The notes below the pieces were generated by a model. That model saw only the letters and a list, made by a program, of their open reading frames with translations, made no database searches and was not told the origin of the DNA. Both the position numbers and the translations under genes were made by a program. Below are positions 1 to 64,000 of a stretch of 64,000 bases of DNA, piece by piece. Within the stretch, counting starts at the first letter, position 1; the number at the start of each line of letters is the position of its first letter. The DNA is from a plasmid, in the sequence record CP088595.1; one strand, given 5' to 3'.

Positions 1-773
1 TATTGGCTGATGGGAATGACCTGGTAAGCCATATGTAACCAGTTCGTGAGGTGCATATTCCGCCGCCACCTGTAACACGTTTTCCAGTTGGACAGGTAGC
101 TGTTGCTCCAGGAAAGCGCCAACCTGTGGCCTGTGCTGTAGCAATTTGAAGCTCACCAGATCCTACCTTTCTCCAGGTACCGGATTGGCACTGGCCTACG
201 TGCCAATCCGGTACGTGGGGGACAATAGGTGGAAAACTCAAAGTTACTCAGCTTTCCACCACAGGTTATCTGGGGCAATTCGACTTCTGTGCCATTGCCA
301 GAATGGGCAACGCAGAGGATGCCCACTACTGCCAGGTAGTTGAGAGCCCAGCAGGTTCACGCAAATGGTACAAATACGAGCATAAGACAGGTTGTATTGC
401 GTCGTGTGTAACGCTCAATTAAGTTTGATATCCAAATACTGAAAATACCCCGGCACCACATGATGTATTTTCTGTTGGATAGGATGTTATCTGATAGGAA
501 GTACCTGCAGGTACAGCAAAGCTGATAAAGGCTGTTTTTCCATATGCAGGGTTATTGCTGGCATTCACGCTAATTAGCGTCCCACCAACATATCCCTGCA
601 GTCGGGATGTATTTGCACATGCACCTCCGGCAGATCCTCCATTACCTCCAGATGCATAAATAAACAATGTACTGCCCCCTGAATTCCTCCCTGAGAATGA
701 ACCTCTATGTGAACCTAAGTTTGTGTAAGAACCATTGAGCGAACCAGAAGTCTTCCACGTACCGGATTGGCAC
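1..773. repeat. Right part of the IncI1 shufflon (continues left of the window). sfx 19-bp repeats lie at 174-192 (inverted), 200-218 (GTGCCAATCCGGTACGTGG) and 755-773 (inverted, identical). The invertible segment is 200-773.
   Basis: The 19-bp repeats were read directly. The reading frame through each repeat gives C-Q-S-G-T-W, continuing into two convergent PilV C-terminal tails (+ 201-422; - 773-419) whose stops overlap at a TTAA. Rci is encoded immediately downstream. Confidence 0.8.
419..773 (-). CDS. pilV': PilV C-terminal variable segment, in an orientation not currently fused to the pilV constant region
   Basis: Gly/Ser/Thr-rich adhesin-like tail. The frame enters through the sfx repeat at 755-773. 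The six-frame ORF extends artificially to 841 because there is no stop between the repeat and rci. Confidence 0.6.
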
Positions 774-824
774 GCTTGCAGAGAATGATTGTTGGCATTA
801 TTTTTTGCCTCTTTTGAGGTTAGC

Positions 825-1979
825 ATGCCGTCTCCACGCATCCGTAAAATGTCCCTGTCACGCGCACTGGATAAGTACCTGAAAACAGTTTCTGTTCACA
901 AGAAAGGGCATCAACAGGAGTTTTACCGGAGCAATGTTATCAAGCGATATCCCATTGCTCTTCGGAATATGGACGAAATAACAACCGTTGATATTGCTAC
1001 ATACAGAGACGTTCGTTTAGCAGAAATAAACCCCCGAACGGGTAAAGCCATTACAGGTAATACTGTACGTCTTGAACTCGCCCTTCTGTCATCTCTGTTC
1101 AATATTGCTCGTGTTGAATGGGGAACCTGTCGTACTAACCCGGTTGAACTGGTTCGCAAGCCGAAAGTATCCTCCGGACGAGATCGCCGGCTAACGTCTT
1201 CAGAAGAACGTCGCCTTTCTCGCTATTTCCGCGAAAAAAATCTGATGTTGTATGTCATTTTCCATCTTGCCCTTGAAACAGCCATGCGGCAGGGCGAAAT
1301 ACTGGCCTTACGTTGGGAGCACATTGATTTGCGCCACGGTGTGGCTCATTTACCTGAAACCAAAAACGGTCACTCACGGGATGTTCCTCTGTCCAGACGT
1401 GCCCGTAACTTTCTTCAAATGATGCCCGTTAATCTCCACGGCAATGTTTTTGATTACACCGCATCCGGCTTTAAAAATGCCTGGAGAATAGCCACACAAC
1501 GACTTCGCATCGAGGACCTGCATTTTCACGATCTACGGCATGAAGCAATAAGCCGCTTCTTCGAACTGGGTAGCCTGAATGTAATGGAGATTGCTGCAAT
1601 ATCAGGACATCGTTCCATGAATATGCTGAAACGGTATACTCATCTTCGTGCATGGCAACTGGTCAGTAAGCTTGATGCCCGCCGGCGGCAGACACAAAAA
1701 GTGGCAGCATGGTTTGTGCCGTATCCTGCCCATATCACGACTATCGATGAAGAAAATGGGCAGAAAGCGCATCGTATTGAGATCGGTGATTTTGATAACC
1801 TTCACGTCACTGCCACAACAAAAGAGGAAGCAGTTCACCGCGCCAGTGAGGTTTTGTTGCGTACACTGGCCATTGCAGCACAGAAAGGCGAACGTGTCCC
1901 ATCTCCCGGAGCGTTACCTGTTAACGACCCTGACTACATTATGATTTGCCCTCTGAACCCGGGCAGCACACCGCTGTAA
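825..1979 (+). CDS. rci: Shufflon-specific tyrosine recombinase Rci (384 aa)
   Basis: The N-terminus [11 protein letters not shown] matches the Rci start as I recall it. Tyrosine recombinase R...HxxR...Y motifs are present ([18 protein letters not shown]). It is adjacent to the sfx repeats. The start was chosen at 825 rather than 789. Confidence 0.88.
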
Positions 1980-2129
1980 ACATCATTCAAAACACATACA
2001 GAAAGGCGAGTTACAACAACTCGCCAAACACATTCGATCTGCATGATCGAAATTATTCGTTTCACCAGAAAAAACACCGAAGATACAATAACCACATGAG
2101 CTGAAAAGACTTTTTCAGTCGGAGGAACA

Positions 2130-2954
2130 ATGAGACTGAATACGACCGGTATTGCGGCCCGAATGATGCTCTCGCTGGACAAAAAAGCAATCGGCGAAAA
2201 ACTCATCAACGGTCGTCAGATAAACCCGACACCACTGCAGGTCCGTTACCCACAAGGGGTAAGAGAAGTTCTGGGGATAATGAGCGAACAATTAGCCATA
2301 TCCACCGCTGATTTAACCCGAATCCTGCTTGAGGATGCTCTTCATAATATGTTTATGCCTGCGGATAACACCACAGGAAACATAATAAGCAGAATTGAAT
2401 ACATCATGCTGTCGCATGATATAAATGCGCCATTACTGGCAACATTGCTGTCGCCATGGAATATCCGCTCCACGGTTATACAGGACCCGGCCAGACTTGC
2501 AGACTATCTTTCAGCTGACGCTCTCGAACATCTTGCTGAATGTTTTAATCTCAATCCGGACTGGCTGAATGGCCATGAAAACTATCCGATAGCGTTGTCC
2601 GGTGAATGGCCAGATACTGCTGATAATTTCAGAATGCTTATTAATGATAGCAGCAACACTGAAGTTATTTTCTGGCATAGTTTCCCCTTCGCAGGAAACA
2701 CGAAAAGAGAATATTGCGGGGTAATATTGAGACAGGAAAAAGAAATAAATGGCTCTGTAATATATCCGGCACTATCATTATCACCAACACTTCTGAACGA
2801 TGAAAAAAGAAAATGGTTAACTGAATATACAACCAGGCAGAATACAACAATGTCTTTGCGACGCGTCACGTTGAGACCTGGCCTTGCCGAGAACCTTATT
2901 ACAGGGCAAATACTACCTGTTAGCTTATTTAATACGTCTTTATTACCCTGGTAA
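2130..2954 (+). CDS. traE: Conjugal transfer protein TraE (274 aa); named by position
   Basis: First ORF after rci in the R64 gene order. No recognisable motif. Confidence 0.55.
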   Translation: MRLNTTGIAARMMLSLDKKAIGEKLINGRQINPTPLQVRYPQGVREVLGIMSEQLAISTADLTRILLEDALHNMFMPADNTTGNIISRIEYIMLSHDINAPLLATLLSPWNIRSTVIQDPARLADYLSADALEHLAECFNLNPDWLNGHENYPIALSGEWPDTADNFRMLINDSSNTEVIFWHSFPFAGNTKREYCGVILRQEKEINGSVIYPALSLSPTLLNDEKRKWLTEYTTRQNTTMSLRRVTLRPGLAENLITGQILPVSLFNTSLLPW

Positions 2955-3039
2955 ATACCAGATAGTACCAAAGTAAAAAATTACGGCACATCCGTGTCAT
3001 AGCGTTGTTTTGTCTAAATTCTGATAAACAGGAAATTAA

Positions 3040-4242
3040 ATGATGAAGAAAAATCATATTACCCGCACCATCATTGCATCTGCTGTATTATTTTCCTTTA
3101 ACGCTGCAGCAGCGACGTCATATTTTGAAGCGCGTAACGATGCAATGGGTGGCACCGGGGTAGCATCTTCCCATTATGGTGTGGCACCTCTGGCAAACCC
3201 GGCTTTACTGACAAAGCACAACAGCAATGATGATTTCAGCCTTCTTCTGCCGTCTGTTGGGGCACAAGTTGCTGATCCTGATGATGTATCAAATAAAGCT
3301 GATGATGTTAAAGATGACTGGGATTTGTTTGACAGTGCTGTAGATAACCAGCATGGCGTACAACAGGCAGCGGCAAATCTTAAACATCGTCTGCAGGAAT
3401 TCCGCAATATCAATGCAGATGCTCAGGTAGGTGTATCAGCTGTAGCAGCCATGGCAAATGACACTCTGCCGTTTGCCCTTATGGTCAAGTCTTACGGAAC
3501 TGTCAGCGTAAACGGAAAAGTAAACGATGCAGACCTGGATTATCTGGACAAAGTTGCCAATGGAACAATTACCGACGTCGATAAGAATGCCCTGACCTCA
3601 CGCGCATTCGGGCGTGCAGCTGTAATTACCGACGTCGGAATTTCATTTGCCAAAGAACTGGAAACGGCCGGACAAAAATGGTCTCTTGGCGTCACACCAA
3701 AATATCAGCGTGTGGACCTGTTTAACTACAACGTAACGGTTCGTGATTACGACAAAGACGATTTTGACGGTGACAAGTACCACAACACGAAAAACGGATT
3801 CAACGCCGATATTGGTGCTTATACAGACCTGAATGACAACTGGACTGTCGGTCTTGTTGCCCAGAACATCATTCCACGCAGTATTGATACTAAAGTCGTC
3901 AATGGCTTTAAAGAAACCTTCAAAGTTCGTCCACAGGCAACCGCCGGTGTATCCTGGCATAATGACCTGTTTACCACTGCTCTTGACGTTGATCTGACTC
4001 CTGCCAGTGGCTTCACTTCTGACAGCAAACGTCAGTTTGCAAGTGTTGGTGCTGAATTTAACGCATGGAAATGGGCGCAATTGCGTGCCGGTTATCGTCA
4101 GAACATGGCATCAAACTCCGGAAGCGCCTTCACCGCTGGCGTTGGTATCTCTCCATTTGACGTCGTACATATCGATGTTTCCGGCCTGGTAGGAACTGAC
4201 CACGATTACGGTGCAATGGCACAACTTCAGTTCACTTTCTGA
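3040..4242 (+). CDS. traF: TraF, secreted/outer-membrane protein (400 aa)
   Basis: N-terminal signal peptide. C-terminus QLQFTF with terminal Phe, an OMP beta-barrel signature. Position in the tra order. Confidence 0.6.
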   Translation: MMKKNHITRTIIASAVLFSFNAAAATSYFEARNDAMGGTGVASSHYGVAPLANPALLTKHNSNDDFSLLLPSVGAQVADPDDVSNKADDVKDDWDLFDSAVDNQHGVQQAAANLKHRLQEFRNINADAQVGVSAVAAMANDTLPFALMVKSYGTVSVNGKVNDADLDYLDKVANGTITDVDKNALTSRAFGRAAVITDVGISFAKELETAGQKWSLGVTPKYQRVDLFNYNVTVRDYDKDDFDGDKYHNTKNGFNADIGAYTDLNDNWTVGLVAQNIIPRSIDTKVVNGFKETFKVRPQATAGVSWHNDLFTTALDVDLTPASGFTSDSKRQFASVGAEFNAWKWAQLRAGYRQNMASNSGSAFTAGVGISPFDVVHIDVSGLVGTDHDYGAMAQLQFTF

Positions 4243-4301
4243 TTACAGTCCCCGCCCCCGGCACTAAACCCGGGGGTATTTTTATATTCAGTTTAAATAA
4301 C

Positions 4302-4886
4302 ATGATGAAACCACGTTCTTCTTATTCAAAGACAGCATTCATTCTTTTATTTTCTGTTTTCCTGGTAGCTGCAGTGACAAAAGCAAAAAGCTCGCTTCCC
4401 GATATCACCCTGGAACAGGCAAAAGAAATTAATGCTGATAACACCGTTATTTTCCTTTTCCGCCATGGAGAACGTTGCGACCGTTCAGATATGCCCTGCT
4501 ATTCGGATAAGAGCGGAATCACTATTACCGGTACAGAGAAAGCACAGCAGGAAGGTATTAAGTTCGCAACAATCTTCAGTGAATATGATATTTACTCCAG
4601 CAATGCGGTAAGAACCATACAAACTGCAAAATTCTTCTCCGGTAAAGAACCCGTCGTTATGGACAGTTTATCAGACTGCAATAATGATCTTTATAAGACG
4701 CTTGAATCAATCGCAAGAGAATCTCATAAAAGGAACATAGTAATAATGACACATAATCATTGTTTATCATTTCTGGCCAGAGATAGGCTCGGCAAGAAAT
4801 TCAAACCGGCGTACCTTGATGCCCTGATCATGCATTACGATGGTACCCGGCTCATACTTGACGGAAAATACAACAAAGAGGCATAG
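4302..4886 (+). CDS. traG: TraG (194 aa), signal peptide plus histidine-phosphatase-fold motifs
   Basis: Signal peptide. FLFRHGERCDR (the RHG motif) and a later IVIMTHNHC (second His motif). Position in the tra order. Confidence 0.6.
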   Translation: MMKPRSSYSKTAFILLFSVFLVAAVTKAKSSLPDITLEQAKEINADNTVIFLFRHGERCDRSDMPCYSDKSGITITGTEKAQQEGIKFATIFSEYDIYSSNAVRTIQTAKFFSGKEPVVMDSLSDCNNDLYKTLESIARESHKRNIVIMTHNHCLSFLARDRLGKKFKPAYLDALIMHYDGTRLILDGKYNKEA

Positions 4887-5279
4887 AGATATTTGAATTT
4901 ACATAAATTCTGATATACTCAGTAAGATACAAGAGTGTACGGGCACATGTGCCTGTCTGAATTGCAGGTTATCCGGACGAGGGCCGGGAACTGTTTCAGG
5001 GACAAGCGCCGGTACGTTCGATTCATAAATCGTCGAGTCATCCATCATGGATCGATTCGGCGCGGAGCGTTAAAGATTACGCTCACATTCATATTATGTC
5101 TGACGACCAATCAACCAGCCAGTATCAGGAATAATCACCTTCAGTAAACTATGAGGCTATTTACCTGGCCGCACTGGCATTTATTTCCGGTAACGCAAGT
5201 ATAGCCGGAAACAAACATCATCCTGTCTGTACCGGAGCACCGGTATATCCCATTCTGATTTAACTGCTCAGGAATTATT

Positions 5280-5738
5280 ATGAACCGTATTATACCTGCG
5301 GGGTGTCTTGCCGCCCTTTTTCTGGCTGGCTGCAACTCCCCTTCTCAGCATACTCCTGTTCCGCGTAACTACGGTGCTGCCTCTGATGTGGCGGTTACCC
5401 GGCACACTCAGTACACATTATGGGACAAAGGTGTGTTTTCCGGCCAACTTCCGGTTTCAACGGGGTCTCATCTTCTGACAGCTAACAGCGATCGCCTTTC
5501 CTTTGACTGGGAAGGTGATGCGATTGAATTACTGAACGAACTGGCCAGAGTCAGGGGGATGCAGTTTAACTACAATGGTGTCCGCCTGCCGTTACCAGTC
5601 AACCTTCACGTCCGGGATATGACGTTTTCCAATACGTTGAGACTTATTGAAGCCCAGACAGCCTGGAGAGCAACAATCCATCAATATCCGGGCTTGTTAC
5701 AGGTCAGCTTCATGCAGCCGGAGAACCGGAAAAAATGA
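5280..5738 (+). CDS. traH: TraH lipoprotein (152 aa), DotD-like
   Basis: Lipobox LAGC after a signal peptide. Position. Confidence 0.65.
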   Translation: MNRIIPAGCLAALFLAGCNSPSQHTPVPRNYGAASDVAVTRHTQYTLWDKGVFSGQLPVSTGSHLLTANSDRLSFDWEGDAIELLNELARVRGMQFNYNGVRLPLPVNLHVRDMTFSNTLRLIEAQTAWRATIHQYPGLLQVSFMQPENRKK

Positions 5739-6553
5739 AAGCACTCACCTCTCTCATTTTGCCAGTAATACTGCTTACTGGTTGTTCTTCTTCCCCTACC
5801 ATCTCGCCAGGTGGTGTCAATACGCCACCACCTGACATTAATGCATGGCTTAAACCACGAAGTGAAAAGCCGGATAGTCTGTCAGAAACACGCTGGAAAA
5901 TGCTGACCGACGCAGGTAAAACGCTTGGATTTCGTGGTGGCAAGGCTCAGCGCTCATGGGAGCTGATTCAGGCACTCAACGCCCGGGAAAGCACACTTAA
6001 TGCCTTATACGATTTCCGGCCACTGATTAGCCCGGAAGGCTGGCTACCACCGGTTATTGATGAAGCACAGGACGTAGCTCATATCACGCCAGATCAAATC
6101 CGGATCTCTTCCCGGGTCTGGACCATCATTCGCCCTGAACGCTTTGTCAGCAATCCACCGGGCTGGCGTGACTGGCTTCTCCGGGGGCTTTCAACAACAG
6201 CCACTCCGGGTACAGAAGGCAGCGTCGTTCCAGAAGACAGCGTGCAACGAAAAGTGTGGGAAACCGCATTACGGCAGGGATGGCAGGAAGGAAGACAAAA
6301 CGCCGACCTGACGCTTGAAGCCAACCAGAAAACCCTCACCCGTGATTACCGGGGCATGATGCTGTACTCACTTCTCTGGCGTCAGGGCATGATCACCCGT
6401 CCGGATGTTTCTGATCAAATGCAAACCGTTACAGGTGACGGGAAAAAACTGGTCACTGGAGATCGTGTTCGTCGCCTTAAAAATCATGCGGAATTCAATC
6501 TTCAGAAATCTCACTGGCGTCCGCTTATAGGCACTGAAGGAGGCTCCCGATGA
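5735..6553 (+). CDS. traI: TraI lipoprotein (272 aa), DotC-like
   Basis: Lipobox LTGC. Start overlaps the traH stop. Position. Confidence 0.65.
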   Translation: MKALTSLILPVILLTGCSSSPTISPGGVNTPPPDINAWLKPRSEKPDSLSETRWKMLTDAGKTLGFRGGKAQRSWELIQALNARESTLNALYDFRPLISPEGWLPPVIDEAQDVAHITPDQIRISSRVWTIIRPERFVSNPPGWRDWLLRGLSTTATPGTEGSVVPEDSVQRKVWETALRQGWQEGRQNADLTLEANQKTLTRDYRGMMLYSLLWRQGMITRPDVSDQMQTVTGDGKKLVTGDRVRRLKNHAEFNLQKSHWRPLIGTEGGSR

Positions 6554-7698
6554 ATATTCCTGATGAGTTTGGTCTTTTTCCGTTTCAGCGTTTCACTGCA
6601 GATGAACTACGGCATTTCTTTGTCTGGTGTGCCGCACATAAAGTCAGTGATGTGGATCTGACCGGCGGGTCACCTGTATCTGTCAGTCGCTTTGGCCGAC
6701 GGGTGCGTTGTTCCAGTGCAACGTTACCAACCACACTCATGTCCTCCCTGATTGATGAACTGTTCGGTCGGGAAGTCATTCCCCGCGTTCTGGCAGGCAA
6801 TCCGGTTGACAGGACGATACAGATTAACGGGGATGCATCCGGGCGCTATGGTCTTAAACGCGGAGAACGCATCCGGTTACGCTCTCACCTCATTCAGGGC
6901 ACATCTGGTGCGGAGGAGAAAGCAATCTCAATAACCATGCGTGTCATCCCGACAGAAATACCGGACATTCTCTCCATAAACATTGAACCAGACCTGCTTG
7001 AAGCAATGGTCTGCAAAAGCGGTCTGGGATTTGTATGTGGTGAAACAGGGTCAGGAAAATCAACGCTGTGTGCAGCACTGTACTGTTACATTAAGAAGAA
7101 TTATCCCAACGCCAAAATCGTGACATATGAAGACCCGGTGGAATATATCCTGGGAAATGAAAACGATCTGCTCCCACCGCATCAGGCAGAAATCGGGCGT
7201 GATGTGGTCAGTTTTGCTGCCGGACTGCGTTCTGCTGTACGACGTAATCCCGAAATTATCGGTGTTGGTGAGATCAGGGATAACGAAACCGCCGACGCAG
7301 CGGTACAGGCAGGCAACACCGGACATTACTGCCTGAGCACCATGCATACGAAATCTCCTGGTGAAACGCTGGCACGTCTTCTTGGGCTGTTTCCCCCTGT
7401 CATCAGGGATTCGATGGCCTGGGCTGTCCTGTCACTGTTGCAGTTCATTCTGGTTCAGGTTCTGGTCAGAACAAATGACGGTGGCCGTAAAGCCGTCCGG
7501 GAATATATCGTCATTAACGATGAGCTTCGCGACAATCTTTCCGGAATGCCACATGCAGAGTGGGGGCATCACATTGATGCCATAATCCGGCAGGAAAAAC
7601 GTCGTATCCGGGATCAGATTCTGGAAATGTATATCCGGAATGAAGTTGACCGAAGAGAAGCGATTCTTTTTATCCCGCCAGGGGAGTTACGGTCATGA
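6550..7698 (+). CDS. traJ: TraJ, PilT/VirB11/DotB-family secretion ATPase (382 aa)
   Basis: Walker A GETGSGKST. Length identical to R64 TraJ. Coupled to the traI stop. Confidence 0.85.
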   Translation: MNIPDEFGLFPFQRFTADELRHFFVWCAAHKVSDVDLTGGSPVSVSRFGRRVRCSSATLPTTLMSSLIDELFGREVIPRVLAGNPVDRTIQINGDASGRYGLKRGERIRLRSHLIQGTSGAEEKAISITMRVIPTEIPDILSINIEPDLLEAMVCKSGLGFVCGETGSGKSTLCAALYCYIKKNYPNAKIVTYEDPVEYILGNENDLLPPHQAEIGRDVVSFAAGLRSAVRRNPEIIGVGEIRDNETADAAVQAGNTGHYCLSTMHTKSPGETLARLLGLFPPVIRDSMAWAVLSLLQFILVQVLVRTNDGGRKAVREYIVINDELRDNLSGMPHAEWGHHIDAIIRQEKRRIRDQILEMYIRNEVDRREAILFIPPGELRS

Positions 7699-7985
7699 AA
7701 AGAGAAGGTTTCTGGCGATATGCAACACCGCCAGTCAACATCCAGGGCGTACCTCTGCCGTTCACCATGATTTATCTGTTTATATGCCCTTTTCCCTCCG
7801 AAACAACCTTCTGGATTTGCACCGGCATCATTTTATTTTTCGTCATTCTCGACCGTTCAGGCTGGACTGTCAGGACTATCTGTACACGTATTTTCAGCAT
7901 TCTGAGAGGGGCCATCGCCTCCGGTCGCCCATGGTGGTATCGCCACCATACGGAATCACCACGAGACTGGACTGGCCTCGATTAA
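7695..7985 (+). CDS. traK: TraK small inner-membrane protein (96 aa), IcmT-like
   Basis: Hydrophobic 96-aa ORF coupled to the traJ stop. Position. Confidence 0.6.
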   Translation: MKREGFWRYATPPVNIQGVPLPFTMIYLFICPFPSETTFWICTGIILFFVILDRSGWTVRTICTRIFSILRGAIASGRPWWYRHHTESPRDWTGLD

Positions 7986-7999
7986 ATTCTGGAGTCTTT

Positions 8000-8551
8000 A
8001 TGTCAGGTAAAAAAACTATCGTTACTCTGCTCCGGGTATCACTACTGGCATGCCCGTTACTGTTCACGACACCATCGTTTGCAATGATCGACACGCCATC
8101 CGTGAAGGTCGGCTTTTCTCCTGAAGGAAGTGCATCCGCTCTGGTGCTTGACACAATCAACAGTGCGGAAAGCTCCATCAGGATGATGGCATATTCTTTC
8201 ACCGACCCGGATGTAATGCATGCGCTGGCAAAAGCGAAAAAACGCGGAGTTGACGTCCGTATTGTTGTTGATGACAAGGGGAATACGAACCGGGCAAGTC
8301 GGGAAGCGATGAAATATATCAACCTGCTGGACATTCCTCTGCGGACTGTAGATGTCTTCCCCATCCATCATGACAAAGTCATCATTGTTGACGGAAACAC
8401 GGTTGAAACCGGCTCCTATAACTTCTCTCGTGCTGCTGCACACAAGAATTCAGAGAATGTCGTTGTGCTTAAGAATATGCCGGATGTAGCCGCACAATAT
8501 CTTGAACACTGGCAGGATCGCTGGAATAAGGGTACAGACTGGAGACCCTGA
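8000..8551 (+). CDS. nuc: Secreted phospholipase-D-family endonuclease Nuc (183 aa)
   Basis: HxK(x4)D motif HHDKVIIVDGNTVETGSYNF. Signal peptide MSGKKTIVTLLRVSLLACPLLFTTPSFA. The six-frame ORF from 7640 is an upstream extension; the ATG at 8000 follows GGAG. Confidence 0.8.
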   Translation: MSGKKTIVTLLRVSLLACPLLFTTPSFAMIDTPSVKVGFSPEGSASALVLDTINSAESSIRMMAYSFTDPDVMHALAKAKKRGVDVRIVVDDKGNTNRASREAMKYINLLDIPLRTVDVFPIHHDKVIIVDGNTVETGSYNFSRAAAHKNSENVVVLKNMPDVAAQYLEHWQDRWNKGTDWRP

Positions 8552-8640
8552 CAAACATTTCTCCCCCGGTTTTCTATCCCCCCAGCCACCCCCGGTTTCC
8601 GGCGGTGGTTTTTTTCCGTCTTTTTTCAGGAGAAGCACTC

Positions 8641-11600
8641 ATGCCGTCTGTATCCCGATACCGCACCTGGCTTGCCGTGCCTGCAGATGAAATCGAAGAT
8701 CTCAAAAAAGCACATCCCCCGATGAACGGGCACACGCCCGTTCTCTGGGACAAGGAGCACAAACTCTGGTTTGCCCGCCCGGGGGCGGACCTGTCCATGC
8801 TGGACCGCTGGCTGCCCCGGCCGCAGGAAGTCTCCATGAACGGCAGTGACCCGGTCACCGAGTTTGCCCAGGTACTGGAAAATGCCGGGCTGGTTCTGAA
8901 AGAACTGCCGGTCATGGACGGGAAAATCCACCGTGTCCCGACCGCCGGTGACAAAAAAGGACAAAAAAGTGGCGCATATCGCGGCTTCCTGGACGGCAGA
9001 CCTGCCGGCTGGTACAGGGATTACCGCAGCGCAGACGATTCGCCGGTCACCTGGACTTTCTCCGGCGGAGAGCAGACAGATCCCCGCGCAAGACTTCACC
9101 TGAAAGCGCATTCGATGCAACGCAGGGAAGACGCGGAGCGGGAACTGAAAGCACAGTACAACCGACAGGCTGCCTATGCCCGCCGCTATGTCAGCAAATG
9201 GCCGCAGGCCACGGCACATGAATACCTGACCCGGAAAGGCATTCAGGCTGCGCCGGGGGTGCGAATAAACGACAAAAATGAGCTTGTTATTCCTTTCAGC
9301 AACCGTAACGGCGCAATACGCTCCTACCAGCGCATTCCGGTCACCGGCGGGAAGGATGCCCGCATCCTGAAAGATTCCGAGAAAACCGGTAACTGGTTTG
9401 CGCTGGGCACGCCGCGCAACGGCCAGCCGGTACTGTTTGCCGAGGGCTACGCCACTGCCGCCTCCCTGCACGAAGCCACAGGCCTTCCGGTACTGATGAC
9501 AGTGGATGCGGGCAACATGATTATTGTGGCCGAAGAGGCCCGGCAAAAATGGAAGCAAAGCCCCTTTATCTTCTGTGCCGACAACGATCATGCACGCCAG
9601 GTTAACAAAGGTATCGTCAGTGCAACAAAAGCCGCAGAACTGACAGGAGGATCGGTCATCTTTCCTGCGTTCACCGATGCCGAAAAAGCGCAGGGGCTGA
9701 CCGATTTCAATGACCTGGATGCCAGCCGGGGACGGGCCGCTTTTCTGCATGTCATCAACGCCCAGTTAGAACATATCGGGGTTTCCACCCCCAACAGTAA
9801 CACCCCGGAAATCCGGGAGGCACTGGTGATCGGCAACCTCGTTTTTACACCGGTCCACACTGAGGAAAAAACCATGACTCCGACAGAATATCCTGAAACA
9901 TCACCCGATACAGGGCACAGCCATGACCAGGGACCTTCTCTGCCGTCCGCCACGCAGCAGGAACAACCTGCTGCTTCCAGCGGTAACATTGCTGATGAAA
10001 CACAGTCATTTACCAGTCACGCCACTGAAAATAACGGCAAAGATGAGCGGCACGCTGATAACGTTCAGGCGCAAACGGAAAGCTCTGTAGTTCAGGACTC
10101 CCCTGCAGAATCACCGGCGTCCCCGGAAAGTACAACGGCGTCTGCCCCTGATGAACCCGCTCATCCGGCGGAACCTCCGGAAAAAGTTGTCTCGGTGGCC
10201 ACAGATAAAGACTGGCGTGAATTTGAAGCCGAACTGTCACAACCGGAAAAAAACGAGTCACAACAGGAATCCGGCACTTCACCTGAAATACCGGCCCCTG
10301 CTGCCGCCCCCGCATCCCCTGAAGACAGTCCCTCATCTGAAACCATGAATGAATCAGCCGAGCCATCACCTTCCCCTGATGCAGTCAAAGAGGAAATGAC
10401 CGTGATGACGGAGCCTGATGACAAACAAAGCATCGGAATATCCCCGGATACTCCCCGGGAAGAGGCGGTCAACCATGTAACTGAAGACATTCCCCTTCAG
10501 CCAGAGCCGTTCCTTCCTGAGTCAGATGGCCCCGAAGAATACGAAGACTACAGCGCATATCAGGAGCTGATGAACAATGAAAATCCTGAGCATCTGCAGG
10601 AAAACAGTGATATGCCGTCGCAACCGGACACAGGCCACGTTCAGGCAGATGAGTCAGAACTTCAGGCCACAACAGCCACTATAGAACCGGCTGTCCGGGA
10701 TGAACCCACTCCGCAGCAACCTGTTCAGAGCACATCACCTTCTGATAATACTTCATCGTTTCTCGACAAAGCGCGTGGCTTTTTTACACGTAAAAAAACG
10801 GATTCACAGGCGCATGAGAACAGTGATCCCACGCCCTCAGCAGAAACCACGACGACTCCACCGATACCTGACAGTATTGTCTACGCCCCGGAACGTTCTG
10901 ATGCACCGATATCGCTCAACATGGACGAAATTCTTAAAGAGCTTGACTGGGAAAAACGAGCAGACAGAACCGTCCTGTACAAACTGGATGGCAAACCTGC
11001 CTTCATTGACCGGGTAAACCGGCTGGAAATGGTCAACGGTGCCAGCAATGACGATCGCAGCGTTCTGGCCGCACTTGCTGTGGCCACCAAATTTTATGGG
11101 GGCGTCATAGAGCTGACGGGCAGTGATGCCTTTAAGCAAAAAGCAATGCAGTTGATTATCGAGCACAACATCGATGTCCGGATGAAATTGCCAGATCAAC
11201 GGGCTGAACTAGAAAAATTACGCAAGGAAATGGCTGTCAGTAAGGATGCTGTTGTCACCCATCAGCCAACACCGGAACTTAACCGGAATATCCCTGAACA
11301 ACCGGCTGTCCCTGACCCCGTTCAGGAAAAAGAAGCCACACAATCCCCGGCGTCCCCTGCTGCCCCTGAAGCATCAACCGTCAGCACCGCTCCTGCATCA
11401 TCACCGGCTGAACCAGGCAAAACGGCAGATGCAGCACCAGGTGAAGAACCACCAGGAAAACTTCGCCCGGGAGAGAGCGTGACTGCCGTACTGCACAATT
11501 TTGGTCGTGCTGAATATGCACCCGGCAAAGGAGAAAGTTTCTTTGTTGAGCTTAAAAACCGCAGTGGCAGCAAACTCTACTGGGGGGAACAACTGGAAAG

Positions 11601-12408
11601 TCTGGTCAAAAACCATCAGAAAGGTGACGTGGTGACACTGACACTTCAGAACCGCGAACAATTCATCCTCCCGGGAGAGCAAAAAGCACGTTTCCGGAAT
11701 AAGTGGTCCATGGAGTCAGTTACCAACGGGATCTCGGTATCACATGATAATCCGGATAAAGGTCAGCGTATTCAGGCGATTCCGGTCGAAACCTTTATGA
11801 AAGTGGCTGCGCAAATCAGCCAGGGGTGGCCCGAAGAGATGAAAGCGTTACGTATGCCAGAAAACGTCGGCTCACATCTGTTTATCGGTGAAGACCGACA
11901 TCCGGTCTCCGCGCCACAGAACGCAAATCAGGTAACAGAAATAACCAGCGCAGCCCCTGACAAGCTGACACCTGTTCTGGGATCAGTGGATAAGGATACG
12001 CGTGAACTCAACCTGCTACTTGTCCAGAGTGCCGATGAACATCTGCAGGGTGTGGTCCGGCTGAACGGCACATTGTATCCGGCACTGGCCACCCCATCAG
12101 CCGACAACAGTCAGCTGGTTATCAATGCGCTGACCGACAAAGGTTTACGCTTTGCAGGTTATGGTGAAGCGGTAAACCACGATGCTGACAGCACGAATCG
12201 CCCCGCACCGGAGCTTATGCAGTTTCATCTGAAAACCCGGGAAGAACCGCTTTTTGCTGCTGTCTACACGCCGGAAAAACAACCTGATGCGTTGTACCGG
12301 AACCTGGGCTTCGAGCAGTCATGGCAGCAGTGGTCCAACAGCCAAAAGCCGGAGGACAGGCAGGAAAAAACTCTGCATCAGGATCTCTCCCACAGCCCCG
12401 GCCGATGA
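8641..12408 (+). CDS. sogL: Sog DNA primase SogL (1255 aa). SogS is made from an in-frame internal start.
   Basis: Toprim primase motifs (LFAEGYATAAS, CADNDH). A long acidic Pro/Ser/Glu-rich linker. Length equals R64 SogL. The start at 8641 is preceded by AGGAGAAG. Confidence 0.85.
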   Translation: MPSVSRYRTWLAVPADEIEDLKKAHPPMNGHTPVLWDKEHKLWFARPGADLSMLDRWLPRPQEVSMNGSDPVTEFAQVLENAGLVLKELPVMDGKIHRVPTAGDKKGQKSGAYRGFLDGRPAGWYRDYRSADDSPVTWTFSGGEQTDPRARLHLKAHSMQRREDAERELKAQYNRQAAYARRYVSKWPQATAHEYLTRKGIQAAPGVRINDKNELVIPFSNRNGAIRSYQRIPVTGGKDARILKDSEKTGNWFALGTPRNGQPVLFAEGYATAASLHEATGLPVLMTVDAGNMIIVAEEARQKWKQSPFIFCADNDHARQVNKGIVSATKAAELTGGSVIFPAFTDAEKAQGLTDFNDLDASRGRAAFLHVINAQLEHIGVSTPNSNTPEIREALVIGNLVFTPVHTEEKTMTPTEYPETSPDTGHSHDQGPSLPSATQQEQPAASSGNIADETQSFTSHATENNGKDERHADNVQAQTESSVVQDSPAESPASPESTTASAPDEPAHPAEPPEKVVSVATDKDWREFEAELSQPEKNESQQESGTSPEIPAPAAAPASPEDSPSSETMNESAEPSPSPDAVKEEMTVMTEPDDKQSIGISPDTPREEAVNHVTEDIPLQPEPFLPESDGPEEYEDYSAYQELMNNENPEHLQENSDMPSQPDTGHVQADESELQATTATIEPAVRDEPTPQQPVQSTSPSDNTSSFLDKARGFFTRKKTDSQAHENSDPTPSAETTTTPPIPDSIVYAPERSDAPISLNMDEILKELDWEKRADRTVLYKLDGKPAFIDRVNRLEMVNGASNDDRSVLAALAVATKFYGGVIELTGSDAFKQKAMQLIIEHNIDVRMKLPDQRAELEKLRKEMAVSKDAVVTHQPTPELNRNIPEQPAVPDPVQEKEATQSPASPAAPEASTVSTAPASSPAEPGKTADAAPGEEPPGKLRPGESVTAVLHNFGRAEYAPGKGESFFVELKNRSGSKLYWGEQLESLVKNHQKGDVVTLTLQNREQFILPGEQKARFRNKWSMESVTNGISVSHDNPDKGQRIQAIPVETFMKVAAQISQGWPEEMKALRMPENVGSHLFIGEDRHPVSAPQNANQVTEITSAAPDKLTPVLGSVDKDTRELNLLLVQSADEHLQGVVRLNGTLYPALATPSADNSQLVINALTDKGLRFAGYGEAVNHDADSTNRPAPELMQFHLKTREEPLFAAVYTPEKQPDALYRNLGFEQSWQQWSNSQKPEDRQEKTLHQDLSHSPGR

Positions 12409-12425
12409 GCCGGTAAGGAAGCCAT

Positions 12426-12773
12426 ATGAACATGCATAAGTCTCTGGTTGCCGTGCTCGGCCTTATCCTGATTTCATCCACGGCAAGTGCTGCAACCTGT
12501 CGTGCGGGTAGCGCGGCACAGGCCGGTAGTAATACAGGATATGAGCGAGCACGTGCAGCTGCGGATGCATGGTCACAACGTGAAAACGATGTTTCCTCAT
12601 CCCTGCAGTCCTGTCTGTCACGAATCAAAAAAATCAGCATAAACCTCCCCCAGTTCCCCAGCCTTGACGACATTCTGTCGCAGCTGGAAAACCAGGTCTG
12701 CGACGCGGTCGTGGACAAGGTGAATGAAAAGCTGCCGGGGAATATTGATCCCTGGAAGGACTACAACCTATGA
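12426..12773 (+). CDS. traL: TraL (115 aa), secreted
   Basis: Signal peptide. Position. Confidence 0.55.
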   Translation: MNMHKSLVAVLGLILISSTASAATCRAGSAAQAGSNTGYERARAAADAWSQRENDVSSSLQSCLSRIKKISINLPQFPSLDDILSQLENQVCDAVVDKVNEKLPGNIDPWKDYNL

Positions 12774-13462
12774 CCGAAAATACCGAGCCATCCTCGCCAT
12801 CACATCCGGCACCTGACCCGGAAATACTGAAGAGCACAATCAGGGCTATGAAGCAGTCAGAACAGCGGGCAAATAATGTCCCTGCGCTGATAAAAGCGCT
12901 TTTATGTACGGGCACATGTCTTCTTATCAGTATTACTGGTAACGCCATTCAGTACTGGCACTCAACGAATGTGGAGCGCGAATATTTCGCTACAGACAAT
13001 GGTCGTCTGGTCAGGCTGGCACCAACAAGTCAGCCAGCATGGAGTCAGAATGATGCAATGGCCTTTGGCAGCCAGGCACTGGCGACCGCATTCAACCTGG
13101 ATTTTGTGCACTATCGTTCACAGATCTCCTCCCTGTCTCCGCGTTTTTCTGACGAAGGTTTTGTCGGATATGTGAATGCATTACAGGCATCTAACATTCT
13201 GGAGACGATCAAGAAAGAGAAGATGAATCTGACCGCCACGACAGGTGCTGGCGTTCTGGTACGACAGGGACAAATGTCCGACGGCGTATGGTTCTGGACA
13301 TTCCAGTATCCTGTCCGTATGCGTCTGGTCGGCCAGACAACCAGCAAGCCAGAACAGTCTTTTGTTTTCGAAATCACCATCCAGCGTGTTGACCCCAGAC
13401 TGAAACCATCCGGTATGGAAATCCGGCAGATGATCTCCCGTAACGCCGGACCGAACTCCTGA
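12770..13462 (+). CDS. traM: TraM (230 aa)
   Basis: Coupled overlap with traL. One TM segment. Position. Confidence 0.55.
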   Translation: MTENTEPSSPSHPAPDPEILKSTIRAMKQSEQRANNVPALIKALLCTGTCLLISITGNAIQYWHSTNVEREYFATDNGRLVRLAPTSQPAWSQNDAMAFGSQALATAFNLDFVHYRSQISSLSPRFSDEGFVGYVNALQASNILETIKKEKMNLTATTGAGVLVRQGQMSDGVWFWTFQYPVRMRLVGQTTSKPEQSFVFEITIQRVDPRLKPSGMEIRQMISRNAGPNS

Positions 13463-13472
13463 GATAAGTAAT

Positions 13473-14456
13473 ATGCAATCACGTTATTTACTGAGCACAC
13501 TGCTCCTGGTGTGCAGCGCCGCCACGTCTGCCGATAACGCAGGATGGCAGAACGCACGCACACCACAAACGACAAATTCTGCCAGCGATCACGTTCAGAA
13601 TGCCTCCCAAAACACCGGAGGTGTTCCGGCAACACTGGTAAAAGGTGAGCTGCCTGCCCCCGGGCAGGCCAGCCCGCTGGTACAGGATGCGGCAAGACTT
13701 GATTCTGAGCTCTCCGCCGATGAAATTCGCTCACTACGCAGTCTCATGGCGGATAACGAGCGGGCCATCAATGCGCCCATCACCAGTGTTGTACCCCGTA
13801 TCAGCTCTCTGACAGTTAATCTGTCCCCCGGTGCCAGCCTTCCTCTTGTTCGCACAGCCATGAACAACCTGAGCGTGGTGACATTTACCGATATCAACGG
13901 TTCACCATGGCCACAATCCGATCCTCCTTATAACGCGGCACCAAAACTCTTTGATGTGCAGTACAACGGGAACATGGTGACAATCACACCATTGCGGCCA
14001 TGGGCATCCGGAAACATTTCTGTCTACCTGAAAGGTCTGTCGGTACCGGTCATCCTGAACGTAACCAGTGGCGAAACAGATACGCCGTCATCCAGTCAGG
14101 AAATGGACAGTCGTCTGGATCTGCGAATACCACGGCAGGGACCAACCAGCCCGGTTGTCTCCATCCCGACGGATAAAATCGCCCTGCATGATGCAACATT
14201 ACAGGCATTTCTTGATGGTATTCCTCCCCGGGACCCTTCAGTTAAGAGGCTGAAATTCACAGGTAATGTCCCGGATACAACGATCTGGCAACACGGCGAT
14301 GACCTTCTGGTTCGTTCCCGGGCGATGTTGCGCGATGAATTTGAACAGACCTTGTCCTCCGCCGACGGAACTCATCTCTGGAAGCTTCCCGTCACCCCAC
14401 TACTGACTTTCTCTGTGAATGGCCAGTCCGTTCACGTGACACCAGAACTGGAGTAA
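13473..14456 (+). CDS. traN: TraN (327 aa), secreted, DotH-like
   Basis: Signal peptide. Position. Confidence 0.6.
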   Translation: MQSRYLLSTLLLVCSAATSADNAGWQNARTPQTTNSASDHVQNASQNTGGVPATLVKGELPAPGQASPLVQDAARLDSELSADEIRSLRSLMADNERAINAPITSVVPRISSLTVNLSPGASLPLVRTAMNNLSVVTFTDINGSPWPQSDPPYNAAPKLFDVQYNGNMVTITPLRPWASGNISVYLKGLSVPVILNVTSGETDTPSSSQEMDSRLDLRIPRQGPTSPVVSIPTDKIALHDATLQAFLDGIPPRDPSVKRLKFTGNVPDTTIWQHGDDLLVRSRAMLRDEFEQTLSSADGTHLWKLPVTPLLTFSVNGQSVHVTPELE

Positions 14457-14458
14457 TC

Positions 14459-15748
14459 ATGAGTGCTGAACAGGATGCCGGTAAATCCGGAAAGAAACTG
14501 GCTGCCCTGCTTGGACTGGGCAGCATCATCTTATTTGGCGGCGGCTATATCGCGTTTTCCAAACTATCAGGGAGTAACAGCGATATGCAGTCAGCCGTGA
14601 ACATTAACAGTGCAGCAAGCGGCGGAACGCGCAGCGTTACCGAAACGCCTCATTATCGTGAACTGTTAAGAGCGGATAATGAACGAGGGGCCGCAGCTGC
14701 AGCCCGCAATAATCAGACGTTCATTGCCAGTCTTCCACAGGGGCTTGATATTCCGGACACTCCGGAAAAGCAACAACAGCCTGCAACAAAACCGGAAAAC
14801 TATGCTCATCGCCAGGCTTCCGGCACACCACAGGAGGATCGAGCAGCCAGTGAAAAGCGTATGGAGCGGCTGCAAAAGCTGATTGTAAGAATAAAAGATC
14901 AGCATCCTGCCGGTAGTACACCAACCATAGCAACGACTATGTGGAATAAATCTCCGGCAGAAACAACAGGGCAGAATGGTACGCAGCAATTCGCATTACA
15001 GAATGCCAGCCTGTCCACGCCGGTAGCAGAAAAAGGGATACAACTGATACCTGCTCTGACCCGTATACCGGCATATATTGATACTGCAGTGGATTCTGAT
15101 AACCCGTCATCCAAGGTTATCGCAACCATTCCGGCTGGCCCCTGGGCAGGGGCAACGCTGTTCAGTCCGGGAGTCAAACTGGTGGGTAACGGCGTGGAGA
15201 TCCATTTCGACCGGATGAGCTGGAACGGCATGGACCTTAAGGTCAATGCATATGCACAACGGGAAGACAACCTGATGTCATCCGTGGCCAGCAATGTGAA
15301 TACACGCTGGTTTAAACATATCATTCTGCCGTCAGTGTTAGGAGGTGTGGGCAGTATTGGCACACTTTATAAAGATGCCAACACGCAGGTTATTCAGGGT
15401 AACTATGGCACGGTTACCGGACGCGTGGGAATGCCCAGTGGTGAAGCTGTTGCGGGCGTTATTGCCGGTGGTATGGCGGAAAGAGGAAGTCAGATATTAA
15501 CCCGCCAGGCAGAAAGTGAGCCCTATAAACAGGTAGAAGTGTATCAGCATGAAGTCGTATCAATTCTGTTTGTTGACCCGGTAATGACAAACGACGCCAG
15601 GTCCTCTTCCCTTTCCAGTGGCATTTCCCCTTCAGTTAATCGTACATCACAGGCGGAACAACGCTCGCAGGCACGAATGCAGACAGCCATGGAGCAAAGA
15701 AAAGCTGTGATGCAACGTCGGTATGATGAACAACCGGAGACACCATAA
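14459..15748 (+). CDS. traO: TraO (429 aa), DotG-like
   Basis: N-terminal TM segment, Gln/Ala-rich. Position. Confidence 0.6.
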   Translation: MSAEQDAGKSGKKLAALLGLGSIILFGGGYIAFSKLSGSNSDMQSAVNINSAASGGTRSVTETPHYRELLRADNERGAAAAARNNQTFIASLPQGLDIPDTPEKQQQPATKPENYAHRQASGTPQEDRAASEKRMERLQKLIVRIKDQHPAGSTPTIATTMWNKSPAETTGQNGTQQFALQNASLSTPVAEKGIQLIPALTRIPAYIDTAVDSDNPSSKVIATIPAGPWAGATLFSPGVKLVGNGVEIHFDRMSWNGMDLKVNAYAQREDNLMSSVASNVNTRWFKHIILPSVLGGVGSIGTLYKDANTQVIQGNYGTVTGRVGMPSGEAVAGVIAGGMAERGSQILTRQAESEPYKQVEVYQHEVVSILFVDPVMTNDARSSSLSSGISPSVNRTSQAEQRSQARMQTAMEQRKAVMQRRYDEQPETP

Positions 15749-16452
15749 TGAAACCTGAAACAGAAATAGATGAAACCGGCAGCTTCGGTGAACCCGAAGA
15801 GAAACCCGCCCCCTTCTGGAAACGTTCCGTCTGGGGGATATCTGTAGCAACATGGGGGCTATGTGCAGTCGTGTTGCTCGCTGCCATATGGTATCTGTTC
15901 CTGAGAGCGCCATCGGAAACAGGCATGCCTTCGTTTAATGATGCGGATGCTGGCGTACAGACCTGGCAAACCACCCAAGAATCATCACCTTCCGTTCAGT
16001 CCACTGAGACTATGACTGTCCGGACAGGAGAAGATATGAGCCAGCTTGCCCGGGATGTAAAAACAGAGCTGGATAACCGGGATGAAAAAATTCAGGCAAC
16101 ACTGAATATGCTTCACGACAGCATTAACAAGCTGGGCGAAGCTATAAAAAAGGATGAAGAATACGCACAGGAAACGCGCCGTCAGCTGGATGATATCCGG
16201 AGCCGCCTGAACGGAATAATGACACAGAAAAGCGTCACTGAATCCTCTTCCACACCGCATCCAGCAAAGAAAAAAACGTCGTCTGTACTTAACGGAATGA
16301 AAATCATGTCGATGGAAACTGGCATGGCCTGGATTCGCTGGCAGGGTAGTACCTGGGCTGTCAGAGAAGGTCAGACGCTGGGCAATGTGGTGATCCAGCG
16401 GATTGATCCGACGACCCGGACCATCATCACCAGTGCAGGGACGTTACGCTGA
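15748..16452 (+). CDS. traP: TraP (234 aa)
   Basis: TM segment near the N-terminus. Coupled starts. Position. Confidence 0.55.
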   Translation: MKPETEIDETGSFGEPEEKPAPFWKRSVWGISVATWGLCAVVLLAAIWYLFLRAPSETGMPSFNDADAGVQTWQTTQESSPSVQSTETMTVRTGEDMSQLARDVKTELDNRDEKIQATLNMLHDSINKLGEAIKKDEEYAQETRRQLDDIRSRLNGIMTQKSVTESSSTPHPAKKKTSSVLNGMKIMSMETGMAWIRWQGSTWAVREGQTLGNVVIQRIDPTTRTIITSAGTLR

Positions 16453-16979
16453 TGAACATGGATGCCCTGACCGCCATTGAGAACTTTGCCAGCAGTATTT
16501 TCAGTGCCGGAATGGATTTCCTGTTTACCTGGGGAGAATTCATCGGGGTGATCAGCATGATTACCCTGTTTGCCCGCGCCCGTTCAGCCGGTCCGGTAAA
16601 AATGTCTCCCGGAAAATTTATTGCGGGGATGTTAACCAGCTGCATGCTCGTATCACTCCCGGCAATGATTAACGCCGGAGGCGTACAAATGGGATTCAGG
16701 GCTGACTCATTTGGTCCGATTGCATATGTACAACCTCAGACGTTTGGCGCTGCTGCTGGCGCAGCAAATGCAGTTCTGTCGCTGGCCAAGCTGGCCGGTG
16801 TGGGATTTGTCATGAACGGGATATCCATCTGGCGCAAGGCCGGACTCGATGGACATACCGCACTGAGTGCCAGTGAATCCGTCAGTAAAGGAAACGTCAA
16901 ATTTATTGCCGGCGTCCTGCTGGTCTTTATCGATCGTGTCCTCAATGCCCTGCTGGCAAGCATTGGAATCGTCTTCTGA
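16452..16979 (+). CDS. traQ: TraQ (175 aa), polytopic membrane protein
   Basis: Multiple hydrophobic segments. Position. Confidence 0.55.
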   Translation: MNMDALTAIENFASSIFSAGMDFLFTWGEFIGVISMITLFARARSAGPVKMSPGKFIAGMLTSCMLVSLPAMINAGGVQMGFRADSFGPIAYVQPQTFGAAAGAANAVLSLAKLAGVGFVMNGISIWRKAGLDGHTALSASESVSKGNVKFIAGVLLVFIDRVLNALLASIGIVF

Positions 16980-17029
16980 TTTTTTTCACCTTCATATAAA
17001 CCACTGATATATCCATTTAAGGAGAAACT

Positions 17030-17434
17030 ATGTCACGTATTCGTGTCGTGGCGGCTCGTCTGTACGCCGCATTTATCCATGCACAACTGTTTGTAATGTC
17101 ATGCCGGAGCAAACTGACTAAGTACCTGCTGCTCATTCCCATGATGTTGCTGCCCAAAGCCGTTCTTGCCGATGGAGATCTTGCCGATATGGTTCGCAAT
17201 GTTGGTGAAGGTGCTAAAACAGCACAGTCATCATCAATCACTATTGCGCAGTTCATCGGCGTAATTCTGTTTCTCGGGGGCCTGATTGGCCTGAAAAAAG
17301 TTGGGAAACAAGGGGGGATGGGACTGGCTGGTTGCATTGTATCTATCGTCATTGGGGCGGTACTTGTCGCCGGACCTGAAATGATGAGTCGCAGCCAGAA
17401 ACAGTTGGGGATTTCCTCAATTTCCATTGGCTAA
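17030..17434 (+). CDS. traR: TraR (134 aa) membrane protein
   Basis: Signal-like N-terminus plus two hydrophobic helices. Position. Confidence 0.5.
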   Translation: MSRIRVVAARLYAAFIHAQLFVMSCRSKLTKYLLLIPMMLLPKAVLADGDLADMVRNVGEGAKTAQSSSITIAQFIGVILFLGGLIGLKKVGKQGGMGLAGCIVSIVIGAVLVAGPEMMSRSQKQLGISSISIG

Positions 17435-17497
17435 TCTTGTCCAGGGCACTGGCATTTATCCGGTGCCCTTCCTGTTCGGCAATACAAGGAGGCACAT

Positions 17498-17686
17498 ATG
17501 TCTGCCTGGAGCCCGGAGCACATAACGTTACGACGAACAGAAAACGGCAATGTGATTGCCCACGACAGTCGGGACGATCAGGAATTCATTTTTGCAGAAT
17601 GCTGTTCCGATGAAATCGCAAACATCATTCTGGAAGCCGTGAAACGTTACACCAGTACGGAGCCTGCTCATGCAACACAGCATTAA
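17498..17686 (+). CDS. traS: TraS (62 aa)
   Basis: Small ORF with an RBS, in position. Confidence 0.45.
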   Translation: MSAWSPEHITLRRTENGNVIAHDSRDDQEFIFAECCSDEIANIILEAVKRYTSTEPAHATQH

Positions 17687-18470
17687 AGACTTGTGGTTGT
17701 ATCCCTTTCCAGAAATTGATGTGGTTCATACACAGGAGCCACTGTTACCGGAACCGGAATTAACAACGCCCGGTCGATGTATCTGCTGCCGGCAAAACGT
17801 CAGGCACCGTTTCAGACTGGATGACTCATGGCCACTCAGACAGCTTACCGACACAATCAGTGACACACGAGTTCGTCTTAATAAGGCCACAGAACATCTG
17901 GATAAGTTAAAAAAGCGTGGTGAACCAGTCGCAACCGGCGAAAAGGAAAAGTACAACACGGCAGTAAAAGCCGCTGAACGGGCGCTTGAGCAGGCCCGTC
18001 TGTCTGCCAGACGTCTTTCACTCCGCCATGTACAGAAAGCTGAAATCACCAGTACAGAGTCGTTGTCAGAGAAAGAGCAGGAACTGTTTCATGAAGACGG
18101 CCCGCCTTACAGCTTATGTGCTTTCTGCCACGCCTGGCATTCACTGAATGGTTATGCCGCAGCACAGGGCGTTATGGTGTGGCTACCCGACCTTCATCCA
18201 TCCACGGTCGTGGCCCTTAACCGTCGTTCATTACAGGAAGTTTTCAGTAATGATAAGTTCCGGGTCCGGCGGGGACGGGAAGCGCTCTCTGCACTGATGC
18301 AAAACAGACTGGCGGTTGAGGATAAATTCCGCAGTTTCCGCCCGGCCGATTTCGCTGACGTTTTTCGTCGCTATCCACCTTCCGGTCGTTCGCCCCTGCG
18401 TGAAAAAATGAACGGGATTGCCCTGATTCTGACACCAGATTCATTCATCAAAAAAGAATACGTTGATTGA
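17670..18470 (+). CDS. traT: TraT (266 aa)
   Basis: Overlaps the traS end. Position. Confidence 0.55.
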   Translation: MQHSIKDLWLYPFPEIDVVHTQEPLLPEPELTTPGRCICCRQNVRHRFRLDDSWPLRQLTDTISDTRVRLNKATEHLDKLKKRGEPVATGEKEKYNTAVKAAERALEQARLSARRLSLRHVQKAEITSTESLSEKEQELFHEDGPPYSLCAFCHAWHSLNGYAAAQGVMVWLPDLHPSTVVALNRRSLQEVFSNDKFRVRRGREALSALMQNRLAVEDKFRSFRPADFADVFRRYPPSGRSPLREKMNGIALILTPDSFIKKEYVD

Positions 18471-18559
18471 TTTTTCTTCATGCCACTCCTGAACAGGGTG
18501 GCATTAAAAAAATCAAACTGCACAAACCTCTCTCCTGTAAGTCCGGAGTTCCCTCACCT

Positions 18560-21500
18560 ATGAACATAAACCGTTTCATCTTCACTATCGAAGACTGTCT
18601 GAACACGCTATCCCGTTTCTCTGTCGCAAGCAGTTTTGTTGAGTATTGCGATTTACGTACTGTAATTGGTCTGGACAGACAGGATCGTGAACGTCGCCCA
18701 TGGCTTAATTCGCCCTATATTGCAGCCACAAAGCGTGGAGAATATCTCTCTGTCTTTGAAGTCAGCGGTGCTTTCAGGGAAATGGATGAAGCATCCGACC
18801 AGACTGGCCCTGGTTCACTGGAATCGCTGATCACCAGCATGAGTGACAGCCTGAATACGGCATATAAAAACAGCGGTCATAAAATCAGCTGCGTTTTCGA
18901 GCGTGACCCTGAAATGGGGAAAGAAGAAATCGAAGACATGGTCGCCCCACAAAAACGCTCACTGGCTAATACAGGTATCCAGTTACAGGATGTGGTCGAT
19001 GAGAAAGTCACAACACTGTCCCCATGGCTGGTCCGGGAGCGTTGCTGGCTGGCGATCTGGAGTGGACCCGACCTTATCAGCAACAGCGATCGCACCGCCC
19101 ATGATGAGCTTGTCAGAAGACTGGCTGAACGGGTACCGAAAGCACGCTTTGCCCAGTCCCCCTGGCAGTGGACCTTATCTGCACTGAAAATCCGCCACGA
19201 AGCTTTTCTTGATAATGTGGAACAGGCACTGAGACATTCATCTGATGGCCTGATTCTCCGGCTACTGGATATACACGAGGTCGGACGTGAAATACGTCGT
19301 CAGACAGAACGGCACAGCACACCGCGTAACTGGCAACCCCACCTGCCTGAAGATGCCCAGCCAGCGGGATATCGCTGGACTGACGATGAATCCGTACTAC
19401 ATGCTCCTTCATTGCATTTGCAGTTATTCAACACGCAGGTGACCACACAGGGCAACCTGGTTCAGGCGGGCGGACTCTGGCACGGAATGGTATCGATTAC
19501 TTTACCTCCGCAAAATCTGCAGACGTTTAACGAACTGGTCCGTGCTGTCCCCCGCGCAGTCCCCTGGCGCATCAGAATGGATCTGATGCCCGGCGGGATG
19601 AAAGCTCTTAATCTGAAGAAAACGCTTCTGACTTACAGCAGCTTCATTTCTGCCGTTCGTCCAATGTATGAATCCGTTATGACCCTGGCGGCAACGGATG
19701 AAAAAGAACCTGTCTGCATAATGACCATCATGGCCTCCACGTGGGGAAAAACACGTGAAATATGCACACGAAACCAGGCCATTCTGAAATCGGCCATTGA
19801 AGGCTGGGGCGTATGTGGCACCACGACAACATTTGGTGATCCCCGACGCGCCTGGGTGAATACCATTCTCGCGGCATCCGGAGGCTCCGGCCCGGTTCCC
19901 CTGTATCCCCCGTTGTCACATGCCATCTCGCTTTTCCCACTTAACAGGGCAGGCTCTGTCTGGCGAGGCAAAGGGAATCTGATGTTACATACAGAAGACG
20001 GTTCCGCATTTGAGGTTGGTCTGGCGTCATCCCAACAAAATAAACATACAGAACTGGCACCAGGCGATCCGGGACTGGGTAAATCAGTTCTGATTAATAC
20101 GTTGTCGGAAATACAGATATCATCTGCTCAGAAAAACCTGCCCTTCATTGCCTATATCGATAAAGGATACAGTGCTCAGGGACTGGTTCAGCTTATTCGC
20201 GACAGTCTTCCTCCGGAAAGAAAAGACGAAGCTGTCGGTATTATTCTGAGCAATGATCCGGAATACACCCGTAACCTTTTTGACGTGATGTACGGCGCTA
20301 AAAAGCCTATTACGCCGGAAAAGAATTTCATGTCATCGGTGCTGTGTGCTCTCTGTGTCGATACCGGTACCGGTCAACCCTGTAACCCCGGAGACACCCG
20401 ACAAATTATCAACCAGCTTATCGAGCTGGCTTTTAAAGAGTACGGTGAAAATAATCCGCGACTTTATCGCGCCTCAACGGAAGACCTGGTGGATTCAGCA
20501 CTGCAGGACTCGGGACTGTATGAAAAACATGATGCAGCCTGGTGGGCCAGATCAACCTGGTTCGAAGTCCGGGATATGCTCCACAATGCCGGGTATATCA
20601 TGGCGGCTCAGCGGGCACATTATCAGGCAATGCCCCAGCTTCCCGAAGTATCCTCTATGCTGGGCCATACCAGTCTCAGGGATGTTTTCGGTACTGTTCA
20701 GCGTGATGGTTCAAACGAACTTCTGCTGGACTACATCCGCCGCGCCCTGGAGCAGGGACATAACGACTACCCCATGATATCCGGGTATACCCGGTTTATG
20801 ATCAACCCGGAAACCCGGGTCATCGCTGTCGATCTGAATAATGTTGCCGGTGACAAAACGCCTGCAGGCAGGCTTAAAACCGGCATCATGTACCTGCTTG
20901 CAGGTCAGATCGCCGGTGGTGACTTCACCCTGCCACAATACAGGGATGAAGTGTTAAAGCAGCTTCCACGGGAATACCATGAAATCGCTCTTAAACGTAT
21001 TAACCAACTTGATCAGGAGGTTAAGACAAAAGTTTATGATGAACTGCATAACGCCCGGGGCATTGACTTCATCTGGGAAAATCTGGATACCCAGGAGCGT
21101 GAGCAACGCAAGTTTGCTATCCGCACGGTTCTGAGTACTCAGTATCTGAGGGACTACCCGGAAAGTGTTCTTAAGTCAGCAAATACTCTCTGGTTACTGC
21201 GCTACAAACCCGAAGATATCCCCGTACTGAGGGATAACTTCAACGTGCCTGAATTTATGCTGAAACGCTTCCTGAAAATGCCGGAAGGCCCGGCACCGGA
21301 TGGTAGTGGTGTTCCTGTTCTGGGAGTATTCAGGGTAAAAAGTGGCACGCTTGCGAGAATACTCAAATTTACCGTCGGTCCACTGGAGCTATGGGCGCTG
21401 AACTCATCACCAAAAGACAGTGCCCTGCGTAAAACGCTGACAAATAAGTTAGGTTCAGTTCGGGCACGTAAGATTCTGGCCGAAAACTTCCCCAGAGGTT

Positions 21501-21604
21501 CTGCAACGTCATTAATTGAGCACCGGGCGGGCCAACATAACAGTGACAATGTTATTGAAGATCTGGCCTCGGAGCTCATCCGAAAACAGGGATACAATCT
21601 CTGA
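18560..21604 (+). CDS. traU: TraU (1014 aa), DotO/IcmB-like NTPase
   Basis: Length equals R64 TraU when started at MNINRF (18560). Position. Confidence 0.75.
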   Translation: MNINRFIFTIEDCLNTLSRFSVASSFVEYCDLRTVIGLDRQDRERRPWLNSPYIAATKRGEYLSVFEVSGAFREMDEASDQTGPGSLESLITSMSDSLNTAYKNSGHKISCVFERDPEMGKEEIEDMVAPQKRSLANTGIQLQDVVDEKVTTLSPWLVRERCWLAIWSGPDLISNSDRTAHDELVRRLAERVPKARFAQSPWQWTLSALKIRHEAFLDNVEQALRHSSDGLILRLLDIHEVGREIRRQTERHSTPRNWQPHLPEDAQPAGYRWTDDESVLHAPSLHLQLFNTQVTTQGNLVQAGGLWHGMVSITLPPQNLQTFNELVRAVPRAVPWRIRMDLMPGGMKALNLKKTLLTYSSFISAVRPMYESVMTLAATDEKEPVCIMTIMASTWGKTREICTRNQAILKSAIEGWGVCGTTTTFGDPRRAWVNTILAASGGSGPVPLYPPLSHAISLFPLNRAGSVWRGKGNLMLHTEDGSAFEVGLASSQQNKHTELAPGDPGLGKSVLINTLSEIQISSAQKNLPFIAYIDKGYSAQGLVQLIRDSLPPERKDEAVGIILSNDPEYTRNLFDVMYGAKKPITPEKNFMSSVLCALCVDTGTGQPCNPGDTRQIINQLIELAFKEYGENNPRLYRASTEDLVDSALQDSGLYEKHDAAWWARSTWFEVRDMLHNAGYIMAAQRAHYQAMPQLPEVSSMLGHTSLRDVFGTVQRDGSNELLLDYIRRALEQGHNDYPMISGYTRFMINPETRVIAVDLNNVAGDKTPAGRLKTGIMYLLAGQIAGGDFTLPQYRDEVLKQLPREYHEIALKRINQLDQEVKTKVYDELHNARGIDFIWENLDTQEREQRKFAIRTVLSTQYLRDYPESVLKSANTLWLLRYKPEDIPVLRDNFNVPEFMLKRFLKMPEGPAPDGSGVPVLGVFRVKSGTLARILKFTVGPLELWALNSSPKDSALRKTLTNKLGSVRARKILAENFPRGSATSLIEHRAGQHNSDNVIEDLASELIRKQGYNL

Positions 21605-22218
21605 TGTGTACAATTCATATCACCCCACGCTGCCGGAGACCTGCCAGAGGGCAGGTATTTCTTAAAAAGCTTGAGGTAAAAGGTGACAGTTTCTCATTCA
21701 CTCTGCCGTCACGTCTCTTCAGGTTACATCCGGCCCCCAATCCCAGAGTGATATACGCTTCGGATGCCAGAACACAGGGAAAGGTTACAGGCATGCGGCT
21801 GTTGTTGCCGTCCAGCACAGATGAGCTGATAACAACGGCAATATGGCAGGTTTCTGTCCCGGATGAAGCACCATTCGACGTTCAGCATGTCATCCAGTGG
21901 ATACTCCCTTCACCGCTGGCTTCGCTGATGTCCGATGATACCTGGTTATGGCCATCCGTTCCCGGAACGCCGGCACTGAGTGCCGGTGACTGGCCTGTTA
22001 TGGATACTGACCCTTCCACCTTACGGCGCGTCAGACGTCGTTCTTTCAGCATCATCGATAACCGGAACAGGAAAGGTTATATCACCAGGCGATATCAGTG
22101 TTTCCCACTGGCCCCACTACCTGAAGACAGAAAATACGACAGCCTTCCTGACCTTGTGCTCCATCCCGAGCAGGAGACAATAAAATGCAAAGAAAAACAT
22201 TACTCGCAGCCCTTATAA
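21604..22218 (+). CDS. traV: TraV (204 aa)
   Basis: Coupled to the traU stop. Position. Confidence 0.5.
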   Translation: MCTIHITPRCRRPARGQVFLKKLEVKGDSFSFTLPSRLFRLHPAPNPRVIYASDARTQGKVTGMRLLLPSSTDELITTAIWQVSVPDEAPFDVQHVIQWILPSPLASLMSDDTWLWPSVPGTPALSAGDWPVMDTDPSTLRRVRRRSFSIIDNRNRKGYITRRYQCFPLAPLPEDRKYDSLPDLVLHPEQETIKCKEKHYSQPL

Positions 22219-23387
22219 CCACCCTGAGTGGAACGGCATGCCAGGCTCATGCTTATTCAGTCACCGTCGTCGCCAGCCGGCCTGTTGAAGAGCAGGTCAT
22301 CCCCAGAATGGAAGCCATCAAAGATGTCCTTGGCAACATACTGAGTACCCAGACAGCCACGGGTACCGCTATCAATCAGAACTCTGAAAAGCTGGCAAGT
22401 GTCATTGCCCAGAACGGACAGGCGACACGTCAGCAGATGATTTTCAGTAATGAAACTCAGCGCCTCGAGGAGGCACGGAAAAGCTTCACCGTGCCAGACT
22501 CCATCTGCAGTGAATCCGCATCAGGGATTGCAACAGAAAGCAAAAGTGCCTCAGCATCCGCTGCCTCAAAACTCAGTAAAGGTGGCGGTGTGAGCAACCG
22601 TAGCATCCGCGACCGTCTGGCCAGCGCAGCAAACTCTCCCGTGCGGGAAGCTTATGATGGCGCGGCCATACACGCCAGTTACTGTACAGAAGCAGAATAT
22701 GCACGTTTTGGAGGAACCGCCGTTTGTCCTTCTGTGGGCGAAATACCAGGTGGAGACAGTCAGGTACGCTCGATTTACCACGGCGCAGGTACAGCGGACA
22801 CACCTGCAGCACTGACATGGGATCAGAAGCAAATAGATGCAGCGACGGCTTACATGAAAAACACTTCCCGCCCCTCTGCCGGTCGTGCTCTGGGTAAAGG
22901 AGAAGTGAATACCCAGAGTGGGCGAACCTACGTCGGACTCCAGAACGAATACAACGGCATCATTGATTCTGCGTCGAATCCCCAACTGACGCTGATTGCT
23001 GACAGCACGCCTGATGAAAGCACACGTAAAGCACTGGCTGAAACACTGCAGTCAGACTCAGCAGCCGCTTACTTCGACCAGGTGGCTTCACCAGAAGCAA
23101 AAGCACGGGGATATATGAGTACCCGTGAGTTTGAAGCTTTTGAGGCTGGCCGGCGCTACGCCAACACAGCATACCTGGTGGATTTACAGGAAATGCAGGG
23201 AGATAACCTGCTCCGTGAACTGGTAAGAATCACTGCGCAAATGAACTGGCAGCTGAACGACCTGAAAGAACAGATCCGCCAGGGTAATGTCATCTCTGGA
23301 CAGCAACTGGCTCTGACCGCCCGCCAGTATTATGAAAAACAACTCGGTAGCCTTGAGAAAACAATCAATCAGGCAAACGCACGTTGA
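22185..23387 (+). CDS. traW: TraW (400 aa), secreted
   Basis: Signal peptide (cleavage near AHA-YS). Position. Confidence 0.55.
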   Translation: MQRKTLLAALITTLSGTACQAHAYSVTVVASRPVEEQVIPRMEAIKDVLGNILSTQTATGTAINQNSEKLASVIAQNGQATRQQMIFSNETQRLEEARKSFTVPDSICSESASGIATESKSASASAASKLSKGGGVSNRSIRDRLASAANSPVREAYDGAAIHASYCTEAEYARFGGTAVCPSVGEIPGGDSQVRSIYHGAGTADTPAALTWDQKQIDAATAYMKNTSRPSAGRALGKGEVNTQSGRTYVGLQNEYNGIIDSASNPQLTLIADSTPDESTRKALAETLQSDSAAAYFDQVASPEAKARGYMSTREFEAFEAGRRYANTAYLVDLQEMQGDNLLRELVRITAQMNWQLNDLKEQIRQGNVISGQQLALTARQYYEKQLGSLEKTINQANAR

Positions 23388-23415
23388 AAGCTGACGTCAG
23401 AACAGGACTGAAAAA

Positions 23416-24000
23416 ATGAATAAGTTACCGGAAAATTCAGACCAGACGAAAAACGTCAAAAAATCACCATCCATCACCCGCATAGCCACCCGGGGGATTA
23501 TTAACATTTTGGTTCCTCTGATGGAGACTCGCCTGATAACGAATTCTGTACAGCATATGCTGAAGCAACAAAAAAGCAGGCTGGAAAAATTCCGTCAGGT
23601 AAATAATAAAAAGGCGCAACTCTGCCTCTCGTGGGAAGAAGCTCTGCTGGCCAGCCATATGTCAGTAGACGATCTGGATCGCCGTTTCCGTCGGCGCAGA
23701 ACAGCATGGCGGTTATGCTGCTGGAGTCTGCTGGCCATCGCTTTATTCCTCAGCGGTATGCTCTTTGCCGCCTCCTCATTACCTTTGATGACACTGGTAC
23801 GCGCCATCAGCACTCTTATGTTGATACTGTCAGGCGTCGCTCTTTGTGCTTCCAGAGCTCTGATAGTTACATACCGCCTCTGGCAGTTGCATGAACGAAA
23901 AGTCAGCGAACCCGAGCAGGGGACTTTCCGTGATTTTCTGAACGACCGCAATGGCTGGCGCAATGCCACATTAATTGCCGTAACCAGTAAACAATACTGA
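23416..24000 (+). CDS. traX: TraX (194 aa), membrane
   Basis: Hydrophobic C-terminal half. Position. Confidence 0.5.
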   Translation: MNKLPENSDQTKNVKKSPSITRIATRGIINILVPLMETRLITNSVQHMLKQQKSRLEKFRQVNNKKAQLCLSWEEALLASHMSVDDLDRRFRRRRTAWRLCCWSLLAIALFLSGMLFAASSLPLMTLVRAISTLMLILSGVALCASRALIVTYRLWQLHERKVSEPEQGTFRDFLNDRNGWRNATLIAVTSKQY

Positions 24001-24027
24001 TCACGTCCAGATGCCAGTACCACTGGC

Positions 24028-26265
24028 ATGTCGCCATCCCCCTTAATTAAATCCTGTGTGGCCTTTGCCCATACGCAATTCTATTCCGGAGTTACTGTGA
24101 AAATTTTACTTCGCGCACTCTGTGCAGGCCTTGCTATATCCTCACTGCCGGCAATGGCTTCAGTGACCTATCAGGATATTGTGTCTGCCGCAACCAATCC
24201 TGACGATCTGTCCCGTCAGGCGCTGGTCACGATATTCGGTGATGTAGTCACCAATCCACTGTCAACCAGCGCCCCCACTCTGATCGGAAGCATGTTCGGG
24301 GCGTTCAACAGTATCATCGCCGTACTTGCCGTTGTCTGGTTTATGTTCATTGGTATCCGTCATGTTGTGCGTTCGGGGCATCAGGGACAGGTATTCAGCA
24401 CCGGACGCGATATCGTCGGCACACTGAGTGTCGTTGCAGGTTTTCTGATGATCGTTCCAACCGGAAATGGCTGGAGTATCGCTCAGCTCATTATGTTATG
24501 GGGCGCATCGATAATGGGGGTTGGGTCCGCCAATGTGATGGTGCAACTTGCCGCTGATAATATCGCAAATGGTTATTCAATGACTGTACAGCCAGTTCAG
24601 GCATCCACACGAACAGCAGCGCGTGGCATTTTTGAAATGGAACTGTGTAAGTATGCGGTTAACGCAGGACTAAATGATTTTAATCAGACGGTCAAATCCT
24701 CGACTTCACTGATGACAGAATCAGCTAAAACCGCCAGTGGTAATTACACTGTCACGGTATCCAATGGCAGCGGTATCTGTGGTTCAGCCAGCCTGTCAGT
24801 AGAAGGAAACGGAACAACAGATCAATCGACGATTGGAAAATTCTTTAATCCCTTCAGTAAAAACGAATACAGCGGTGTTATCTCAGCACAACGTGCAGCC
24901 ATGGATAATATGATTAGCGACATGGACAACGCTGCCAGTGAGTTTGTGACAACATTTCTGGAAAAAAGAAATTCTGGCAACGGAACACTGCCGGATATCG
25001 AGACACGAATTCAGAAAGCAGCCGACGAATACGAACGTGCTGTGCAAAAATCGCTACCCACTGATAACGGAGAGCAATCCAGAAAAGAGGCTCTTAAATC
25101 TTATCTCACAACCTACGGGTGGGTAACGCTTGGCGCATGGTATCAGACCTTTGCCACTGCTAACCAGCGTCTGGCAGAGCTGGCTGACAGAGCTCCAGCT
25201 GTAACTTCAATGTCATCACTGGGAGAAGTTGGTGATACTGACTTATTCAGTGCGGTCATGAGTGCCTATAGGACGCAACTGCAGAATTCCTCCTATACGC
25301 CACCGCTGGGCACAGTAGTATCATCCAGTGAACAACGCATGGCAAATGCACAAGATCCGAAATCTGCCTTGTCTGAAATTATGGGCCCCCTTGTTAGTCT
25401 CACTAACAGGATTGCAACGGAAACAAGTGGCACAGGCACAACCAGTGCTCAAATTAATCCTCTGATAAAAATGAAAAATATCGGAGATATAACAATGGTA
25501 AGTGCAGAAGGAATCTGGACTATATATACAACGGCCAGAGTTGTCGTTGCCGGTGGCAAAGATTCAATTCTTGTAAAATTCTTTAACTCACTAACAGGTG
25601 CCGCTTCGATGCTTACCGCGCTGTTTGAAGCACTTGCACCACCTGTTTATTTTCTTTTGTTCCTGATGTTCTGTGCTGGATTTTCCTTATCAATTTACCT
25701 GCCATTCATTCCGTTTATTTTCTGGATGACAGGCATCGGGAACTGGATAGTCAGCGTATTAATAGGATGTACCGCCGGGCCGCTGTGGGCTGCAACACAT
25801 CTCGGGACATCAGAAGACAGAGGAAGTCGGGCAGCCTACGGTTATATATACTTAATTGATAGTATGATAAGGCCGCCCATCATGGTCTTTGGTTTTTTCT
25901 TTGCTTCTGTAGCCATCATCGCCGTAGGCACAATACTGAATGCATTATTTGGCGCTGCCCTGGTTAACGTACAGTTCAATTCGCTGACCGGTATTTTCAG
26001 TCTTGCTGGTTTCTTGCTGATATACGCCAGAATTTGTACAACCACTGTAGCTGCCATATTTGCCCTTCAGGCCTACCTACCTGATCATGTTATTAACTTC
26101 CTAGGGGGACGTGATGGAGCCAACACGCTTGGCAGCATGGCAAATTCTGTTAAAGAAATATTTATTGGAGGAAGTCGCAATATCCGACATACTCCTGGAA
26201 TGAAAACAGATCGTCTTAAAGATAATACAAAAGGAAGTGACGACAAGGACGGAATAAAAGGATAA
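24028..26265 (+). CDS. traY: TraY (745 aa), DotA-like polytopic membrane protein
   Basis: Length equals R64 TraY. Many TM segments. Position. Confidence 0.75.
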   Translation: MSPSPLIKSCVAFAHTQFYSGVTVKILLRALCAGLAISSLPAMASVTYQDIVSAATNPDDLSRQALVTIFGDVVTNPLSTSAPTLIGSMFGAFNSIIAVLAVVWFMFIGIRHVVRSGHQGQVFSTGRDIVGTLSVVAGFLMIVPTGNGWSIAQLIMLWGASIMGVGSANVMVQLAADNIANGYSMTVQPVQASTRTAARGIFEMELCKYAVNAGLNDFNQTVKSSTSLMTESAKTASGNYTVTVSNGSGICGSASLSVEGNGTTDQSTIGKFFNPFSKNEYSGVISAQRAAMDNMISDMDNAASEFVTTFLEKRNSGNGTLPDIETRIQKAADEYERAVQKSLPTDNGEQSRKEALKSYLTTYGWVTLGAWYQTFATANQRLAELADRAPAVTSMSSLGEVGDTDLFSAVMSAYRTQLQNSSYTPPLGTVVSSSEQRMANAQDPKSALSEIMGPLVSLTNRIATETSGTGTTSAQINPLIKMKNIGDITMVSAEGIWTIYTTARVVVAGGKDSILVKFFNSLTGAASMLTALFEALAPPVYFLLFLMFCAGFSLSIYLPFIPFIFWMTGIGNWIVSVLIGCTAGPLWAATHLGTSEDRGSRAAYGYIYLIDSMIRPPIMVFGFFFASVAIIAVGTILNALFGAALVNVQFNSLTGIFSLAGFLLIYARICTTTVAAIFALQAYLPDHVINFLGGRDGANTLGSMANSVKEIFIGGSRNIRHTPGMKTDRLKDNTKGSDDKDGIKG

Positions 26266-26335
26266 TATCAATATAAATATTGCACAACCTCCCCATCGGC
26301 ATTAAAATAATAGATAGTACGAGGGGAGGCATTAT

Positions 26336-26998
26336 ATGAAAGCTAAAAGAGAAACAACAGACAGATTTCCAACCTGGTGGCTATTTTATTATGTATTAAG
26401 AAAAGCTTATTTCTTTCTTGGAATCCCTTTTTTTCTGTTCTGCGCATTAGGCTTTACCGAAATGCTATGTTCTGATCGTTATTTCGGAAATAAGGTCGAA
26501 GATTATGTTGTCACTTTTGGTAGTTGGTTCTTATTACTTGCGCCAGGCATATGGATGTACTCACGTGCAAAAACAAGGAGAGAAAAAATAAGAAAAGTTG
26601 TACAAACAATAAAAGAGTCAGGCTTCTACTCTCCAGAGAAGGGGTATGAAGGATTATCTTTAACTCAGGGAGCTTATTTCGGTATTGACCTTAAAAATGG
26701 CACAATGTTGTATGTCCGTATTTATCCAGGCAACATTATGGATGTTATCGGTTTTGACATTCATAATTTCACTCGTACTGTAACAGACGACAAAACACTG
26801 GAAATTCATACGAAATACATCAACCTGCCAATGGTTCCTATTCCATCATGGTGTACTCATCCAGAAACCGCATCAAACACCATGCACGCGATGGCAAGTC
26901 GAGGATATGATTACCCTGTCGACTTTCCTCGCCTGATTCAGGAAAAGCGTAAGGAGTGGGAGCAGATTGCAGGCATACCTGTAGCCGAAGTATTTTAA
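26336..26998 (+). CDS. excA: Entry-exclusion protein ExcA (220 aa)
   Basis: Length and membrane topology. Position after traY. Confidence 0.7.
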
Positions 26999-27069
26999 GA
27001 TAAGCTCCCTCCATAACAGCCGGTTCAAATGAGCCGGCTTTTGTTCATTACAACAGATAACTTATGCCG

Positions 27070-27285
27070 TTACCGATAAATTCGACCAAGTGCTTTAATC
27101 GCAGCAATTTTTATTTCCATATCATCACTTTGACTCAATCTATGTAATTCACGAGTAATGTTCTCCGCCTGACACCGGCCTTCACCTAATGCATAGATCG
27201 CAGCAAGTGTAACGTCTTTTGATTTACTCTTCATCATTTCAAACAAGAAAGTATTAGCTATCGCAGGAGGCATGCTCATAATCAA
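27070..27285 (-). CDS. Small HEAT/PBS-lyase-repeat protein (71 aa)
   Basis: Two AAIxALG repeats. AAGAGGA RBS 7 nt upstream. AT-rich. Confidence 0.45.
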   Translation of the reverse strand: MIMSMPPAIANTFLFEMMKSKSKDVTLAAIYALGEGRCQAENITRELHRLSQSDDMEIKIAAIKALGRIYR

Positions 27286-27670
27286 TCCTCTTCATGAAAT
27301 AAACAATGGCACTCACTTACAAACAGGAGTCCACTATCGCAAGCGACTCAACTTAGCAATATCTCTCAATTTGAATGAAAAAACCAGATGGCATGTGACA
27401 GGGAACCGTCCGCATGATGTCCGTGACCATTTAACCCCATAAGCTACCCTTGTCACAAACGGGCGCAGAACAGCCTGCCAGACAGACAACAAAACAAAAG
27501 TCCAAGATAAAACATGAATACCGGTATCTCAATGCGAAGAAATAATCTCCGTAGCCCCCCCCATGAGAAAAATATCATATGGGAGAAAATCGCAATTATC
27601 ACAGCCAGCGCATTCATTATTTTCGCTGTGCTCTGGCATTAATTATTTTCAACACAAAAAGGAAAAAACA

Positions 27671-27847
27671 ATGAATCTGGTAGACGCCTTTGTCAAAAAA
27701 GTAATATCCGGGCCATATGAAGAATATGGAAAATGGTGGATAGATGTCGAATACATTTCATGGGGTGTTCCCGGGAAAACAAGACTGATGTTTGAGTCAA
27801 AGGAGCAGGCACTGGAAGTTAAAGAAGGGTACAAATTTTTAACGTGA
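27671..27847 (+). CDS. Hypothetical 58-aa protein
   Basis: AAGGA RBS 9 nt upstream of the ATG. Alternative long form from 27563. Confidence 0.35.
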   Translation: MNLVDAFVKKVISGPYEEYGKWWIDVEYISWGVPGKTRLMFESKEQALEVKEGYKFLT

Positions 27848-27911
27848 GATCTCTTTTTGTTAAAGGGCAGGAAGCGGTAACTCCCTGCCCTTAGTTACGT
27901 TTCCAGGCTTA

Positions 27912-28208
27912 TCAGTCGATAAGTTCCCGGATCAGTTCCAGAACAGCAATCAGCGCGTTTGCAACGGCAACTACTGCCCTGAGAACGATGATTAACAGAT
28001 TAATCATCCGCTTCTCCATCACTGGAGAAAGAACCCCGTTGTTCGCTCTTACACTGCCTGTCACAACGGTTTCTATAGTGTCAGTTATAGACAGTTCTTC
28101 TCCGACCAGAGCACCAAAACCAGCACCACCTGATGTTTTGGCCAGGACTTGCAACCTGTTCTTCCCGCTGAACAATATGTCGGACAGAACATGCCTCAGA
28201 GCTGACAT
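27912..28208 (-). CDS. Hypothetical small membrane protein (98 aa), C-terminal hydrophobic helix
   Basis: ORF with a C-terminal helix INLLIIVLRAVVAVANALIAVL. Confidence 0.35.
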   Translation of the reverse strand: MSALRHVLSDILFSGKNRLQVLAKTSGGAGFGALVGEELSITDTIETVVTGSVRANNGVLSPVMEKRMINLLIIVLRAVVAVANALIAVLELIRELID

Positions 28209-28322
28209 GCCGAGTATACACTTATCCAGTACTTGCAGAAATATAATTCCAGACGTACTATCTACAAGTCAGTTATAGACAGTTCTTTTCCGACCAGAGC
28301 CACCCACTCTGTAACGGAACAG

Positions 28323-28356
28323 TAAAAAAACCGACCTCACCAGTCGGTTTTTTTAC
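28323..28356. terminator. Bidirectional rho-independent terminator
   Basis: AAAAAAACCGAC-ctcacca-GTCGGTTTTTTT. Confidence 0.6.
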
Positions 28357-28507
28357 ATCTGTTGTTTCTCAAAATCCGCCCGACATGCCCGTCACACCGG
28401 GGAAACTCATGCTTTGAATCAGAACCAATCATCTCAACTTTGCCGTCTCCTGAAAAAACTGGCACATTCAGTTCGATAACTACCCATAAATACAGAGAGA
28501 AAATCCG

Positions 28508-28759
28508 ATGTCAGAAAAGTGGAGTAAAGAATTCGACTCTTGCTTTCAGGTGGGGAGCATAGAAGAAATTGCCGATGCTCTCGAGAAACGCAGCGGAAGC
28601 GAGGAAAACGCGTTAGCCATGCTGGCAATGACAGCCTTCACACTCATGACCCGACGTGGTATCTGCGAAATGCAGAACGTGGCCCCCGATGGCAAAGGCA
28701 TTCGGCTGGAGCTAATCGGCTTCAGGGAAAATGAAACAATACCAGATACGCTTCATTGA
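28508..28759 (+). CDS. Hypothetical 83-aa protein
   Basis: ORF with a purine-rich leader. Confidence 0.35.
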   Translation: MSEKWSKEFDSCFQVGSIEEIADALEKRSGSEENALAMLAMTAFTLMTRRGICEMQNVAPDGKGIRLELIGFRENETIPDTLH

Positions 28760-29010
28760 AGAAGAAAGGGCGCAATGAGGTCAGCCTTCGCAACAAAGCG
28801 GCGGCAGAAAACCTGCCGCCGTGTTGCCCGTTAACGTTTAACTTCGTAGGCTAACGTTGCCACAAGCACTGTGTTTCCCTGCTGGAGCCGGAGTCCGCAA
28901 AGCGAATCCCTCACCATCCAGACAAAACACAGAATCGTCACACAGACGACGATTAACATCATTAAAAACGTTCGCTGTGGCATCATAGCCCCTCCATTGC
29001 CTTCCGGCGG

Positions 29011-29182
29011 TTATCGGGCTACTATAATGTTGTTGAGGCATTACAGTAGAGCCCTTGGTTGATTGATAAAAAAATCTCCAGGGGCTTTCTGCTGTATACC
29101 GTCCACAAAACGCTTTCGGCATACAGCCTCAAGCGCCCGCAGCTATTCTAACGACTTTCGTATCTGTAACAATCCTTTTATT
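29011..29182. repeat. Left copy of a ~170-bp direct repeat (about 95% identical to 30431-30602)
   Basis: Aligned by eye. Contains TACTATAAT and two internal inverted repeats. Confidence 0.8.
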
Positions 29183-29297
29183 ATTTGAATGATTCAGCGT
29201 TGTTTTTGAAGTTAACAACCAACCCAATACATGGTTCTCTACTTCACAACAACGCATGTTATGCTGATTTTAGTTAATAAAAGAATCCCCTTAGGAG

Positions 29298-30389
29298 ATG
29301 GAAATGTCGCAGTTAAAACAACCTATTTTCCTGAAAAAGATAAAAAAAGTCATCAACACAATCCCTGGGCTTGAAGAGCAAATCTTTGCATGCCGAAATA
29401 AAAAACGCAGCGACAATCCATTATTATTTATCGACAGAAAAGATGAAGAACGCATACTAATGAGTCGTCTCCAGAGCCAACAAAAAAATGAAGAACTGGC
29501 TTCTAAACTAGAATCTTTATTTCATGGAAACGAATTATCGTCACCACACAGTATTTTGTGTTTTATATACTGGCGCTATACAAAGAAAATTTATCGCCTA
29601 AGCGAGGACATCATCAGTGATGTGGCTAACACCTATGTTGATAACATTCCTGCACAGATCCTCAAGGAACTCCCTTCATGGAGTATCTATGTTTCAGCCG
29701 AAAATCTGCATACTATACTTCCTACGTCCTATCCGATACATGGATTTTTCTTTTATCCATTTTTGGACAATAATGGAAATATTATCCGGCTTTTCATTAT
29801 TGATGATCTGAAACAAAGTCAAGGAACTACAGGGCTAAAAGAAAAGGATGTTGACGTCGTCAATAATATCATCAGAATAAAGGACTCTCGTGAAGGACTT
29901 CTTGACTCCAGAAAGATGGAGTGTATCGATGGTGAAGTCGTCGTAACAGTTAACGAAAAGCTCAAAGATTTCAGAGACAGGGAGTTTAATCTTCTTAACG
30001 CACAGATATCAATGGTGCTTTATATCTGTTCACAGATCAATGATATAAAAGAAAAAAATCAATTTAAACGGTCAGAAAAGCACAAAAAGCATGTTCACAC
30101 TCACCATGAACTACCAGCACAAAACATTCGGGAGTGGGACGTTGGTATTCGAATGGGGCAAGCCATACGGCAATATCGCCAAGCAGAACCCACAGGGAAA
30201 GAGCGGACAACAATAGGTAGCAAACGTCCTCATATACGCCGGGGACACTGGCATACATACTGGACAGGAAGTAAGAAACCAGAACTAGCCCATGAGCGTA
30301 AACCTAGATTAATATGGTTACCTCCGGTACCAGTTAATTTAGAAGACGTAAACAAACTACCGGTGGTAATAACACCCATTGATAAATGA
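29298..30389 (+). CDS. Orphan 363-aa protein, AT-rich, no recognisable domain
   Basis: Long clean ORF with a GGAG RBS. Lys/Ile/Asn-rich composition, different from the backbone. Confidence 0.6.
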   Translation: MEMSQLKQPIFLKKIKKVINTIPGLEEQIFACRNKKRSDNPLLFIDRKDEERILMSRLQSQQKNEELASKLESLFHGNELSSPHSILCFIYWRYTKKIYRLSEDIISDVANTYVDNIPAQILKELPSWSIYVSAENLHTILPTSYPIHGFFFYPFLDNNGNIIRLFIIDDLKQSQGTTGLKEKDVDVVNNIIRIKDSREGLLDSRKMECIDGEVVVTVNEKLKDFRDREFNLLNAQISMVLYICSQINDIKEKNQFKRSEKHKKHVHTHHELPAQNIREWDVGIRMGQAIRQYRQAEPTGKERTTIGSKRPHIRRGHWHTYWTGSKKPELAHERKPRLIWLPPVPVNLEDVNKLPVVITPIDK

Positions 30390-30430
30390 CCTGAAAAGTA
30401 TCTTTTCCGGTAGGATGTACACATATCTAA

Positions 30431-30602
30431 ATTATCAGGCTACTATAATGTTGTCTAGGCATTACAGTAGAGCCCTTGGTTGATTGATAAAAAATCTCCA
30501 GGGGGCTTTCTGCTGTATACCATCCACAAAACGCTTTCGGCATACAGCCTCAAGCGTCCGCGGCTATTCTAACGACTTTCGTATCTGCAACAATCCTTTT
30601 AT
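30431..30602. repeat. Right copy of the ~170-bp direct repeat
   Basis: See left copy. Confidence 0.8.
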
Positions 30603-30695
30603 CACACGGCTAATTCCTCTGGTTAGCTCTTATCGCCTGCAAATAAATTTTTAACCTTTCCGTTTGATTTAAATTCCAGAAATGGAGACTTTGTC

Positions 30696-31904
30696 ATGTC
30701 TTACAATCGACAGCCTGTCGCAGAAGATCCTATGCAGATATGGGGCGCTGTTGGTGTCCTTCTTATCCTGCTGCTATTCGTCATATGGTTATTCTTGCCG
30801 GAAGTGGTTTACGCCAGCTGCCTGATTCTTCATACCTTATGGGGACTGGTTGACTGGGGACCATTTCATAACTATGCAGCACCACGATACAACCTGCTTG
30901 CCATGACCGGTAACAACGCCGCCAACATAAGCTATAGCCAGTGGGTTAACGTCATGGAGCAGACCATAGGTATTTTGTGGATGTACCTCTTACCTGTGAC
31001 ACTCTGGTGTTTGTGGGAATGGTATCAACATCCGGGACAAAGCCGTTTCACCCGCAGACCAGTAGATATTACCCGACTGCCACACATCTTTGCTTCGTTG
31101 TCCCCTGCTATCGCCCCTGTACTGGAAGATGGTGATCCGGAAAAACTCTTTCATGGTGGTAAACGACCTGAACGGCGGGTTGCTCTCACCCCGGAAGCAT
31201 TTGTCGAACAGCATACTCTCATCACCAATATGCAGCTCGATGTTGCAGCTGCAAGACGATGTTTCATGGCCCAGTTGGGTAAACCTTTAACGTCCTGGAA
31301 AGACATGGCACCACATGAAAAAGCGCTCTTTGCCATATTTGGCCTTCAGTATTTCCTGGATGATCGGAAGGCAGCATTAAAGCTCATGGATACACTGAAC
31401 CTCTCATGCAGAATTAAAAGCAAACGGGACAGCGGGAAATTCTGTACCCCTGTTTATTCACTGGCCAAATCAGCTTTCCAGAGAGTGATTAAAAGCAACG
31501 GAGCACAGCAATGGCTGAAACAACATCGCTACGTCCGCAGTGGGCTGGTCTGGCTGTATGCACATGACCTGCGGCTTACGCCACCCAACTGGATTTGGCT
31601 GAAAGGCGTGGACAGAACGCTGTTTTATGCATTACACCGCGCCAATACCACGAAAGGATTTATTGAAGGCGCTGGCGTGGTGGCCGTTGCACGTGCAGAG
31701 GCCGAAGCCATGCGTTTTGGCCTTCCCTGCCCTGAACCCTGTGTTGATGAAGCGGTGGAAGGCTTACGGCGGGATATGCTCAGTCTCGGTCTTATCTGGG
31801 ATGAACCACAACCAGATCGCGACCGGAAACGCCGCATCCTGACCAACTGGTCCCTCACCGAAGACATCCTGCCCCGTACACCTGCTACAGACAACGAATT
31901 CTGA
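30696..31904 (+). CDS. trbA: TrbA (402 aa), DotM-like membrane protein
   Basis: Two N-terminal TM segments. Position before trbB/trbC. Confidence 0.65.
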   Translation: MSYNRQPVAEDPMQIWGAVGVLLILLLFVIWLFLPEVVYASCLILHTLWGLVDWGPFHNYAAPRYNLLAMTGNNAANISYSQWVNVMEQTIGILWMYLLPVTLWCLWEWYQHPGQSRFTRRPVDITRLPHIFASLSPAIAPVLEDGDPEKLFHGGKRPERRVALTPEAFVEQHTLITNMQLDVAAARRCFMAQLGKPLTSWKDMAPHEKALFAIFGLQYFLDDRKAALKLMDTLNLSCRIKSKRDSGKFCTPVYSLAKSAFQRVIKSNGAQQWLKQHRYVRSGLVWLYAHDLRLTPPNWIWLKGVDRTLFYALHRANTTKGFIEGAGVVAVARAEAEAMRFGLPCPEPCVDEAVEGLRRDMLSLGLIWDEPQPDRDRKRRILTNWSLTEDILPRTPATDNEF

Positions 31905-31922
31905 TTATCCGGAGAACTGAAA

Positions 31923-32993
31923 ATGACAATCGAGTACTTTGCAACACGCATTGCAAAACATATTTCCGTGCAGGCAATCTGGCCGGATGGCAGGACAGAA
32001 ATTATTGCCGTCCTTCCACAGGATGCCCTGTCAGGGCTGGTAACACGAAATAATCAACTGATTCATATAGCCTTTGACGCCATGGGCACCCGTAACAGAG
32101 AAACCGTCCTGATTGATAAACAGGAGCATAACGCTGACCAGATACTTACAGCTATTGATTCCTGCCTGCGCCTTGAATACCTGATGGAACGCCGCTTCAG
32201 CAGAACACCTTTGTTCCGTGGCATAATCGCCAGCGTTGTGCTGTTCGTAATGGCAACGATTGGCTTCTCTCTGTTCCGCTATGTTGATCGTGTATTCTGG
32301 GATGATACAACGCCTGAAGCAGTACAGACAGCAGGTGAGCCACGACTGCTTCCCCCTCACCTGAATCACACTGTGCCATTAAATGAAGGCATTCAACTCC
32401 CGGTTCCCCCGAAAAAAGACGTTCAGGTACCGGAGAAAACAATCACAAGCAAAAATCCGGAAGCCGCAGCTGCGCGACATAATCTGGCTACTGTTCTGAA
32501 GCGGAACGCCGATCGGGGCATGTTTACCATCAACCTGTCATCCGGTCATGAACGAACCCTGTACGCATTTCTCGATCCTGCCTGTCCTAACTGCAGACTT
32601 CTGGAGCCGGCTTTAAAACGCCTGGCCAGCGACTTCAATGTCGTTATCTACCCGGTTTCCGTTATTGGTGGAGAGGAATCCACCGACCGTGTGGCACCAC
32701 TGCTGTGTGAAAAAGATGCTCAGAAACGTGCTGCTGGCTGGCACCGACTGTATTCCGCAGATAACGGAATGATGACGCCATCAGAAGAAACAACGCCTGC
32801 AGATGAAACATGCCTGAAAGCAGCCAGAGCTGCGATTGATGTTAACAATGTCGCCTTCCGTAAGTTCGGATTTGCCGGTACCCCATGGGTGCTGTCCGAC
32901 ACGGGCTGGCATCTGCCTACTGGAATTCTGCAGGAAACTGGCACGCTTAATTTATTCCTGAAAACCACCGACAGCGAGTCTGGCCATGAGTGA
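31923..32993 (+). CDS. trbB: TrbB (356 aa), thioredoxin-fold disulfide isomerase-like
   Basis: CxxC motif DPACPNCRL. TM segment. Position. Confidence 0.7.
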   Translation: MTIEYFATRIAKHISVQAIWPDGRTEIIAVLPQDALSGLVTRNNQLIHIAFDAMGTRNRETVLIDKQEHNADQILTAIDSCLRLEYLMERRFSRTPLFRGIIASVVLFVMATIGFSLFRYVDRVFWDDTTPEAVQTAGEPRLLPPHLNHTVPLNEGIQLPVPPKKDVQVPEKTITSKNPEAAAARHNLATVLKRNADRGMFTINLSSGHERTLYAFLDPACPNCRLLEPALKRLASDFNVVIYPVSVIGGEESTDRVAPLLCEKDAQKRAAGWHRLYSADNGMMTPSEETTPADETCLKAARAAIDVNNVAFRKFGFAGTPWVLSDTGWHLPTGILQETGTLNLFLKTTDSESGHE

Positions 32994-35277
32994 ACATCGC
33001 GTTAACCCCGAGCTTTTACACCGTACAGCCTGGGGAAATCCTGTCTGGAATGCACTCCAGAGTCTCAATATCTATGGCTTTTGCCTGGTGGCAAGTCTTG
33101 TGGCCAGTTTTATCTGGCCACTTGCATTACCGGCATGTCTGTTGTTCACACTGATAACGATGCTGGTATTTAGTCTGCAGCGATGGCGCTGCCCTCTTCG
33201 TATGCCCATGACGCTGGAATGTGCTGACCCGTCACAGGACAGAATGATTAAAAGAAGTCTTTTCAGCTTCTGGCCAACCCTGTTCCAGTATGAGGTCATT
33301 CTGGAATCACCGGCCAGCGGCATATTCTATGTTGGTTATCAACGCGTCAGGGATATTGGCAGGGAGTTATGGCTGAGTATGGACGATCTGACCCGCCATA
33401 TAATGTTTTTCGCCACCACCGGTGGCGGTAAAACGGAAACCATCTTTGCCTGGGCGATTAACCCACTTTGCTGGGCAAGAGGATTCACCCTTGTCGATGG
33501 CAAGGCACAGAATGATACGGCAAGAACGATCTGGTATCTGGCCAGACGCTTTGGACGTGAAGACGATGTGGAAGTCATTAACTTCATGAACGGAGGAAAA
33601 TCCCGCAGTGAAATCATTCTGAGTGGTGAAAAAACGCGTCCTCAGTCAAATACCTGGAATCCCTTCTGTTACAGCACTGAGGCATTCACAGCGGAGACAA
33701 TGCAGTCAATGCTGCCCCAGAACGTCCAGGGGGGCGAGTGGCAGTCCCGGGCCATTGCCATGAATAAGGCACTGGTATTTGGTACTAAATTCTGGTGTGT
33801 GCGCGAAGGCAAAACAATGTCGCTGCAGATGCTCCGTGAACATATGACTCTCGAAGGGATGGCCAAACTTTACTGTCGTGGCCTCGATGATCAGTGGCCG
33901 GAAGAAGCTATCGCACCGTTACGTAACTACCTTCAGGACGTTCCCGGTTTCGACCTGTCGCTGGTCAGGACACCATCAGCCTGGACGGAAGAACCCAGAA
34001 AACAACATGCTTATCTCTCCGGGCAGTTTTCTGAAACTTTCAGCACATTCACGGAAGCATTCGGGGATATTTTTGCTGAAGATTCCGGTGATATCGATAT
34101 CCGTGACAGCATTCACAGCGACAGGATTCTGATGGTAATGATCCCCGCTCTGGATACATCAGCGCATACAACGTCTGCTCTTGGACGAATGTTTATCACC
34201 CAGAAAAGTATGATTCTCGCCCGTGATTTGGGCTACCGCCTCGAAGGAACTGATTCCGATGCACTGGAAGTCAAAAAATATAAGGGGCGTTTCCCTTATC
34301 TGTGTTTCCTTGATGAAGTGGGGGCATACTATACGGACCGTATTGCTGTGGAAGCCACTCAGGTGCGTTCACTGGATTTTGCTCTGATTTTGACGGCACA
34401 GGACCAGGAACGTATAGAAGGACAGACAACAGCCACGAATACTGCAACACTGATGCAGAACACGGGGACAAAATTTGCCGGCAGGATTGTCAGCGAGGGC
34501 AGTACGGCCAGAACGCTGAAAAGCGCCGCCGGTGAAGAAGCCAGGGCGAGAATGAACAACCTGCAGCGTCAGGACGGCATATTTGGTGAATCATGGATTG
34601 ACAGCCCACAAATCAGCATCCTGATGGAAAGCAAGATAAATGTTCAGGAGTTGATTGAACTTCATCCTGGCGAATTCTTTTCTATTTTCCGGGGAGAAAC
34701 CGTACCATCAGCATCATTCTTCATCCCTGACGATGAGAAAAGCTGCAGCAGCGATCCCGTTGTTATAAACAGGTATATCAGCGTGGATGCGCCACGCCTG
34801 GACCGTCTCCGCCGTCTTGTTCCCCGTACCACTCAACGTCGAATACCGTCACCGGAAAATGTCAGTGCCATCATTGGCGTCCTGACTGCAAAACCCTCCA
34901 GAAAAAGACGAAAAATTCGCACAGAGCCGCACACGATCGTGGATACATTCCAGCAACGCATTGCAGGACGTCAGGCGGCTATGGCAATGCTGGAAGAGTA
35001 CGACACAGATATCAACGCACGTGAAAGTGCCTTGTGGGAAACAGCGGTGAATACGCTTAAAACGACCACACGGGAAGAGCGACGAATTCGCTATATCACG
35101 CTGAACAGACCAGAACTACCTGAAACAAAAGAGGAAAATCAGATATCAGTGAGAGCAGAAAGAGCAGGTATAAACCTGTTAACGCTTCCACAGGACAATA
35201 ACCACCCGACAGGGCGTCCTGTAAACGGGTTTCATCATAAAAAAACCAACCGTCCGGACTGGGACGGAATGTACTGA
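32986..35277 (+). CDS. trbC: TrbC (763 aa), type IV coupling protein (DotL/VirD4-like)
   Basis: N-terminal TM segments. Walker A FFATTGGGKTET. Length matches R64 TrbC. Confidence 0.75.
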   Translation: MSEHRVNPELLHRTAWGNPVWNALQSLNIYGFCLVASLVASFIWPLALPACLLFTLITMLVFSLQRWRCPLRMPMTLECADPSQDRMIKRSLFSFWPTLFQYEVILESPASGIFYVGYQRVRDIGRELWLSMDDLTRHIMFFATTGGGKTETIFAWAINPLCWARGFTLVDGKAQNDTARTIWYLARRFGREDDVEVINFMNGGKSRSEIILSGEKTRPQSNTWNPFCYSTEAFTAETMQSMLPQNVQGGEWQSRAIAMNKALVFGTKFWCVREGKTMSLQMLREHMTLEGMAKLYCRGLDDQWPEEAIAPLRNYLQDVPGFDLSLVRTPSAWTEEPRKQHAYLSGQFSETFSTFTEAFGDIFAEDSGDIDIRDSIHSDRILMVMIPALDTSAHTTSALGRMFITQKSMILARDLGYRLEGTDSDALEVKKYKGRFPYLCFLDEVGAYYTDRIAVEATQVRSLDFALILTAQDQERIEGQTTATNTATLMQNTGTKFAGRIVSEGSTARTLKSAAGEEARARMNNLQRQDGIFGESWIDSPQISILMESKINVQELIELHPGEFFSIFRGETVPSASFFIPDDEKSCSSDPVVINRYISVDAPRLDRLRRLVPRTTQRRIPSPENVSAIIGVLTAKPSRKRRKIRTEPHTIVDTFQQRIAGRQAAMAMLEEYDTDINARESALWETAVNTLKTTTREERRIRYITLNRPELPETKEENQISVRAERAGINLLTLPQDNNHPTGRPVNGFHHKKTNRPDWDGMY

Positions 35278-35280
35278 ACA

Positions 35281-35320
35281 GTGGCCGCGCCGGATTCTGG
35301 CGCGGCCTTTTTTTTAACCT
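35281..35320. terminator. Convergent terminator between trbC and nikB
   Basis: GGCCGCGCC-ggattct-GGCGCGGCC followed by T8. Confidence 0.7.
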
Positions 35321-38013
35321 GGAGAAGGCGGTTCCCAGCGTTTATCCTGCTCCGGCGGAGGCAGTGATGCGTCATCGTTGCTGTTCGCCGCGATATAATC
35401 GCGGTAGTAGCGTTCACTTCCTTCACGGTGATGATCCACGTCCGGTCGCGTAATCCTGTAGTCTTCGTGACCGGTACGGCCTGTCACATTATGCCAGGCA
35501 ACCATTTCAGCAAAGACCTGGTTAAATTGTTTGTCGTTTCCTTCTGGTTCAAAACCCATGCGTGGATCACGCCCGAATAATACCGGTGCAATCAAATCCA
35601 GTTTATCTACCAGCGCATTGCGGTCATGGTGATTACGGAAAACAACCCTGTCACCATAATCCGTACAGACAAACTCTCCCGTCCGACGGTCACGGAAACG
35701 AACACTCCCGTTCTTCTGCAGACGGGCCTCGAGATCACCGGTATTACCGTATACCGGCGTTCCGCCCGGTTCACAAAGCACGACACAGCGGTCTGTCGTC
35801 GTTGTGCGTGACCTGTCTTTACGGCGATCGCGATAATCCCAGCCTCTCAGCTGCGATACAGCAGCCCTGTCTCCCTGAGCAGCCTGAATTTCGACCCACT
35901 GACGGTAAGAGGGTGGATACCATTTCCCGTCAGCAATAAGTTTCTGTCGCTCATCCCTGATGTCTTCTTTCAGCCTGATCAATGCCTGCATTCGCTGAAC
36001 TTCTGCAATGTGATAATGCAGCTTACGTAATGCCGGATCATCGTACTGCGCACGAATGTGTGACTTCCGCAGACGGCATGCCTGATGAATTTCCCGACAA
36101 CGTTCCCCATAACGCAGATCTGGTTTACGCCATTGTTCACGCCATGCCAGATAGCGGGCACGCAGGTCAGCACGGGCCTCAGCTCTGGCTTCACGTCGCT
36201 GCCGGCGCAGCATTGGGTCACGTTTACTGCTGACCCCGTACCTGTCACTGACAGCCAGCTCCGGGTTATAGCGACTTTCAGGTTGCACCCTGTCAAACAA
36301 ATCTGCTGGGGCACTCACAAAAGGTCCGGCCTGTGGCTCTGCACGCCCCAGTGTCAGATCAGGATGAATGCTGCTGGCCTTCACCGGCGTTTGCTCATGA
36401 TTAAAGGCATCAACGACAACAAGCCCGTGATGTTGTTTCTGTAGCATCAGTCCCTGTTGTGCAAACAGCTCATGACAACGCTGCCAGGTAAACTCACCCT
36501 GTGTGATCATTTCTTCAATCTGAGGGCTACAATGGCTGATGCTGTATCCCCACAGACTTTCTTTGTCAGAAAACAGTTCGCGTTTGATAGCCCCCTGCGG
36601 CCCCGTGCCTGTACGCATACGGTGCCATTCTTTATCGGTCGCAGGACAGCTCTCCATACGACGACCACGGAAGCGTTCTGTTGGCGTAACCTGGCGGAAA
36701 ATATCTGTTGGTACAGGCAGCCAGCCACCATCGAGTTGATTCACATTGTCGAGCGTCAGCAGTGACCATACGCTGTCAGCACGAACGGGAGTCTGGTTAT
36801 GATCATAACCGTCACAGATAACCAGGTGACCATGCTGAACACGCATCCATAAACCCGCTTCAGCCAGTGTGCGGTGAATAGCCTGGCAGTTTTCCAGCCG
36901 TCCTTCCCGTGCCATTTCCGGCAGACGTTCTGCAAGATGACGACAGGCATACTGCTGCAGACTTTCTGTTTCAGCGATTTTTTCCGGGCGAACATCAGCT
37001 GCAATGAAGTCCGGATTATAGCGTCCTGGTGCTTCCACCTGGCTGAAAATATCTTTTGGTACTGGCGTGTAGTCACCCATTTTTTTCATGAGTTTTTCTG
37101 CACACCAGGAGGGACCAAACGAGTCAAGCTGTACACCTTCCCTGTTGCGATCCCAGCCATCCATCACCAGAAATTTTCCGTCCATATGAGACAGGTACAG
37201 ACCATCTTCAGCAAGACGACGATGCAGGGATAACCAGTCATGTACAGGTTCACTGCGTAAACCAGCGACCGCTGTCTGCGCAACATACTCGCGAAAAGTT
37301 TGTTTTTTTCCGCGTGTCCAAGCGTTCTGGCGATCACGTTCAACGGCAGTTTTACGAACGATACGATTTCCCGGCGCATGGACCCAGCAACCGTTATCCG
37401 GAGCAAAACCATGCTTCAGTTCAAGCTCACGGCAGGCACGACTGAGTTTTTCCTGACTCCATGATAACCGGTTCAGATAACCCGTTTCAGGGTGTACCCG
37501 GTTAACAGCCACATGGACGTGCAGATTATCTGTATCAGTATGCACGGCAGAGACATACTGATGGTCGGCAAGGCCGAGTGATTTCAGCGTATGACGTACA
37601 CTGTCATAAATCTGTTCCGGACGCGGGCTTTCATGTGACTGCCAGGAAAGGATGTAGTGAAAAACAGGGTCAGTGTCATCTTTTGCATAGTGAGCCTGCC
37701 GGGCAATGTACTCCATATCTGCAGCAGCAGTTTCAAGAGATGTACAGTTGTGAAAGCAGGTGACACCATAAAAGTTGACCCATTCGCAGCCGTCCTTCAT
37801 GACATCAACCAGCGCCACGAATGACTCATTTCGAAGACGTGTCGCATAATCAACAAGGCGACTGAAACGACTTCGGTGCGGTTGTTCAGCCTGCGAAGAA
37901 GAAGATAAATCCAGTTCCTCATCGGTCATGTCATCCCGGACAGAGACGTAGGATACCAGGTCTTCGAACGAAGACTTGCCGTCCCTTCTCTTTTTCGGAA
38001 TGACTGCATTCAC
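35314..38013 (-). CDS. nikB: Relaxase NikB (899 aa), MOBP family
   Basis: His-triad motif HTDTDNLHVHVAVNRVH. Length equals R64 NikB. Confidence 0.85.
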   Translation of the reverse strand: MNAVIPKKRRDGKSSFEDLVSYVSVRDDMTDEELDLSSSSQAEQPHRSRFSRLVDYATRLRNESFVALVDVMKDGCEWVNFYGVTCFHNCTSLETAAADMEYIARQAHYAKDDTDPVFHYILSWQSHESPRPEQIYDSVRHTLKSLGLADHQYVSAVHTDTDNLHVHVAVNRVHPETGYLNRLSWSQEKLSRACRELELKHGFAPDNGCWVHAPGNRIVRKTAVERDRQNAWTRGKKQTFREYVAQTAVAGLRSEPVHDWLSLHRRLAEDGLYLSHMDGKFLVMDGWDRNREGVQLDSFGPSWCAEKLMKKMGDYTPVPKDIFSQVEAPGRYNPDFIAADVRPEKIAETESLQQYACRHLAERLPEMAREGRLENCQAIHRTLAEAGLWMRVQHGHLVICDGYDHNQTPVRADSVWSLLTLDNVNQLDGGWLPVPTDIFRQVTPTERFRGRRMESCPATDKEWHRMRTGTGPQGAIKRELFSDKESLWGYSISHCSPQIEEMITQGEFTWQRCHELFAQQGLMLQKQHHGLVVVDAFNHEQTPVKASSIHPDLTLGRAEPQAGPFVSAPADLFDRVQPESRYNPELAVSDRYGVSSKRDPMLRRQRREARAEARADLRARYLAWREQWRKPDLRYGERCREIHQACRLRKSHIRAQYDDPALRKLHYHIAEVQRMQALIRLKEDIRDERQKLIADGKWYPPSYRQWVEIQAAQGDRAAVSQLRGWDYRDRRKDRSRTTTTDRCVVLCEPGGTPVYGNTGDLEARLQKNGSVRFRDRRTGEFVCTDYGDRVVFRNHHDRNALVDKLDLIAPVLFGRDPRMGFEPEGNDKQFNQVFAEMVAWHNVTGRTGHEDYRITRPDVDHHREGSERYYRDYIAANSNDDASLPPPEQDKRWEPPSPG

Positions 38014-38023
38014 CGGAGAATCC

Positions 38024-38356
38024 TCAACCTTCCATTAACTGTTTACGCAATGTATTTGTAAGTTCGGTTATGGCAACAAGCACTTCTGCGTATTCCTTGT
38101 CACCGGTTCTTTTTCCCTGAACAAACAGATGCTTCTGCATCCTTCCCAGTCTCATTAACTCCTTCAGAAAAGCATCATCTGTACGGGAGTTAATTCGCTT
38201 ATTCAGTGCTGCATTTCGGATGTAAGCAGATACAGTAAGTCCGGAATCTTCAGCTTTTTTCCTGATGGTTTCATCCTCAACAGGAGAGAATCTGAGTGTC
38301 CTGACAACTGTCTTTTGCCGTACCTCACTTTTCTTTCTTACCGCACTATCACTCAC
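38024..38356 (-). CDS. nikA: Relaxosome accessory protein NikA (110 aa, RHH), GTG start
   Basis: AAGGAG sits 6 nt upstream of the GTG at 38356. This gives exactly 110 aa. The six-frame ATG start at 38404 would lie within oriT. Confidence 0.75.
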   Translation of the reverse strand: MSDSAVRKKSEVRQKTVVRTLRFSPVEDETIRKKAEDSGLTVSAYIRNAALNKRINSRTDDAFLKELMRLGRMQKHLFVQGKRTGDKEYAEVLVAITELTNTLRKQLMEG

Positions 38357-38394
38357 TTCAGGCTCCTTACGGGGTGTCGGGGCGAAGCCCTGAC

Positions 38395-38460
38395 CAGATG
38401 GCAATTGTAATAGCGTCGCGTGTGACGGTATTACAATTGCACATCCTGTCCCGTTTTTCA
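38395..38460 (+). promoter_or_regulatory. oriT: oriT: inverted repeat GCAATTGTAATA...TATTACAATTGC (38401-38440) and a MOBP-type nic motif ACATCCTG|TC near 38448/38449
   Basis: Perfect 12-bp arms with a 16-bp spacer. YATCCTG|Y consensus immediately 3'. Adjacent to nikA. Confidence 0.7.
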
Positions 38461-38583
38461 GGCCATTATAGCCTGTTATTTTTGTGCATCATAGTCTTAT
38501 GCAGACGGCAGAGGCAGGGCGCAGCCCTGCCAGGAGTCATTTTTTGATGATAAAATCAGACTTCAACATGAAACGGAGAGAAA

Positions 38584-38925
38584 GTGCCAATGGCTTCTAA
38601 AAAATTTTACTCAGATGATGACATCCAGCTGGCAAAAGCTGCTTTATCAGAATTGCCGGACCTCACCGCTCAACGGAAAACATTGCGTGATTTTCTTGAT
38701 GCCATTCGTGATGACATCATTATCCTGGTAAGGACAAAGGGTTATACACTGGCAGATGTTCGTGACACGCTCAAAAATGCAGGGTATGAAGTAGGAGAGA
38801 AGGCACTTCGTGACATTATTCGGGAAGCAGAATCGAAAAAACCATCCCGCCGTTCTTCCTCTAAAACAGCACCTAAAAAGACAGATTCAGGCAGGAAAGA
38901 TGGCATCGATATGAACAACAATTGA
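38584..38925 (+). CDS. Hypothetical 113-aa Lys/Ser-rich protein next to oriT
   Basis: ORF. A 9-bp-arm palindrome GATGTGACAaTGTCACATC follows the stop, then a terminator at 38975-39005. Confidence 0.45.
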   Translation: MPMASKKFYSDDDIQLAKAALSELPDLTAQRKTLRDFLDAIRDDIIILVRTKGYTLADVRDTLKNAGYEVGEKALRDIIREAESKKPSRRSSSKTAPKKTDSGRKDGIDMNNN

Positions 38926-39010
38926 TGTGACAATGTCACATCGTGTTCTGAGATTATGATGATTACAGAAAAAAAAGCCCCGGCATAAATACCAGGGCTT
39001 TTCTGTTTAA

Positions 39011-39862
39011 TCAGACTCGTGGCGGCAATGCACCTGGATAATGCCGTGCAATAATATCATTCAGTTTTTCAACAAGGTCAGAACGCTTAAAGACAATGTG
39101 TACGGTCCCTTTCTGGTAGCCACGCACCGTAAAATATTCCCCTTCTAACAGCTTACCGACATTGTCGCCGTTCCCGATAAATTCACCATACTGCGCCCCG
39201 ATGCTGTTCCTGAAGTCAGGAACGTTGCGCCCCTCCAGCAGATAAAACGGACGTACCAGGTCATCCAGTGCCTCCCGTCCGCTGCAGTCCAGCGTCACAC
39301 GCCCATTACTCCAGCGGTACAGCAGGTTTTCAATAATGATTTTCTTACCCAGGCGGCAGGGATTATTGGTTCTGTAATCCCATGACAATTTCCGGTAGAC
39401 ATCAATCAGACCTTGTTCAAACGTCTGCATCTTGCTGGCATTAAGATGGCGGAATGTTGCCAGTACATTGTCCAGGGTGATTTCAGGACAGGTGTCGCTC
39501 ATCAGCTGGCTGTTCCACTCATCACGCTGGCATGAACTCATGAAGGTGTACATGCCCGTATCTGTCATCAGGCGGTCCCAGATTTTCCGGTCGGCAAGAC
39601 GGGTGATATTCCTTTTCGCTTCTTCCGGTTTATCCATGCGACGAACGGAATCAGTCACGCAGTCTTCAAACCCGTAAAGAAAAATATCACCTGACGCATC
39701 GAGCAGAATCCTGCGCGCTGTCGCCAGGCATTCCATCGCCTGCATGAACAGTGCAATACCTTCGTTACGCTGCGCGATGATGCGGTCGATGGCCACAGAC
39801 GGAATAACATCTGTCGTGCCGGCAGTATTCAGGTCAGCAGTGGGTAAAGTCTGATTCATCAC
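39011..39862 (-). CDS. Conserved leading-region hypothetical protein (283 aa)
   Basis: Clean ORF directly downstream of a type-I structured repeat. Confidence 0.5.
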   Translation of the reverse strand: MMNQTLPTADLNTAGTTDVIPSVAIDRIIAQRNEGIALFMQAMECLATARRILLDASGDIFLYGFEDCVTDSVRRMDKPEEAKRNITRLADRKIWDRLMTDTGMYTFMSSCQRDEWNSQLMSDTCPEITLDNVLATFRHLNASKMQTFEQGLIDVYRKLSWDYRTNNPCRLGKKIIIENLLYRWSNGRVTLDCSGREALDDLVRPFYLLEGRNVPDFRNSIGAQYGEFIGNGDNVGKLLEGEYFTVRGYQKGTVHIVFKRSDLVEKLNDIIARHYPGALPPRV

Positions 39863-39899
39863 ATTGTCTCCTCATCGTCACGACTGCCGGGTCAGCCAG

Positions 39900-40240
39900 G
39901 TCATTTCCCGGAGGAGCGAAGCTCCTTCTGCCGTCCGGGTCTTCGGGGATTTCCCCGCAGTGGACCTTTCCGACGGGGGACGCTCACCACGTCACGGGGC
40001 AGTTGTCCGGGGGCAGACGCAAAAGTTTTTGACGCCTGCGGCAAAAAGTTTTGTGGCTGGTACATCTCTCCCCTGGATGACTGAAACGGGATGTGGTCGT
40101 GTATATACCCCCGGAAAGTCCGTCTGCGGAGAACAGGCCGCAGTGCGGCGGCAGACAGGCAGAGACAGCTGCGCCATCAGGCGCAGTGGCCTTACACACC
40201 GTAAGGTGTGCAGGGAGCGCCGCATCCGGCGCGACTGAAG
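39900..40240 (-). promoter_or_regulatory. Type-I leading-region structured repeat, copy A (putative Frpo/ssi single-strand promoter)
   Basis: About 85% similar to 43290-43640 and 49630-49980. Internal hairpins CTGCGCCatcaGGCGCAG and CACACCgtcaGGTGTG. Confidence 0.6.
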
Positions 40241-40335
40241 AAAAACGACGGCACAACAATGGCATGTGGTGGTCACTGGCACACCACTCCCGCACAGGTG
40301 AAAACAGAGAAAACCGCACGACATTTACAACCAAA

Positions 40336-40430
40336 AAAAGTGAAATTTCTTCACTTTTTTCACTTATTTATCGCGCTGATTTGGCAATTGTGATGATAAA
40401 ATAAAGTGAAGTTTTTTCACTTTTTCAAAG
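40336..40430 (+). promoter_or_regulatory. Operator-like GTGAAA/TTCAC repeat cluster upstream of the HTH gene
   Basis: AGTGAAATTTCTTCACTTTTTTCACTT and AAGTGAAGTTTTTTCACTTTTTC. Confidence 0.45.
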
Positions 40431-40437
40431 GTGTTTT

Positions 40438-40689
40438 ATGACTGGCTGGGAACTGCGAATCTGGCGAAAAAGCATGCTCTGGTCACGCGAAAAAGCGGCC
40501 AGAGAATTTGGCGTGACGCAGAGAACATGGCACGCCTGGGAAAATGCGGAACAGGTGGACGTCACCGTCTGGAGGACCACCCAGGCACTTTCAGTCCGTG
40601 ACCTGCTGCCTCACATGCAGGGGATGCGCAAGGCAGATATCATCAGGCGTCTGGAAAATGAACTGGGGGAAACGGCAGAGGATGTGTGA
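40438..40689 (+). CDS. XRE-type helix-turn-helix regulator (83 aa)
   Basis: The segment AAREFGVTQRTWHAWEN fits an HTH. One of the few plus-strand genes in the leading region. Confidence 0.5.
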   Translation: MTGWELRIWRKSMLWSREKAAREFGVTQRTWHAWENAEQVDVTVWRTTQALSVRDLLPHMQGMRKADIIRRLENELGETAEDV

Positions 40690-40719
40690 GCGTGATTCAC
40701 AGCCTGGCAGAATGCCAGG

Positions 40720-40926
40720 CTACTGCTCATCAGGAAACAGTTTTTTCAGTTCTTCACCGGAAAGTCCGGCTGCCTCCTGAATCCGTTCCGGCGTCCAGCC
40801 CATATCCCGCAGCCGGCAGGCTGCTTCCCGCGCCACTTCAAGCGCACCTTTCTTAAAACCTTCTTTAAAACCTTCGTCGAAACCTTCGTCGAAACCTTTC
40901 TGTATAAGACGTTCTGCAATCGTCAT
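40720..40926 (-). CDS. Stand-alone Rpn C-terminal-domain mini-protein (68 aa), RpnS-like
   Basis: Begins MTIAERL, like the C-terminal 57 aa of the adjacent Rpn ORF. Contains GFDEGF/KEGFKKG repeats. Confidence 0.5.
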   Translation of the reverse strand: MTIAERLIQKGFDEGFDEGFKEGFKKGALEVAREAACRLRDMGWTPERIQEAAGLSGEELKKLFPDEQ

Positions 40927-40987
40927 ACTGTTTTCTCTGCTCCTGCTGGCAAAAGGCCCGGTATTTTGCCGGGCTGTGAGGTTCTCA

Positions 40988-41890
40988 TCAGTGAATGATT
41001 TTCTTCAGTTCGTCATCGGAAAGTCCGGTAGCCTGCTTAATCTGCTCCGGCGTCATCCCCATTTTCTGAAGCTGGCACGCAATAGCCAGGGCTTTTTCAA
41101 GCGCACCTTCCATCCTGCCCTCCTGGCGACCTTTTTGCTCAAGACGTTCTGCGATAGTCATCAGTTTATCCTCATGCTGCGGCAGACGCTCAGCCAGCGC
41201 CCGCATAAATTCCGGTGATACAGAGTCCCCTGCGTTAACGATGTAATGAATCAGAACACGCACCTGCTCGTCTGAAATTTCCACCATGACCTGCGGGAGT
41301 TTGTCCAGCAGCTCCATCATGTCACGATGGCGGATATGCTTCATCAGCAGCGTCAGTGCGGCCATCCGGCGATGGTTCATGATTTCATTGTCATCAACGA
41401 CAGTGATATCAACCAGCGGAAACGGCTTTGTGTATATTTTAGCCGCAAGCGCCGGATTCTCAAAACAGTCCAGCCAGTTCATGCTGTACGGATACGGGCT
41501 GCGCTCACCATGATAGAACAGCACCGGAATCACCAGTGGCAACGTTTTGTGCTGCTCCAGATGTCTCTGCATCGCCGCCACACTGTAACGTAACATGCGG
41601 AAAGGCATGTACAGATTTTCGGTGCTCTGGTGCTCGATGAGCGTATAAACATAGCCGTCTTTACCCCCGGTGGTTTTCACGCTCCAGAGGATATCGCTGG
41701 CGTACTGATGCAGGTCCGGCTCTACAAAGGTGGCGGGTTCCAGCTTCAGCGTGGACAGGTCGCACAACTGCCGGTACTCCGCAGGAAGATGCAGTTCCAG
41801 AAAATCTCTGGCGACGTCGGGATTCGCCAGGAACGACCGGAACGCGGCATCATGCGGCGTGGGCGTCGTGGTGTTTTTCTTCTTACTCAC
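40988..41890 (-). CDS. Rpn-family (YhgA-like, PD-(D/E)XK) recombination-promoting nuclease (300 aa)
   Basis: Resembles the E. coli Rpn/YhgA-like family in overall architecture as I recall it; by-eye family assignment, not searched. An internal GAGGA-N7-ATG at 41161 would yield a 57-aa C-terminal product. Confidence 0.6.
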   Translation of the reverse strand: MSKKKNTTTPTPHDAAFRSFLANPDVARDFLELHLPAEYRQLCDLSTLKLEPATFVEPDLHQYASDILWSVKTTGGKDGYVYTLIEHQSTENLYMPFRMLRYSVAAMQRHLEQHKTLPLVIPVLFYHGERSPYPYSMNWLDCFENPALAAKIYTKPFPLVDITVVDDNEIMNHRRMAALTLLMKHIRHRDMMELLDKLPQVMVEISDEQVRVLIHYIVNAGDSVSPEFMRALAERLPQHEDKLMTIAERLEQKGRQEGRMEGALEKALAIACQLQKMGMTPEQIKQATGLSDDELKKIIH

Positions 41891-42276
41891 GGTTCCTCCA
41901 TCAAATCAGCAGCATCGCAGCAATCATCGCCCAAATCCCCACAACCGAGAGGACAGCAATTGCGTTCAAAGCCATGACAACAATAGCCGCGTTCTGAGTC
42001 ACGGCGTATTTCTTCAGCAATCTCTTCTGCGGAAAGGTAATCAAACTCCTCACGGGCCAGTTCCAGGACCAGCAGATGTTGTTCTGTCGGCAATGTGGCC
42101 ACAAAATTATCAATAGCAGCACTCAAACGTCGCTGATATAGCTCATAAACAAGACCACAACGGGGCATTAGTTCTTCGGATAATAGTTCCAGTTTTGAGC
42201 GAATTCTGTCAGCGTTGAAAGTGACTTCATCAAAAGACATATGAAAAGCTTTGTCAGTATCAAAACAAGACTTCAT
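41887..42276 (-). CDS. Hypothetical acidic Cys-rich protein (129 aa from MKSCF; 154 aa if started at 42351), translationally coupled to the Rpn gene
   Basis: GGAGA RBS before the ATG at 42276. Stop overlaps the Rpn start (ATGA). C-terminus CCHGFERNCCPLGCGDLGDDCCD. Confidence 0.5.
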   Translation of the reverse strand: MKSCFDTDKAFHMSFDEVTFNADRIRSKLELLSEELMPRCGLVYELYQRRLSAAIDNFVATLPTEQHLLVLELAREEFDYLSAEEIAEEIRRDSERGYCCHGFERNCCPLGCGDLGDDCCDAADLMEEP

Positions 42277-42452
42277 TGTTATCTCCAGCCCTCCCGGGCC
42301 CTGAATGAAAGAGAATCTGTTTCCCTTTTCTGTTTTTTGTGGAGACACCATGCAACACAGACGTCGTGATGTTTTTCATCTTGCTCACGGTTCCTCCTGG
42401 TAAAGTACCTGAACACATCCTGCCACCTGCACAGGCAGACGGCAGGGGTTAA

Positions 42453-42719
42453 TCAGTGACAGACCCGTTCAATTTCAAGCGCGCGGAGCAGGTGGCCCCA
42501 TTCGCTGACTTTCATGGCGGGGATACGTACCCGCTTCTGCTCACTGCAGCGTCTGGCGATATGACCGCTCATCGCCAGGACGTCCGGGTTAATCTCATCC
42601 TGTGCCAGCTCCTGACGTCTGAAGCGGGTATGGCGGTGCAGGGGTTTATTCTCCCGCAGGCACTCTTCACGCAGACGCTTTACATACTCGGCGGTTGCGA
42701 AGATAATTGATGGTTTCAT
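42453..42719 (-). CDS. Hypothetical 88-aa basic protein
   Basis: ORF. Confidence 0.35.
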   Translation of the reverse strand: MKPSIIFATAEYVKRLREECLRENKPLHRHTRFRRQELAQDEINPDVLAMSGHIARRCSEQKRVRIPAMKVSEWGHLLRALEIERVCH

Positions 42720-42812
42720 GGCATAATCTCCATAGATAGTGATTGAGATGCCGGGCTTCCTGGCGGGGAAGCGCCGGCGGAGAGAGGCAGGGTTTATCGC
42801 CCTGCCTTTTTT

Positions 42813-43247
42813 TCATTTCGGACAGCGGCGCAGTGCCAGCGCGAGCGCTTTCATCTTCCAGCCTTCCGGCGTGCGATACATCACCTTCCAGTAGCCGTCG
42901 ATGAACACATAATGGAAGCGCACCTCTTCAGTGCTTTCAGTGGCAATAGCCTCCATGAAAGAACGGTACTCACGCGCCTCACTGTCCATCCGGAAACCAC
43001 TGTCACGTCCGTAATAAGCCGTCACACCGTCCACCGGGTTCTGAAGCGTATGCCCGGCGGGTTTGTCGCAACGGGGACCGAGGCAACGGATATCACCGTG
43101 TTCAACCAGGGCTTCGGCCTGCTGACCAGTGGCATAGTGGGTATGCAGGATGCGACCGTTCCAGGTCGGCTCACCGTGCAGGTGGCAGTAAACGGTACGG
43201 AACACCCCGTCGCGGCAAAAAACGGAAATCGTGCTGCTGACTGTCAT
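42813..43247 (-). CDS. Orphan 144-aa protein immediately downstream of type-I repeat copy B
   Basis: ORF. Its position is equivalent to ssb relative to the repeat. Confidence 0.5.
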   Translation of the reverse strand: MTVSSTISVFCRDGVFRTVYCHLHGEPTWNGRILHTHYATGQQAEALVEHGDIRCLGPRCDKPAGHTLQNPVDGVTAYYGRDSGFRMDSEAREYRSFMEAIATESTEEVRFHYVFIDGYWKVMYRTPEGWKMKALALALRRCPK

Positions 43248-43289
43248 GAAAACGTCTCCTTCTGCTGAATCAGGTCGCCGGGCCGACCG

Positions 43290-43800
43290 GTTGCTCCCCG
43301 GAGGGGCGAAAGCCCCTTCTGCCGTCCACTTCTTCGGGGTTTCTCCCCGCAGTGGACCTTTCCGATGGGGCGTCCGTCACCACGTCACGGGGCAGCTGTC
43401 CGGGGGCGGACGCAAAATTTTTTGCCGGGTTTATGGCTAAAAATTTTGTGGACGGTATATCTTCCCCTGGACTGCTGAAACGGGATGTGGTTACTCCAGC
43501 CCCCGGAAAGTCCACAGCGGGAAACAGGCCGCAGGGGTGGCGGCGGAAGGGTTGACTGCGCCATCAGGCGCAGTTGCCTTACACACCGTCAGGTGTGCAG
43601 GGAGCGCCGTTTCCGGCGCGACAGGGGCGGCGCGACCGGAACGGTCGCTGCAAGCCTGGTTTTTCAGACATCGGACCGTAGCGGCAGCCCGAAACCGCGC
43701 CAGCGGGTTCGGCGGAGACTGGCGGGTGCGCCAGCAGCTGCCTGTCGGAGTCGGGCCTGACGACCGGATGCCGCCAGGCAGCCGGGAGCCGAAGGTGTCC
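43290..43800 (-). promoter_or_regulatory. Type-I structured repeat, copy B
   Basis: Matches copies A and C. Its 3' 170 bp (43640-43800) is shared only with copy C. Confidence 0.6.
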
Positions 43801-43975
43801 CCGCCTCCGGAAATCAGAACAACAGAAACGACATAACAGAAAAATGCCTCACACCATGACGGGCAGGAAGGGCAGCGCCGCAGGCGCGGCCCTCCTGCAT
43901 TTCAGGCAGGCGTAAGCCTGCCAGGGTTTTCCGGCGGCCTGGCAGGCCATACCCCCGCCGGAGCGGGGGAGTAAA

Positions 43976-44476
43976 TCACCGACGGAACACATGACCGTCA
44001 ATAAAGGTGAAGGAGTCCAGGAATAAATCCCGCGCATACGCCTCATAGTCAAAATAGAGCGCCACCGTCTCCGGCACGTCAGCCAGCAGGCCGGTATCAC
44101 TGGCGAACTCAACCGCAAAAGCCTCCTCACTGTCAGCCTCGCCCCACCAGGCATCGCGGAAGGTGTCAAAATCCGTCTCACCGGTATCATCCACCCAGAG
44201 ACGATAAGCCTCTTCGCAGCCTTCATCCCGTGCCCGGCGGAAGCCTTCAACCCAGGCCCAGTTGATATGACATTCAGAGGCCATATTCCCCGGGAATCCC
44301 TCATAATCCTGAAACATCAGTTCAGGATCGGCTTCATCCTGGTGAAGAGCACGGCAGGCGGCGAAAAAGTCGCGCTCATCATCAAACGTGGTCAGGTCAA
44401 ACCAGCGTCCGGCGATGCTTCCACAGTTGTATTTGTGCCAGGTTCCAACGTATACAGCAGGTGCAACAACAGACAT
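43976..44476 (-). CDS. ardA: Antirestriction protein ArdA (166 aa)
   Basis: Starts [28 protein letters not shown], the ColIb-P9 ArdA N-terminus as I recall it. Acidic. The six-frame ORF from 44866 is a spurious extension. Confidence 0.8.
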
Positions 44477-44489
44477 TCCCGAATCCTCC

Positions 44490-44865
44490 ATAGTCACATG
44501 TTCTGCGACACCGGGCGGTGCCGTGCCTCCATAAAAGCCGGGCGATAAGGCGGGGATGCAGGGGCGCAAGGGAAGCCGCAGCCTGACGCACACGGCTGAC
44601 GGGAGTTGCAGGGTGAGGCCGCGAAACCTGAGCGGACGAACGACCGGAAAATCACGGCAGACGGGAAGGAGGGACCGGGTGACCGCAGCGGCGAAGCGTA
44701 CCCTTGCATCCCTGCCAGCCCGGCTAAGATGGAGGCACGGCACAGCCCGCACACGACGCTGAGGCCACAGAGCTGAAAACCCACAAGGCCATGCCCCGCA
44801 TGGCCGGGTAAAAGCGGAGCCGCCGGCGACTTCCTTATTCCGGCGAGTGCAGAGGACACGCCGCA
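44490..44865 (-). promoter_or_regulatory. Type-II structured repeat, copy D (upstream of ardA)
   Basis: About 90% identical to 51467-51812. Long-range inverted repeat GTGCCGTGCCTCCAT...ATGGAGGCACGGCAC. Confidence 0.6.
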
Positions 44866-44937
44866 TGACCTCCAGACCACCCCTGATATGAAACGATCAT
44901 GATCGGCGTGTCCCTGCGTAAAATATACATGCCTGGT

Positions 44938-45534
44938 TCACCGGAGAATATCTGTGATATCCACAAGTTTTCTGTCGCGCAGCCAGTCCTGCGCTTCACG
45001 CACCACACAACTGTCCGGTTTCACCGCTTTCAGCGATGATGCCAGTCGCTTGATCAACATCACCAGTTCCCGTGTCTGTATGTCCGGCATTGTCTCCGGC
45101 GGAGCAGGGGGACTCTCATTTCCGACGCTCATCCCATGCGCTTCCAGTGTGGCACGGACAAACCAGGCGGCATCGACCAGTTGCTGTCCAATCCAGGCCA
45201 GATCGGCATTTCTGTCACGGGCTGCCATTCGCTCGCCCGACAGCGCCTTGCTGATATGGCTGCGCACCAGATTATCCAGGAGTGCCTGCGCTTCTTCCGG
45301 TGAAAAGCCACCTGGTATCTCTGTGCGCAACAGCCCTTTCCTGTACAGAAGCTGCAGCAGATCAACCTGCGACCGCACAGCAACTATCAGTACATAACGG
45401 ACAACATTCGCACTGGCAGTGGTTTCTGTATCATTCAGCAGTTCTTCCGGATCGTTCCCCCCGGTGTTGCAGAGCAACGGCAACAGAGGTCGCATCCACG
45501 CGGGAACCTGGTATTTTTCGTCTGATTTCATCAT
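44938..45534 (-). CDS. Hypothetical 198-aa protein, coupled to psiA
   Basis: GGAGA RBS before MMKSDEK. Start overlaps the psiA stop (ATGA). Confidence 0.5.
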   Translation of the reverse strand: MMKSDEKYQVPAWMRPLLPLLCNTGGNDPEELLNDTETTASANVVRYVLIVAVRSQVDLLQLLYRKGLLRTEIPGGFSPEEAQALLDNLVRSHISKALSGERMAARDRNADLAWIGQQLVDAAWFVRATLEAHGMSVGNESPPAPPETMPDIQTRELVMLIKRLASSLKAVKPDSCVVREAQDWLRDRKLVDITDILR

Positions 45535-46250
45535 ATTACGTTCTCCAGCTTGTTCGGGATCATCCACTGCTCAAGTGCACGTACCTGTACCGGTGCACCA
45601 CGACCGGCCTCACCGGCTTCAAAAATCAGCCGCCAGAGTGGTTCCTCCTGCCAGAAAAACCGGTCAAATGATGACAGTGATGGAAAACGCCCGCACCACC
45701 CCCAGAAAATCGTTTCCAGATCATGCTCCTCAACAACACCAGACCAGCGGGACAACCAGCTTCCGACCGTGGCGGGAGTATGAAACGCAAGGTCAATCTG
45801 CGCCTGAGCAAAACATGTCTGGTATTCCAGTTCCCGTCGTTCTGCCTCACGTTCCCGCTGGCGGCTGTATTTCTGCTCTGTCAGCGTGGTTTTCTGACGA
45901 CGACGCTCACCTTCACGAAAAGGCACGGACGGGAACAGACGGTGCCCCGCATCGGATGGCAGGGGAAGAACACAGACTTCCCCAAAACTTTCAATCAGTT
46001 TATCCACGGCAGCCAGCCACAGGAGACGGTTGCCATGAAATTCCTCCTTCGTCAGCGCAGGGGCAAAAAAGCGGAGATCGGTCAGCGAAATCCGGCGACT
46101 GCCATTCAGGCAGCGAAAGAAAGCGGTGGCATAAGGCCATGCTGAAAGTGTGCGTCCCTGACGACGACGTTGTTCTGTGACAGCCACCGCCTGCATGGCG
46201 GCCTGTTGTTCTGCGCTGAGGGGGATCAGTGCCCGTGAACGTACGCTCAT
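45531..46250 (-). CDS. psiA: PsiA (239 aa)
   Basis: Length and residues (e.g. [19 protein letters not shown]) as in F-plasmid PsiA. Follows psiB. Confidence 0.8.
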
Positions 46251-46681
46251 GCCTGACCTCCTTCTGCCATCAGGATATGGATGATGTCGTTAACACTGTA
46301 TCCCTGCGCATCCAGTGTCGCGGCAAGCGCCAGCGTGTGACTGATCGCGACAGGCGTGAAGATATGTTGCACCTGAACGACGGCGAAAGGCTGTCCACCA
46401 CCATTCACCAGAACCAGCATCCAGAGCTGAGAGACGTCTCCCGGCGAACATAATGCCAGGTGGAAACGTTCGTGGGCTGGCGTGAAACGAACCTGGACGG
46501 GGAAAAAGCCCCCGAACTCGCTGCCATACTCTCCGTTCATCATCCAGTTAGCCGGTGCGTCCACTTCACGCATCACCTCGTGAGTGAGATTACGGCGCAT
46601 ATCGCTTCCCGCAGCACGGATTTCTTCATATTCCTGGGCATTCATGGACTGCAGGGCATTCAGTGTCAGTTCAGTTTTCAT
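46247..46681 (-). CDS. psiB: Plasmid SOS-inhibition protein PsiB (144 aa)
   Basis: [19 protein letters not shown]...[37 protein letters not shown], closely similar to F PsiB. Confidence 0.85.
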
Positions 46682-46733
46682 CACGGTATCTCCCTCTGCC
46701 GCCCCGTCTCCGGCGGGGCGGTGTGGTTGTTCA

Positions 46734-48692
46734 TCAGGCGGCATCAGCCAGGTTATCGGCGCGTTCAGTGGCATCCGTCTGTGGACGTGGTGAACACATC
46801 CAGCCAGGCATCCAGCGGTTGTCTTTCATATGGAACTCTGCATGTTCAGCGGCATCGCCTTTCTTCATCTTCTCTGCGTCCCGTGCGGCACCGGACAGTC
46901 CGGCATCATTCAGGGCTGCGATAATCTGCGGCTTTTTCAGGTGTCCGAAGAAGTTTGCTTTCGTCGGCTGCCACCAGTCGCGCATGTGAAAACCGATGGC
47001 GCTATCCAGTGAGTCAAGCGGACTGCGTGACGTGCGACCACACTCGCGGGTCTGGACACCGTTAAGGCTGCATGCGGTGCAGAAACTGAGCAGGGATAAC
47101 AGCACCTCCTGACTGAGTGACAGGAACGTCGTCATGTCCCGTGACCATCCCTCCGGTAACAGGGCCGCAAGACGGGCTTTTTCTGCCATCAGCGCCAGGA
47201 ATGCGGCACCTTCCTTCCCTGACGGCGCATCGCTGGTCAGCGAATAATGTTTACATTCCAGGCTGATTTGTGCTGGTTTACTGTACGCTCCGCTGTCAAA
47301 CACATTCAGGCAGAGCGTCCATGCCAACAGTGCAAGAGATTTGTCCGGTTGCTGCATCAGTGCTGCCTGGACTGCCAGCGTGCGTTCGGAAGACATTTTC
47401 GTCAGCAACGGCAGACTGATTTCCTCCACTGACGCTTTCTCCTGCACCTGTTCCGTGCGGTCAGCGTCATCAGTCGCGTCATCTTCACTGCGCAACTGCA
47501 CACCACGCTGGACACATACGTTTCCATAACGCCAGGACACCACCACTCCACCTCCGGCACGCATCTCCGGCGTCCACGCTCTGACCTTCGCCATGCAGCG
47601 CATCAGCTTCATTTCTGCTTCCAGCAGGTCAGATTCCTCACACTGGTTTTCCAGCGCGTCGTAACGTGCCATCAGTTCGTTCAGACGTTCTTCTTCCGCC
47701 TCGGTCAGCACCGCTTCCGGCTCCGGCAGACAGCGGTATGTTCCGGCATCCTCACGGCACTCACCGACAGGCTCCATGCGTCCGGCGCACCATTCCCAGC
47801 CTTCGGCTTCCCGAAGGAACTCTGCGACAGCCTGGAGTTTTTCCAGCAGGGCGGCATCGAGCGCCACGCAGTCCACATAGCCACCCTCGTCGTCGCTGAA
47901 CAAATCGGTGCGCAGTTCGTCTGGCGAGAAGGCATCAGCCCCCACGAAGCGGAATTTACTGTTCCCCGCCACCGCCACTTCACTTTCCGTAATCAGATTG
48001 CGGATAACCCGCACATCCGGTTTACCGCCCCATCCCGACTGACAGGCAGCTTCAAACACCTGCACCTGACGCGCGGTGTCGTTCTCCAGCGCCAGCGCCT
48101 GACAGTGTTCGGTGGTGATGCGGTCTTCTGCCAGCGCATCGAGGATGACAGGCGCAAGGTCAGCCAGTTTCAGCATTCGCTGAACGTGGCGGGGTAAATA
48201 GCCCAGCAAATCACCGATTTGTGCAGGTGTTTTGCCTTCCTGCGCCATTGCGCGGAATCCGGCAATCTGTTCAGCAGGGTGCATATCCCGACGATGACCG
48301 TTTTCAGTCATTGATGCCGCCGTCGCCAGCTCCTGCGGAATGACCTTCACACGGACAGGCCAGTCAGCCGGAATGATGCCACGCTCTGCCAGCATGTTGA
48401 GTGCAGCCAGTCGGCGACCACCTGCGGCGACACCGTAACGGTCACCAGGCAGGGTATGCACGACCAGATTCTGCAACAGGCCAACGCCCTTAATGGACTC
48501 CGCCAGTTCGCTGACGGACTCCGCAGAATACGGCACCGTGCGCACATTCAGCGGTGATTTAATCAGCGAGGCCAGCGGCACGCTCACTTCCTCCGTCTGC
48601 GCCAGCAGGGCAGACAGGACTGTTTCCTGCGTTTTTGCATATTTACGGCTTGCTTTGCGGGTGGTTTCTGGTTCACACTTCGTTACAGGCAT
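46734..48692 (-). CDS. ParB-like nuclease-domain leading-region protein (~652 aa)
   Basis: N-terminal ParB/Srx-like region (GLLQNLVVH...GGRRLAAL). Size as the F-plasmid leading-region ParB-like ORF. Confidence 0.7.
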
Positions 48693-48750
48693 AATCATCC
48701 CCTTATAATTGCTTATGTCCTGCCGGACGTTCGCGCGTCCGGCACCTCTC

Positions 48751-49011
48751 TTACTTAAGAATCCCGAAATCCCTGATGTACTGGTTCATCCAGTACCCGG
48801 CACAGTCCTCAAAATTCCAGGAGCGCCAGATCAACGTGCCATCCTGACGGACAACCAGGCGAAAATGCGTTCCCTGATCATCCTCGATAAAGACGTTCCG
48901 GTACTGTGCGGCAACGGCTTCCGCCTGTTCGCGGGTAAAGGAGCCGTCCGGCAGTCTCTGAAGTATTCTGAAATATTCGCTCATCCTCATATCTCCGGTG
49001 ATGCCCCGCAC
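48751..49011 (-). CDS. Hypothetical 86-aa protein
   Basis: ORF between ssb and the ParB-like gene. Confidence 0.4.
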
Positions 49012-49041
49012 AGGGCGGGGCGGTTGTCACAGTCAGCCCGA

Positions 49042-49569
49042 TCAGAACGGGATGTCGTCTGAAAACCCGTAATCCTCCCCCTCCGGCGGTTGCGGCTGAG
49101 GCTCTGGCTGCGCGGCCTTACGTCCACGGCCTTTCGTTTTCGCGCCACCTTTTTTCGTCGCGTCAGCACTCTGTGGCTGCCCATTCTGCTGAGGCTTCGG
49201 TTGCGCCTGAACGTTCTGCTGTGGTGCACGTCCCAGCATCTGCACGGTGCCCGTGGTCTTAACAAGAATTTCAGTGACGTAACGGGTGATACCGTTATCT
49301 TCCCAGCTACGGGTGCGAAGCTGACCTTCGATGTAGACCTGCGCACCCTTGCGCAGATATTCACCTGCCACTTCCGCGAGCTTGCCGAACAGCACCACGC
49401 GGTGCCATTCCGTCTGCTCCCGCATCTCCCCCGTCTGTTTGTCACGCCAGCTTTCTGATGTGGCCACCTGCAGGTTTGCCACTGCGCCCCCGTTGGGGAT
49501 GTAACGGACTTCCGGATCATTGCCCAGACGCCCGACGAGGATGACCTTGTTGATACCACGTGCACTCAT
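49042..49569 (-). CDS. ssb: Plasmid single-strand DNA-binding protein (175 aa)
   Basis: OB-fold N-terminus [24 protein letters not shown]-terminal DDIPF tail. Confidence 0.9.
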
Positions 49570-49629
49570 AAGAACCTCCTGACTGAAAGATGTGAGATAA
49601 ACCGGATACCGGCGACGGGACGTTCATGT

Positions 49630-50170
49630 GCCCCTTCAGAGGAGCGAAAGCTCCTCCTGCCGTCCACTTCTTCGGGGTTTCTCCCCGCAGTGGACCTTTC
49701 CGATGGGGGCCCGTTTACCGCCTCACGGGACAGCTGTCCGGGGGCGGACGCAAAATTTTTTGCCGGGTTCATGGCTAAAAATTTTGTGGCCGGTGCATCT
49801 CACCCTGGACAGATGGAACGGGAGGGGGTTACGTCTGCCCCCCGGAAAGTCCACAGCGGGAAACAGGCCGCAGGGGTGGCGGCAGGAGGGAGGACTGCTG
49901 CGCCATCAGGCGCAGTTTCCTCACACACCGTCAGGTGTGCAGGGAGCGCAGGTCACGGCGCGACAGGGGCGGCGCGACAGGGGCGGCGCGACAGGGGCGG
50001 CGCGACCGTAACGGTCGCTGCAAGCCCGGGTTTTCACGCATCGGACCGTAGCGGCAGCCCGAAACCGCGCCAGCGGGTTCGGCGGAGACTGGCGGGTGCG
50101 CCAGCAGCTGCCTGTCGGAGTCGGGCCTGACGACCGGATGCCGCCAGGCAGCCGGGAGCCGAAGTGGGCG
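49630..50170 (-). promoter_or_regulatory. Type-I structured repeat, copy C (upstream of ssb), with a 13-bp tandem array at 49957-50000
   Basis: Matches copies A and B. GGCGGCGCGACAGG repeated about 3.5 times. Confidence 0.6.
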
Positions 50171-50367
50171 CAATAAAAGACAACCATAAACGGTGACAGT
50201 GTCACGGAATATCACATCTGTTCCTGGCATACAGCCATACACTACCTTCTGACCGGAAAGCCGGGCCGGCAGCGCCGCAGGCGCTGCACCCCGCGTTTCC
50301 GGCAGGCGTCAGCCTGCCAGGGGTTTTCGCGCGGGCTGACAGGCGGCCTCCACCGCCTGCCCCTGTA

Positions 50368-50559
50368 TCACCTGTTTCTGCTGCCCTGTAAGATGTAGTG
50401 ACCGCCCAGGAAAACCGCCTGCTGATTCGCCACAAAATCGCAGATTTCATCAACAATCTGCGCGGTGGTGAGCGGTTTCTGCCCCATTTCACGACGCCGC
50501 GCATTAATCACGGCCCTGTAATTACGCAGAATTTCGCGGGTTTCTGTGCTGATATTCAT
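50368..50559 (-). CDS. Hypothetical 63-aa protein
   Basis: Start coupled to the stop of the upstream gene. Confidence 0.35.
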   Translation of the reverse strand: MNISTETREILRNYRAVINARRREMGQKPLTTAQIVDEICDFVANQQAVFLGGHYILQGSRNR

Positions 50560-50978
50560 GACATCGTCTCCCCGTCCAGCGCCTGTAACACAACGTCCAT
50601 TGCTTCGCGTTCCTCCCTGACGAATGCGTCACCGTCGCCCCCGTTCTCACTCCCGACGGCATACAGGCGCTTCATTTCACTGCCTGCCAGCGCCATCACT
50701 TTTTCCAGCATCACCGCCGGGACTGTCACATGACGGCTGGCGCGCTTTTCTTCCATCAGTTCACGAACAACGTCGTGAACAATGCTGACATCCGCACCAT
50801 ATTCAAAGGCATCGTCCAGCCGCTGCATGACGGTTTCCAGCTCATCGTCTGTCAGACTCCAGTCCTGGGCTATGTGACGCACATCCCCACGGGTCAGCAC
50901 CACGGCAAAAACGCATTCACTGTCCGGCACGTCTGTATCCAGTACATCGCGGGTGATTTCTTTAACAGTACAGTACAT
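50556..50978 (-). CDS. Hypothetical acidic 140-aa protein (paralogue of 52678-53112)
   Basis: Shares MY.T...VTVPA..L motifs with the 144-aa ORF at 52678. Confidence 0.45.
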   Translation of the reverse strand: MYCTVKEITRDVLDTDVPDSECVFAVVLTRGDVRHIAQDWSLTDDELETVMQRLDDAFEYGADVSIVHDVVRELMEEKRASRHVTVPAVMLEKVMALAGSEMKRLYAVGSENGGDGDAFVREEREAMDVVLQALDGETMS

Positions 50979-51024
50979 GTTCTCGTCTCCTTTACAGGGG
51001 CGGCATTGCCGCCCCGTCCGTTAA

Positions 51025-51450
51025 TCAGTCCAGCGCCGCGTAAATCGCGTTGCATTCGGGGTGAAATTCGATGTGACGCCACAACTGCGCATCGCGCATC
51101 CGGTAAAGCTGGGTCAGTCCTGCATCCCCGCTGTCGTGGTACAGCCACAACTGGCGGTTAATCACAAGGGAGGTAAGGATGATGCCTGCGGCATCAGCAC
51201 TCACGGTACGGTCAAACCAGTTTGCACCGTTCACCATGTGGAAACGGTCGCCATCCGGCATCATGTAGCCGCCACCGTCCGGCAGGCGGATGAAGTGCCA
51301 GAATCCGCCTTCGTATTCCGGCATCATTTTTTTCGCCAGCGCGTACACAGACGCCTCGACATACAGAAAATCCTGGCCAAACAGGTAAGGCAGAAAGAAG
51401 AGGCGGTCGCATTCTTCAACATTCAGAGTGACAGGTTTCGCATATTGCAT
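51025..51450 (-). CDS. Putative ArdB/KlcA-family antirestriction protein (141 aa)
   Basis: Size, and location directly downstream of type-II repeat copy E, the same arrangement as ardA. Family call from memory only. Confidence 0.45.
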
Positions 51451-51466
51451 GATGTTTTCCTCCGTT

Positions 51467-51812
51467 GTTCACATATTCCGCGACACCGGGCGGTGCCGTG
51501 CCTCCATAAAAGCCGGGCGATAAGGCGGGGATGCACAGGGCGCAAGGGAAGCCGCAGCCTGACGCACACGGCTGGCGGGAGTTGGAGGGTGAGACCGCGA
51601 AATCTGAGCGGGTGAACGACCGGAAAATCACGGCAGACGGGAAGGAGGGACCGGGTGACCGCCGCGTTCATTTTACCCTTGCATCCCCGCCAGCCCGGCT
51701 AAGATGGAGGCACGGCACAGCCCGCACACGACACGGCGGCCACATAACTGAAAACCCACAAGGCCATGCACCGCATGGCCGGGTAAAGCGGAGCCGGCGG
51801 CGACTTCCTTTG
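51467..51812 (-). promoter_or_regulatory. Type-II structured repeat, copy E
   Basis: Matches 44490-44865. Confidence 0.6.
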
Positions 51813-51862
51813 TGCTCTGTCCGGGGACTGGCAGGAAAAGGCGGGGATTTTCCCCGCCATCA

Positions 51863-52633
51863 TCAGCCCCGGATTTTTGCGAGGGCATCCGCCATGCTGC
51901 GGATTTCGGCCCGGGCCTCCCGGACCACCTCCCGCAGAACATCACGGTCAAACCAGCGGCGGGGCGGTTCATCCGGTATACGCAGCACATCGCAGGCCAG
52001 CCCACTGGACAGGATATGCTCCACACACTCACTGACCAGGTACATTTCCGCCGACGAAAAACGAGCGCTCCGGTTCAGGATGGCATCGAGCACCACGGGC
52101 AGGTTTTCGTCATCTTCATCGAGCCAGCAGGGGTGATCGCTTTCCTTCACAACCAAGCGAAAGCGGCGCGTCTGGCGGGTCAGCAACGTCTGACCGGTTG
52201 TGGTCAGCGCCGCCCTGATACGCCGCGCATCTTCTGCCACCCGGCAACTGACACTGCATACTGCATCTCGCACCGCATCAAGAACTGCCCTGATTTCGTC
52301 TTCGGTCAGCCATTCTCCGGCATACGGGAAAGACACCTGCGTTCCGTCTGCCGGAAGTACCGGCAGCGACTGCCACTGACTGCCGGACAGTACCAGTTCC
52401 GCCCCGGTTCCGGTCAGTTTCTGAATGGCGGAAGCCAGGTGCGGCGGCAGCACGCCATCGTGGCGGTTAACGAGTAACGTCGCCAGCCGGGGCGCATCCA
52501 GCCGCACGTAAATGCTGATCCAGCCCGGATGGTTCGGATTTCGCTGGTCAACATCCGTCTCTTCCGGCCAGCCCTGCGCCAGCAGCAGGTTACGGGCGTG
52601 GCGACAAATCAGTGCATTCAGCGTTTCGTTCAT
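51863..52633 (-). CDS. Hypothetical 256-aa protein
   Basis: ORF. Confidence 0.4.
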
Positions 52634-52677
52634 GATTCATGGTCTCCCTGAATCGCCGCCCGCAGGCGGCGATAACA

Positions 52678-53112
52678 TCAGTCGTTTTCGCGTGTGTTGT
52701 TTTTCAGCAGGGTGCGGGCCTGATTAACCACCGCCTGACGGCGGGTGACGCATTCCGGGACGGCGAGGCCATGATCCCGGGCGGCCCATTCACGTTTCCA
52801 CAATGCCTGTTCAGCGGTCTGAATCAGGGACGCCAGCAGTTCAGCCGGAACGGTCACCTGGCGGTTTTCGCTCACGTTGCTGATAATCTCCATCGCCGCG
52901 GCGGAAGAAATACCGGACTCAATCCGCTGGTCTTCCGGGATGTCCTCCAGGCGCGCCAGGACGGTCCTGATTTCATGATCGGACAGGGAAATATCCATTC
53001 CGTCAGCGAGGGCCTGGATCTCTTCCGGGGACCAGACAACCAGCATCAGCGGCGCGTCTCCCGGATACTGCGCTGCCAGCTCCCGGCAGAGCGTTTCGCA
53101 TGTTCCGTACAT
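52678..53112 (-). CDS. Hypothetical acidic 144-aa protein (paralogue of 50556-50978)
   Basis: See paralogue. Confidence 0.45.
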   Translation of the reverse strand: MYGTCETLCRELAAQYPGDAPLMLVVWSPEEIQALADGMDISLSDHEIRTVLARLEDIPEDQRIESGISSAAAMEIISNVSENRQVTVPAELLASLIQTAEQALWKREWAARDHGLAVPECVTRRQAVVNQARTLLKNNTREND

Positions 53113-53125
53113 TCTCGTCTCCTTC

Positions 53126-53347
53126 TCAATCTTTGAAGCAGGAATCCAGTTCCAGAATTTCGGTATACGCCTCCATAAACAGGCGATTGGCGCGATACAG
53201 CGTCTGGCGTGTCAGGCGTTCAACAAGCACATCGGAATCAAAGCGACAGCGATGCTCCATATCGTTCAGCCTGGCCCGAAGGTCACACATGGTGTTGGCC
53301 ACCTCCGCCACGTCGGCGCGAAGTTTTTCGTGTCCGGCATAGTTCAT
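53126..53347 (-). CDS. Hypothetical 73-aa protein, coupled to the methyltransferase
   Basis: ORF abutting the methyltransferase stop. Confidence 0.35.
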   Translation of the reverse strand: MNYAGHEKLRADVAEVANTMCDLRARLNDMEHRCRFDSDVLVERLTRQTLYRANRLFMEAYTEILELDSCFKD

Positions 53348-54031
53348 TTACGCAGCCTCCGGTTCAAACCAGTTATCATTCGCGGCCCCCTGCTGCATGG
53401 CCCGTTGCACGGCGGCCAGTCGTTGCTGTCCGGCACGGTGATACTGTTCAAGCAGCTCGATACCGATATACCGGCGTCCGGACTGGAGGGCGGCCACACA
53501 GGTTGAGCCGCTGCCTGCAAACGGGTCCAGCACAATCGCGTTCGGGTGTGTGAAGCTCTCAATGAGCGGTTGCAGGCTGGTAACGGGCTTTTCAGTCGGG
53601 TGATGACGATTGCCTGAATATTTCCAGCCCTGCACGTCGGGCAATGGCTTCTGAGGCAGCGCCGGACGTCCTTTTGCCAGGATGTAGGCGCATTCGTGGC
53701 GATAGCCCACATATGCGGCCTTCGATGTGTAGTTTTTGGTGAAGACCAGGTGACCAACAACGCTGAATCCCGCATTTTTCCAGGCAGACATAAAGCGATC
53801 GACGCGATTCCAGCCATAGAAGCTCACCATTAACGCGTCTTTTTTGAGTACGCGGTACATCTCATTACAGGCCGGTTGCAACCATTCGTCGGTTTTATCG
53901 CCGGCAATGGTACGCCCCTGACGGTCACGAAAACCGACGAGGTACGGCGGGTCGGTGAGGATGAAATCAATGGCGTTATCAGGGATACGGGCCATAACAT
54001 CGATGCAGTTACCGAGGACAAAACGGGACAT
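53348..54031 (-). CDS. Orphan DNA N6-adenine/N4-cytosine methyltransferase (227 aa)
   Basis: Motif IV ILTDPPYLVG and motif I LDPFAGSGSTC. No adjacent restriction gene. Confidence 0.8.
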   Translation of the reverse strand: MSRFVLGNCIDVMARIPDNAIDFILTDPPYLVGFRDRQGRTIAGDKTDEWLQPACNEMYRVLKKDALMVSFYGWNRVDRFMSAWKNAGFSVVGHLVFTKNYTSKAAYVGYRHECAYILAKGRPALPQKPLPDVQGWKYSGNRHHPTEKPVTSLQPLIESFTHPNAIVLDPFAGSGSTCVAALQSGRRYIGIELLEQYHRAGQQRLAAVQRAMQQGAANDNWFEPEAA

Positions 54032-54421
54032 ACAAAACTCCTTCTCTTACAGAGGGCACCGGGAGGGCACCCCTGTGGTGCCCGTTCCCCGCTGCCTGTG
54101 GGCTGTTCACCGCGTCCGGTAACGGGTCAGGCCGACCGTGGAATACCGCAGCCGTCGTCTTTTTGACGGCAAGGCTATGCCGCGAAAGCGGCTTGAAGGG
54201 CGTTCATCAGAAAAGGGCGACGGGCTGGCGTACACTGCCACCGACGCCAGCCGGGAGCGGTAAAAGCGCCCGTCCCGTGCCCGGCCGGACGCGGGATACT
54301 GACCACAGGCAGCGTTCCTGCCGCGCCGCGTCAGCCGGCGCAGTAAAAAGAGGAGCCCGGCGACATCCTTTGTCGGAAAAGAAAAAAGGACGCAACAGCG
54401 TCCTTTAACAGAGTTCAGTTC

Positions 54422-54850
54422 TTATTCATCATCCGGAAACAAGTTCTTAATGTTGTTTCTTGTTTCCAGGAGATTCTGATCGACTGGAGCAGATATTTCT
54501 TGCGTAGCAGAATCAACCGCAGGCAGGATCGCTTTTGCATTATTACCAGCAGACTGCAGAAATGCCTCCAGCAAACGAACGACTTCACCATTTTCCTGTT
54601 GTGGTAGCGTACTACTGATAATTCGTTGAATATCCTGCATAGACGTGCTGTCTGTCAGGAATTCAGCTATCAGGAACGGCAATCGTTCATCCTGCTTCAT
54701 CAATGCAGCACCACACAACATCATGGCCCGCATTGCCCGACCACGTTCTTTCTGAGGCAATTTTTCAAGAAACCTGTCAGCCACCCGATCAGCTGCATTT
54801 CGTTCCGGATAAATATAAAAAGAGCACTTACGATTATCAGCCATACTCAT
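54422..54850 (-). CDS. ParR/StbB-like partition adaptor (142 aa), putative
   Basis: Immediately downstream of the ParM-like gene and coupled to it. A terminator hairpin follows. Confidence 0.45.
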   Translation of the reverse strand: MSMADNRKCSFYIYPERNAADRVADRFLEKLPQKERGRAMRAMMLCGAALMKQDERLPFLIAEFLTDSTSMQDIQRIISSTLPQQENGEVVRLLEAFLQSAGNNAKAILPAVDSATQEISAPVDQNLLETRNNIKNLFPDDE

Positions 54851-55827
54851 CCCTTCATTGCCATCATTCCCAACACCAGATCGAACTGAGGATTGTCACT
54901 GACAAAGAAACGGTTATCACCCACTCCTGTCGCTTTTTTTACTGCCCCAGCCACAAGGCTGGCACCACCGCCAACAACCATAACATGAGTAAAACCAGCA
55001 AAGCGTCCTACTGAATCCGCCACACGATAATGCAGTTTTTTTTCCCGGTCACGTAATACTGTCAGGATCCGCTCACGCTGTTCTGCATTCGGGATATAAC
55101 GGGTCAGGAATTCATTGTCATCCCGGCCCTGGATTAGACGATCTGCAAAATAAGAACTGGTTCGTGTACTCACATTCACATCCATCGCATGCTTAACTGC
55201 TTCAGTAATGATGGAGACGCCAGTCTTGGGGTCACAATAGGTTTTTGTGAAACCTGACATTTTGCTGCGGACATGTGCAATATCAAGGGTCGTTCCACCG
55301 ATATCAACAATCAACAGCGACTCCAGATCATTCAGATCTTTCAGCACGTCAAAACCGGCAGGCACGGACTCAGGCAAGACACTGACTTTACGAATGGTAA
55401 AGTTTTCACGCCCCTGAACTGTTACAGTTCGCCGGACATTATTTTTCTTACGTTCGATATTAGCCAGATTTGGCTGATCGTTCTCATCCAGATACTCACC
55501 TAAAGGTAAAGTCACAACAATATCAACAGGTTGTGGAGCAATACCTGACTGCATCAACGCATGATGAATAGCAACCACATTAACGTCGCTGTACTGATAA
55601 CGCGTTTCTGTGGTGCGCACTGCATCCGGACTCAATTGATCAAAGCTGTATTTTTCTCCATCAATCTCATAGTTTGCGGAAGCGGGTACAGTGGCATCAG
55701 TCAGTCCCTGCAGCGTCATAGACCATTCCGGCTTAAAACTATTCGGACTAATTAACGTTTTCACTGCACCGTCTTCAACCCAGGCCAGTTTGATGTTGGT
55801 AGAGCCGTCGTCTACAAAGATACGCAT
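54847..55827 (-). CDS. ParM/StbA actin-like partition ATPase (326 aa)
   Basis: N-terminus MRIFVDDGSTNIKLAW, the phosphate-1 motif of the ParM/StbA family. Confidence 0.75.
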   Translation of the reverse strand: MRIFVDDGSTNIKLAWVEDGAVKTLISPNSFKPEWSMTLQGLTDATVPASANYEIDGEKYSFDQLSPDAVRTTETRYQYSDVNVVAIHHALMQSGIAPQPVDIVVTLPLGEYLDENDQPNLANIERKKNNVRRTVTVQGRENFTIRKVSVLPESVPAGFDVLKDLNDLESLLIVDIGGTTLDIAHVRSKMSGFTKTYCDPKTGVSIITEAVKHAMDVNVSTRTSSYFADRLIQGRDDNEFLTRYIPNAEQRERILTVLRDREKKLHYRVADSVGRFAGFTHVMVVGGGASLVAGAVKKATGVGDNRFFVSDNPQFDLVLGMMAMKG

Positions 55828-55829
55828 CT

Positions 55830-56100
55830 AGAACCTCACATAAATAAAATGGATTTTTTTAGAAAAATACGAGATCAAAAACGATTATCACCTAAAACAA
55901 CGTATCGGTAAAGACCTGATATCGGCCACAAATGGAAAAATAAAGAAAAACACAGACAAAAACCGACTCCAACAGCACAAAAGAGAACAAACAAGAACAA
56001 ATAAAGATAAACACTGATGAAATCCAGAAAAAACTCAAAGCTTCATATACAATGTCAGTAATTCATCCTCTGACGCCACCACTACCTCCAGCCAAAATGA
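55830..56100. promoter_or_regulatory. AT-rich candidate parC-type centromere/promoter upstream of the ParM-like gene
   Basis: A-rich region containing repeated AAACA/AAAGA blocks. Position. Confidence 0.35.
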
Positions 56101-56152
56101 GCGGGTAAGATATCCGGAGCCTTATAGTCAGGAGGCTTCTACAGGAAAGCTG

Positions 56153-56500
56153 ATGAGGAAGAGAATGCGAACGATCACCACACGTGAACAGTTATTAGTG
56201 AACGGAAAAGTCAGGGAACGGATTGCCACACATATCGTGACAGGCGCTCACGGGTATGAAACGCTTTGCACAAGTGGTTATAACTTACAATACAATAAGG
56301 AACGGGTACTGATTGAAAACTGCGAAAAGGTGGCTGATGGAGAACTGCCTGTCACCTGCCACACTTGTTTCTCTATATGGCAGGATGTACACCGGTTCAA
56401 ACCTGGTGACTTTGACACAGAATCAGGAAAGGGAAATTTCACTGATACGGAGCTCACGAAAATCACAATTGGACAAGAAAAAACGCCGAATGCGTGTTGA
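56153..56500 (+). CDS. Hypothetical 115-aa protein (plus strand)
   Basis: ORF with an AGGAAA leader. Confidence 0.35.
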   Translation: MRKRMRTITTREQLLVNGKVRERIATHIVTGAHGYETLCTSGYNLQYNKERVLIENCEKVADGELPVTCHTCFSIWQDVHRFKPGDFDTESGKGNFTDTELTKITIGQEKTPNAC

Positions 56501-56594
56501 TGTGCCGCGTCAGCCGGCGCAGTAAAAAGAGGAGCATGGCGACATCCTTTACCGGAAAAGAAACGGGCGGTTGCCCGCCCGTCTCCGTCATACT

Positions 56595-57521
56595 TCATCC
56601 ACCGTAATGCGCCACCTTGTCGACTATCCACGCAGGTCCGGTGACTTCCGGCAGCTCATCATCATCTGTCGGGGAAGACCATTCCAGCTCCCCCCACAGC
56701 ACATCAACAAGCTCTCCGCGCTCATACAACTGCCAGCCACAGAAATCACAGCCCTGTTCGGCATACCAGTGCTCCAGCGTGCAGCTGAAACGGCGGCTTA
56801 ATTCTGCAATAACGTCGCTTTCCGGCTGACACCACGGCGTGTCGAAATCAACCTGAATGAAGTTGTCTCCCTGACTACTGATATTCAGGTCATACCCACA
56901 AGGCCACTTCACGCCATACCGTTCTGTATACCAGTGATATGCAGAAGGAACACCGTTCAGAACACCGCCGTTAAAGCCATTCACTTCAATATCCAGGCGG
57001 GTCGGCAAAACCGTCAGCAGGTCAAACGGCATGGTTTTTTCCGGCAGTACGTTGTCACACAGACGGTTCCACCACACCGATACATCCTCGTTACCCCAGA
57101 TGTCACACCAGTCACCTCTTTTTGCGGTGAAATGCACAGTGATAGTTTCCCTGACATCATCCGGTAACTCTTCCCAGCGACGCTGTCCAGTACCGCTCTG
57201 CAGCCAGAGTTCATGCAGCATCAGGCAGTTTTGCTCATCCAGCAGTACACCGTTCTGCAGGTGTGTCAGCCAGCGGGTGAACGCGATATTTTCCGGTGAT
57301 ACAGCACCACGTCCGGCAGCCGTCACTCCGGGGCACTGCTCAGAGCGGATATTTTCAGTGATCTGCAGAAGTCCGGCACTTCCGGCCAGAAACAGCTGAA
57401 TACCTTCATTTGTGGCGCGGCGATAAAGCGGTGTGACTGCACCGCTGGCCAGTCGTTTAATCTCAGCGATCTGTGCTGGTTCACCAGAAAAATACATACG
57501 ATTCGAGCACCAGTTTGGCAT
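56595..57521 (-). CDS. Hypothetical 308-aa protein
   Basis: GAGGAG RBS before MPNWCSNRMYF. A terminator lies downstream. Confidence 0.5.
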   Translation of the reverse strand: MPNWCSNRMYFSGEPAQIAEIKRLASGAVTPLYRRATNEGIQLFLAGSAGLLQITENIRSEQCPGVTAAGRGAVSPENIAFTRWLTHLQNGVLLDEQNCLMLHELWLQSGTGQRRWEELPDDVRETITVHFTAKRGDWCDIWGNEDVSVWWNRLCDNVLPEKTMPFDLLTVLPTRLDIEVNGFNGGVLNGVPSAYHWYTERYGVKWPCGYDLNISSQGDNFIQVDFDTPWCQPESDVIAELSRRFSCTLEHWYAEQGCDFCGWQLYERGELVDVLWGELEWSSPTDDDELPEVTGPAWIVDKVAHYGG

Positions 57522-57875
57522 GGGAATTCTCCTCTCACATGCGGCCTCCATCAGGCCGTGCCGCACCTGTAACCGGGCGACCGCATACGAATGCAGGTGC
57601 GGCCCCGAAGCCGCAGCGCGTGGAGGAGGAACGACGAAACGTGACCGGGTGAGGAGGCCGGCGACAGCGACACACTTGCATCGGATGCAGCCCGGTTAAC
57701 GTGCCGGCACGGCCTGGGTAACCAGGTATTTTATTCACAGAACCGTGCGCAAAATGCTGTGGATAAGCTGGACACAGCAGTCCACAGCAGGCATACAGCC
57801 ACACTCCCAGAGAATTGAGCGTTTTTTAGTCACAATAATGACATTTGACTGTGTGTGGATTCAGTTATTAGAATA

Positions 57876-57891
57876 CTGTATATGCATACAG
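57876..57891 (+). promoter_or_regulatory. LexA (SOS) box CTGTATATGCATACAG upstream of impCAB
   Basis: Perfect CTGT-N8-ACAG palindrome. Confidence 0.75.
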
Positions 57892-57914
57892 CAATAGAAA
57901 AGGGAGATGAGAAC

Positions 57915-58163
57915 ATGATCCGCATTGAAATTCTTTTCGACCGCCAGAGCACAAAAAACCTCAAATCAGGCACACTTCAGGCGCTACAGAATGAAATCGA
58001 ACAACGTCTGAAACCACACTACCCGGAAATCTGGCTGCGTATAGACCAGGGCAGCGCCCCGTCTGTATCTGTCACAGGAGCCCGCAACGACAAGGATAAA
58101 GAACGTATCCTGTCTCTGCTGGAAGAAATCTGGCAGGACGACAGCTGGCTGCCTGCAGCATGA
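57915..58163 (+). CDS. impC: ImpC (82 aa)
   Basis: Small ORF preceding impA, beginning MIRIEILF. Confidence 0.6.
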   Translation: MIRIEILFDRQSTKNLKSGTLQALQNEIEQRLKPHYPEIWLRIDQGSAPSVSVTGARNDKDKERILSLLEEIWQDDSWLPAA

Positions 58164-58597
58164 GTACCGTTTATCACCGTCCGGCTGACCCTTCAGGCGA
58201 TGACAGTTACGTGCGACCGTTGTTTGCCGATCGTTGCCAGGCCGGTTTTCCTTCGCCTGCCACTGATTATGCTGAGCAGGAACTGGATCTGAACAGCTAT
58301 TGCATCAGCAGACCTGCAGCCACCTTCTTTCTGCGCGCCAGCGGTGAATCGATGAACCAGGCTGGCGTGCAGAATGGTGATCTGCTGGTAGTGGACAGGG
58401 CCGAAAAACCACAACACGGGGACATCGTTATCGCTGAGATCGACGGTGAGTTCACCGTCAAACGACTGCTGTTGCGCCCACGCCCGGCACTGGAGCCGGT
58501 TTCAGACAGCCCGGAGTTCCGCACACTGTATCCGGAAAACATCTGTATTTTTGGTGTTGTCACTCACGTGATACACAGGACGCGGGAGTTACGCTGA
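58160..58597 (+). CDS. impA: ImpA, UmuD-like S24 peptidase (145 aa)
   Basis: GESMNQAG...GDLLVVDRA...FTVKRL, the LexA/UmuD fold. Confidence 0.8.
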   Translation: MSTVYHRPADPSGDDSYVRPLFADRCQAGFPSPATDYAEQELDLNSYCISRPAATFFLRASGESMNQAGVQNGDLLVVDRAEKPQHGDIVIAEIDGEFTVKRLLLRPRPALEPVSDSPEFRTLYPENICIFGVVTHVIHRTRELR

Positions 58598-59868
58598 TGT
58601 TTGCACTGGCTGATATCAACAGTTTCTACGCCTCATGTGAAAAAGTTTTCCGCCCGGACCTTCGCAACGAACCGGTCATCGTACTCAGCAATAACGATGG
58701 CTGTGTGATCGCGCGCAGCCCGGAGGCAAAAGCCCTTGGCATCAAAATGGGGCAGCCCTGGTTTCAGGTGAGACAGATGCGCCTGGAGAAGAAAATACAT
58801 GTATTTTCCAGCAATTATGCGCTGTACCACAGCATGAGCCAACGGGTCATGGCTGTTCTGGAGTCGCTTTCTCCCGCAGTTGAGCCCTACTCAATTGATG
58901 AAATGTTTATTGATTTGCGGGGGATAAATCATTGCATCTCTCCGGATTTTTTTGGTCATCAGCTCAGGGAACAGGTAAAGAGCTGGACAGGACTCACCAT
59001 GGGGGTGGGCATTGCGCCTACAAAAACGCTGGCTAAAAGTGCACAGTGGGCAACAAAGCAATGGCCACAGTTTTCCGGAGTGGTCGCGCTGACGGCAGAA
59101 AACCGTAATCGGACCTTGAAGCTACTGGGGCTGCAGCCAGTTGGTGAGGTCTGGGGAGTAGGACGCAGACTGACGGAAAAGCTGAATGCGCTGGGTATTA
59201 ACACAGCACTGCAGCTGGCGCAGGCTAACACGGCATTCATCCGGAAAAACTTCAGCGTCATTCTTGAGCGTACGGTACGCGAACTCAACGGCGAGTCCTG
59301 CATATCCCTGGAAGAAGCACCACCGGCAAAACAGCAGATTGTCTGTAGTCGCAGTTTTGGTGAACGAATCACAGACAAAGATGCCATGCACCAGGCTGTT
59401 GTTCAGTATGCAGAGCGGGCCGCAGAGAAACTACGTGGGGAGCGTCAGTATTGCCGGCAGGTGACGACATTTGTACGGACATCCCCCTTTGCAGTAAAAG
59501 AACCCTGTTACAGCAATGCCGCTGTGGAAAAGCTTCCATTGCCCACACAGGACAGCCGGGACATTATTGCCGCCGCATGCAGAGCCTTAAACCATGTCTG
59601 GCGTGAAGGGTACCGCTATATGAAGGCAGGAGTCATGCTGGCTGATTTCACACCATCGGGTATAGCACAGCCGGGATTATTTGATGAAATCCAGCCCCGT
59701 AAAAACAGTGAAAAGTTAATGAAAACACTCGATGAACTGAACCAGTCGGGAAAAGGGACAGTGTGGTTTGCGGGGCGAGGAACCGCCCCTGAGTGGCAAA
59801 TGAAACGGGAAATGCTTTCTCCTGCGTATACCACCAGATGGACAGATTTGCCAGTAGCCCAGTTATGA
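58597..59868 (+). CDS. impB: ImpB, UmuC-like Y-family polymerase (423 aa)
   Basis: N-terminus MFALADINSFYASCE. Confidence 0.85.
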   Translation: MFALADINSFYASCEKVFRPDLRNEPVIVLSNNDGCVIARSPEAKALGIKMGQPWFQVRQMRLEKKIHVFSSNYALYHSMSQRVMAVLESLSPAVEPYSIDEMFIDLRGINHCISPDFFGHQLREQVKSWTGLTMGVGIAPTKTLAKSAQWATKQWPQFSGVVALTAENRNRTLKLLGLQPVGEVWGVGRRLTEKLNALGINTALQLAQANTAFIRKNFSVILERTVRELNGESCISLEEAPPAKQQIVCSRSFGERITDKDAMHQAVVQYAERAAEKLRGERQYCRQVTTFVRTSPFAVKEPCYSNAAVEKLPLPTQDSRDIIAAACRALNHVWREGYRYMKAGVMLADFTPSGIAQPGLFDEIQPRKNSEKLMKTLDELNQSGKGTVWFAGRGTAPEWQMKREMLSPAYTTRWTDLPVAQL

Positions 59869-59889
59869 ATATGTAATCCACCCATAATA

Positions 59890-59931
59890 TTGTTATCTTG
59901 TTATCTTGTTATCTTGTTATCTTGTTATCTT
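59890..59931. repeat. Five tandem TTGTTATC iterons
   Basis: Read directly. Confidence 0.8.
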
Positions 59932-60055
59932 AATTAATCTATAAATCAAATACTTAACAGCTTGTTAAGTTGTTAACATAACAAAAATAATTGCATGGTT
60001 CGCGTTCAGATGGCAATATTAAGTTGTTAACTTAACAGCTTAATATGAGGCTATA

Positions 60056-60682
60056 ATGATAATAGTATTAGGTAGTCAAAAGGGTGGGGTAGGTAAAAGT
60101 ACACTGGCGGTATCTATAGCTGCGTATCTGATGTCACTAGGCAATAGAGTGATTATTGTCGACGCAGATGACCAGAAATCAGTATTAACCTGGTACAACA
60201 ATCGCCCTGAAGATCTCCCTCATATTCCGGTTACAGGCGCGACAGGTAACATCAAAGCCATGTTAAAGGAACACGAAAAATCCTATGATTTTGTTATTGC
60301 AGACTGTGCTGGCCGTGATAGCGCAGAAATGCGTAGTGGATTGATGGCCGCAGATGTATTCATTTCTCCTTTGCGCCCATCTCAGATGGACCTGGATGTT
60401 GTGCCTCATACATGCTCCGTTTTTACAGCAGCAAAAGATTTTAATGAGGATGTTCGGGGATATCTCGTTTTAAACATGACGCCCACAAATATGTTTGTTA
60501 ATGAAGCCAATGAGGCAGCTGAAGTACTTAAGGATTACCCTGAAATGCATCTGGCAAACTCCCGGGTATGTGATCGTAAAGCACATCGAGATGCTTGGGC
60601 CGAATCAATGACAATTTTTGAAACGCAAAATGATAAAGCCCAGCAAGAAATCGAAGCGTTAGTGAAAGAGGTTATTCTGTGA
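60056..60682 (+). CDS. Small ParA/ParF-type Walker partition ATPase (208 aa)
   Basis: Deviant Walker A GSQKGGVGKST. Confidence 0.8.
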   Translation: MIIVLGSQKGGVGKSTLAVSIAAYLMSLGNRVIIVDADDQKSVLTWYNNRPEDLPHIPVTGATGNIKAMLKEHEKSYDFVIADCAGRDSAEMRSGLMAADVFISPLRPSQMDLDVVPHTCSVFTAAKDFNEDVRGYLVLNMTPTNMFVNEANEAAEVLKDYPEMHLANSRVCDRKAHRDAWAESMTIFETQNDKAQQEIEALVKEVIL

Positions 60683-60981
60683 GAAATAGAGCAAACACTT
60701 CACCTCGTGACGAGGCAGCATTTATTAACGGTGGCACGGCTGGCCTTGATAATACCAAAAAGTCATCAGATAAATCATCGGTTGTAAGCAAAGCAAAACC
60801 AGTGAGTATTTCTTTTTTTGAAGAAAACCTAAAAGACATTGATGCCCTTATAACGGCTGAGATGGTTTCAGGTAAAGGCAGAGTGAATCGTTCTGATGTT
60901 GTCAGGGCGGCGGTAGAAGCACTTAAAACACTATCAAAAACAGAGGTATCACGATTGATAGCAGAAGTAAAACAAAGATAA
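60679..60981 (+). CDS. ParG-like RHH centromere-binding protein (100 aa)
   Basis: Coupled to the ParA-like gene. C-terminal RHH-like RVNRSDVVRAAVEAL. Confidence 0.55.
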   Translation: MRNRANTSPRDEAAFINGGTAGLDNTKKSSDKSSVVSKAKPVSISFFEENLKDIDALITAEMVSGKGRVNRSDVVRAAVEALKTLSKTEVSRLIAEVKQR

Positions 60982-60989
60982 CACCTTAC

Positions 60990-61036
60990 TATCTTGTTAT
61001 CTTGTTATCTTGTTATCTTGTTATCTTGTTATCTTC
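60990..61036. repeat. Second array of TTGTTATC iterons (5-6 copies)
   Basis: Read directly. Confidence 0.8.
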
Positions 61037-61230
61037 AATGTATTTTAGGATGACCTATGTTGAATAGAACCTAAAACAAAACAAATATTAATAGGGGTCC
61101 GCTTGGAAAAGCGGAAATTTTCCCACGCTAAGAGAATTGAGTTGAACGAGTGGTTACATCCAGGCCAGCTAACTCACTGAACCCCGTACAGGATCAGACA
61201 TTCGGTATCTCCTTCATCCTCTGAGGAAAA

Positions 61231-62403
<1,173 letters not shown>

Positions 62404-63058
62404 CTATAAAAATAGGCGTATCACGAGGCCTGTGGGAGGAAAATAAAGTGTCATCCTAACTACAGGACCCTGCAACGTAGCAATTCCTGCAAAAATCCAT
62501 TTAAAACAATGACTTATTTCAATTCTGCCATCTGCAAGCGTTTTGTGGGGATGGAGGCCGGAATCATTAAAGTATCATCCTAATTTTCGCTCAACCTTGG
62601 AAAATGCTGAGAATCGTAAAAATAAAGTTTCATCCTTTCCGCTACTAGTTCAAGGCTTTCTTCCGGCCGCCGGCAACAACGCTGCTTGGCTGAGGCGATC
62701 CACTTGCGCTACCGCTCACTGATCAGATCGAACTTGAACTCGACGAGCAGCCAACCATCAGGCCGAGCGTGATCGCCAAAAAAAACGGATCATGCGAAAT
62801 CCTTCGTTGAGTTTGGCGCGGGTTTTAGCAAATCAGCTGGCCCGCGATCCGGTTGAGAGTGATCCGAAGCGGTCCTTGACGACCGGCACAAATCGGCCGA
62901 TTCTGTTGAAAAAGTAGCTTTAGCGGCAGCCTGCCGATCAGGTGTGCCTGCTGTCGAAGTGGCTGCAAGCCACTTCAAGTTGCCTTCCGGCGTTTCACTG
63001 AGCGTCCTTGCTCAGGTTTAAGGGTTAATTTGAGGGTTTCTGCTCGTAGCAGGCATAC

Positions 63059-64000
63059 CTATCCCGTCAGCGGTGGCCCTTGAGGCAAAAGCTTGGCCAT
63101 GCGGCGCAGGTTCTGCACCATCGCAGCCAAGGTGAATTCGTCAGTGGCACCCGTTAGGCCACGCAGTCGTAAACGGTCGAGTTTCATGATCCGTTTGAGG
63201 TGGGCGAAAAGCATCTCCACCTTCTTTCGTTCGCAGCGAGAGACGAGGTACTCCGGTGTCTTGGCGATGCGTCGAGCCACGTCGCGGGCAGCCTCATGGA
63301 TGCTGCGGACGATCTTCCGATTCGGCGTGTTGGGGCAGCATTTCGCTTTCAACGGGCAGGTGGCGCAGTCGGTTTGGCTGGAGCGGTAAATGACGGTTTT
63401 GGCCTTAGTTACCCGCGACCTTTGCTGGGTGAAGGCGCGCCATTCACTGCGTAGCGGTTTGCCGGCTGGGCAGCGATATTCATTGGCGTCCTGACTCCAG
63501 TGAAAGTCGTTACTGGAGAGGCTGTCGTCCTTGCGCTCGGTCTTGTCCCACACCGGCACATGCGGTTCGATGTCCTTTTCTTCGACCATCCAGGCCAGCA
63601 TCGGGGCGGTGCCATAAGCGGTATCGCCGATAAGGCGTTCCGGTGTGAGATCGAACTGCGCCTCGACACGCTCGACCATCGTCCTAGTCGAATCGACTTC
63701 GGCGGTACGGTGCGCCGGGGTAGCTTCCACGTCCATGATCACACCGTGCTCAGTGTCGATCAGGTAATTCGTGGAGTAGGCAAAAAAGGCCGGGCCACCT
63801 GGCGCTGCTGTCCAACGGGACTGAGGATCAGTGAGCGAAATTTTCTTGGGAAGAGCCTCAGCCAGCGCCTCTTCATCAAGGGCTTCGAGGTACTCGCGCA
63901 CTGCGCGGCTGCTGAGCTTTGGATCGTTCCAATCGACCTCATCTCCCGCCACCCCACGTTGCCGGCTGGCATCCGCCTTAATGATGCTGGCGTCGACGGC
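63059..64000 (-). CDS. IS4/IS5-superfamily DDE transposase, N-terminally truncated by the window edge
   Basis: Transposase-like ORF running out of the window. Family call is approximate. Confidence 0.5.
   Translation of the reverse strand, partial: AVDASIIKADASRQRGVAGDEVDWNDPKLSSRAVREYLEALDEEALAEALPKKISLTDPQSRWTAAPGGPAFFAYSTNYLIDTEHGVIMDVEATPAHRTAEVDSTRTMVERVEAQFDLTPERLIGDTAYGTAPMLAWMVEEKDIEPHVPVWDKTERKDDSLSSNDFHWSQDANEYRCPAGKPLRSEWRAFTQQRSRVTKAKTVIYRSSQTDCATCPLKAKCCPNTPNRKIVRSIHEAARDVARRIAKTPEYLVSRCERKKVEMLFAHLKRIMKLDRLRLRGLTGATDEFTLAAMVQNLRRMAKLLPQGPPLTG

Follow-up and report, generated by a model that had tools for sequence, protein, structure and literature searches.

Between excA and trbA of an IncI1 plasmid: a standard maintenance and competition spacer with one accessory gene, finQ

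In the 64,000-nt stretch of plasmid sequence analyzed here (CP088595.1, referred to in the following as the window), the surface exclusion gene excA and trbA are separated by 3.7 kb of AT-rich DNA (26999–30695), which raises the question of whether this interval is an island inserted into the transfer region. The original prediction held that it is, on the premise that the two genes lie almost next to each other in R64. The left boundary, excA (26336–26998, + strand), was taken from the RefSeq annotation of the identical region of pEK204, and the right boundary, trbA (30696–31904, +), from the list of open reading frames (ORFs) together with the pEK204 annotation. The interval is 100% identical to pEK204 and to dozens of other IncI1 plasmids, and the RefSeq annotation of this region in pEK204 lists excA, HEAT, dqlB, Hok/Gef, finQ and trbA. 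We conclude, with a probability of roughly 0.9, that the interval is the standard maintenance and competition spacer of IncI1 plasmids plus one accessory gene, finQ.

The premise of near adjacency turned out to be false. The two genes are 2,274 bp apart in R64 and 2,539 bp apart in ColIb-P9, and the spacers of both plasmids share the gene order of the window at 97–99% identity, including the HEAT gene, the 58-, 98- and 83-aa ORFs, the terminator and the Hok/Gef gene that had been ascribed to an insertion. By blastn, R64 is collinear with the window at 97.8–98.8% identity over 26201–28150 and 28289–29181; the only missing segment is 29182–30431, and 28151–28288 is a 138-bp allelic segment that differs from R64. 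Segments 26999–29181 and 30603–30695 occur in both R64 and ColIb-P9. Because R64 carries the same content collinearly, an insertion is contradicted for about 62% of the interval, and what is absent from the references is 1,421 bp, made up of a 1,250-bp unit containing finQ and one copy of a 171-bp repeat. The backbone part common to R64 and ColIb-P9 comprises the toxin–antitoxin systems pndCA/PndB and dqlB/AgrB and three small conserved proteins (HEAT, 58-aa and 83-aa). The functions given below for the genes of the interval are taken from work on homologues.

The predicted compositional contrast with a GC-richer tra backbone was borne out on average, with a GC content of 42.6% for the interval, 51.1% for the window and about 50–51% for trbABC and the flanking 10 kb, but the interval is uneven: the finQ unit is at 38.5% and the pnd region and 83-aa gene are at about 50%. 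The most AT-rich part is the extra 1,421 bp. Although the low GC, together with the small genes on both strands and the repeats, is what would be expected if the whole 3.7 kb were a foreign island between otherwise adjacent excA and trbA, we consider that explanation extremely improbable. Besides the conserved spacers of R64 and ColIb-P9, low GC begins outside the interval, in excA (39.2%) and traY (47%), and pnd had previously been placed between exc and trbABC and listed within the R64 transfer region (PMC2887853). No integrase or transposase ORFs were found in the interval in the ORF list, the pEK204 annotation or Pfam, and it has no att-like ends; the extra segment is bounded by the 171-bp homologous repeat (92% identity), with no transposon-type ends or short target duplications.

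From left to right, excA, which is hypervariable between plasmids (9–19% mismatches), is followed by a terminator-like hairpin (27018–27039; a 9-bp stem, then a T run) that separates it from the convergent gene for a HEAT-repeat mini-protein (27070–27279, −). This backbone gene encodes 69–70 aa with two repeats, seen in the DNA as an internal repeat with 99-nt spacing, and matches Pfam HEAT_2 (31.5 bits, cut-off 27.7; E 2.2e-7); the protein, WP_000062603.1, is identical in the R64, ColIb-P9 and pEK204 annotations. A conserved small protein of 58 aa is encoded at 27671–27847 (+) and annotated in that form in R64, while a 94-aa ORF that begins at 27563 extends the same gene upstream. It matches phrog_8110 over its full length (E 1.9e-19), and homologues at 79–83% identity keep the length of 58 aa, with conservative substitutions. 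The 83-aa protein (28508–28759, +) is also a backbone product, identical to one annotated in R64, and its length is kept in homologues at 75–87% identity; Pfam, NCBIfam, PHROG and PADLOC gave no family for it. AF2 models of the 58-aa protein (pLDDT 78.8) and of the 83-aa protein (pLDDT 66; three helices and a hairpin) gave no significant matches in the PDB.

Might the 58-, 83- and 98-aa ORFs and the repeats be chance features of non-coding spacer DNA? The 98-aa ORF as a whole has no family match, and both the 58- and the 83-aa protein have numerous truncated variants in databases. This reading is nevertheless unlikely, given the full-length PHROG match, the retention of length in both proteins at 75–83% identity with conservative changes, and the fact that the repeats fall on Rfam-supported RNA genes and co-vary with their targets. 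The ORFs, HEAT repeats, hairpin and direct repeats of the original prediction were all found where it had placed them, but the proteins it called orphans are not orphans, and it missed finQ.

The 98-aa ORF (27912–28208, −) was rejected as a gene. It is a spurious upstream extension of dqlB (27912–28007, −), which encodes a 31-aa DinQ-like type I toxin annotated by PGAP in both pEK204 and R64 and matching NCBIfam NF041473 (equivalog; 67.8 bits, cut-off 35). The dqlB–agrB pair has been validated as an addiction module on pOXA-48 and is present on 67.4% of IncI1 plasmids (PMC12365149). In the window, an AgrB-family antitoxin sRNA gene (28269–28356, +) matches Rfam RF02891 over the full model (53.7 bits, gathering threshold 40) and is preceded by a promoter-like site, TTGCAG-17-TACTAT, at 28231–28259; like those of PndB and finQ, this promoter is a consensus-level sequence read. 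The "strong bidirectional terminator" described earlier does have A/T runs on both sides of a perfect 14-bp stem with a 7-nt loop (28322–28356); it is the terminator of the AgrB sRNA.

A 33-nt direct repeat (28080–28112 and 28268–28300, 97% identical) links the two genes of the module. One arm corresponds to the AgrB pairing site in the dqlB transcript's 5′ UTR (28081–28112, −), which matches the 5′ end of the sRNA at 31 of 32 nt. The divergently transcribed AgrB sRNA would bind about 32 nt of the dqlB 5′ UTR and end at the palindromic terminator. In all 27 dqlB-bearing loci examined, the pairing site co-varies with the type of the adjacent AgrB: the adjacent sRNA matches 24–32 of the 32 nt, compared to only 18–21 for non-adjacent copies, and at least four recognition types can be distinguished. 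No LexA box (CTGT-N8-ACAG) is present in the interval, the sole match in the window being at 57876, and SOS control as in dinQ is therefore not indicated. LexA/SOS control is a defining property of dinQ itself, not of the dql family.

The second addiction system is pnd, of the hok/sok family. Its transcription unit (28790–29138, −; 3′ end approximate) was identified from matches to Pfam HOK_GEF and Rfam sok. The pndA toxin gene (28831–28983, −) lies in a frame (28831–28986) that matches PF01848 (46.4 bits, cut-off 22; E 2.9e-12) and is annotated by PGAP as "Hok/Gef family protein". The leader (28981–29138, −) matches Rfam sok RF01794 from model position 1 to 157 (132.8 bits, gathering threshold 59). 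A promoter and terminator scan placed the promoter, TTGTTA-16-TAGAAT, at 29172–29145 (−), with a predicted transcription start at 29138, and the 3′ hairpin at 28799–28821 (−). Overlapping pndA is a pndC-like (mok-like) frame without stops between 29122 and 28838 (−). The antisense gene, PndB, is predicted at about 29032–29091 (+) from promoter and terminator sequence reads, by analogy with Sok; the AUG at 29041–29039 lies directly opposite its predicted 5′ end and is presumably the one that serves as the pndC start. By analogy, pndCA/PndB would act in post-segregational killing of the hok/sok type, in which a stable toxin mRNA is silenced by a short-lived antisense RNA over the pndC translation start; upon plasmid loss, the antisense RNA would decay and PndA kill the cell.

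The 171-nt direct repeats that flank the finQ unit (29011–29181 and 30432–30602, 92% identical) are made up of parts of this system: the repeat begins some 8 nt upstream of the pnd −35 hexamer and reaches leader nt +128. Copy 1 carries the pnd promoter and leader nt 1–128 joined to the toxin gene. Since the repeat consists of the promoter and leader, a second, toxin-less leader copy adjoins trbA: copy 2, which ends 93 bp upstream of that gene, has an orphan pnd promoter and leader and a PndB-like antisense region, but no toxin ORF. In an Rfam scan of the interval, sok had two matches and AgrB one, each exceeding the gathering threshold; the sok match in copy 2 (86.4 bits, 30402–30559, −) is diverged over its last 30 nt. 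The recognition-site haplotype is CTCA in copy 1 and CTAG in copy 2. Expression of the orphan leader copy is presumed. R64 has a single copy, continuous with the trbA-proximal flank. The control regions of pnd and trbA are divergent, and the finQ unit is placed precisely between them.

A 1,250-bp FinQ insert and a duplicated 173-bp sequence relative to R64 have been described previously (PMC8004404). A simple target-site duplication was rejected because the repeat copies differ by 8%. The −35 base is A in all nine copies that have a cassette upstream and G in all 32 whose upstream neighbor is trbA, as would be expected after a crossover at the promoter-proximal end of the homology. We infer that recombination within the pnd leader, either a homologous single crossover or unequal recombination, brought in the finQ unit and also accounts for its exchange or loss. 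Such recombination would keep the pnd control region intact on the toxin side and, on the other side, the trbA upstream region, to which an orphan leader is added.

The original prediction had described many apparently non-coding stretches, thereby overlooking the largest ORF of the interval, finQ (29298–30389). The finQ unit (29182–30431, +) is absent from R64 and ColIb-P9 by blastn. Its ORF is open from 29298, with a likely start at 29304 preceded by a Shine–Dalgarno sequence, AGGAG, at 29293–29297, giving a protein of 361 aa (29304–30389, +) that is 83% identical to UniProt FINQ_ECOLX; homologues are also 361 aa long. FinQ belongs to the AcrVA2-like Pfam family PF26125 (precomputed assignment), matches AcrVA2 (PDB 7ci1) with an E value of 3.9e-17 and shares with it an identical KRPHIRRGHWH stretch (C-terminal HxR...H motif). 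The AcrVA2 match includes residues 85–160, upstream of the start chosen by PGAP. Judging from these sequence comparisons, the 361-aa reading is favored over the 259 aa of PGAP; PGAP-type annotation drops a region conserved with AcrVA2. FinQ has been reported as an AcrVA2 homologue (bioRxiv 10.1101/2022.11.29.518452) and as an inhibitor of F tra expression (PMC8744291). By analogy, the FinQ of the window would lower the tra mRNA levels of a co-resident F plasmid and thereby inhibit its transfer.

That the locus is a recurrent variable spot among IncI1 plasmids, as had been suggested, was confirmed: finQ was found in 517 plasmid records, compared to about 1,800 for the pnd locus; insertions of ISEcp1-blaCMY-2, IS1, IS100, IS3 and IS200/IS605 occur at the locus in different plasmids; and other plasmids carry an alternative 328-aa cargo gene in the finQ slot. 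In many resistance plasmids, this slot is the landing place of transposition units with blaCMY-2 and blaCMY-42. The finQ unit is at least 99% identical in 514 of the 517 records.

The direction of change, gain or loss, is harder to read, since recombination between the repeats would produce the same polymorphism pattern either way. If finQ and two leader copies were ancestral in IncI1, R64- and ColIb-types would be deletion derivatives formed by recombination between the 171-bp repeats. Loss of a repeat-flanked segment is expected; in finQ-negative plasmids, the single leader copy is of the trbA-side type at the −35 base (G) and otherwise toxin-side-like, exactly as deletion predicts; and finQ is found in diverse IncI backbones (IncI1, IncI-gamma/K1 and a pESI-like megaplasmid). 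However, the unit is more AT-rich than its surroundings (38.5% GC vs. 45–51%) and is 99.5–99.6% identical between plasmids whose flanks are 97.7–98.9% identical. A different cargo gene fills the same slot in other IncI plasmids, and in Kosakonia and Serratia only the finQ gene itself (29267–30394) has homology at the DNA level, in unrelated contexts without leader repeats. Ancestral presence is therefore a tentative option that we rate below acquisition; on balance, these sequence features favor the finQ unit as acquired accessory DNA, with later losses likely as well.

The recognition sites of both antisense RNAs, the 5′ 32 nt of AgrB and a 4-nt site at the 5′ end of PndB and the pndC start, are hypervariable, and each co-varies with the toxin mRNA of its own system, possibly a new observation. 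Toxin-less antitoxin genes also accumulate at the locus, including some of other recognition types. The second PndB-like gene of the window, adjoining trbA, is of type CTAG, as in toxin-linked pnd loci, for example on the S. Typhimurium ST4/74 plasmid, and ColIb-P9-type plasmids have triple AgrB arrays without dqlB.

One could speculate, with considerable doubt, that the excA–trbA spacer is a site where incompatible IncI plasmids compete in an arms race and orphan antitoxins neutralize the addiction toxin of a rival; a plasmid carrying them could then displace that rival while the host survives (anti-addiction or cross-immunity). Another possibility is that the recognition site of the orphan leader diverged so that the cognate antitoxin would not be titrated. 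The co-varying recognition types and toxin-less arrays could make competition through type I toxin–antitoxin specificity directly testable.

Much of this locus is already described. The region is annotated by RefSeq; pnd, the dqlB/agrB addiction modules and finQ have been characterized; and published work already covers the insertion of finQ, the duplication, the variable length of the trbA–pndC typing locus and the ISEcp1-blaCMY insertions into finQ. In IncI1 pMLST, finQ lengthens the trbA–pndC typing locus (PMC2887853).

Compared with R64 and ColIb-P9, the window matches at 97–99% in the HEAT, 58-aa and 83-aa genes and pndCA/PndB, and differs by the additional finQ unit and second 171-bp leader copy. 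The dqlB/AgrB module is common to the window and R64, but the specificity allele in 28151–28288 is type A in the window and type B in R64, while in ColIb-P9 the place of dqlB and one AgrB gene is taken by three AgrB genes in a toxin-less array, plus a truncated leader. The finQ-positive IncI1 plasmids R820a, pEK204 and the "RD1" plasmids of PMC8004404 have the same architecture as the window, with no structural difference; the duplicated piece called "intergenic" in published accounts is here identified as a second copy of the promoter, leader and antisense region of an addiction system.

The pnd system resembles hok/sok of R1 in its Hok/Gef toxin, overlapping mok-like frame, 3′ hairpin and structured leader, which fits the Rfam sok model from first to last position; it differs in belonging to the pnd allele family, in its second, toxin-less leader copy and in the 4-nt hypervariable site directly after the pndC start codon. 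The dqlB/AgrB module shares with dinQ/agrB of E. coli K-12 and dqlB/agrB of pOXA-48 a small hydrophobic toxin and a divergent sRNA with about 32 nt of complementarity; unlike K-12 dinQ, it is plasmid-borne, has no LexA box and occurs in at least four recognition types. Finally, FinQ resembles AcrVA2, an anti-CRISPR protein of Moraxella bovoculi mobile elements, over residues 85–160 and the C-terminal domain (232–347), whereas its N-terminal target-recognition part has diverged, and FinQ is known for inhibition of F-plasmid transfer, not of Cas12a.

The excA and trbA genes occupy positions 26336–26998 and 30696–31904 of the window, respectively, leaving an interval of 3,697 bp (26999–30695) that the original prediction described as an AT-rich accessory island. 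A 6-kb query covering 26000–32000 matched 2,178 plasmid records in total, dozens of them IncI1 plasmids with 100% identity. One of these is pEK204 (NC_013120), for which the RefSeq annotation between excA and trbA lists a HEAT-repeat protein, a hypothetical protein, the DinQ-like type I toxin gene dqlB, another hypothetical protein, a Hok/Gef-family protein and finQ. The idea of an island had started from the assumption that excA and trbA lie close together in R64, which is wrong: they are separated by 2,274 bp in R64 (NC_005014), comprising the HEAT gene, a 58-aa gene, dqlB, an 83-aa gene and the Hok/Gef gene, and by 2,539 bp in ColIb-P9 (NC_002122), with the same genes minus the dqlB annotation. 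The window was collinear with R64 at 97.8% identity over 26201–28150 and 98.8% over 28289–29181, resuming at 30432. Two differences were found: a 138-bp allelic segment at 28151–28288, and 1,250 bp at 29182–30431 that is missing from R64, referred to in the following as the finQ unit. A single R64 segment aligned to both 29011–29181 and 30432–30602, showing that R64 has one copy of this 171-bp sequence and the window two; the two copies in the window are 92% identical to each other. Approximately 62% of the interval is thus canonical backbone, and the extra 1,421 bp consists of the finQ unit and one copy of the repeat. The ORFs, hairpin and repeats behind the island proposal were all located where they had been placed and are real features, but the island interpretation fails for most of the interval, since that content is also present in R64 and ColIb-P9.

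The base composition agreed in part with the proposed contrast to the tra backbone. The interval has 42.6% GC, compared to 51.1% for the window and 50–51% for trbABC, but it is heterogeneous, with 38.5% in the finQ unit, 45.1% in the part common to R64 and about 50% in the pnd region and 83-aa gene; excA, outside the interval, has 39.2%. Much of 29298–30389 had been considered non-coding, overlooking the largest ORF in the interval, finQ, which spans exactly this segment. FinQ, carried by IncI1 plasmids such as R820a, is a fertility inhibitor that acts on F tra gene expression, and its relationship to AcrVA2 has been published. The protein encoded in the window shares 83% identity with UniProt FINQ_ECOLX and matched the sequence of the AcrVA2 crystal structure (7ci1) with an E-value of 3.9e-17 over residues 85–160 and 232–347, including KRPHIRRGHWH. 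The RefSeq/PGAP version of FinQ (WP_275450201.1; 259 aa, 29610–30389) starts at residue 105 and therefore cuts off conserved sequence, as the AcrVA2 homology begins at residue 85. A Shine–Dalgarno sequence, AGGAG, at 29293–29297 directly adjoins the first ATG (29298) and precedes the second (29304) by 6 nt; its position favors a start at 29304 and a predicted FinQ of 361 aa, in agreement with the published length (PMC8004404). Homologues of 361 aa were also found in Kosakonia and Serratia. FinQ homologues with 73–77% identity occurred in unrelated contexts: on a Kosakonia chromosome (CP025697, locus L010), the gene adjoins a CAP12-PCTIR TIR-domain gene near an integrase, and on two Serratia contigs (L011 and L012), it adjoins colicin M and YebF-like genes.

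On the pnd side of the finQ unit, the Hok/Gef gene (28831–28983, minus strand) matched Pfam HOK_GEF, and the 157 nt upstream of the toxin (28981–29138, minus strand) matched the Rfam sok model over its full length with a score of 132.8 bits. A promoter-like sequence, TTGTTA-16-TAGAAT (29172–29145), puts the predicted mRNA start at position 1 of the sok model, and a GC-rich hairpin (28821–28799) is found at the 3′ end of the unit. By these sequence matches, the Hok/Gef gene and its sok-type leader are identified as pndA and the leader of the pnd system, a type I toxin–antitoxin system located between exc and trbABC in R64 (PMC2887853).

When both copies of the 171-bp repeat were aligned with R64 and ColIb-P9, one end of the repeat was found to lie about 8 nt upstream of the pnd −35 hexamer and the other at position +128 of the leader. 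Copy 1 (29011–29181) continues into pndA. Copy 2 (30432–30602) is flanked on its promoter side by an R64-type trbA upstream region and on the other side by the 3′ end of the finQ unit, and consequently has no toxin ORF, but still scores 86.4 bits against the Rfam sok model. This duplication leaves the divergent control regions of pnd and trbA both complete, although the finQ unit separates them. The −35 hexamer contains an A in each of the nine leader copies preceded by a cassette, and a G at the same position in each of the 32 preceded by trbA, the pattern expected after a homologous crossover close to the promoter end of the repeat. A deletion between the repeats would give the same pattern, so the −35 base does not distinguish gain of the finQ unit from loss. 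Acquisition is favored by three other sequence features: the low GC content of the unit; its conservation, 99.5–99.6% identity between plasmids with flanks at 97.7–98.9%; and the presence of finQ homologues in other genera without the leader repeats, the homology found in Kosakonia and Serratia in the origin search being limited to the finQ gene itself. A chimeric query combining the copy-2 leader with pndA, used to look for the source of the orphan leader, found no plasmid above 97.7% identity. Three metagenome contigs that appeared to carry the orphan leader in a new context were actually remnants of the same finQ-side copy, bounded by IS1 or IS21.

The remainder of the interval belongs to the backbone. 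R64 and ColIb-P9 encode the identical HEAT mini-protein, which has a Pfam HEAT_2 match. The 58-aa protein (27671–27847) matched phrog_8110, a family of unknown function, over its full length; this was its only match in Pfam, NCBIfam, PHROGs and PADLOC, and the 83-aa protein had none in the same databases. Searches of large databases with these two proteins returned only close IncI-type relatives. Both proteins keep their length in homologues at 75–83% identity, where the substitutions are conservative, and the two ORFs are probably real genes. Foldseek searches of the PDB with AlphaFold2 models of the 58- and 83-aa proteins (pLDDT 79 and 66) gave best E-values of 0.29 and 1.3, respectively, and the OB-like and winged-helix-like resemblances of the models were dropped accordingly. 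The 390 bp between the HEAT and 58-aa genes (27280–27670) contain no supported ORF or Rfam match, but show some of the strongest conservation in the region, with 0.5–1.6% mismatches, and hold several minus-strand promoter-like sites. When about 30 loci were compared, hypervariability was confined to two zones: excA, with 9–19% mismatches, and the dqlB 5′ UTR together with the AgrB 5′ region, with 19–28%; elsewhere, the rate was mostly 0.5–4%. The excA variability, measured at 26400–26900 in about 25 loci in this AT-rich (39% GC) gene, is consistent with the known exclusion-specificity variants.

The second hypervariable zone lies in a toxin–antitoxin module. The dqlB gene (27912–28007, minus strand) was identified as an NCBIfam DqlB equivalog (67.8 bits), and what had been called a separate 98-aa ORF is the dqlB frame extended upstream. 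The hairpin at 28322–28356, noted earlier as a strong bidirectional terminator, forms the 3′ terminus of a gene for an AgrB-family sRNA (28269–28356, plus strand; Rfam RF02891, 53.7 bits). The 33-nt direct repeat (28080–28112 and 28268–28300) corresponds to the 5′ end of the AgrB sRNA and its predicted pairing site in the dqlB 5′ UTR. This toxin–antitoxin family was defined in 2016 (PMC5066626), and the pOXA-48 dqlB/agrB pair was validated in 2025 as an addiction module that is present on 67.4% of IncI1 plasmids (PMC12365149). No LexA box (CTGT-N8-ACAG) was found in the interval, so that SOS control of dqlB is not indicated. An Rfam scan of 26800–30900 at E-values up to 1 returned two sok matches and one to AgrB, and beyond these just an OrzO-P match below threshold, which overlaps AgrB.

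We compared the AgrB recognition sequences of the window (28081–28112 and 28269–28300) with those of R64 (L005), ColIb-P9 (L007) and retrieved loci L014 and L017–L056. AgrB genes are modular, the 3′ 56 nt averaging 87% identity and the 5′ 32 nt only 47%, with at least four 5′ recognition types: A (TCAGTTATAGACAG), B (TTAGTTGAAAAGAG), C (TTAGATACAGACTG) and D (GTCAGTTGTAGAGAG). Each of the 27 loci with dqlB showed a match of 24–32 of 32 nt between the toxin 5′ UTR and the adjacent sRNA, against only 18–21 for other AgrB copies of the same locus. Complete arrays, with three AgrB genes that differ in type, were present in 15 loci; 13 of these, including ColIb-P9, have no dqlB. Three-gene AgrB-like arrays of types C, B′ and A′ were common (ColIb-P9, L007, at reverse-complement coordinates 1686–2392; L015, L019, L024, L028, L029, L036, L037, L041, L051, L053 and L056), mostly without the toxin ORF, and the ColIb-P9-type arrays examined also hold a truncated extra pnd leader. 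In two metagenome contigs (L033 and L048), the AgrB gene begins at a distance of just 74 nt from the dqlB ATG, apparently after deletion of the sequence separating the two 33-nt repeats, and the DqlB C-terminus is altered (RQFID).

A variable site was also observed in the pnd leaders, where, as in the AgrB comparison, plasmid loci were combined with 40 metagenome contigs retrieved for carrying the leader. Directly after the pndC start codon, opposite the predicted PndB 5′ end, a 4-nt site had only four haplotypes (CTAG, TTCG, CTCA and ATGA) among 51 leader copies, counted with a search pattern that fixed the flanks, while its relative variability rests on a smaller full-length alignment. The orphan leader usually differs in haplotype from the toxin-linked leader on the same plasmid; in the window, copy 2 has CTAG (30455–30458) and copy 1 CTCA (29034–29037). 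The CTAG type also occurs on toxin-linked pnd loci, such as that of the S. Typhimurium ST4/74 plasmid. Together, the haplotype, AgrB-type and array patterns suggest that the antitoxin RNAs may be diversifying in recognition specificity and that orphan antitoxins may be retained, in relatives of the window as much as in the window itself. We found no description of either in the literature searched.

The locus is, as proposed, a recurrent variable spot, where finQ, IS elements and alternative cargo vary. The pnd leader and toxin were found in about 1,800 plasmid records and the finQ unit in 517, with at least 99% identity in 514 of these. For about one in four finQ records, the match begins only at position 459 of the unit (window 29640); in pKPC-LKEc (L009, NC_022885), this is due to insertion of ISEcp1-(IS3-family element)-blaCMY-2-blc-sugE into finQ at that position. 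Other records have IS1, IS100, IS3 or IS200/IS605 insertions at the locus. In some IncI plasmids, the slot between pnd and trbA is instead taken by a gene for a protein of 328 aa in which a FitA-like ribbon-helix-helix domain was recognized (PF22513, 28.2 bits). An 84-nt partial duplicate of the pnd leader goes with this gene, which was found in about 100 plasmid records at ≥95% identity and has 40%-identical homologues on Klebsiella plasmids. This protein also has a weak HTH_3 match, and its gene lies between trbA and pnd in two metagenome contigs (L022 and L028). The blaCMY-2 insertion has published counterparts, with the same type of event described for blaCMY-42 and related cases known. 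Likewise, the true insertion in the window, finQ with a duplicated pnd promoter and leader, is already published and annotated, and finQ is known to cause the length variation of the trbA–pndC pMLST locus (PMC2887853).

Follow-up and report, generated by a model that had tools for sequence, protein, structure and literature searches.

Between the pnd toxin–antitoxin locus and trbA, a 64,000-nucleotide stretch of plasmid DNA (record CP088595.1, hereafter the window) carries 1.25 kb of AT-rich DNA that has a single long open reading frame (ORF) and is bracketed by direct repeats, and the question it raises is whether this is a cassette of a new kind, with an undescribed cargo gene and its own recombination sites. 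A preliminary description, made from the letters alone, had taken it to be the most likely place in the window for something undescribed. We find instead that the locus is very probably the known finQ insertion in the pndC/pndA–trbA interval of an IncI1-type conjugative plasmid. Earlier publications already cover the gene with its phenotype and protein family, as well as the insertion and its 173-bp duplication (for these two, PMC8004404). What is new here is minor: the repeat is identified as a pnd module, single-nucleotide polymorphisms (SNPs) linked to the cassette lie at the repeat edges that face the insert, the start of the RefSeq model is probably mis-called, and the site holds other cargo in other plasmids. 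The locus thus matters little as a discovery but has some practical value.

A repeat search of the window returned a single family here, a direct pair of 171 nt each at 29011–29181 and 30432–30602. The copies were 92% identical when compared without gaps and 94.8% identical by blastn, with seven mismatches and two one-base gaps, in agreement with the two ~170-bp, ~95% identical copies first reported. Between them lies a 1250-bp insert (29182–30431, plus strand; ‘RD1’ of PMC8004404), defined by its ends, its composition, that literature and its absence from R64, ColIb-P9 and pS51_1. To the right of the site stands the backbone gene trbA (30696–31904, plus strand; ORF list and annotation).

The only long gene of the segment, as had been noted, is an ORF of 363 amino acids on the plus strand (29298–30389 in the ORF list). 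Its G+C content is 39% and that of the whole insert 38.5%, compared with 51% for the window, bearing out the foreign composition of the cargo; the most frequent residues of the product are Ile, Leu and Lys. Pfam and NCBIfam held no family for the 363-amino-acid protein. The exact 361- and 363-amino-acid sequences nonetheless carry the database names ‘protein finQ’ or ‘fertility inhibition protein’ and occur on at least 1,000 contigs, and the same names annotate the gene in plasmid records, including those of 100%-identical plasmids. By this identity, the product is FinQ, the IncI fertility-inhibition protein, which inhibits conjugation of a co-resident F plasmid (PMC8744291) and was studied experimentally by Ham & Skurray in 1989, as cited in that review. 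Compared with the FinQ of the IncI plasmids R62, R820a and R621a (Ham & Skurray 1989), the amino-acid sequence is identical to the entries named finQ, the IncI1/I-gamma backbone and the pnd–trbA position are the same, and nothing of substance differs besides a shortened RefSeq model. What had been called an orphan without a recognisable motif is therefore essentially a well-characterised protein, named, experimentally studied and, as set out below, homologous to AcrVA2. The accompanying guess at a defence, abortive-infection or exclusion function was right in so far as FinQ acts in inter-element conflict, by inhibiting F conjugation, while its defence part fared less well, as PADLOC gave no significant defence-system match (best E = 0.0085, 14.7 bits).

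FinQ is more likely to be 361 than 363 amino acids long, because an AGGAG at 29293–29297 touches the first ATG (29298) but stands 6 nt before the second, at 29304; we accordingly place the coding sequence at 29304–30389 (plus strand), with 29298 as the alternative start. A length of 361 amino acids is also given in PMC8004404, in agreement with the second ATG. RefSeq finQ models comprise only 259 amino acids and begin at an ATC codon. This start is probably mis-called, as the long form is backed by the ORF, by the length in the literature and by the alignment with AcrVA2; the comparison suggests that the N-terminal truncation would drop W90, a residue whose AcrVA2 equivalent matters.

A phmmer search aligned FinQ with AcrVA2 of Moraxella bovoculi (PDB 7CI1/7CI2; 7ci1_A, E = 3.9e-17) over most of its length, in query stretches 85–160 and 232–347, and the protein matched PHROG 6160 with E = 8.3e-48. 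KRPHIRRGHWH was aligned identically in the two, so that they have in common a C-terminal KRPH-I-R-RGH motif and a Trp equivalent to W79: FinQ W90, H310, R312 and H315 (361-residue numbering, H310-x-R312...H315) correspond to AcrVA2 W79, H286, R288 and H291, while AcrVA2 D89 is replaced by Ser. FinQ belongs by homology to the AcrVA2 protein family, as Marino et al. (bioRxiv 10.1101/2022.11.29.518452) had already reported. In that study, AcrVA2 activity needed H286, R288 and H291; AcrVA2 bound its target at the N-terminus of the nascent peptide and so caused the target mRNA to be lost in a translation-dependent manner; F tra mRNA was reduced by FinQ; and the predicted C-terminal domains of the two proteins were alike but their N-termini divergent. 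Both reduce the mRNA of a rival system’s genes, AcrVA2 that of Cas12a and FinQ that of the F transfer genes, although translation-dependent mRNA loss is established for AcrVA2 only.

Homology with AcrVA2 suggests that the target recognised by FinQ would be a product of the F transfer operon, a polypeptide still in the making, and that the conserved H-x-R...H region of FinQ would then cause the mRNA under translation to be lost. Such an action would account for the older phenotype, given in the review PMC8744291 as Rho-independent termination at several sites of the F tra operon, and the gain for the IncI plasmid would be suppressed transfer of a co-resident competitor. The mechanism is an extrapolation from AcrVA2, against which the Ser in place of D89 counts. 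FinQ nevertheless offers a tractable test of AcrVA2-mode, translation-dependent mRNA destruction in plasmid–plasmid conflict, a question already raised by Marino et al.

The repeats had been suspected of forming a structured RNA element, and this reading held. Both copies have a TACTATAAT −10-like box, and folds predicted for the minus-strand RNA contain both of the hairpins first noticed, one with an 11-bp CTACTATAATG/CATTACAGTAG stem and one with a CTGTATACC/GGCATACAG stem, each coinciding with paired positions of the Rfam consensus. They stand far above chance (Rfam E = 1.8e-31 and 3.8e-19; fold z-scores −5.6 and −3.7). On the minus strand, the sok/hok leader model RF01794 (gathering score 59) scored 132.8 bits over 28981–29138 at the left copy and 86.4 bits over 30402–30559 at the right, where the alignment degenerates past the repeat edge. 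These matches and folds identify each repeat as a copy of the 5′ control module of pnd, a locus of the hok/sok family. With promoters and transcript ends predicted, the module combines the pnd promoter and the leader’s first 128 nt, in which both conserved hairpins lie, with a predicted gene for the antisense RNA PndB on the opposite strand.

The left repeat (29011–29181) is the resident module and is joined to pndA (28831–28986, minus strand), the gene of the type I toxin–antitoxin locus for a Hok/Gef-family membrane toxin of 50–51 amino acids; pndA is in the ORF list, is annotated as ‘Hok/Gef family protein’ in identical plasmids, and its AUG is where the Rfam leader model ends. We place the full-length pnd mRNA at 28765–29138 (minus strand, ends inferred), with its 5′ end GGGCGCUUGAGG at 29138, the start of the Rfam alignment, and a 3′ fold-back element GCGCCC near 28768–28773. 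In a 379-nt fold (−163 kcal/mol, z = −7.4), the 5′ GGGCGC (29138–29133) closes with the 3′ GCGCCC (about 28773–28768), in the minimum-energy and the centroid structure alike, a closure for which the right copy has no partner. A promoter scan predicted TTGTTA-16-TAGAAT at 29145–29172 (minus strand), 7 nt upstream of the Rfam-aligned leader 5′ end. On the opposite strand, the predicted PndB RNA (29036–29095, plus strand, start inferred; fold −30 kcal/mol, z = −5.8) follows a −10 TATAAT at 29023–29028 and shows, after a 5′ tail, a long terminator-like hairpin and then UUUCU; its orientation was set by the known hok/sok architecture and PMC5330492. The plus strand of both repeat copies has TATAAT and, further on, a stable hairpin and UUUCU; no convincing −35 was recognised for the putative PndB gene. 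The left copy is thus part of a complete pnd locus (leader, pndA and 3′ fold-back element), resembling pnd (pndBCA) of R483/R64 in its Hok/Gef toxin, RF01794 leader, 5′–3′ fold-back and predicted opposite-strand antisense RNA gene. Unlike that locus, the present one has a second control module, which lacks pndC/pndA and the 3′ fold-back and so is not a toxin–antitoxin system alone. The hypervariable hairpin loop at 29034–29037, considered as a determinant of PndB specificity, was set aside as unproven: PndB is identical in 125 IncI1 plasmids (PMC5330492), and the loop bases therefore probably lie just outside the antisense RNA.

The finQ segment was carried by 518 PLSDB plasmid records, 514 of them at 99% identity or more. 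R64, ColIb-P9, pS51_1, pKPNH54.2 and pPK8276 have one repeat copy between pndA and trbA and no finQ, and a single copy without finQ is the state of most IncI plasmids. Empty sites hold exactly one copy, which supports the proposal of a cargo present in some plasmids and absent from others, as from R64, ColIb-P9 and pS51_1. The same comparison returned the repeat to the ordinary, for it is essentially the pndA–trbA intergenic region, present once in cargo-free IncI1 plasmids. The arrangement is in the literature: the 2021 paper PMC8004404 describes a 1250-bp insertion that duplicates a 173-bp intergenic sequence, PMC2887853, in its account of the trbA–pndC locus used in IncI1 plasmid multilocus sequence typing (pMLST), notes that finQ alters the length of that locus, and these treatments of ‘RD1’ and of the variable trbA–pndC locus concern the same 1250-bp insert, 361-amino-acid FinQ and ~173-bp duplication on the trbA side. 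In the passages concerned, both papers treat the duplicate as plain intergenic sequence or the pndC 5′ end, whereas we find in it a complete module of pnd promoter, leader and PndB.

How the insert arrived was judged from its ends and from the repeats. Terminal inverted repeats are absent from the insert ends, where the longest inverted match is 5 nt, and the region 28900–30700 contains no sfx core (up to three mismatches) and no dif-like site (up to six mismatches), an sfx core elsewhere in the window serving as control. A target duplication made by a transposase is unlikely because 171 nt is far too long, and we reject a transposon, an insertion sequence or a site-specific cassette of the shufflon (sfx) or Xer/dif kind on these grounds. 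The earlier suggestion that the repeats are recombination sites lost its footing with the same results. A defence or abortive-infection cassette of one undescribed gene, with its structured repeats acting as dedicated recombination sites, would fit the presence or absence of cargo between direct repeats, and also the different genes found beside partial pnd-leader copies at the same place in other IncI plasmids; but the gene is finQ, with published phenotype and family, the repeats belong to the control region of the resident pnd locus, the best PADLOC match is insignificant, a site-specific recombination signature was not found in the searches above, and the arrangement already stands in PMC2887853 and PMC8004404. 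We consider such a cassette highly improbable. Entry and spread among IncI backbones would rather have taken place by homologous recombination within the pnd-leader homology than by transposition or site-specific recombination, and a full pnd module on each side would make the insertion tolerable, since neither pndA would lose its promoter and antitoxin nor trbA its native upstream region.

Base-by-base comparison of 19 repeat copies from 13 plasmids revealed SNPs linked to the cassette at the inner repeat edges. T29167 was present in all six finQ-positive left copies and in none of five empty sites; every right copy and every empty site has C at the equivalent position. Conversely, A at the position equivalent to 29016 was found in seven of seven right copies and again in no empty site (0/5). 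The left-copy loop allele at 29034–29037 tracked the backbone. The cassette-linked SNPs may be mutations inherited from one ancestral finQ-positive plasmid rather than traces of a diverged donor. A donor context, with finQ beside a pnd-like module, was not found in PLSDB, where the only diverged full-length finQ homologue (78% identical) is on an IncFIB plasmid of Salmonella Rubislaw; its DNA homology covers 29242–30389 only, with no sok/hok match nearby. A finQ match in Serratia was a fragment.

These SNPs bear on the opposite history, in which finQ-positive plasmids are ancestral and RecA-dependent deletion from one repeat to the other has repeatedly given rise to the common single-copy ‘empty’ plasmids. 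Such deletion would leave exactly one copy with the expected flanks, which is what the empty sites have, and their G29016 and C29167 are what the left copy has at its left end and the right copy at its right end, a combination that a crossover within 29142–29166 would yield. A crossover in the other ~120 nt, in contrast, would leave the right-copy bases T29136 and G29141, seen in none of the five empty sites, and a chimeric query made to detect a deletion footprint found no record with fewer than four mismatches; of the 21 best records, two were read base by base, both without the footprint. The foreign composition of the insert also argues against an ancestral finQ, and its identity of at least 99% in 514 records suggests recent spread. 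We therefore regard repeated deletion as unlikely and retain acquisition by homologous recombination.

The right repeat (30432–30602) is an orphan copy of the control module that abuts the trbA upstream region, with no toxin gene behind it; the Hok/Gef gene adjoins the left copy only, and past 30432 the right copy meets the finQ 3′ flank. It retains a predicted antisense RNA, PndB′ (30457–30516, plus strand; fold −26.1 kcal/mol, z = −4.5), with the −10 TATAAT at 30444–30449 intact and a hairpin that has lost one A and gained one G relative to the left copy, and a predicted pnd promoter, TTGTTG-16-TAGAAT (30566–30593, minus strand), aimed antisense into the finQ 3′ end. The module could be a working part of the cassette if this promoter, reading antisense through finQ, set its expression, or if PndB′ supplied additional antitoxin or one of altered specificity, an anti-addiction measure against other pnd plasmids. 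The promoter hexamers match those of the single functional copy of R64 and ColIb-P9, the PndB′ −10 is perfect in the window and its RNA still folds, a terminator-like minus-strand hairpin (29299–29285) would stop the antisense transcript just past finQ, and IncI1 addiction can be neutralised by a toxin-less pnd module in trans (PMC5330492). Yet in four of seven right copies the −10 reads TGTAAT, which alters its most conserved position; the PndB hairpin of several contains one-base indels; the Rfam score falls from 132.8 to 86.4 bits in the orphan copy; and the uniform PndB of the 125 IncI1 plasmids, with the variable loop probably outside it, speaks against specificity classes. A working role is, in our judgement, distinctly unlikely, and the orphan copy would most likely be a tolerated by-product. 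Since the ‘intergenic’ duplicate is really a second, predicted module of antitoxin RNA and promoter, it is relevant to engineering pnd and to use of the trbA–pndC typing locus.

The different genes at this place in other IncI plasmids, likewise beside partial pnd-leader copies, bear on how general the site may be. Neither of the two alternative cargo proteins gave a PDB match, and Pfam returned just a FitA-like ribbon–helix–helix (RHH) domain in one of them. It would be a bold reading, and one to which we assign a low probability, that IncI-complex plasmids quite generally use pnd 5′ modules as a homologous ‘landing pad’ to swap genes of inter-plasmid conflict upstream of trbA, with the orphan module functional through its antisense promoter and extra PndB. 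Besides finQ here, examples of such cargo are a 302-amino-acid orphan in pSZL31.1 and a 317-amino-acid protein with an RHH domain, which occurs in pWP2-S18-ESBL-07_1 and pSZESBLEC201-3.

A repeat search of the window recovered a pair of 171-nt direct repeats, at 29011–29181 (left) and 30432–30602 (right). Ungapped they are 92% identical; a gapped alignment, in which 7 positions mismatch and two one-base gaps occur, gives 94.8%. The 1250 bp between them are AT-rich (38.5% G+C, against 51% for the window) and hold a single long open reading frame (ORF) of 363 aa at 29298–30389 on the + strand. A Shine–Dalgarno AGGAG (29293–29297) lies directly against the first ATG and 6 nt ahead of the second, at 29304, and from this spacing the likely product is 361 aa. 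With the TACTATAAT box and both hairpins also present in left and right copies, the arrangement reported in the preliminary description was confirmed.

A megablast search of 28800–30800 against PLSDB returned 1953 plasmid records, nearly all of conjugative IncI-type plasmids, from Escherichia, Salmonella, Shigella and Klebsiella. In records covering the whole query, among them NZ_CP020511 (100% identity across the 2 kb), the ORF bears the annotation ‘finQ: protein FinQ’ or ‘fertility inhibition protein’, and the exact 361- and 363-aa sequences are deposited in the protein collection under FinQ names, from at least 1000 contigs. Searched by itself, the insert matched 518 plasmid records, and in 514 the identity was ≥99%. 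FinQ is an IncI factor that blocks transfer of a co-resident F plasmid (PMC8744291); in that review, citing Ham & Skurray 1989, it is presented as a Rho-independent terminator of F tra-operon transcription acting at several sites.

FinQ matched no Pfam or NCBIfam model; phmmer against PDB sequences aligned it with AcrVA2 (7ci1_A, E = 3.9e-17) in two stretches, KRPHIRRGHWH aligning residue for residue. AcrVA2 residues H286, R288, H291 and W79, important for its activity (Marino et al., bioRxiv 10.1101/2022.11.29.518452), correspond to H310, R312, H315 and W90 of FinQ (361-aa numbering), whereas AcrVA2 D89 is replaced by Ser. Judged by sequence, FinQ is a member of the AcrVA2 family, a membership already published: the same authors name it as an AcrVA2 homologue that lowers F transfer-gene mRNA. 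PHROG 6160, a phage protein family whose function is not known, also matches FinQ (E = 8e-48).

The current RefSeq/PGAP finQ is only 259 aa long (29610–30389), with an ATC start at 29610 and a protein opening ‘MISDVANTY...’. This start looks wrong, because a good Shine–Dalgarno and ATG stand at 29304, because the annotation of a 78%-identical homologue gives it 361 aa, and because the AcrVA2 alignment opens at residue 85 and takes in the conserved W90; the RefSeq gene model is probably truncated relative to 29304–30389, a small point that this analysis adds. That homologue, annotated ‘hypothetical protein’, lies at 4001–5086 of a Salmonella Rubislaw IncFIB plasmid (NZ_CP019193), flanked by a DUF2913 gene on one side and genes for two-partner secretion (haemagglutinin/ShlB) on the other. 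At the DNA level it is homologous to the window only between a point 62 bp ahead of its start codon and the stop codon, and no pnd or sok element was found near it.

Directly left of the left repeat, ORF and annotation place pndA (28831–28986, minus strand), which encodes a Hok/Gef-family toxin of 50–51 aa. Both repeats match RF01794 (‘sok’; gathering score 59) on the pndA strand, the left at 28981–29138 with 132.8 bits and the right at 30402–30559 with 86.4 bits. The RF01794 consensus opens with the hok-family mRNA 5′ end (GGGCGCUUGAGG) and closes at the toxin AUG, so the model recognises the mRNA leader; the antisense antitoxin is encoded on the strand complementary to this leader. The two hairpins previously taken as a sign of a structured RNA or recombination site are the two conserved pnd leader stems, by RF01794 match and folds.

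In the left copy, a promoter scan found a promoter-like TTGTTA-16-TAGAAT 7 nt upstream of the leader 5′ end, and the −10 TATAAT of predicted PndB lies at 29023–29028 on the + strand. The + strand RNA following this TATAAT, with a start site that we infer and an orientation taken from PMC5330492, is expected to be the PndB antisense RNA; it is predicted to have a 5′ tail and a stable terminator-like hairpin (−30 kcal/mol, z = −5.8). In the predicted fold of the left transcript, from 29138 to ~28765, GGGCGC at the 5′ end pairs with GCGCCC at the 3′ end (z = −7.4), as in the hok-type fold-back arrangement. Together with pndA and the leader match, this fold-back assigns the left copy to a complete pnd locus. 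In the right copy, the predicted promoter and predicted PndB gene accompany 128 nt of leader, but pndC, pndA and the 3′ pairing partner are missing. The ‘intergenic’ duplicate is a pnd control module, a functional identity that is a minor addition of this analysis. The loop of the 11-bp hairpin (29034–29037 and 30455–30458), which is that of a pnd leader stem, sits at the predicted PndB start or immediately ahead of it; in the alignment of module copies it has at least four alleles (TG.G, CT.G, CG.A and TC.T) in 13 otherwise 98–99% identical plasmids, and another in a partial copy. The loop may be unconstrained; PndB has been reported as identical across 125 IncI1 plasmids (PMC5330492).

R64, ColIb-P9, pS51_1, pKPNH54.2 and pPK8276 carry pndA, a single module and trbA without finQ, while ~390 PLSDB records hold the full finQ arrangement. 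PMC2887853 attributes length variation of the trbA–pndC pMLST locus to finQ insertion. Far from being an undescribed orphan gene, as first proposed, the ORF belongs to the known finQ insertion beside the known pnd locus, with gene, family and insertion all published: FinQ is a known protein, and the repeat is essentially an ordinary intergenic element, present once in empty sites and covered by a published description of a 1250-bp FinQ insertion with a 173-bp duplication (PMC8004404). The function of FinQ as plasmid-conflict cargo agrees with the earlier suggestion of a cassette-like cargo, perhaps for defence, abortive infection or exclusion.

Further records, probably more than 100, have finQ cut at codon ~113. 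In pSC138 (NC_006856, 1–3500), ISEcp1-blaCMY-2-blc-sugE is inserted in finQ at the equivalent of ~29640, with loss of codons 1 to ~113, of the left pnd module and of pndA; the remnant is still annotated ‘protein FinQ’. In many other records the match begins at this same cut point, its cause having been read in pSC138 only.

How the insert arrived was considered from its ends and from base-by-base comparison of 19 module copies from 13 plasmids. The insert ends have no terminal inverted repeats (longest match 5 nt), no shufflon sfx or dif-like site was found there, and a 171-nt duplication is far longer than any transposase target duplication. An A at the equivalent of 29016, 5 nt from the insert, occurs in all seven right copies and none of five empty sites, and a T at 29167, 14 nt from the insert, in all six finQ-carrying left copies and again in none of five empty sites; six of the seven right copies have T and G at the equivalents of 29136 and 29141. 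These cassette-linked differences at the inner repeat edges are a further minor addition. The left-copy loop allele (29034–29037) tracks the backbone, being TG.G in the window, pEC224_2 and the empty pKPNH54.2 and pPK8276, and CG.A in four other finQ-carrying plasmids, R64 and ColIb-P9. The pSA20104250.1 right copy is mostly converted to the resident type.

Read most simply, these patterns suggest that the finQ cassette carries diverged pnd-leader homology along at its inner edges. Homologous recombination within the module, now and then accompanied by gene conversion, would then exchange it between IncI backbones. A full module on each side would leave pndA its promoter and antitoxin, and trbA its native upstream region. 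A single ancestral event, with the differences as inherited mutations, is possible. Loss of finQ through recombination between the repeats is possible too, but a chimeric query for the deletion footprint gave no match with fewer than 4 mismatches, and the two records read, of the 21 best, both lacked right-copy alleles.

The orphan right copy is most likely a tolerated by-product. We think it improbable that it is a working part of the cassette, even though its predicted promoter (TTGTTG-16-TAGAAT, the same hexamers as in the single copy of R64 and ColIb-P9) points into finQ in antisense, its PndB −10 is intact in the window (TATAAT), and a toxin-less pnd module in trans neutralises IncI1 addiction (PMC5330492). 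Against such a role, the −10 is TGTAAT in four of seven right copies (at the equivalent of 30445; pSC138 and three other records), suggesting that the orphan antisense promoter has decayed in the lineages concerned; several right copies have PndB hairpin indels, and the Rfam score falls much below that of the left copy. Opposite finQ, at 29285–29299 on the minus strand, a terminator-like hairpin (ATCTCC-TAA-GGGGAT with a T-rich tail) overlaps the finQ Shine–Dalgarno; it could end an antisense transcript from the orphan promoter or be a chance match.

Other IncI plasmids carry different genes upstream of trbA at the finQ site, each beside full or partial extra pnd-leader copies, likewise a minor addition here. 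NZ_AP021945 (2990–3943) encodes a protein of 317 aa whose N-terminus holds a FitA-like ribbon-helix-helix domain (PF22513, E = 1.7e-6); the cargo of CP090077 (~3096–4406) has a full leader copy and a second, partial one; and NZ_CP085984 (2066–2974) encodes an AT-rich 302-aa protein, without a match in Pfam, PDB or PADLOC, beside a 44-bp promoter fragment and a 143-bp copy, with pndA deleted.

The excA–trbA interval of the window also contains a second type I toxin–antitoxin pair (27912–28356), comprising a DinQ-like toxin gene, dqlB (27912–28007, minus strand; from the annotation of a related plasmid record, L001), and an AgrB-like antisense RNA (28269–28356, + strand; RF02891, 53.7 bits). A 97% identical 33-nt direct repeat (28080–28112 and 28268–28300) presumably mediates pairing of the AgrB-like sRNA with the toxin mRNA.

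What the first reader, a model, noticed from the sequence alone, without database searches (positions are those of the whole stretch)
40720..42351. Leading-region Rpn nuclease module: Rpn with internal RBS, a free RpnS-like mini-gene and a coupled Cys-rich partner
A 300-aa Rpn/YhgA-like PD-(D/E)XK protein (40988-41890) has an internal GAGGA-N7-ATG at 41161 that would produce its 57-aa C-terminal domain alone. Immediately downstream, after a hairpin, a separate 68-aa ORF (40720-40926) encodes a second copy of that domain (also MTIAERL..., with GFDEGF/KEGF repeats). Upstream, a 129-aa acidic Cys-rich protein (CCHGFERNCCPLGCGDLGDDCCD) is translationally coupled to the Rpn start (ATGA overlap). 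Rpn proteins are DNA-cleaving toxins whose small C-terminal fragment is reported, as I recall, to act as an antitoxin. A plasmid that ships a nuclease plus extra decoy or antitoxin copies into a new host may do so as an anti-defence or host-manipulation device. I do not recognise the Cys-rich partner.
Basis: partly seen in the sequence, partly recalled or inferred. Interest (0 to 1): 0.65.

Follow-up and report, generated by a model that had tools for sequence, protein, structure and literature searches.

The report
Plasmid Rpn nuclease toxin–antitoxin module
This is the Rpn DNA-cutting toxin of IncI-type conjugative plasmids, with its built-in small antitoxin and a second free-standing antitoxin-like gene; a near-identical allele (RpnP2) was shown in 2023 to act as a phage-defence system, so the finding is real but essentially already described.

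Summary
The features are all present. The window is an IncI1 (R64/ColIb-P9-type) plasmid, and the module lies 2–4 kb from oriT in the leading region.

- **Rpn nuclease (40988–41890, gene ygdB).** It is a bona fide Rpn/YhgA nuclease. Its first 187 codons are 97–99.5% identical in DNA to RpnP2 of the E. coli ECOR13 plasmid. Zhong et al. (PNAS 2023) showed RpnP2 to be a toxic endonuclease, blocked by a small protein made from an internal start, that defends against T-even phages.
- **Internal start (GAGGA-N7-ATG, 41161).** It is the homologue of that validated internal start.
- **68-aa ORF (40720–40926).** It fits the downstream free-standing "RpnSs" class described in the same paper. It is conserved in about 2,100 plasmids, is under purifying selection, and varies by 0–6 four-residue repeats.
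- **Cys-rich "partner".** This is CcgAII, an uncharacterised leading-region gene of IncN plasmids. Here it sits in a 498-bp insertion flanked by a duplicated rpn start. Only about a quarter of these loci carry it, and elsewhere it occurs without Rpn, so it is not a dedicated partner.

The anti-defence or decoy idea has no positive support.

New details from this work: the Rpn C-terminal cassettes are swapped among plasmids, and displaced cassettes accumulate downstream as orphan small genes. The leading-region position is not discussed in the literature I could search.

The parts
43270..43760 (.). Frpo/ssi-like repeat, a candidate single-strand DNA promoter. It lies immediately upstream, in the sense of transcription, of ygcA-ygdA-ccgAII-rpn.
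   Evidence: It is one of three copies in the window; the others are at 39907–40235 and 49639–50130 (repeats D2, D4 and D7–D9). The + strand of 43300–43640 folds as a long imperfect hairpin, z = -8.3.
42813..43247 (-). ygcA, a 144-aa leading-region gene of unknown function.
   Evidence: ORF; annotated in pN600 and ColIb-P9; hits phrog_1987.
42453..42719 (-). ygdA (88 aa). In RpnP2-type plasmids this gene lies directly upstream of rpn.
   Evidence: The RpnP2 gBlock AO591 matches window 42688–42370 at 95%.
42346..42397 (-). Upstream copy of the duplicated rpn ribosome-binding site and first 13 codons. It forms the left border of the ccgAII insertion.
   Evidence: Direct repeat D5, 81% identical to 41848–41899. 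A pattern search finds only these two copies against 0 expected by chance.
42260..42388 (-). 42-codon leader ORF. It starts at the duplicated GTG and ends 17 nt inside ccgAII.
   Evidence: In frame with ORF 42260–42418; sequence read. Whether it is translated is inferred only.
41887..42276 (-). ccgAII: a 129-aa acidic protein with a conserved C-x-H-G-x5-CCPLGCGDL motif. It is an inserted cassette, and its stop overlaps the rpn GTG.
   Evidence: Annotated ccgAII in pN600. It is 57% identical to IncN CcgAII. Family alignment A1. The AF2 model has four helices and a disordered Cys-rich tail, pLDDT 76. No fold match in the PDB.
40988..41890 (-). rpnL (ygdB): a 300-aa Rpn family PD-(D/E)XK nuclease, the toxin.
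   Evidence: Pfam and NCBIfam hits. In the first 133 residues it differs from RpnP2 only by K77E once the engineered mutations are set aside. The catalytic residues D14, D66, E86 and Q88 are all present.
41436..41463 (-). Sigma-70-like promoter inside rpn (TTGAGA-16-TAAAAT), a candidate promoter for the short rpnS transcript.
   Evidence: Consensus scan, 10 of 12 matches. Internal transcription start sites are reported for all K-12 rpn genes. Function here is inferred.
41169..41173 (-). Internal Shine-Dalgarno sequence GAGGA, 7 nt upstream of the rpnS ATG.
   Evidence: Sequence read. The homologous codons were mutated to abolish RpnP2-S (AO714).
40988..41161 (-). rpnS: the in-frame 57-aa C-terminal product (M244–H300). 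It is an 'A-type' cassette with two 4-residue repeats (RQEG, RMEG) and is the predicted antitoxin.
   Evidence: RpnA-S (7TH0) aligns from M244. The same 57-aa protein, differing at two residues (DD to EA), occurs as a free-standing gene in L031–L040.
40951..40974 (-). Hairpin with T-run (terminator-like) between rpn and rpnSs.
   Evidence: Fold. It is conserved in 8 loci, with a compensatory stem change in L010.
40720..40926 (-). rpnSs: a free-standing 68-aa RpnS homologue. It is an 'S-type' cassette with four 4-residue repeats (FDEG, FDEG, FKEG, FKKG).
   Evidence: E = 1e-17 to the Rpn C-terminus. TIGR01784 C-terminal match, E = 1.7e-6. 2,093 plasmids carry it at full length, with lengths of 52–76 aa in steps of 4. 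dN/dS is 0.09–0.37. PGAP names it 'RpnC/YadD family protein'.
40702..40720 (.). GC-rich hairpin (GCCTGGCA-TTC-TGCCAGGC) between the convergent rpnSs and ygeA genes.
   Evidence: Read. A terminator function is inferred.
40438..40689 (+). ygeA: an 83-aa helix-turn-helix protein, convergent with the module.
   Evidence: Pfam HTH_31, E = 7e-5, which is below the curated cut-off. Annotated as an HTH regulator in RefSeq plasmids.

Best explanation
The region is the plasmid-borne Rpn toxin–antitoxin (phage-defence) locus of IncI-complex plasmids. It is an allele of the characterised RpnP2 locus.

**How it works.** RpnL (300 aa) is a PD-(D/E)XK DNA endonuclease that is toxic on its own. The same gene produces RpnS, the 57-aa C-terminal helical domain. 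RpnS is made from an internal Shine-Dalgarno/ATG, probably on a short transcript from an internal promoter. RpnS binds the identical domain in RpnL and holds the nuclease inactive until a trigger such as phage infection releases it.

**The 68-aa gene.** It is a free-standing 'RpnSs', a diverged paralogue of the RpnS cassette. This locus evolves by exchanging C-terminal cassettes at conserved junctions. Displaced cassettes remain downstream as orphan small genes, and the S-type gene is the terminal, always free-standing member. It is a maintained coding gene. It differs from the resident RpnS in both sequence and repeat number, so by the published specificity rule it is probably not the primary antitoxin of the adjacent RpnL. 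Its target is unknown.

**CcgAII.** It is an unrelated leading-region gene that recombined into the rpn 5' end. It now shares the transcript and overlaps the rpn start.

**Shown versus inferred.**
- Shown here: family membership, catalytic residues, homology of the internal start, cassette mosaicism, the insertion structure, and conservation.
- Shown by others on a near-identical N-domain allele: toxicity, antitoxin action and anti-phage activity.
- Inferred: expression of RpnS and RpnSs from this allele, the internal promoter, and early expression from the upstream Frpo-like element.
For: - **Family membership.** Transposase_31 at E = 6e-79 and TIGR01784 above its cut-off.
- **Same locus as RpnP2.** gBlock AO591 (ygdA 3' end plus the rpnP2 start) matches window 42688–42370 at 95%, then 41899–41792 at 99%. 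AO730 matches at 97% over 399 nt with the engineered changes included. AO714 matches at 99.5% over 41519–41331, after which homology ends.
- **Catalytic residues.** All four residues mutated in the published active-site mutant are intact here.
- **Published function.** RpnL toxicity, the RpnS antitoxin, repeat-number specificity, downstream RpnSs genes and RpnP2 defence against T-even phages are all reported.
- **Internal start.** RpnA-S (7TH0) aligns from M244, and every K-12 Rpn has a Met at the equivalent position.
- **RpnSs is a maintained gene.** It occurs in 2,105 plasmids and in 1,341 of 5,426 complete E. coli genomes, almost always on plasmids. Among the 13 S-type DNA alleles compared, the frame is always kept, length differs by multiples of 12 nt, and dN/dS is 0.09–0.37.
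- **Cassette model.** In L018/L019 and L031–L040, an RpnL with a B- or C-type C-terminus is followed by a free A-type RpnS, which in L031–L040 is nearly identical to the window's internal RpnS, and then by the S-type gene.
- **ccgAII is an insertion.** It is flanked by the 52-nt direct repeat D5. It is present or absent on several cassette backgrounds and stands alone in IncN plasmids.
Against: - No experiment exists for this exact allele (A-type C-terminus) or for the S-type RpnSs. The published RpnP2 constructs carried only 101 bp downstream, so RpnSs was truncated.
- The Shine-Dalgarno sequence of RpnSs sits 13 nt from its ATG, which is sub-optimal. A terminator-like hairpin precedes it, and no promoter-like site was found for it.
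- PADLOC (2023) has no model that recognises the locus.
- A toxin or defence gene among the first genes to enter a recipient is unexpected and is not explained by the defence model.
- The AF2 monomer model of RpnSs is of low confidence, and its match to 7TH0 is not significant.
Confidence: 0.85

Rival explanations
1. **Anti-defence or decoy device.** The plasmid delivers RpnS-like proteins early into the recipient. There they neutralise RpnL nucleases of the recipient chromosome or of resident plasmids, or they otherwise manipulate the host.
For: - The module lies 2–4 kb from oriT, in the orientation of leading-region genes, and downstream of an Frpo-like element.
- The S-type RpnSs never matches the adjacent RpnS in type, and no full-length Rpn with an S-type C-terminus was found. 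Its target is therefore not obviously in cis.
- One plasmid contig (L021) has lost the catalytic part of rpn but keeps both small genes.
- Orphan cassettes accumulate downstream.
Against: - RpnSs is at most 37% identical over the best local alignment to the C-termini of K-12 RpnA–E and ypaA. Its nearest relative is its own neighbour's RpnS, at 56%.
- Published specificity requires the same domain and the same repeat number.
- Repeat number is hypervariable, which would defeat a fixed decoy.
- The closely related RpnP2 behaves as a defence system, not an anti-defence system.
- The two leading-region anti-defence papers I searched do not mention Rpn.
Confidence: 0.08
2. **RpnSs as a second cognate antitoxin.** It acts on the adjacent RpnL despite the repeat mismatch, adding antitoxin dosage. 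This could matter during establishment, if the whole operon is transcribed strongly from single-stranded DNA.
For: - It is retained almost universally next to rpn and is under purifying selection.
- It shares the conserved N-terminal MTIAERL-QKG and C-terminal GLS-EELKK segments with RpnS.
- Koonin's commentary suggests that a second copy may add regulatory flexibility.
Against: - Identity is only 56%, and repeat counts never matched in the sampled loci with the A-type cassette. Repeat counts vary independently of RpnL: C-type RpnL with 3–6 repeats is found with S-type genes of 3 repeats.
- One extra repeat was enough to abolish inhibition in RpnC.
- RpnP2 constructs lacking an intact RpnSs were non-toxic as long as the internal RpnS was made.
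Confidence: 0.2
3. **CcgAII as a functional third component of the Rpn system**, for example a metal-binding regulator or sensor, translationally coupled to RpnL.
For: - The stop and start overlap (GTGA), and the genes lie on the same strand and probably the same transcript.
- The Cys/His motif is conserved.
- An IncN annotation table gives 'Prevention of RecA overproduction' for ccgAII. That could fit a nuclease that induces the SOS response, but the table cites no evidence.
Against: - The gene is absent from the RpnP2 locus and from ColIb-P9, and from every sampled locus with a B-type cassette. Its presence is polymorphic on the A- and C-type cassette backgrounds.
- About 630 plasmid records, mostly IncN, carry CcgAII homologues at under 60% identity. 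In the one IncN record inspected (pMAK2) it sits beside ccgAI and mucAB with no Rpn.
- The overlap arises from the insertion junction: the last four codons are the rpn Shine-Dalgarno region.
- RpnP2 works without it.
Confidence: 0.05

Closest known systems
RpnP2 (RpnL/RpnS) of the E. coli ECOR13 plasmid (Zhong et al., PNAS 2023, PMC10400941)
   Same: - It is the same plasmid locus: ygdA, then rpn, then a small downstream gene.
- The N-terminal nuclease domain is 97–99.5% identical in DNA, with the same four catalytic residues.
- The start codon and Shine-Dalgarno sequence are the same.
- The internal GAGGA–ATG start and the downstream S-type small ORF are also the same.
   Different: - From about codon 187 the window carries a different C-terminal cassette. 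It is A-type, EQKG(RQEG/RMEG)…QLQKMGMTPEQ, instead of B-type, KQEG(IQQG)n…ELRNAGMP.
- The window also has a 498-bp ccgAII insertion upstream.
- It may correspond to the paper's 'RpnP1' or to an unnamed allele. I could not tell, because the sequences are given only in figures.
rpnE–ypaA (RpnE-Ss) and rpnC–rpnC-Ss of E. coli chromosomes
   Same: A free-standing RpnS homologue lies immediately downstream of an rpn gene. It varies in 4-residue repeat number, and its closest relative is the upstream gene's own C-terminus.
   Different: The plasmid S-type copy is much more diverged from its neighbour (56% identity). It is linked to at least three different RpnL C-terminal cassettes. In some plasmids it is preceded by a second orphan RpnS.
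Orphan C-terminal toxin/immunity cassette arrays downstream of cdiA and rhs genes (comparison from general knowledge)
   Same: C-terminal modules are replaced by recombination at a conserved junction, and the displaced modules persist downstream as orphans.
   Different: Here the displaced module is the antitoxin/regulatory domain of an intracellular nuclease, not a delivered toxin with an immunity gene. This is an analogy only; nothing was tested.
CcgAII of IncN plasmids (R46/pKM101 CUP-controlled gene)
   Same: It is 55–57% identical over residues 26–106, with the invariant LYQ-R-S, F-Y and C-x-H-G-x5-CCPLGCGDL motifs, and it lies in a plasmid leading or establishment region.
   Different: - The IncI version has an N-terminal extension.
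- It also has a C-terminal DDCCDAADLMEEP tail, created by read-through into the rpn 5' region.
- It sits inside the rpn operon rather than after ccgAI.

Membership tests
Rpn (YhgA-like) recombination-promoting nucleases | N-terminal PD-(D/E)XK domain that matches the family models | tested here: met
   PF04754 at E = 5.8e-79 over residues 11–207; TIGR01784 at 184.7 bits against a cut-off of 52.1. The domain is 57–63% identical to K-12 RpnA–E over the N-domain.
Rpn (YhgA-like) recombination-promoting nucleases | Catalytic residues intact (those mutated in the RpnP2 active-site mutant) | tested here: met
   D14, D66, E86 and Q88 are present. The published mutant changes exactly these residues.
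Rpn (YhgA-like) recombination-promoting nucleases | Variable C-terminal helical domain with 4-residue repeats | tested here: met
   The window has RQEG and RMEG repeats. Alleles with 0–5 repeats of the same cassette occur in other plasmids. HTH_Rpn_C (PF27070) is precomputed on allelic proteins.
Rpn (YhgA-like) recombination-promoting nucleases | Internal translation start that yields RpnS | tested here: met
   At sequence level only. GAGGA-N7-ATG lies at M244, homologous to RpnA M244 (7TH0 aligns from it) and to the mutated RpnP2 site. Translation itself cannot be tested here.
Rpn (YhgA-like) recombination-promoting nucleases | RpnL toxicity and endonuclease activity, blocked by RpnS; phage defence | not testable with these tools
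   Published for RpnA, RpnB and RpnP2, but not for this allele.
Free-standing RpnSs | Small gene directly downstream of rpn on the same strand, homologous to the Rpn C-terminal domain | tested here: met
   It lies 61 nt downstream. BLASTP gives E = 1e-17 and 56% identity. It matches the C-terminal ends of the TIGR01784 and PRK09956 models.
Free-standing RpnSs | Number of 4-residue repeats varies between strains | tested here: met
   0–6 repeats, giving 52–76 aa, always in frame.
Free-standing RpnSs | Clusters with the upstream gene's own RpnS rather than with other Rpn types | tested here: inconclusive
   Its nearest relative is the neighbour's RpnS (56%, against at most 37% over the best local alignment for K-12 proteins). 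However, the same S-type gene is linked to three different RpnL cassettes. No phylogeny was built.
Free-standing RpnSs | RpnS three-helix fold | tested here: inconclusive
   The AF2 monomer model has pLDDT 67. 7TH0 appears only at rank 8, with E = 4.1 and a TM-score normalised to the target of 0.64.
Free-standing RpnSs | The protein is made | not testable with these tools
   Inferred from dN/dS of 0.09–0.37 and from frame conservation.
CcgAII | Sequence homology to IncN CcgAII, including the Cys/His motif | tested here: met
   tblastn gives 55–57% identity at E = 1e-21 to 3e-22. Alignment A1 shows the invariant residues C99, G102, C108, P109 and G113.
CcgAII | Control by a CUP element or ArdK operator | not tested
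   The upstream region here is a duplicated rpn 5' end, not an obvious CUP element. No CUP model was available.
Leading-region anti-defence genes | Position next to oriT on the first-transferred side, transcribed towards oriT, downstream of an Frpo-like element | tested here: met
   Gene map of pN600 and ColIb-P9; repeats and ssDNA fold.
Leading-region anti-defence genes | Demonstrated inhibition of a host defence system | not testable with these tools
   No evidence was found in the literature searched.

The most novel reading that the evidence does not exclude
The orphan RpnS-like genes are kept because they act in trans. These are the S-type gene here, plus the displaced A-type copies in other plasmids. 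Expressed early from the leading region, they would give the incoming plasmid or its new host immunity to RpnL nucleases of rival IncI-family plasmids or of earlier cassette types. That would make them an anti-toxin or anti-defence 'memory' array analogous to orphan immunity genes. CcgAII would be a separate establishment factor that dampens the SOS/RecA response.
Probability: 0.1. Interest if true: 0.6.

Novelty: already known. Interest (0 to 1): 0.25.

Why it matters
The finding mainly shows that the first-stage reader can recognise a gene-within-gene toxin–antitoxin system from raw sequence. The system itself was published in 2023, and an allele of this exact locus was the experimental model.

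Three points remain open and are cheap to test:
- Why a DNA-cutting toxin/defence module sits among the very first genes of IncI plasmids to enter a recipient. About a quarter of complete E. coli genomes carry the locus.
- What the always-free S-type RpnSs binds.
- What CcgAII does.

The cassette-replacement trail could explain how Rpn specificity diversifies.

Tried and rejected
- **CcgAII function.** I tried Pfam, NCBIfam, PADLOC and PHROGs, and an AF2 model with Foldseek against the PDB. None was informative. The 'CbiX' name in some records is unsupported. AFDB50 was unavailable.
- **Decoy against chromosomal Rpn.** I compared RpnSs with the C-termini of K-12 RpnA–E and ypaA, ran a blastn search of 5,426 E. 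coli genomes and searched 1.84 billion representative proteins. No full-length Rpn with an S-type C-terminus turned up. One caveat: at 50% clustering, such a protein could hide behind a representative with another C-terminus.
- **Apparent anti-correlation of repeat numbers.** In the first five A-type loci, RpnS and RpnSs repeat numbers seemed anti-correlated. This did not hold once C-type loci were added, and I treat it as a sampling effect.
- **Naming the allele.** I could not decide whether the window allele is 'RpnP1', because the sequences appear only in figures and accession searches of the supplements found nothing.
- **Fold match of RpnSs to 7TH0.** Not significant.
- **Promoter for rpnSs.** No sigma-70-like promoter was found.
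- **Literature.** Searches for Rpn in leading regions or IncI plasmids found nothing beyond Zhong et al. and the accompanying commentary.
Full report
**1. What is there**

- A 300-aa ORF runs from a GTG at 41890 to 40988.
- A 68-aa ORF occupies 40926–40720.
- A Cys-rich ORF lies upstream. Its annotated form is 129 aa, from the ATG at 42276 to 41887.

The 300-aa protein matches Pfam Transposase_31 (YhgA-like) at E = 5.8e-79. It matches the NCBIfam Rpn family model TIGR01784 at 184.7 bits against a cut-off of 52.1. The 68-aa protein aligns to residues 244–298 of the large protein at 56% identity (E = 1e-17), with an 8-residue insertion equal to two 4-residue repeats. It also matches the C-terminal end of the Rpn family models.

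The internal GAGGA lies 7 nt before the ATG at 41161, which encodes M244. A GCCCGG-N7-CCGGGC hairpin with a T-run separates the large and small genes.

Two corrections are needed. The overlap between the Cys-rich ORF and rpn is GTGA, not ATGA. The rpn Shine-Dalgarno sequence lies within the last codons of the upstream ORF.

**2. Context**

The 2.4-kb region is 100% identical to IncI1 plasmids such as pEK204 and pN600, and about 2,080 PLSDB plasmids share it. In pN600 the genes are annotated ygeA, (unnamed), ygdB, ccgAII, ygdA and ygcA. They lie between oriT/nikA and ardA-psiA-psiB-ssb, which is the leading region.

All but ygeA are transcribed towards oriT. Three Frpo/ssi-like repeats occur in the window, at 39907–40235, 43270–43760 and 49639–50130. 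The middle one sits just upstream of ygcA-ygdA-ccgAII-rpn. Its + strand folds as a long hairpin with z = -8.3. Early transcription from single-stranded DNA in the recipient is therefore plausible, but it is inferred.

**3. Comparison with published work**

Zhong et al. (PNAS 2023) established the following:
- Rpn proteins are toxic endonucleases (RpnL).
- Each rpn gene has an internal translation start producing RpnS, the C-terminal domain.
- RpnS binds and blocks RpnL.
- Specificity depends on the number of 4-residue repeats.
- Some loci have a second, free-standing copy downstream (RpnSs), such as ypaA after rpnE.
- A plasmid-encoded RpnP2 from ECOR13 protects against T-even phages.

The primer and gBlock sequences in their Dataset S2 let me compare RpnP2 with the window directly:
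- AO591 (300 bp upstream plus the start of rpnP2) matches window 42688–42370 at 95%. This stretch is ygdA and the intergenic region. The match then jumps to 41899–41792 at 99%.
- AO730 matches 41890–41492 at 97%, with its engineered mutations included.
- AO714 matches 41519–41331 at 99.5%, after which homology stops.

Over the first 133 residues the window protein differs from RpnP2 only by K77E, apart from the four engineered active-site changes (D14A, D66A, E86A, Q88K). All four native residues are present.

The window therefore carries the same locus and essentially the same nuclease domain as the experimentally studied RpnP2. It differs from about codon 187 onwards, where it has a different C-terminal region.

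The internal start is homologous to the validated ones. The crystallised RpnA-S (7TH0) aligns from M244. All K-12 Rpn proteins have a Met at the equivalent position. The codons mutated to abolish RpnP2-S correspond to the window's GAGGA…ATG. A sigma-70-like site inside rpn (41463–41436) is a candidate for the internal promoter that the paper reports for K-12 genes.

**4. The free small gene**

tblastn finds the 68-aa ORF in 2,105 plasmids, at full length in 2,093, with match lengths from 156 to 228 nt in steps of 12. It is present in 1,341 of 5,426 complete E. coli genomes, with 2,617 places on plasmids against 29 on chromosomes. Recent PGAP annotation calls it 'RpnC/YadD family protein'. A Pfam family, HTH_Rpn_C (PF27070), now covers this domain.

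In the 60-odd loci I retrieved, the ORF is always in frame. Repeat number ranges from 0 to 6. Outside the repeats, dN/dS is 0.09–0.37 across the 13 S-type DNA alleles compared. It is therefore a maintained coding gene.

The published RpnP2 constructs ended 101 bp after rpn, inside codon ~13 of this ORF (primers AO619 and AO738 match 40908–40887). Its function has thus not been tested.

Many records give it a 21-aa N-terminal extension. This is an artefact of length variation in the terminator T-run, which puts an ATG overlapping the rpn stop in frame.

**5. Cassette structure (new detail)**

RpnL C-termini fall into at least three types:

| Type | Sequence signature | Example |
|---|---|---|
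| A | EQKG(RQEG/RMEG)n ALEKALAIACQLQKMGMTPEQ | the window |
| B | KQEG(IQQG)n ALQKAREIARELRNAGMP | RpnP2, ColIb-P9 |
| C | EQQG(IQKG/IQQG)n RMEEKQDIARQLQKTGMPSAQ | L031, L048 |

The downstream gene is a fourth type, S: IQKG(FxxG)n ALEVAREAACRLRDMGWTPER…PDEQ. In my sample, S is always free-standing and always last.

In L018/L019 (B-type RpnL) and L031–L040 (C-type RpnL), a free A-type RpnS lies between RpnL and the S-type gene. In L031–L040 this free copy is 57 aa and differs at two residues from the window's internal RpnS. In L018/L019 it is a 53-aa copy with one repeat.

Breakpoints lie at about codon 187 and at the conserved ATGACNATTGCAGAACGTCT that begins every cassette. This suggests that C-terminal cassettes are replaced by recombination and that displaced ones persist downstream.

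Zhong et al. had already noted that RpnSs genes can arise, be lost or be fused. This is therefore an elaboration, not a new principle.

Repeat numbers of RpnL and the S-type gene vary independently. An apparent anti-correlation in the first five loci disappeared with more data.

The S-type protein is closest to its neighbour's RpnS (56%). It is at most 37% identical over the best local alignment to the K-12 RpnA–E and ypaA C-termini. No full-length Rpn with an S-type C-terminus was found among the best hits of two large searches.

One plasmid contig (L021) has lost the catalytic 5' part of rpn but keeps both small genes.

**6. The Cys-rich protein**

It is CcgAII. The family is small, with 58 clusters in 5.8 billion proteins, and is confined to plasmids of enterobacteria and a few others. 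The conserved core ends in C-x-H-G-x5-CCPLGCGDL.

AF2 gives four helices followed by a poorly modelled Cys-rich tail (pLDDT 76). Foldseek against the PDB finds nothing, and PADLOC and PHROGs find nothing useful.

In the IncN plasmid pMAK2 it is a 106-aa stand-alone gene next to ccgAI and mucAB, with no Rpn nearby.

In the window it lies in a 498-bp segment flanked by a 52-nt direct repeat (41848–41899 and 42346–42397, 81% identical). That repeat is the rpn Shine-Dalgarno sequence plus the first 13 codons. The upstream copy starts a 42-codon leader ORF that ends inside ccgAII.

The segment is absent from the RpnP2 locus, from ColIb-P9 and from many other plasmids. Where present, it occurs on several cassette backgrounds. 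About 510 of the roughly 2,080 plasmids with this region carry it.

The C-terminal DDCCDAADLMEEP tail is specific to the IncI version, and its last codons are the rpn ribosome-binding region. CcgAII is therefore an independent leading-region gene that recombined into the rpn 5' end, not a dedicated Rpn partner.

One IncN annotation table lists its function as 'Prevention of RecA overproduction' without citing evidence. I treat this as a lead only.

**7. Mechanism and rivals**

The best-supported reading (confidence 0.85) is an RpnL/RpnS toxin–antitoxin phage-defence module of the RpnP type, with an orphan RpnSs and an unrelated inserted gene.

| Rival reading | Confidence | Main argument against it |
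|---|---|---|
| Anti-defence or decoy | 0.08 | Lacks positive evidence |
| RpnSs as a second cognate antitoxin | 0.2 | The published repeat-matching rule and the independent variation of repeat numbers |
| CcgAII as a third component | 0.05 | Its polymorphic presence and its independent occurrence elsewhere |

**8. Literature on the leading-region context**

The two leading-region papers I searched do not mention Rpn. No paper in the library links Rpn to IncI plasmids or to leading regions. The position of a toxin/defence module among the first genes to enter a recipient is an unexplained, modestly interesting point.

**9. Verdict**

The system is already known, and annotation pipelines already name both genes. 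Interest is low (0.25).

Three open points remain: the target of the S-type RpnSs, the function of CcgAII, and the reason for the leading-region position.

Noticed in passing
window 39907-40235, 43270-43760, 49639-50130: There are three copies of a 330–490-bp repeat (82–86% identical). The + strand of the middle copy folds into a long imperfect hairpin (z = -8.3). They look like the Frpo/ssi single-strand promoters of leading regions. They lie upstream of ygfB, of ygcA-rpn and of ssb respectively.
   Followed up: partly
window 42260-42388 (minus strand): A 42-codon leader ORF starts at the duplicated rpn Shine-Dalgarno/GTG and ends 17 nt inside ccgAII. It may couple ccgAII translation to the strong rpn ribosome-binding site.
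   Followed up: no
L018, L019, L031–L040 (E. coli plasmid contigs), locus coordinates about 2369–2819: Some plasmids carry two free-standing RpnS-like genes after rpn. The first is nearly identical to the window's internal RpnS. Displaced C-terminal cassettes therefore seem to accumulate as orphans.
   Followed up: partly
L021 (GCA_001012335.1), homology to the window starts at 41563: This is an rpn allele that lacks the first ~109 codons, including all catalytic residues. It still keeps the internal-promoter region, RpnS and RpnSs, so the antitoxin-like genes are retained without the toxin. Only one example was seen.
   Followed up: partly
window 40950-40990 and the same region in L004–L010: The length of the terminator T-run varies between plasmids. 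This shifts an ATG that overlaps the rpn stop (TGATGA) in or out of frame with rpnSs. As a result, many database entries give rpnSs a spurious 21-aa N-terminal extension (89, 85, 81 or 77 aa).
   Followed up: yes
window 41331 and 41161: There are recombination breakpoints in rpn. Homology to RpnP2 ends at about codon 187. A- and C-type alleles share the linker but diverge just after the conserved MTIAERL start of the RpnS cassette.
   Followed up: partly
window 41887-42276: Some GenBank records label CcgAII 'cobalamin biosynthesis protein CbiX', which no profile search supports. An IncN plasmid annotation table (PMC3347995) gives 'Prevention of RecA overproduction' without citing evidence.
   Followed up: partly
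window 39011-39862 and 42813-43247: ygfB (DUF4942) resembles part of phage proteins annotated as DNA methyltransferase (phrog_6263). ygcA has phage homologues of unknown function (phrog_1987). Both are uncharacterised leading-region genes flanking the module.
   Followed up: no
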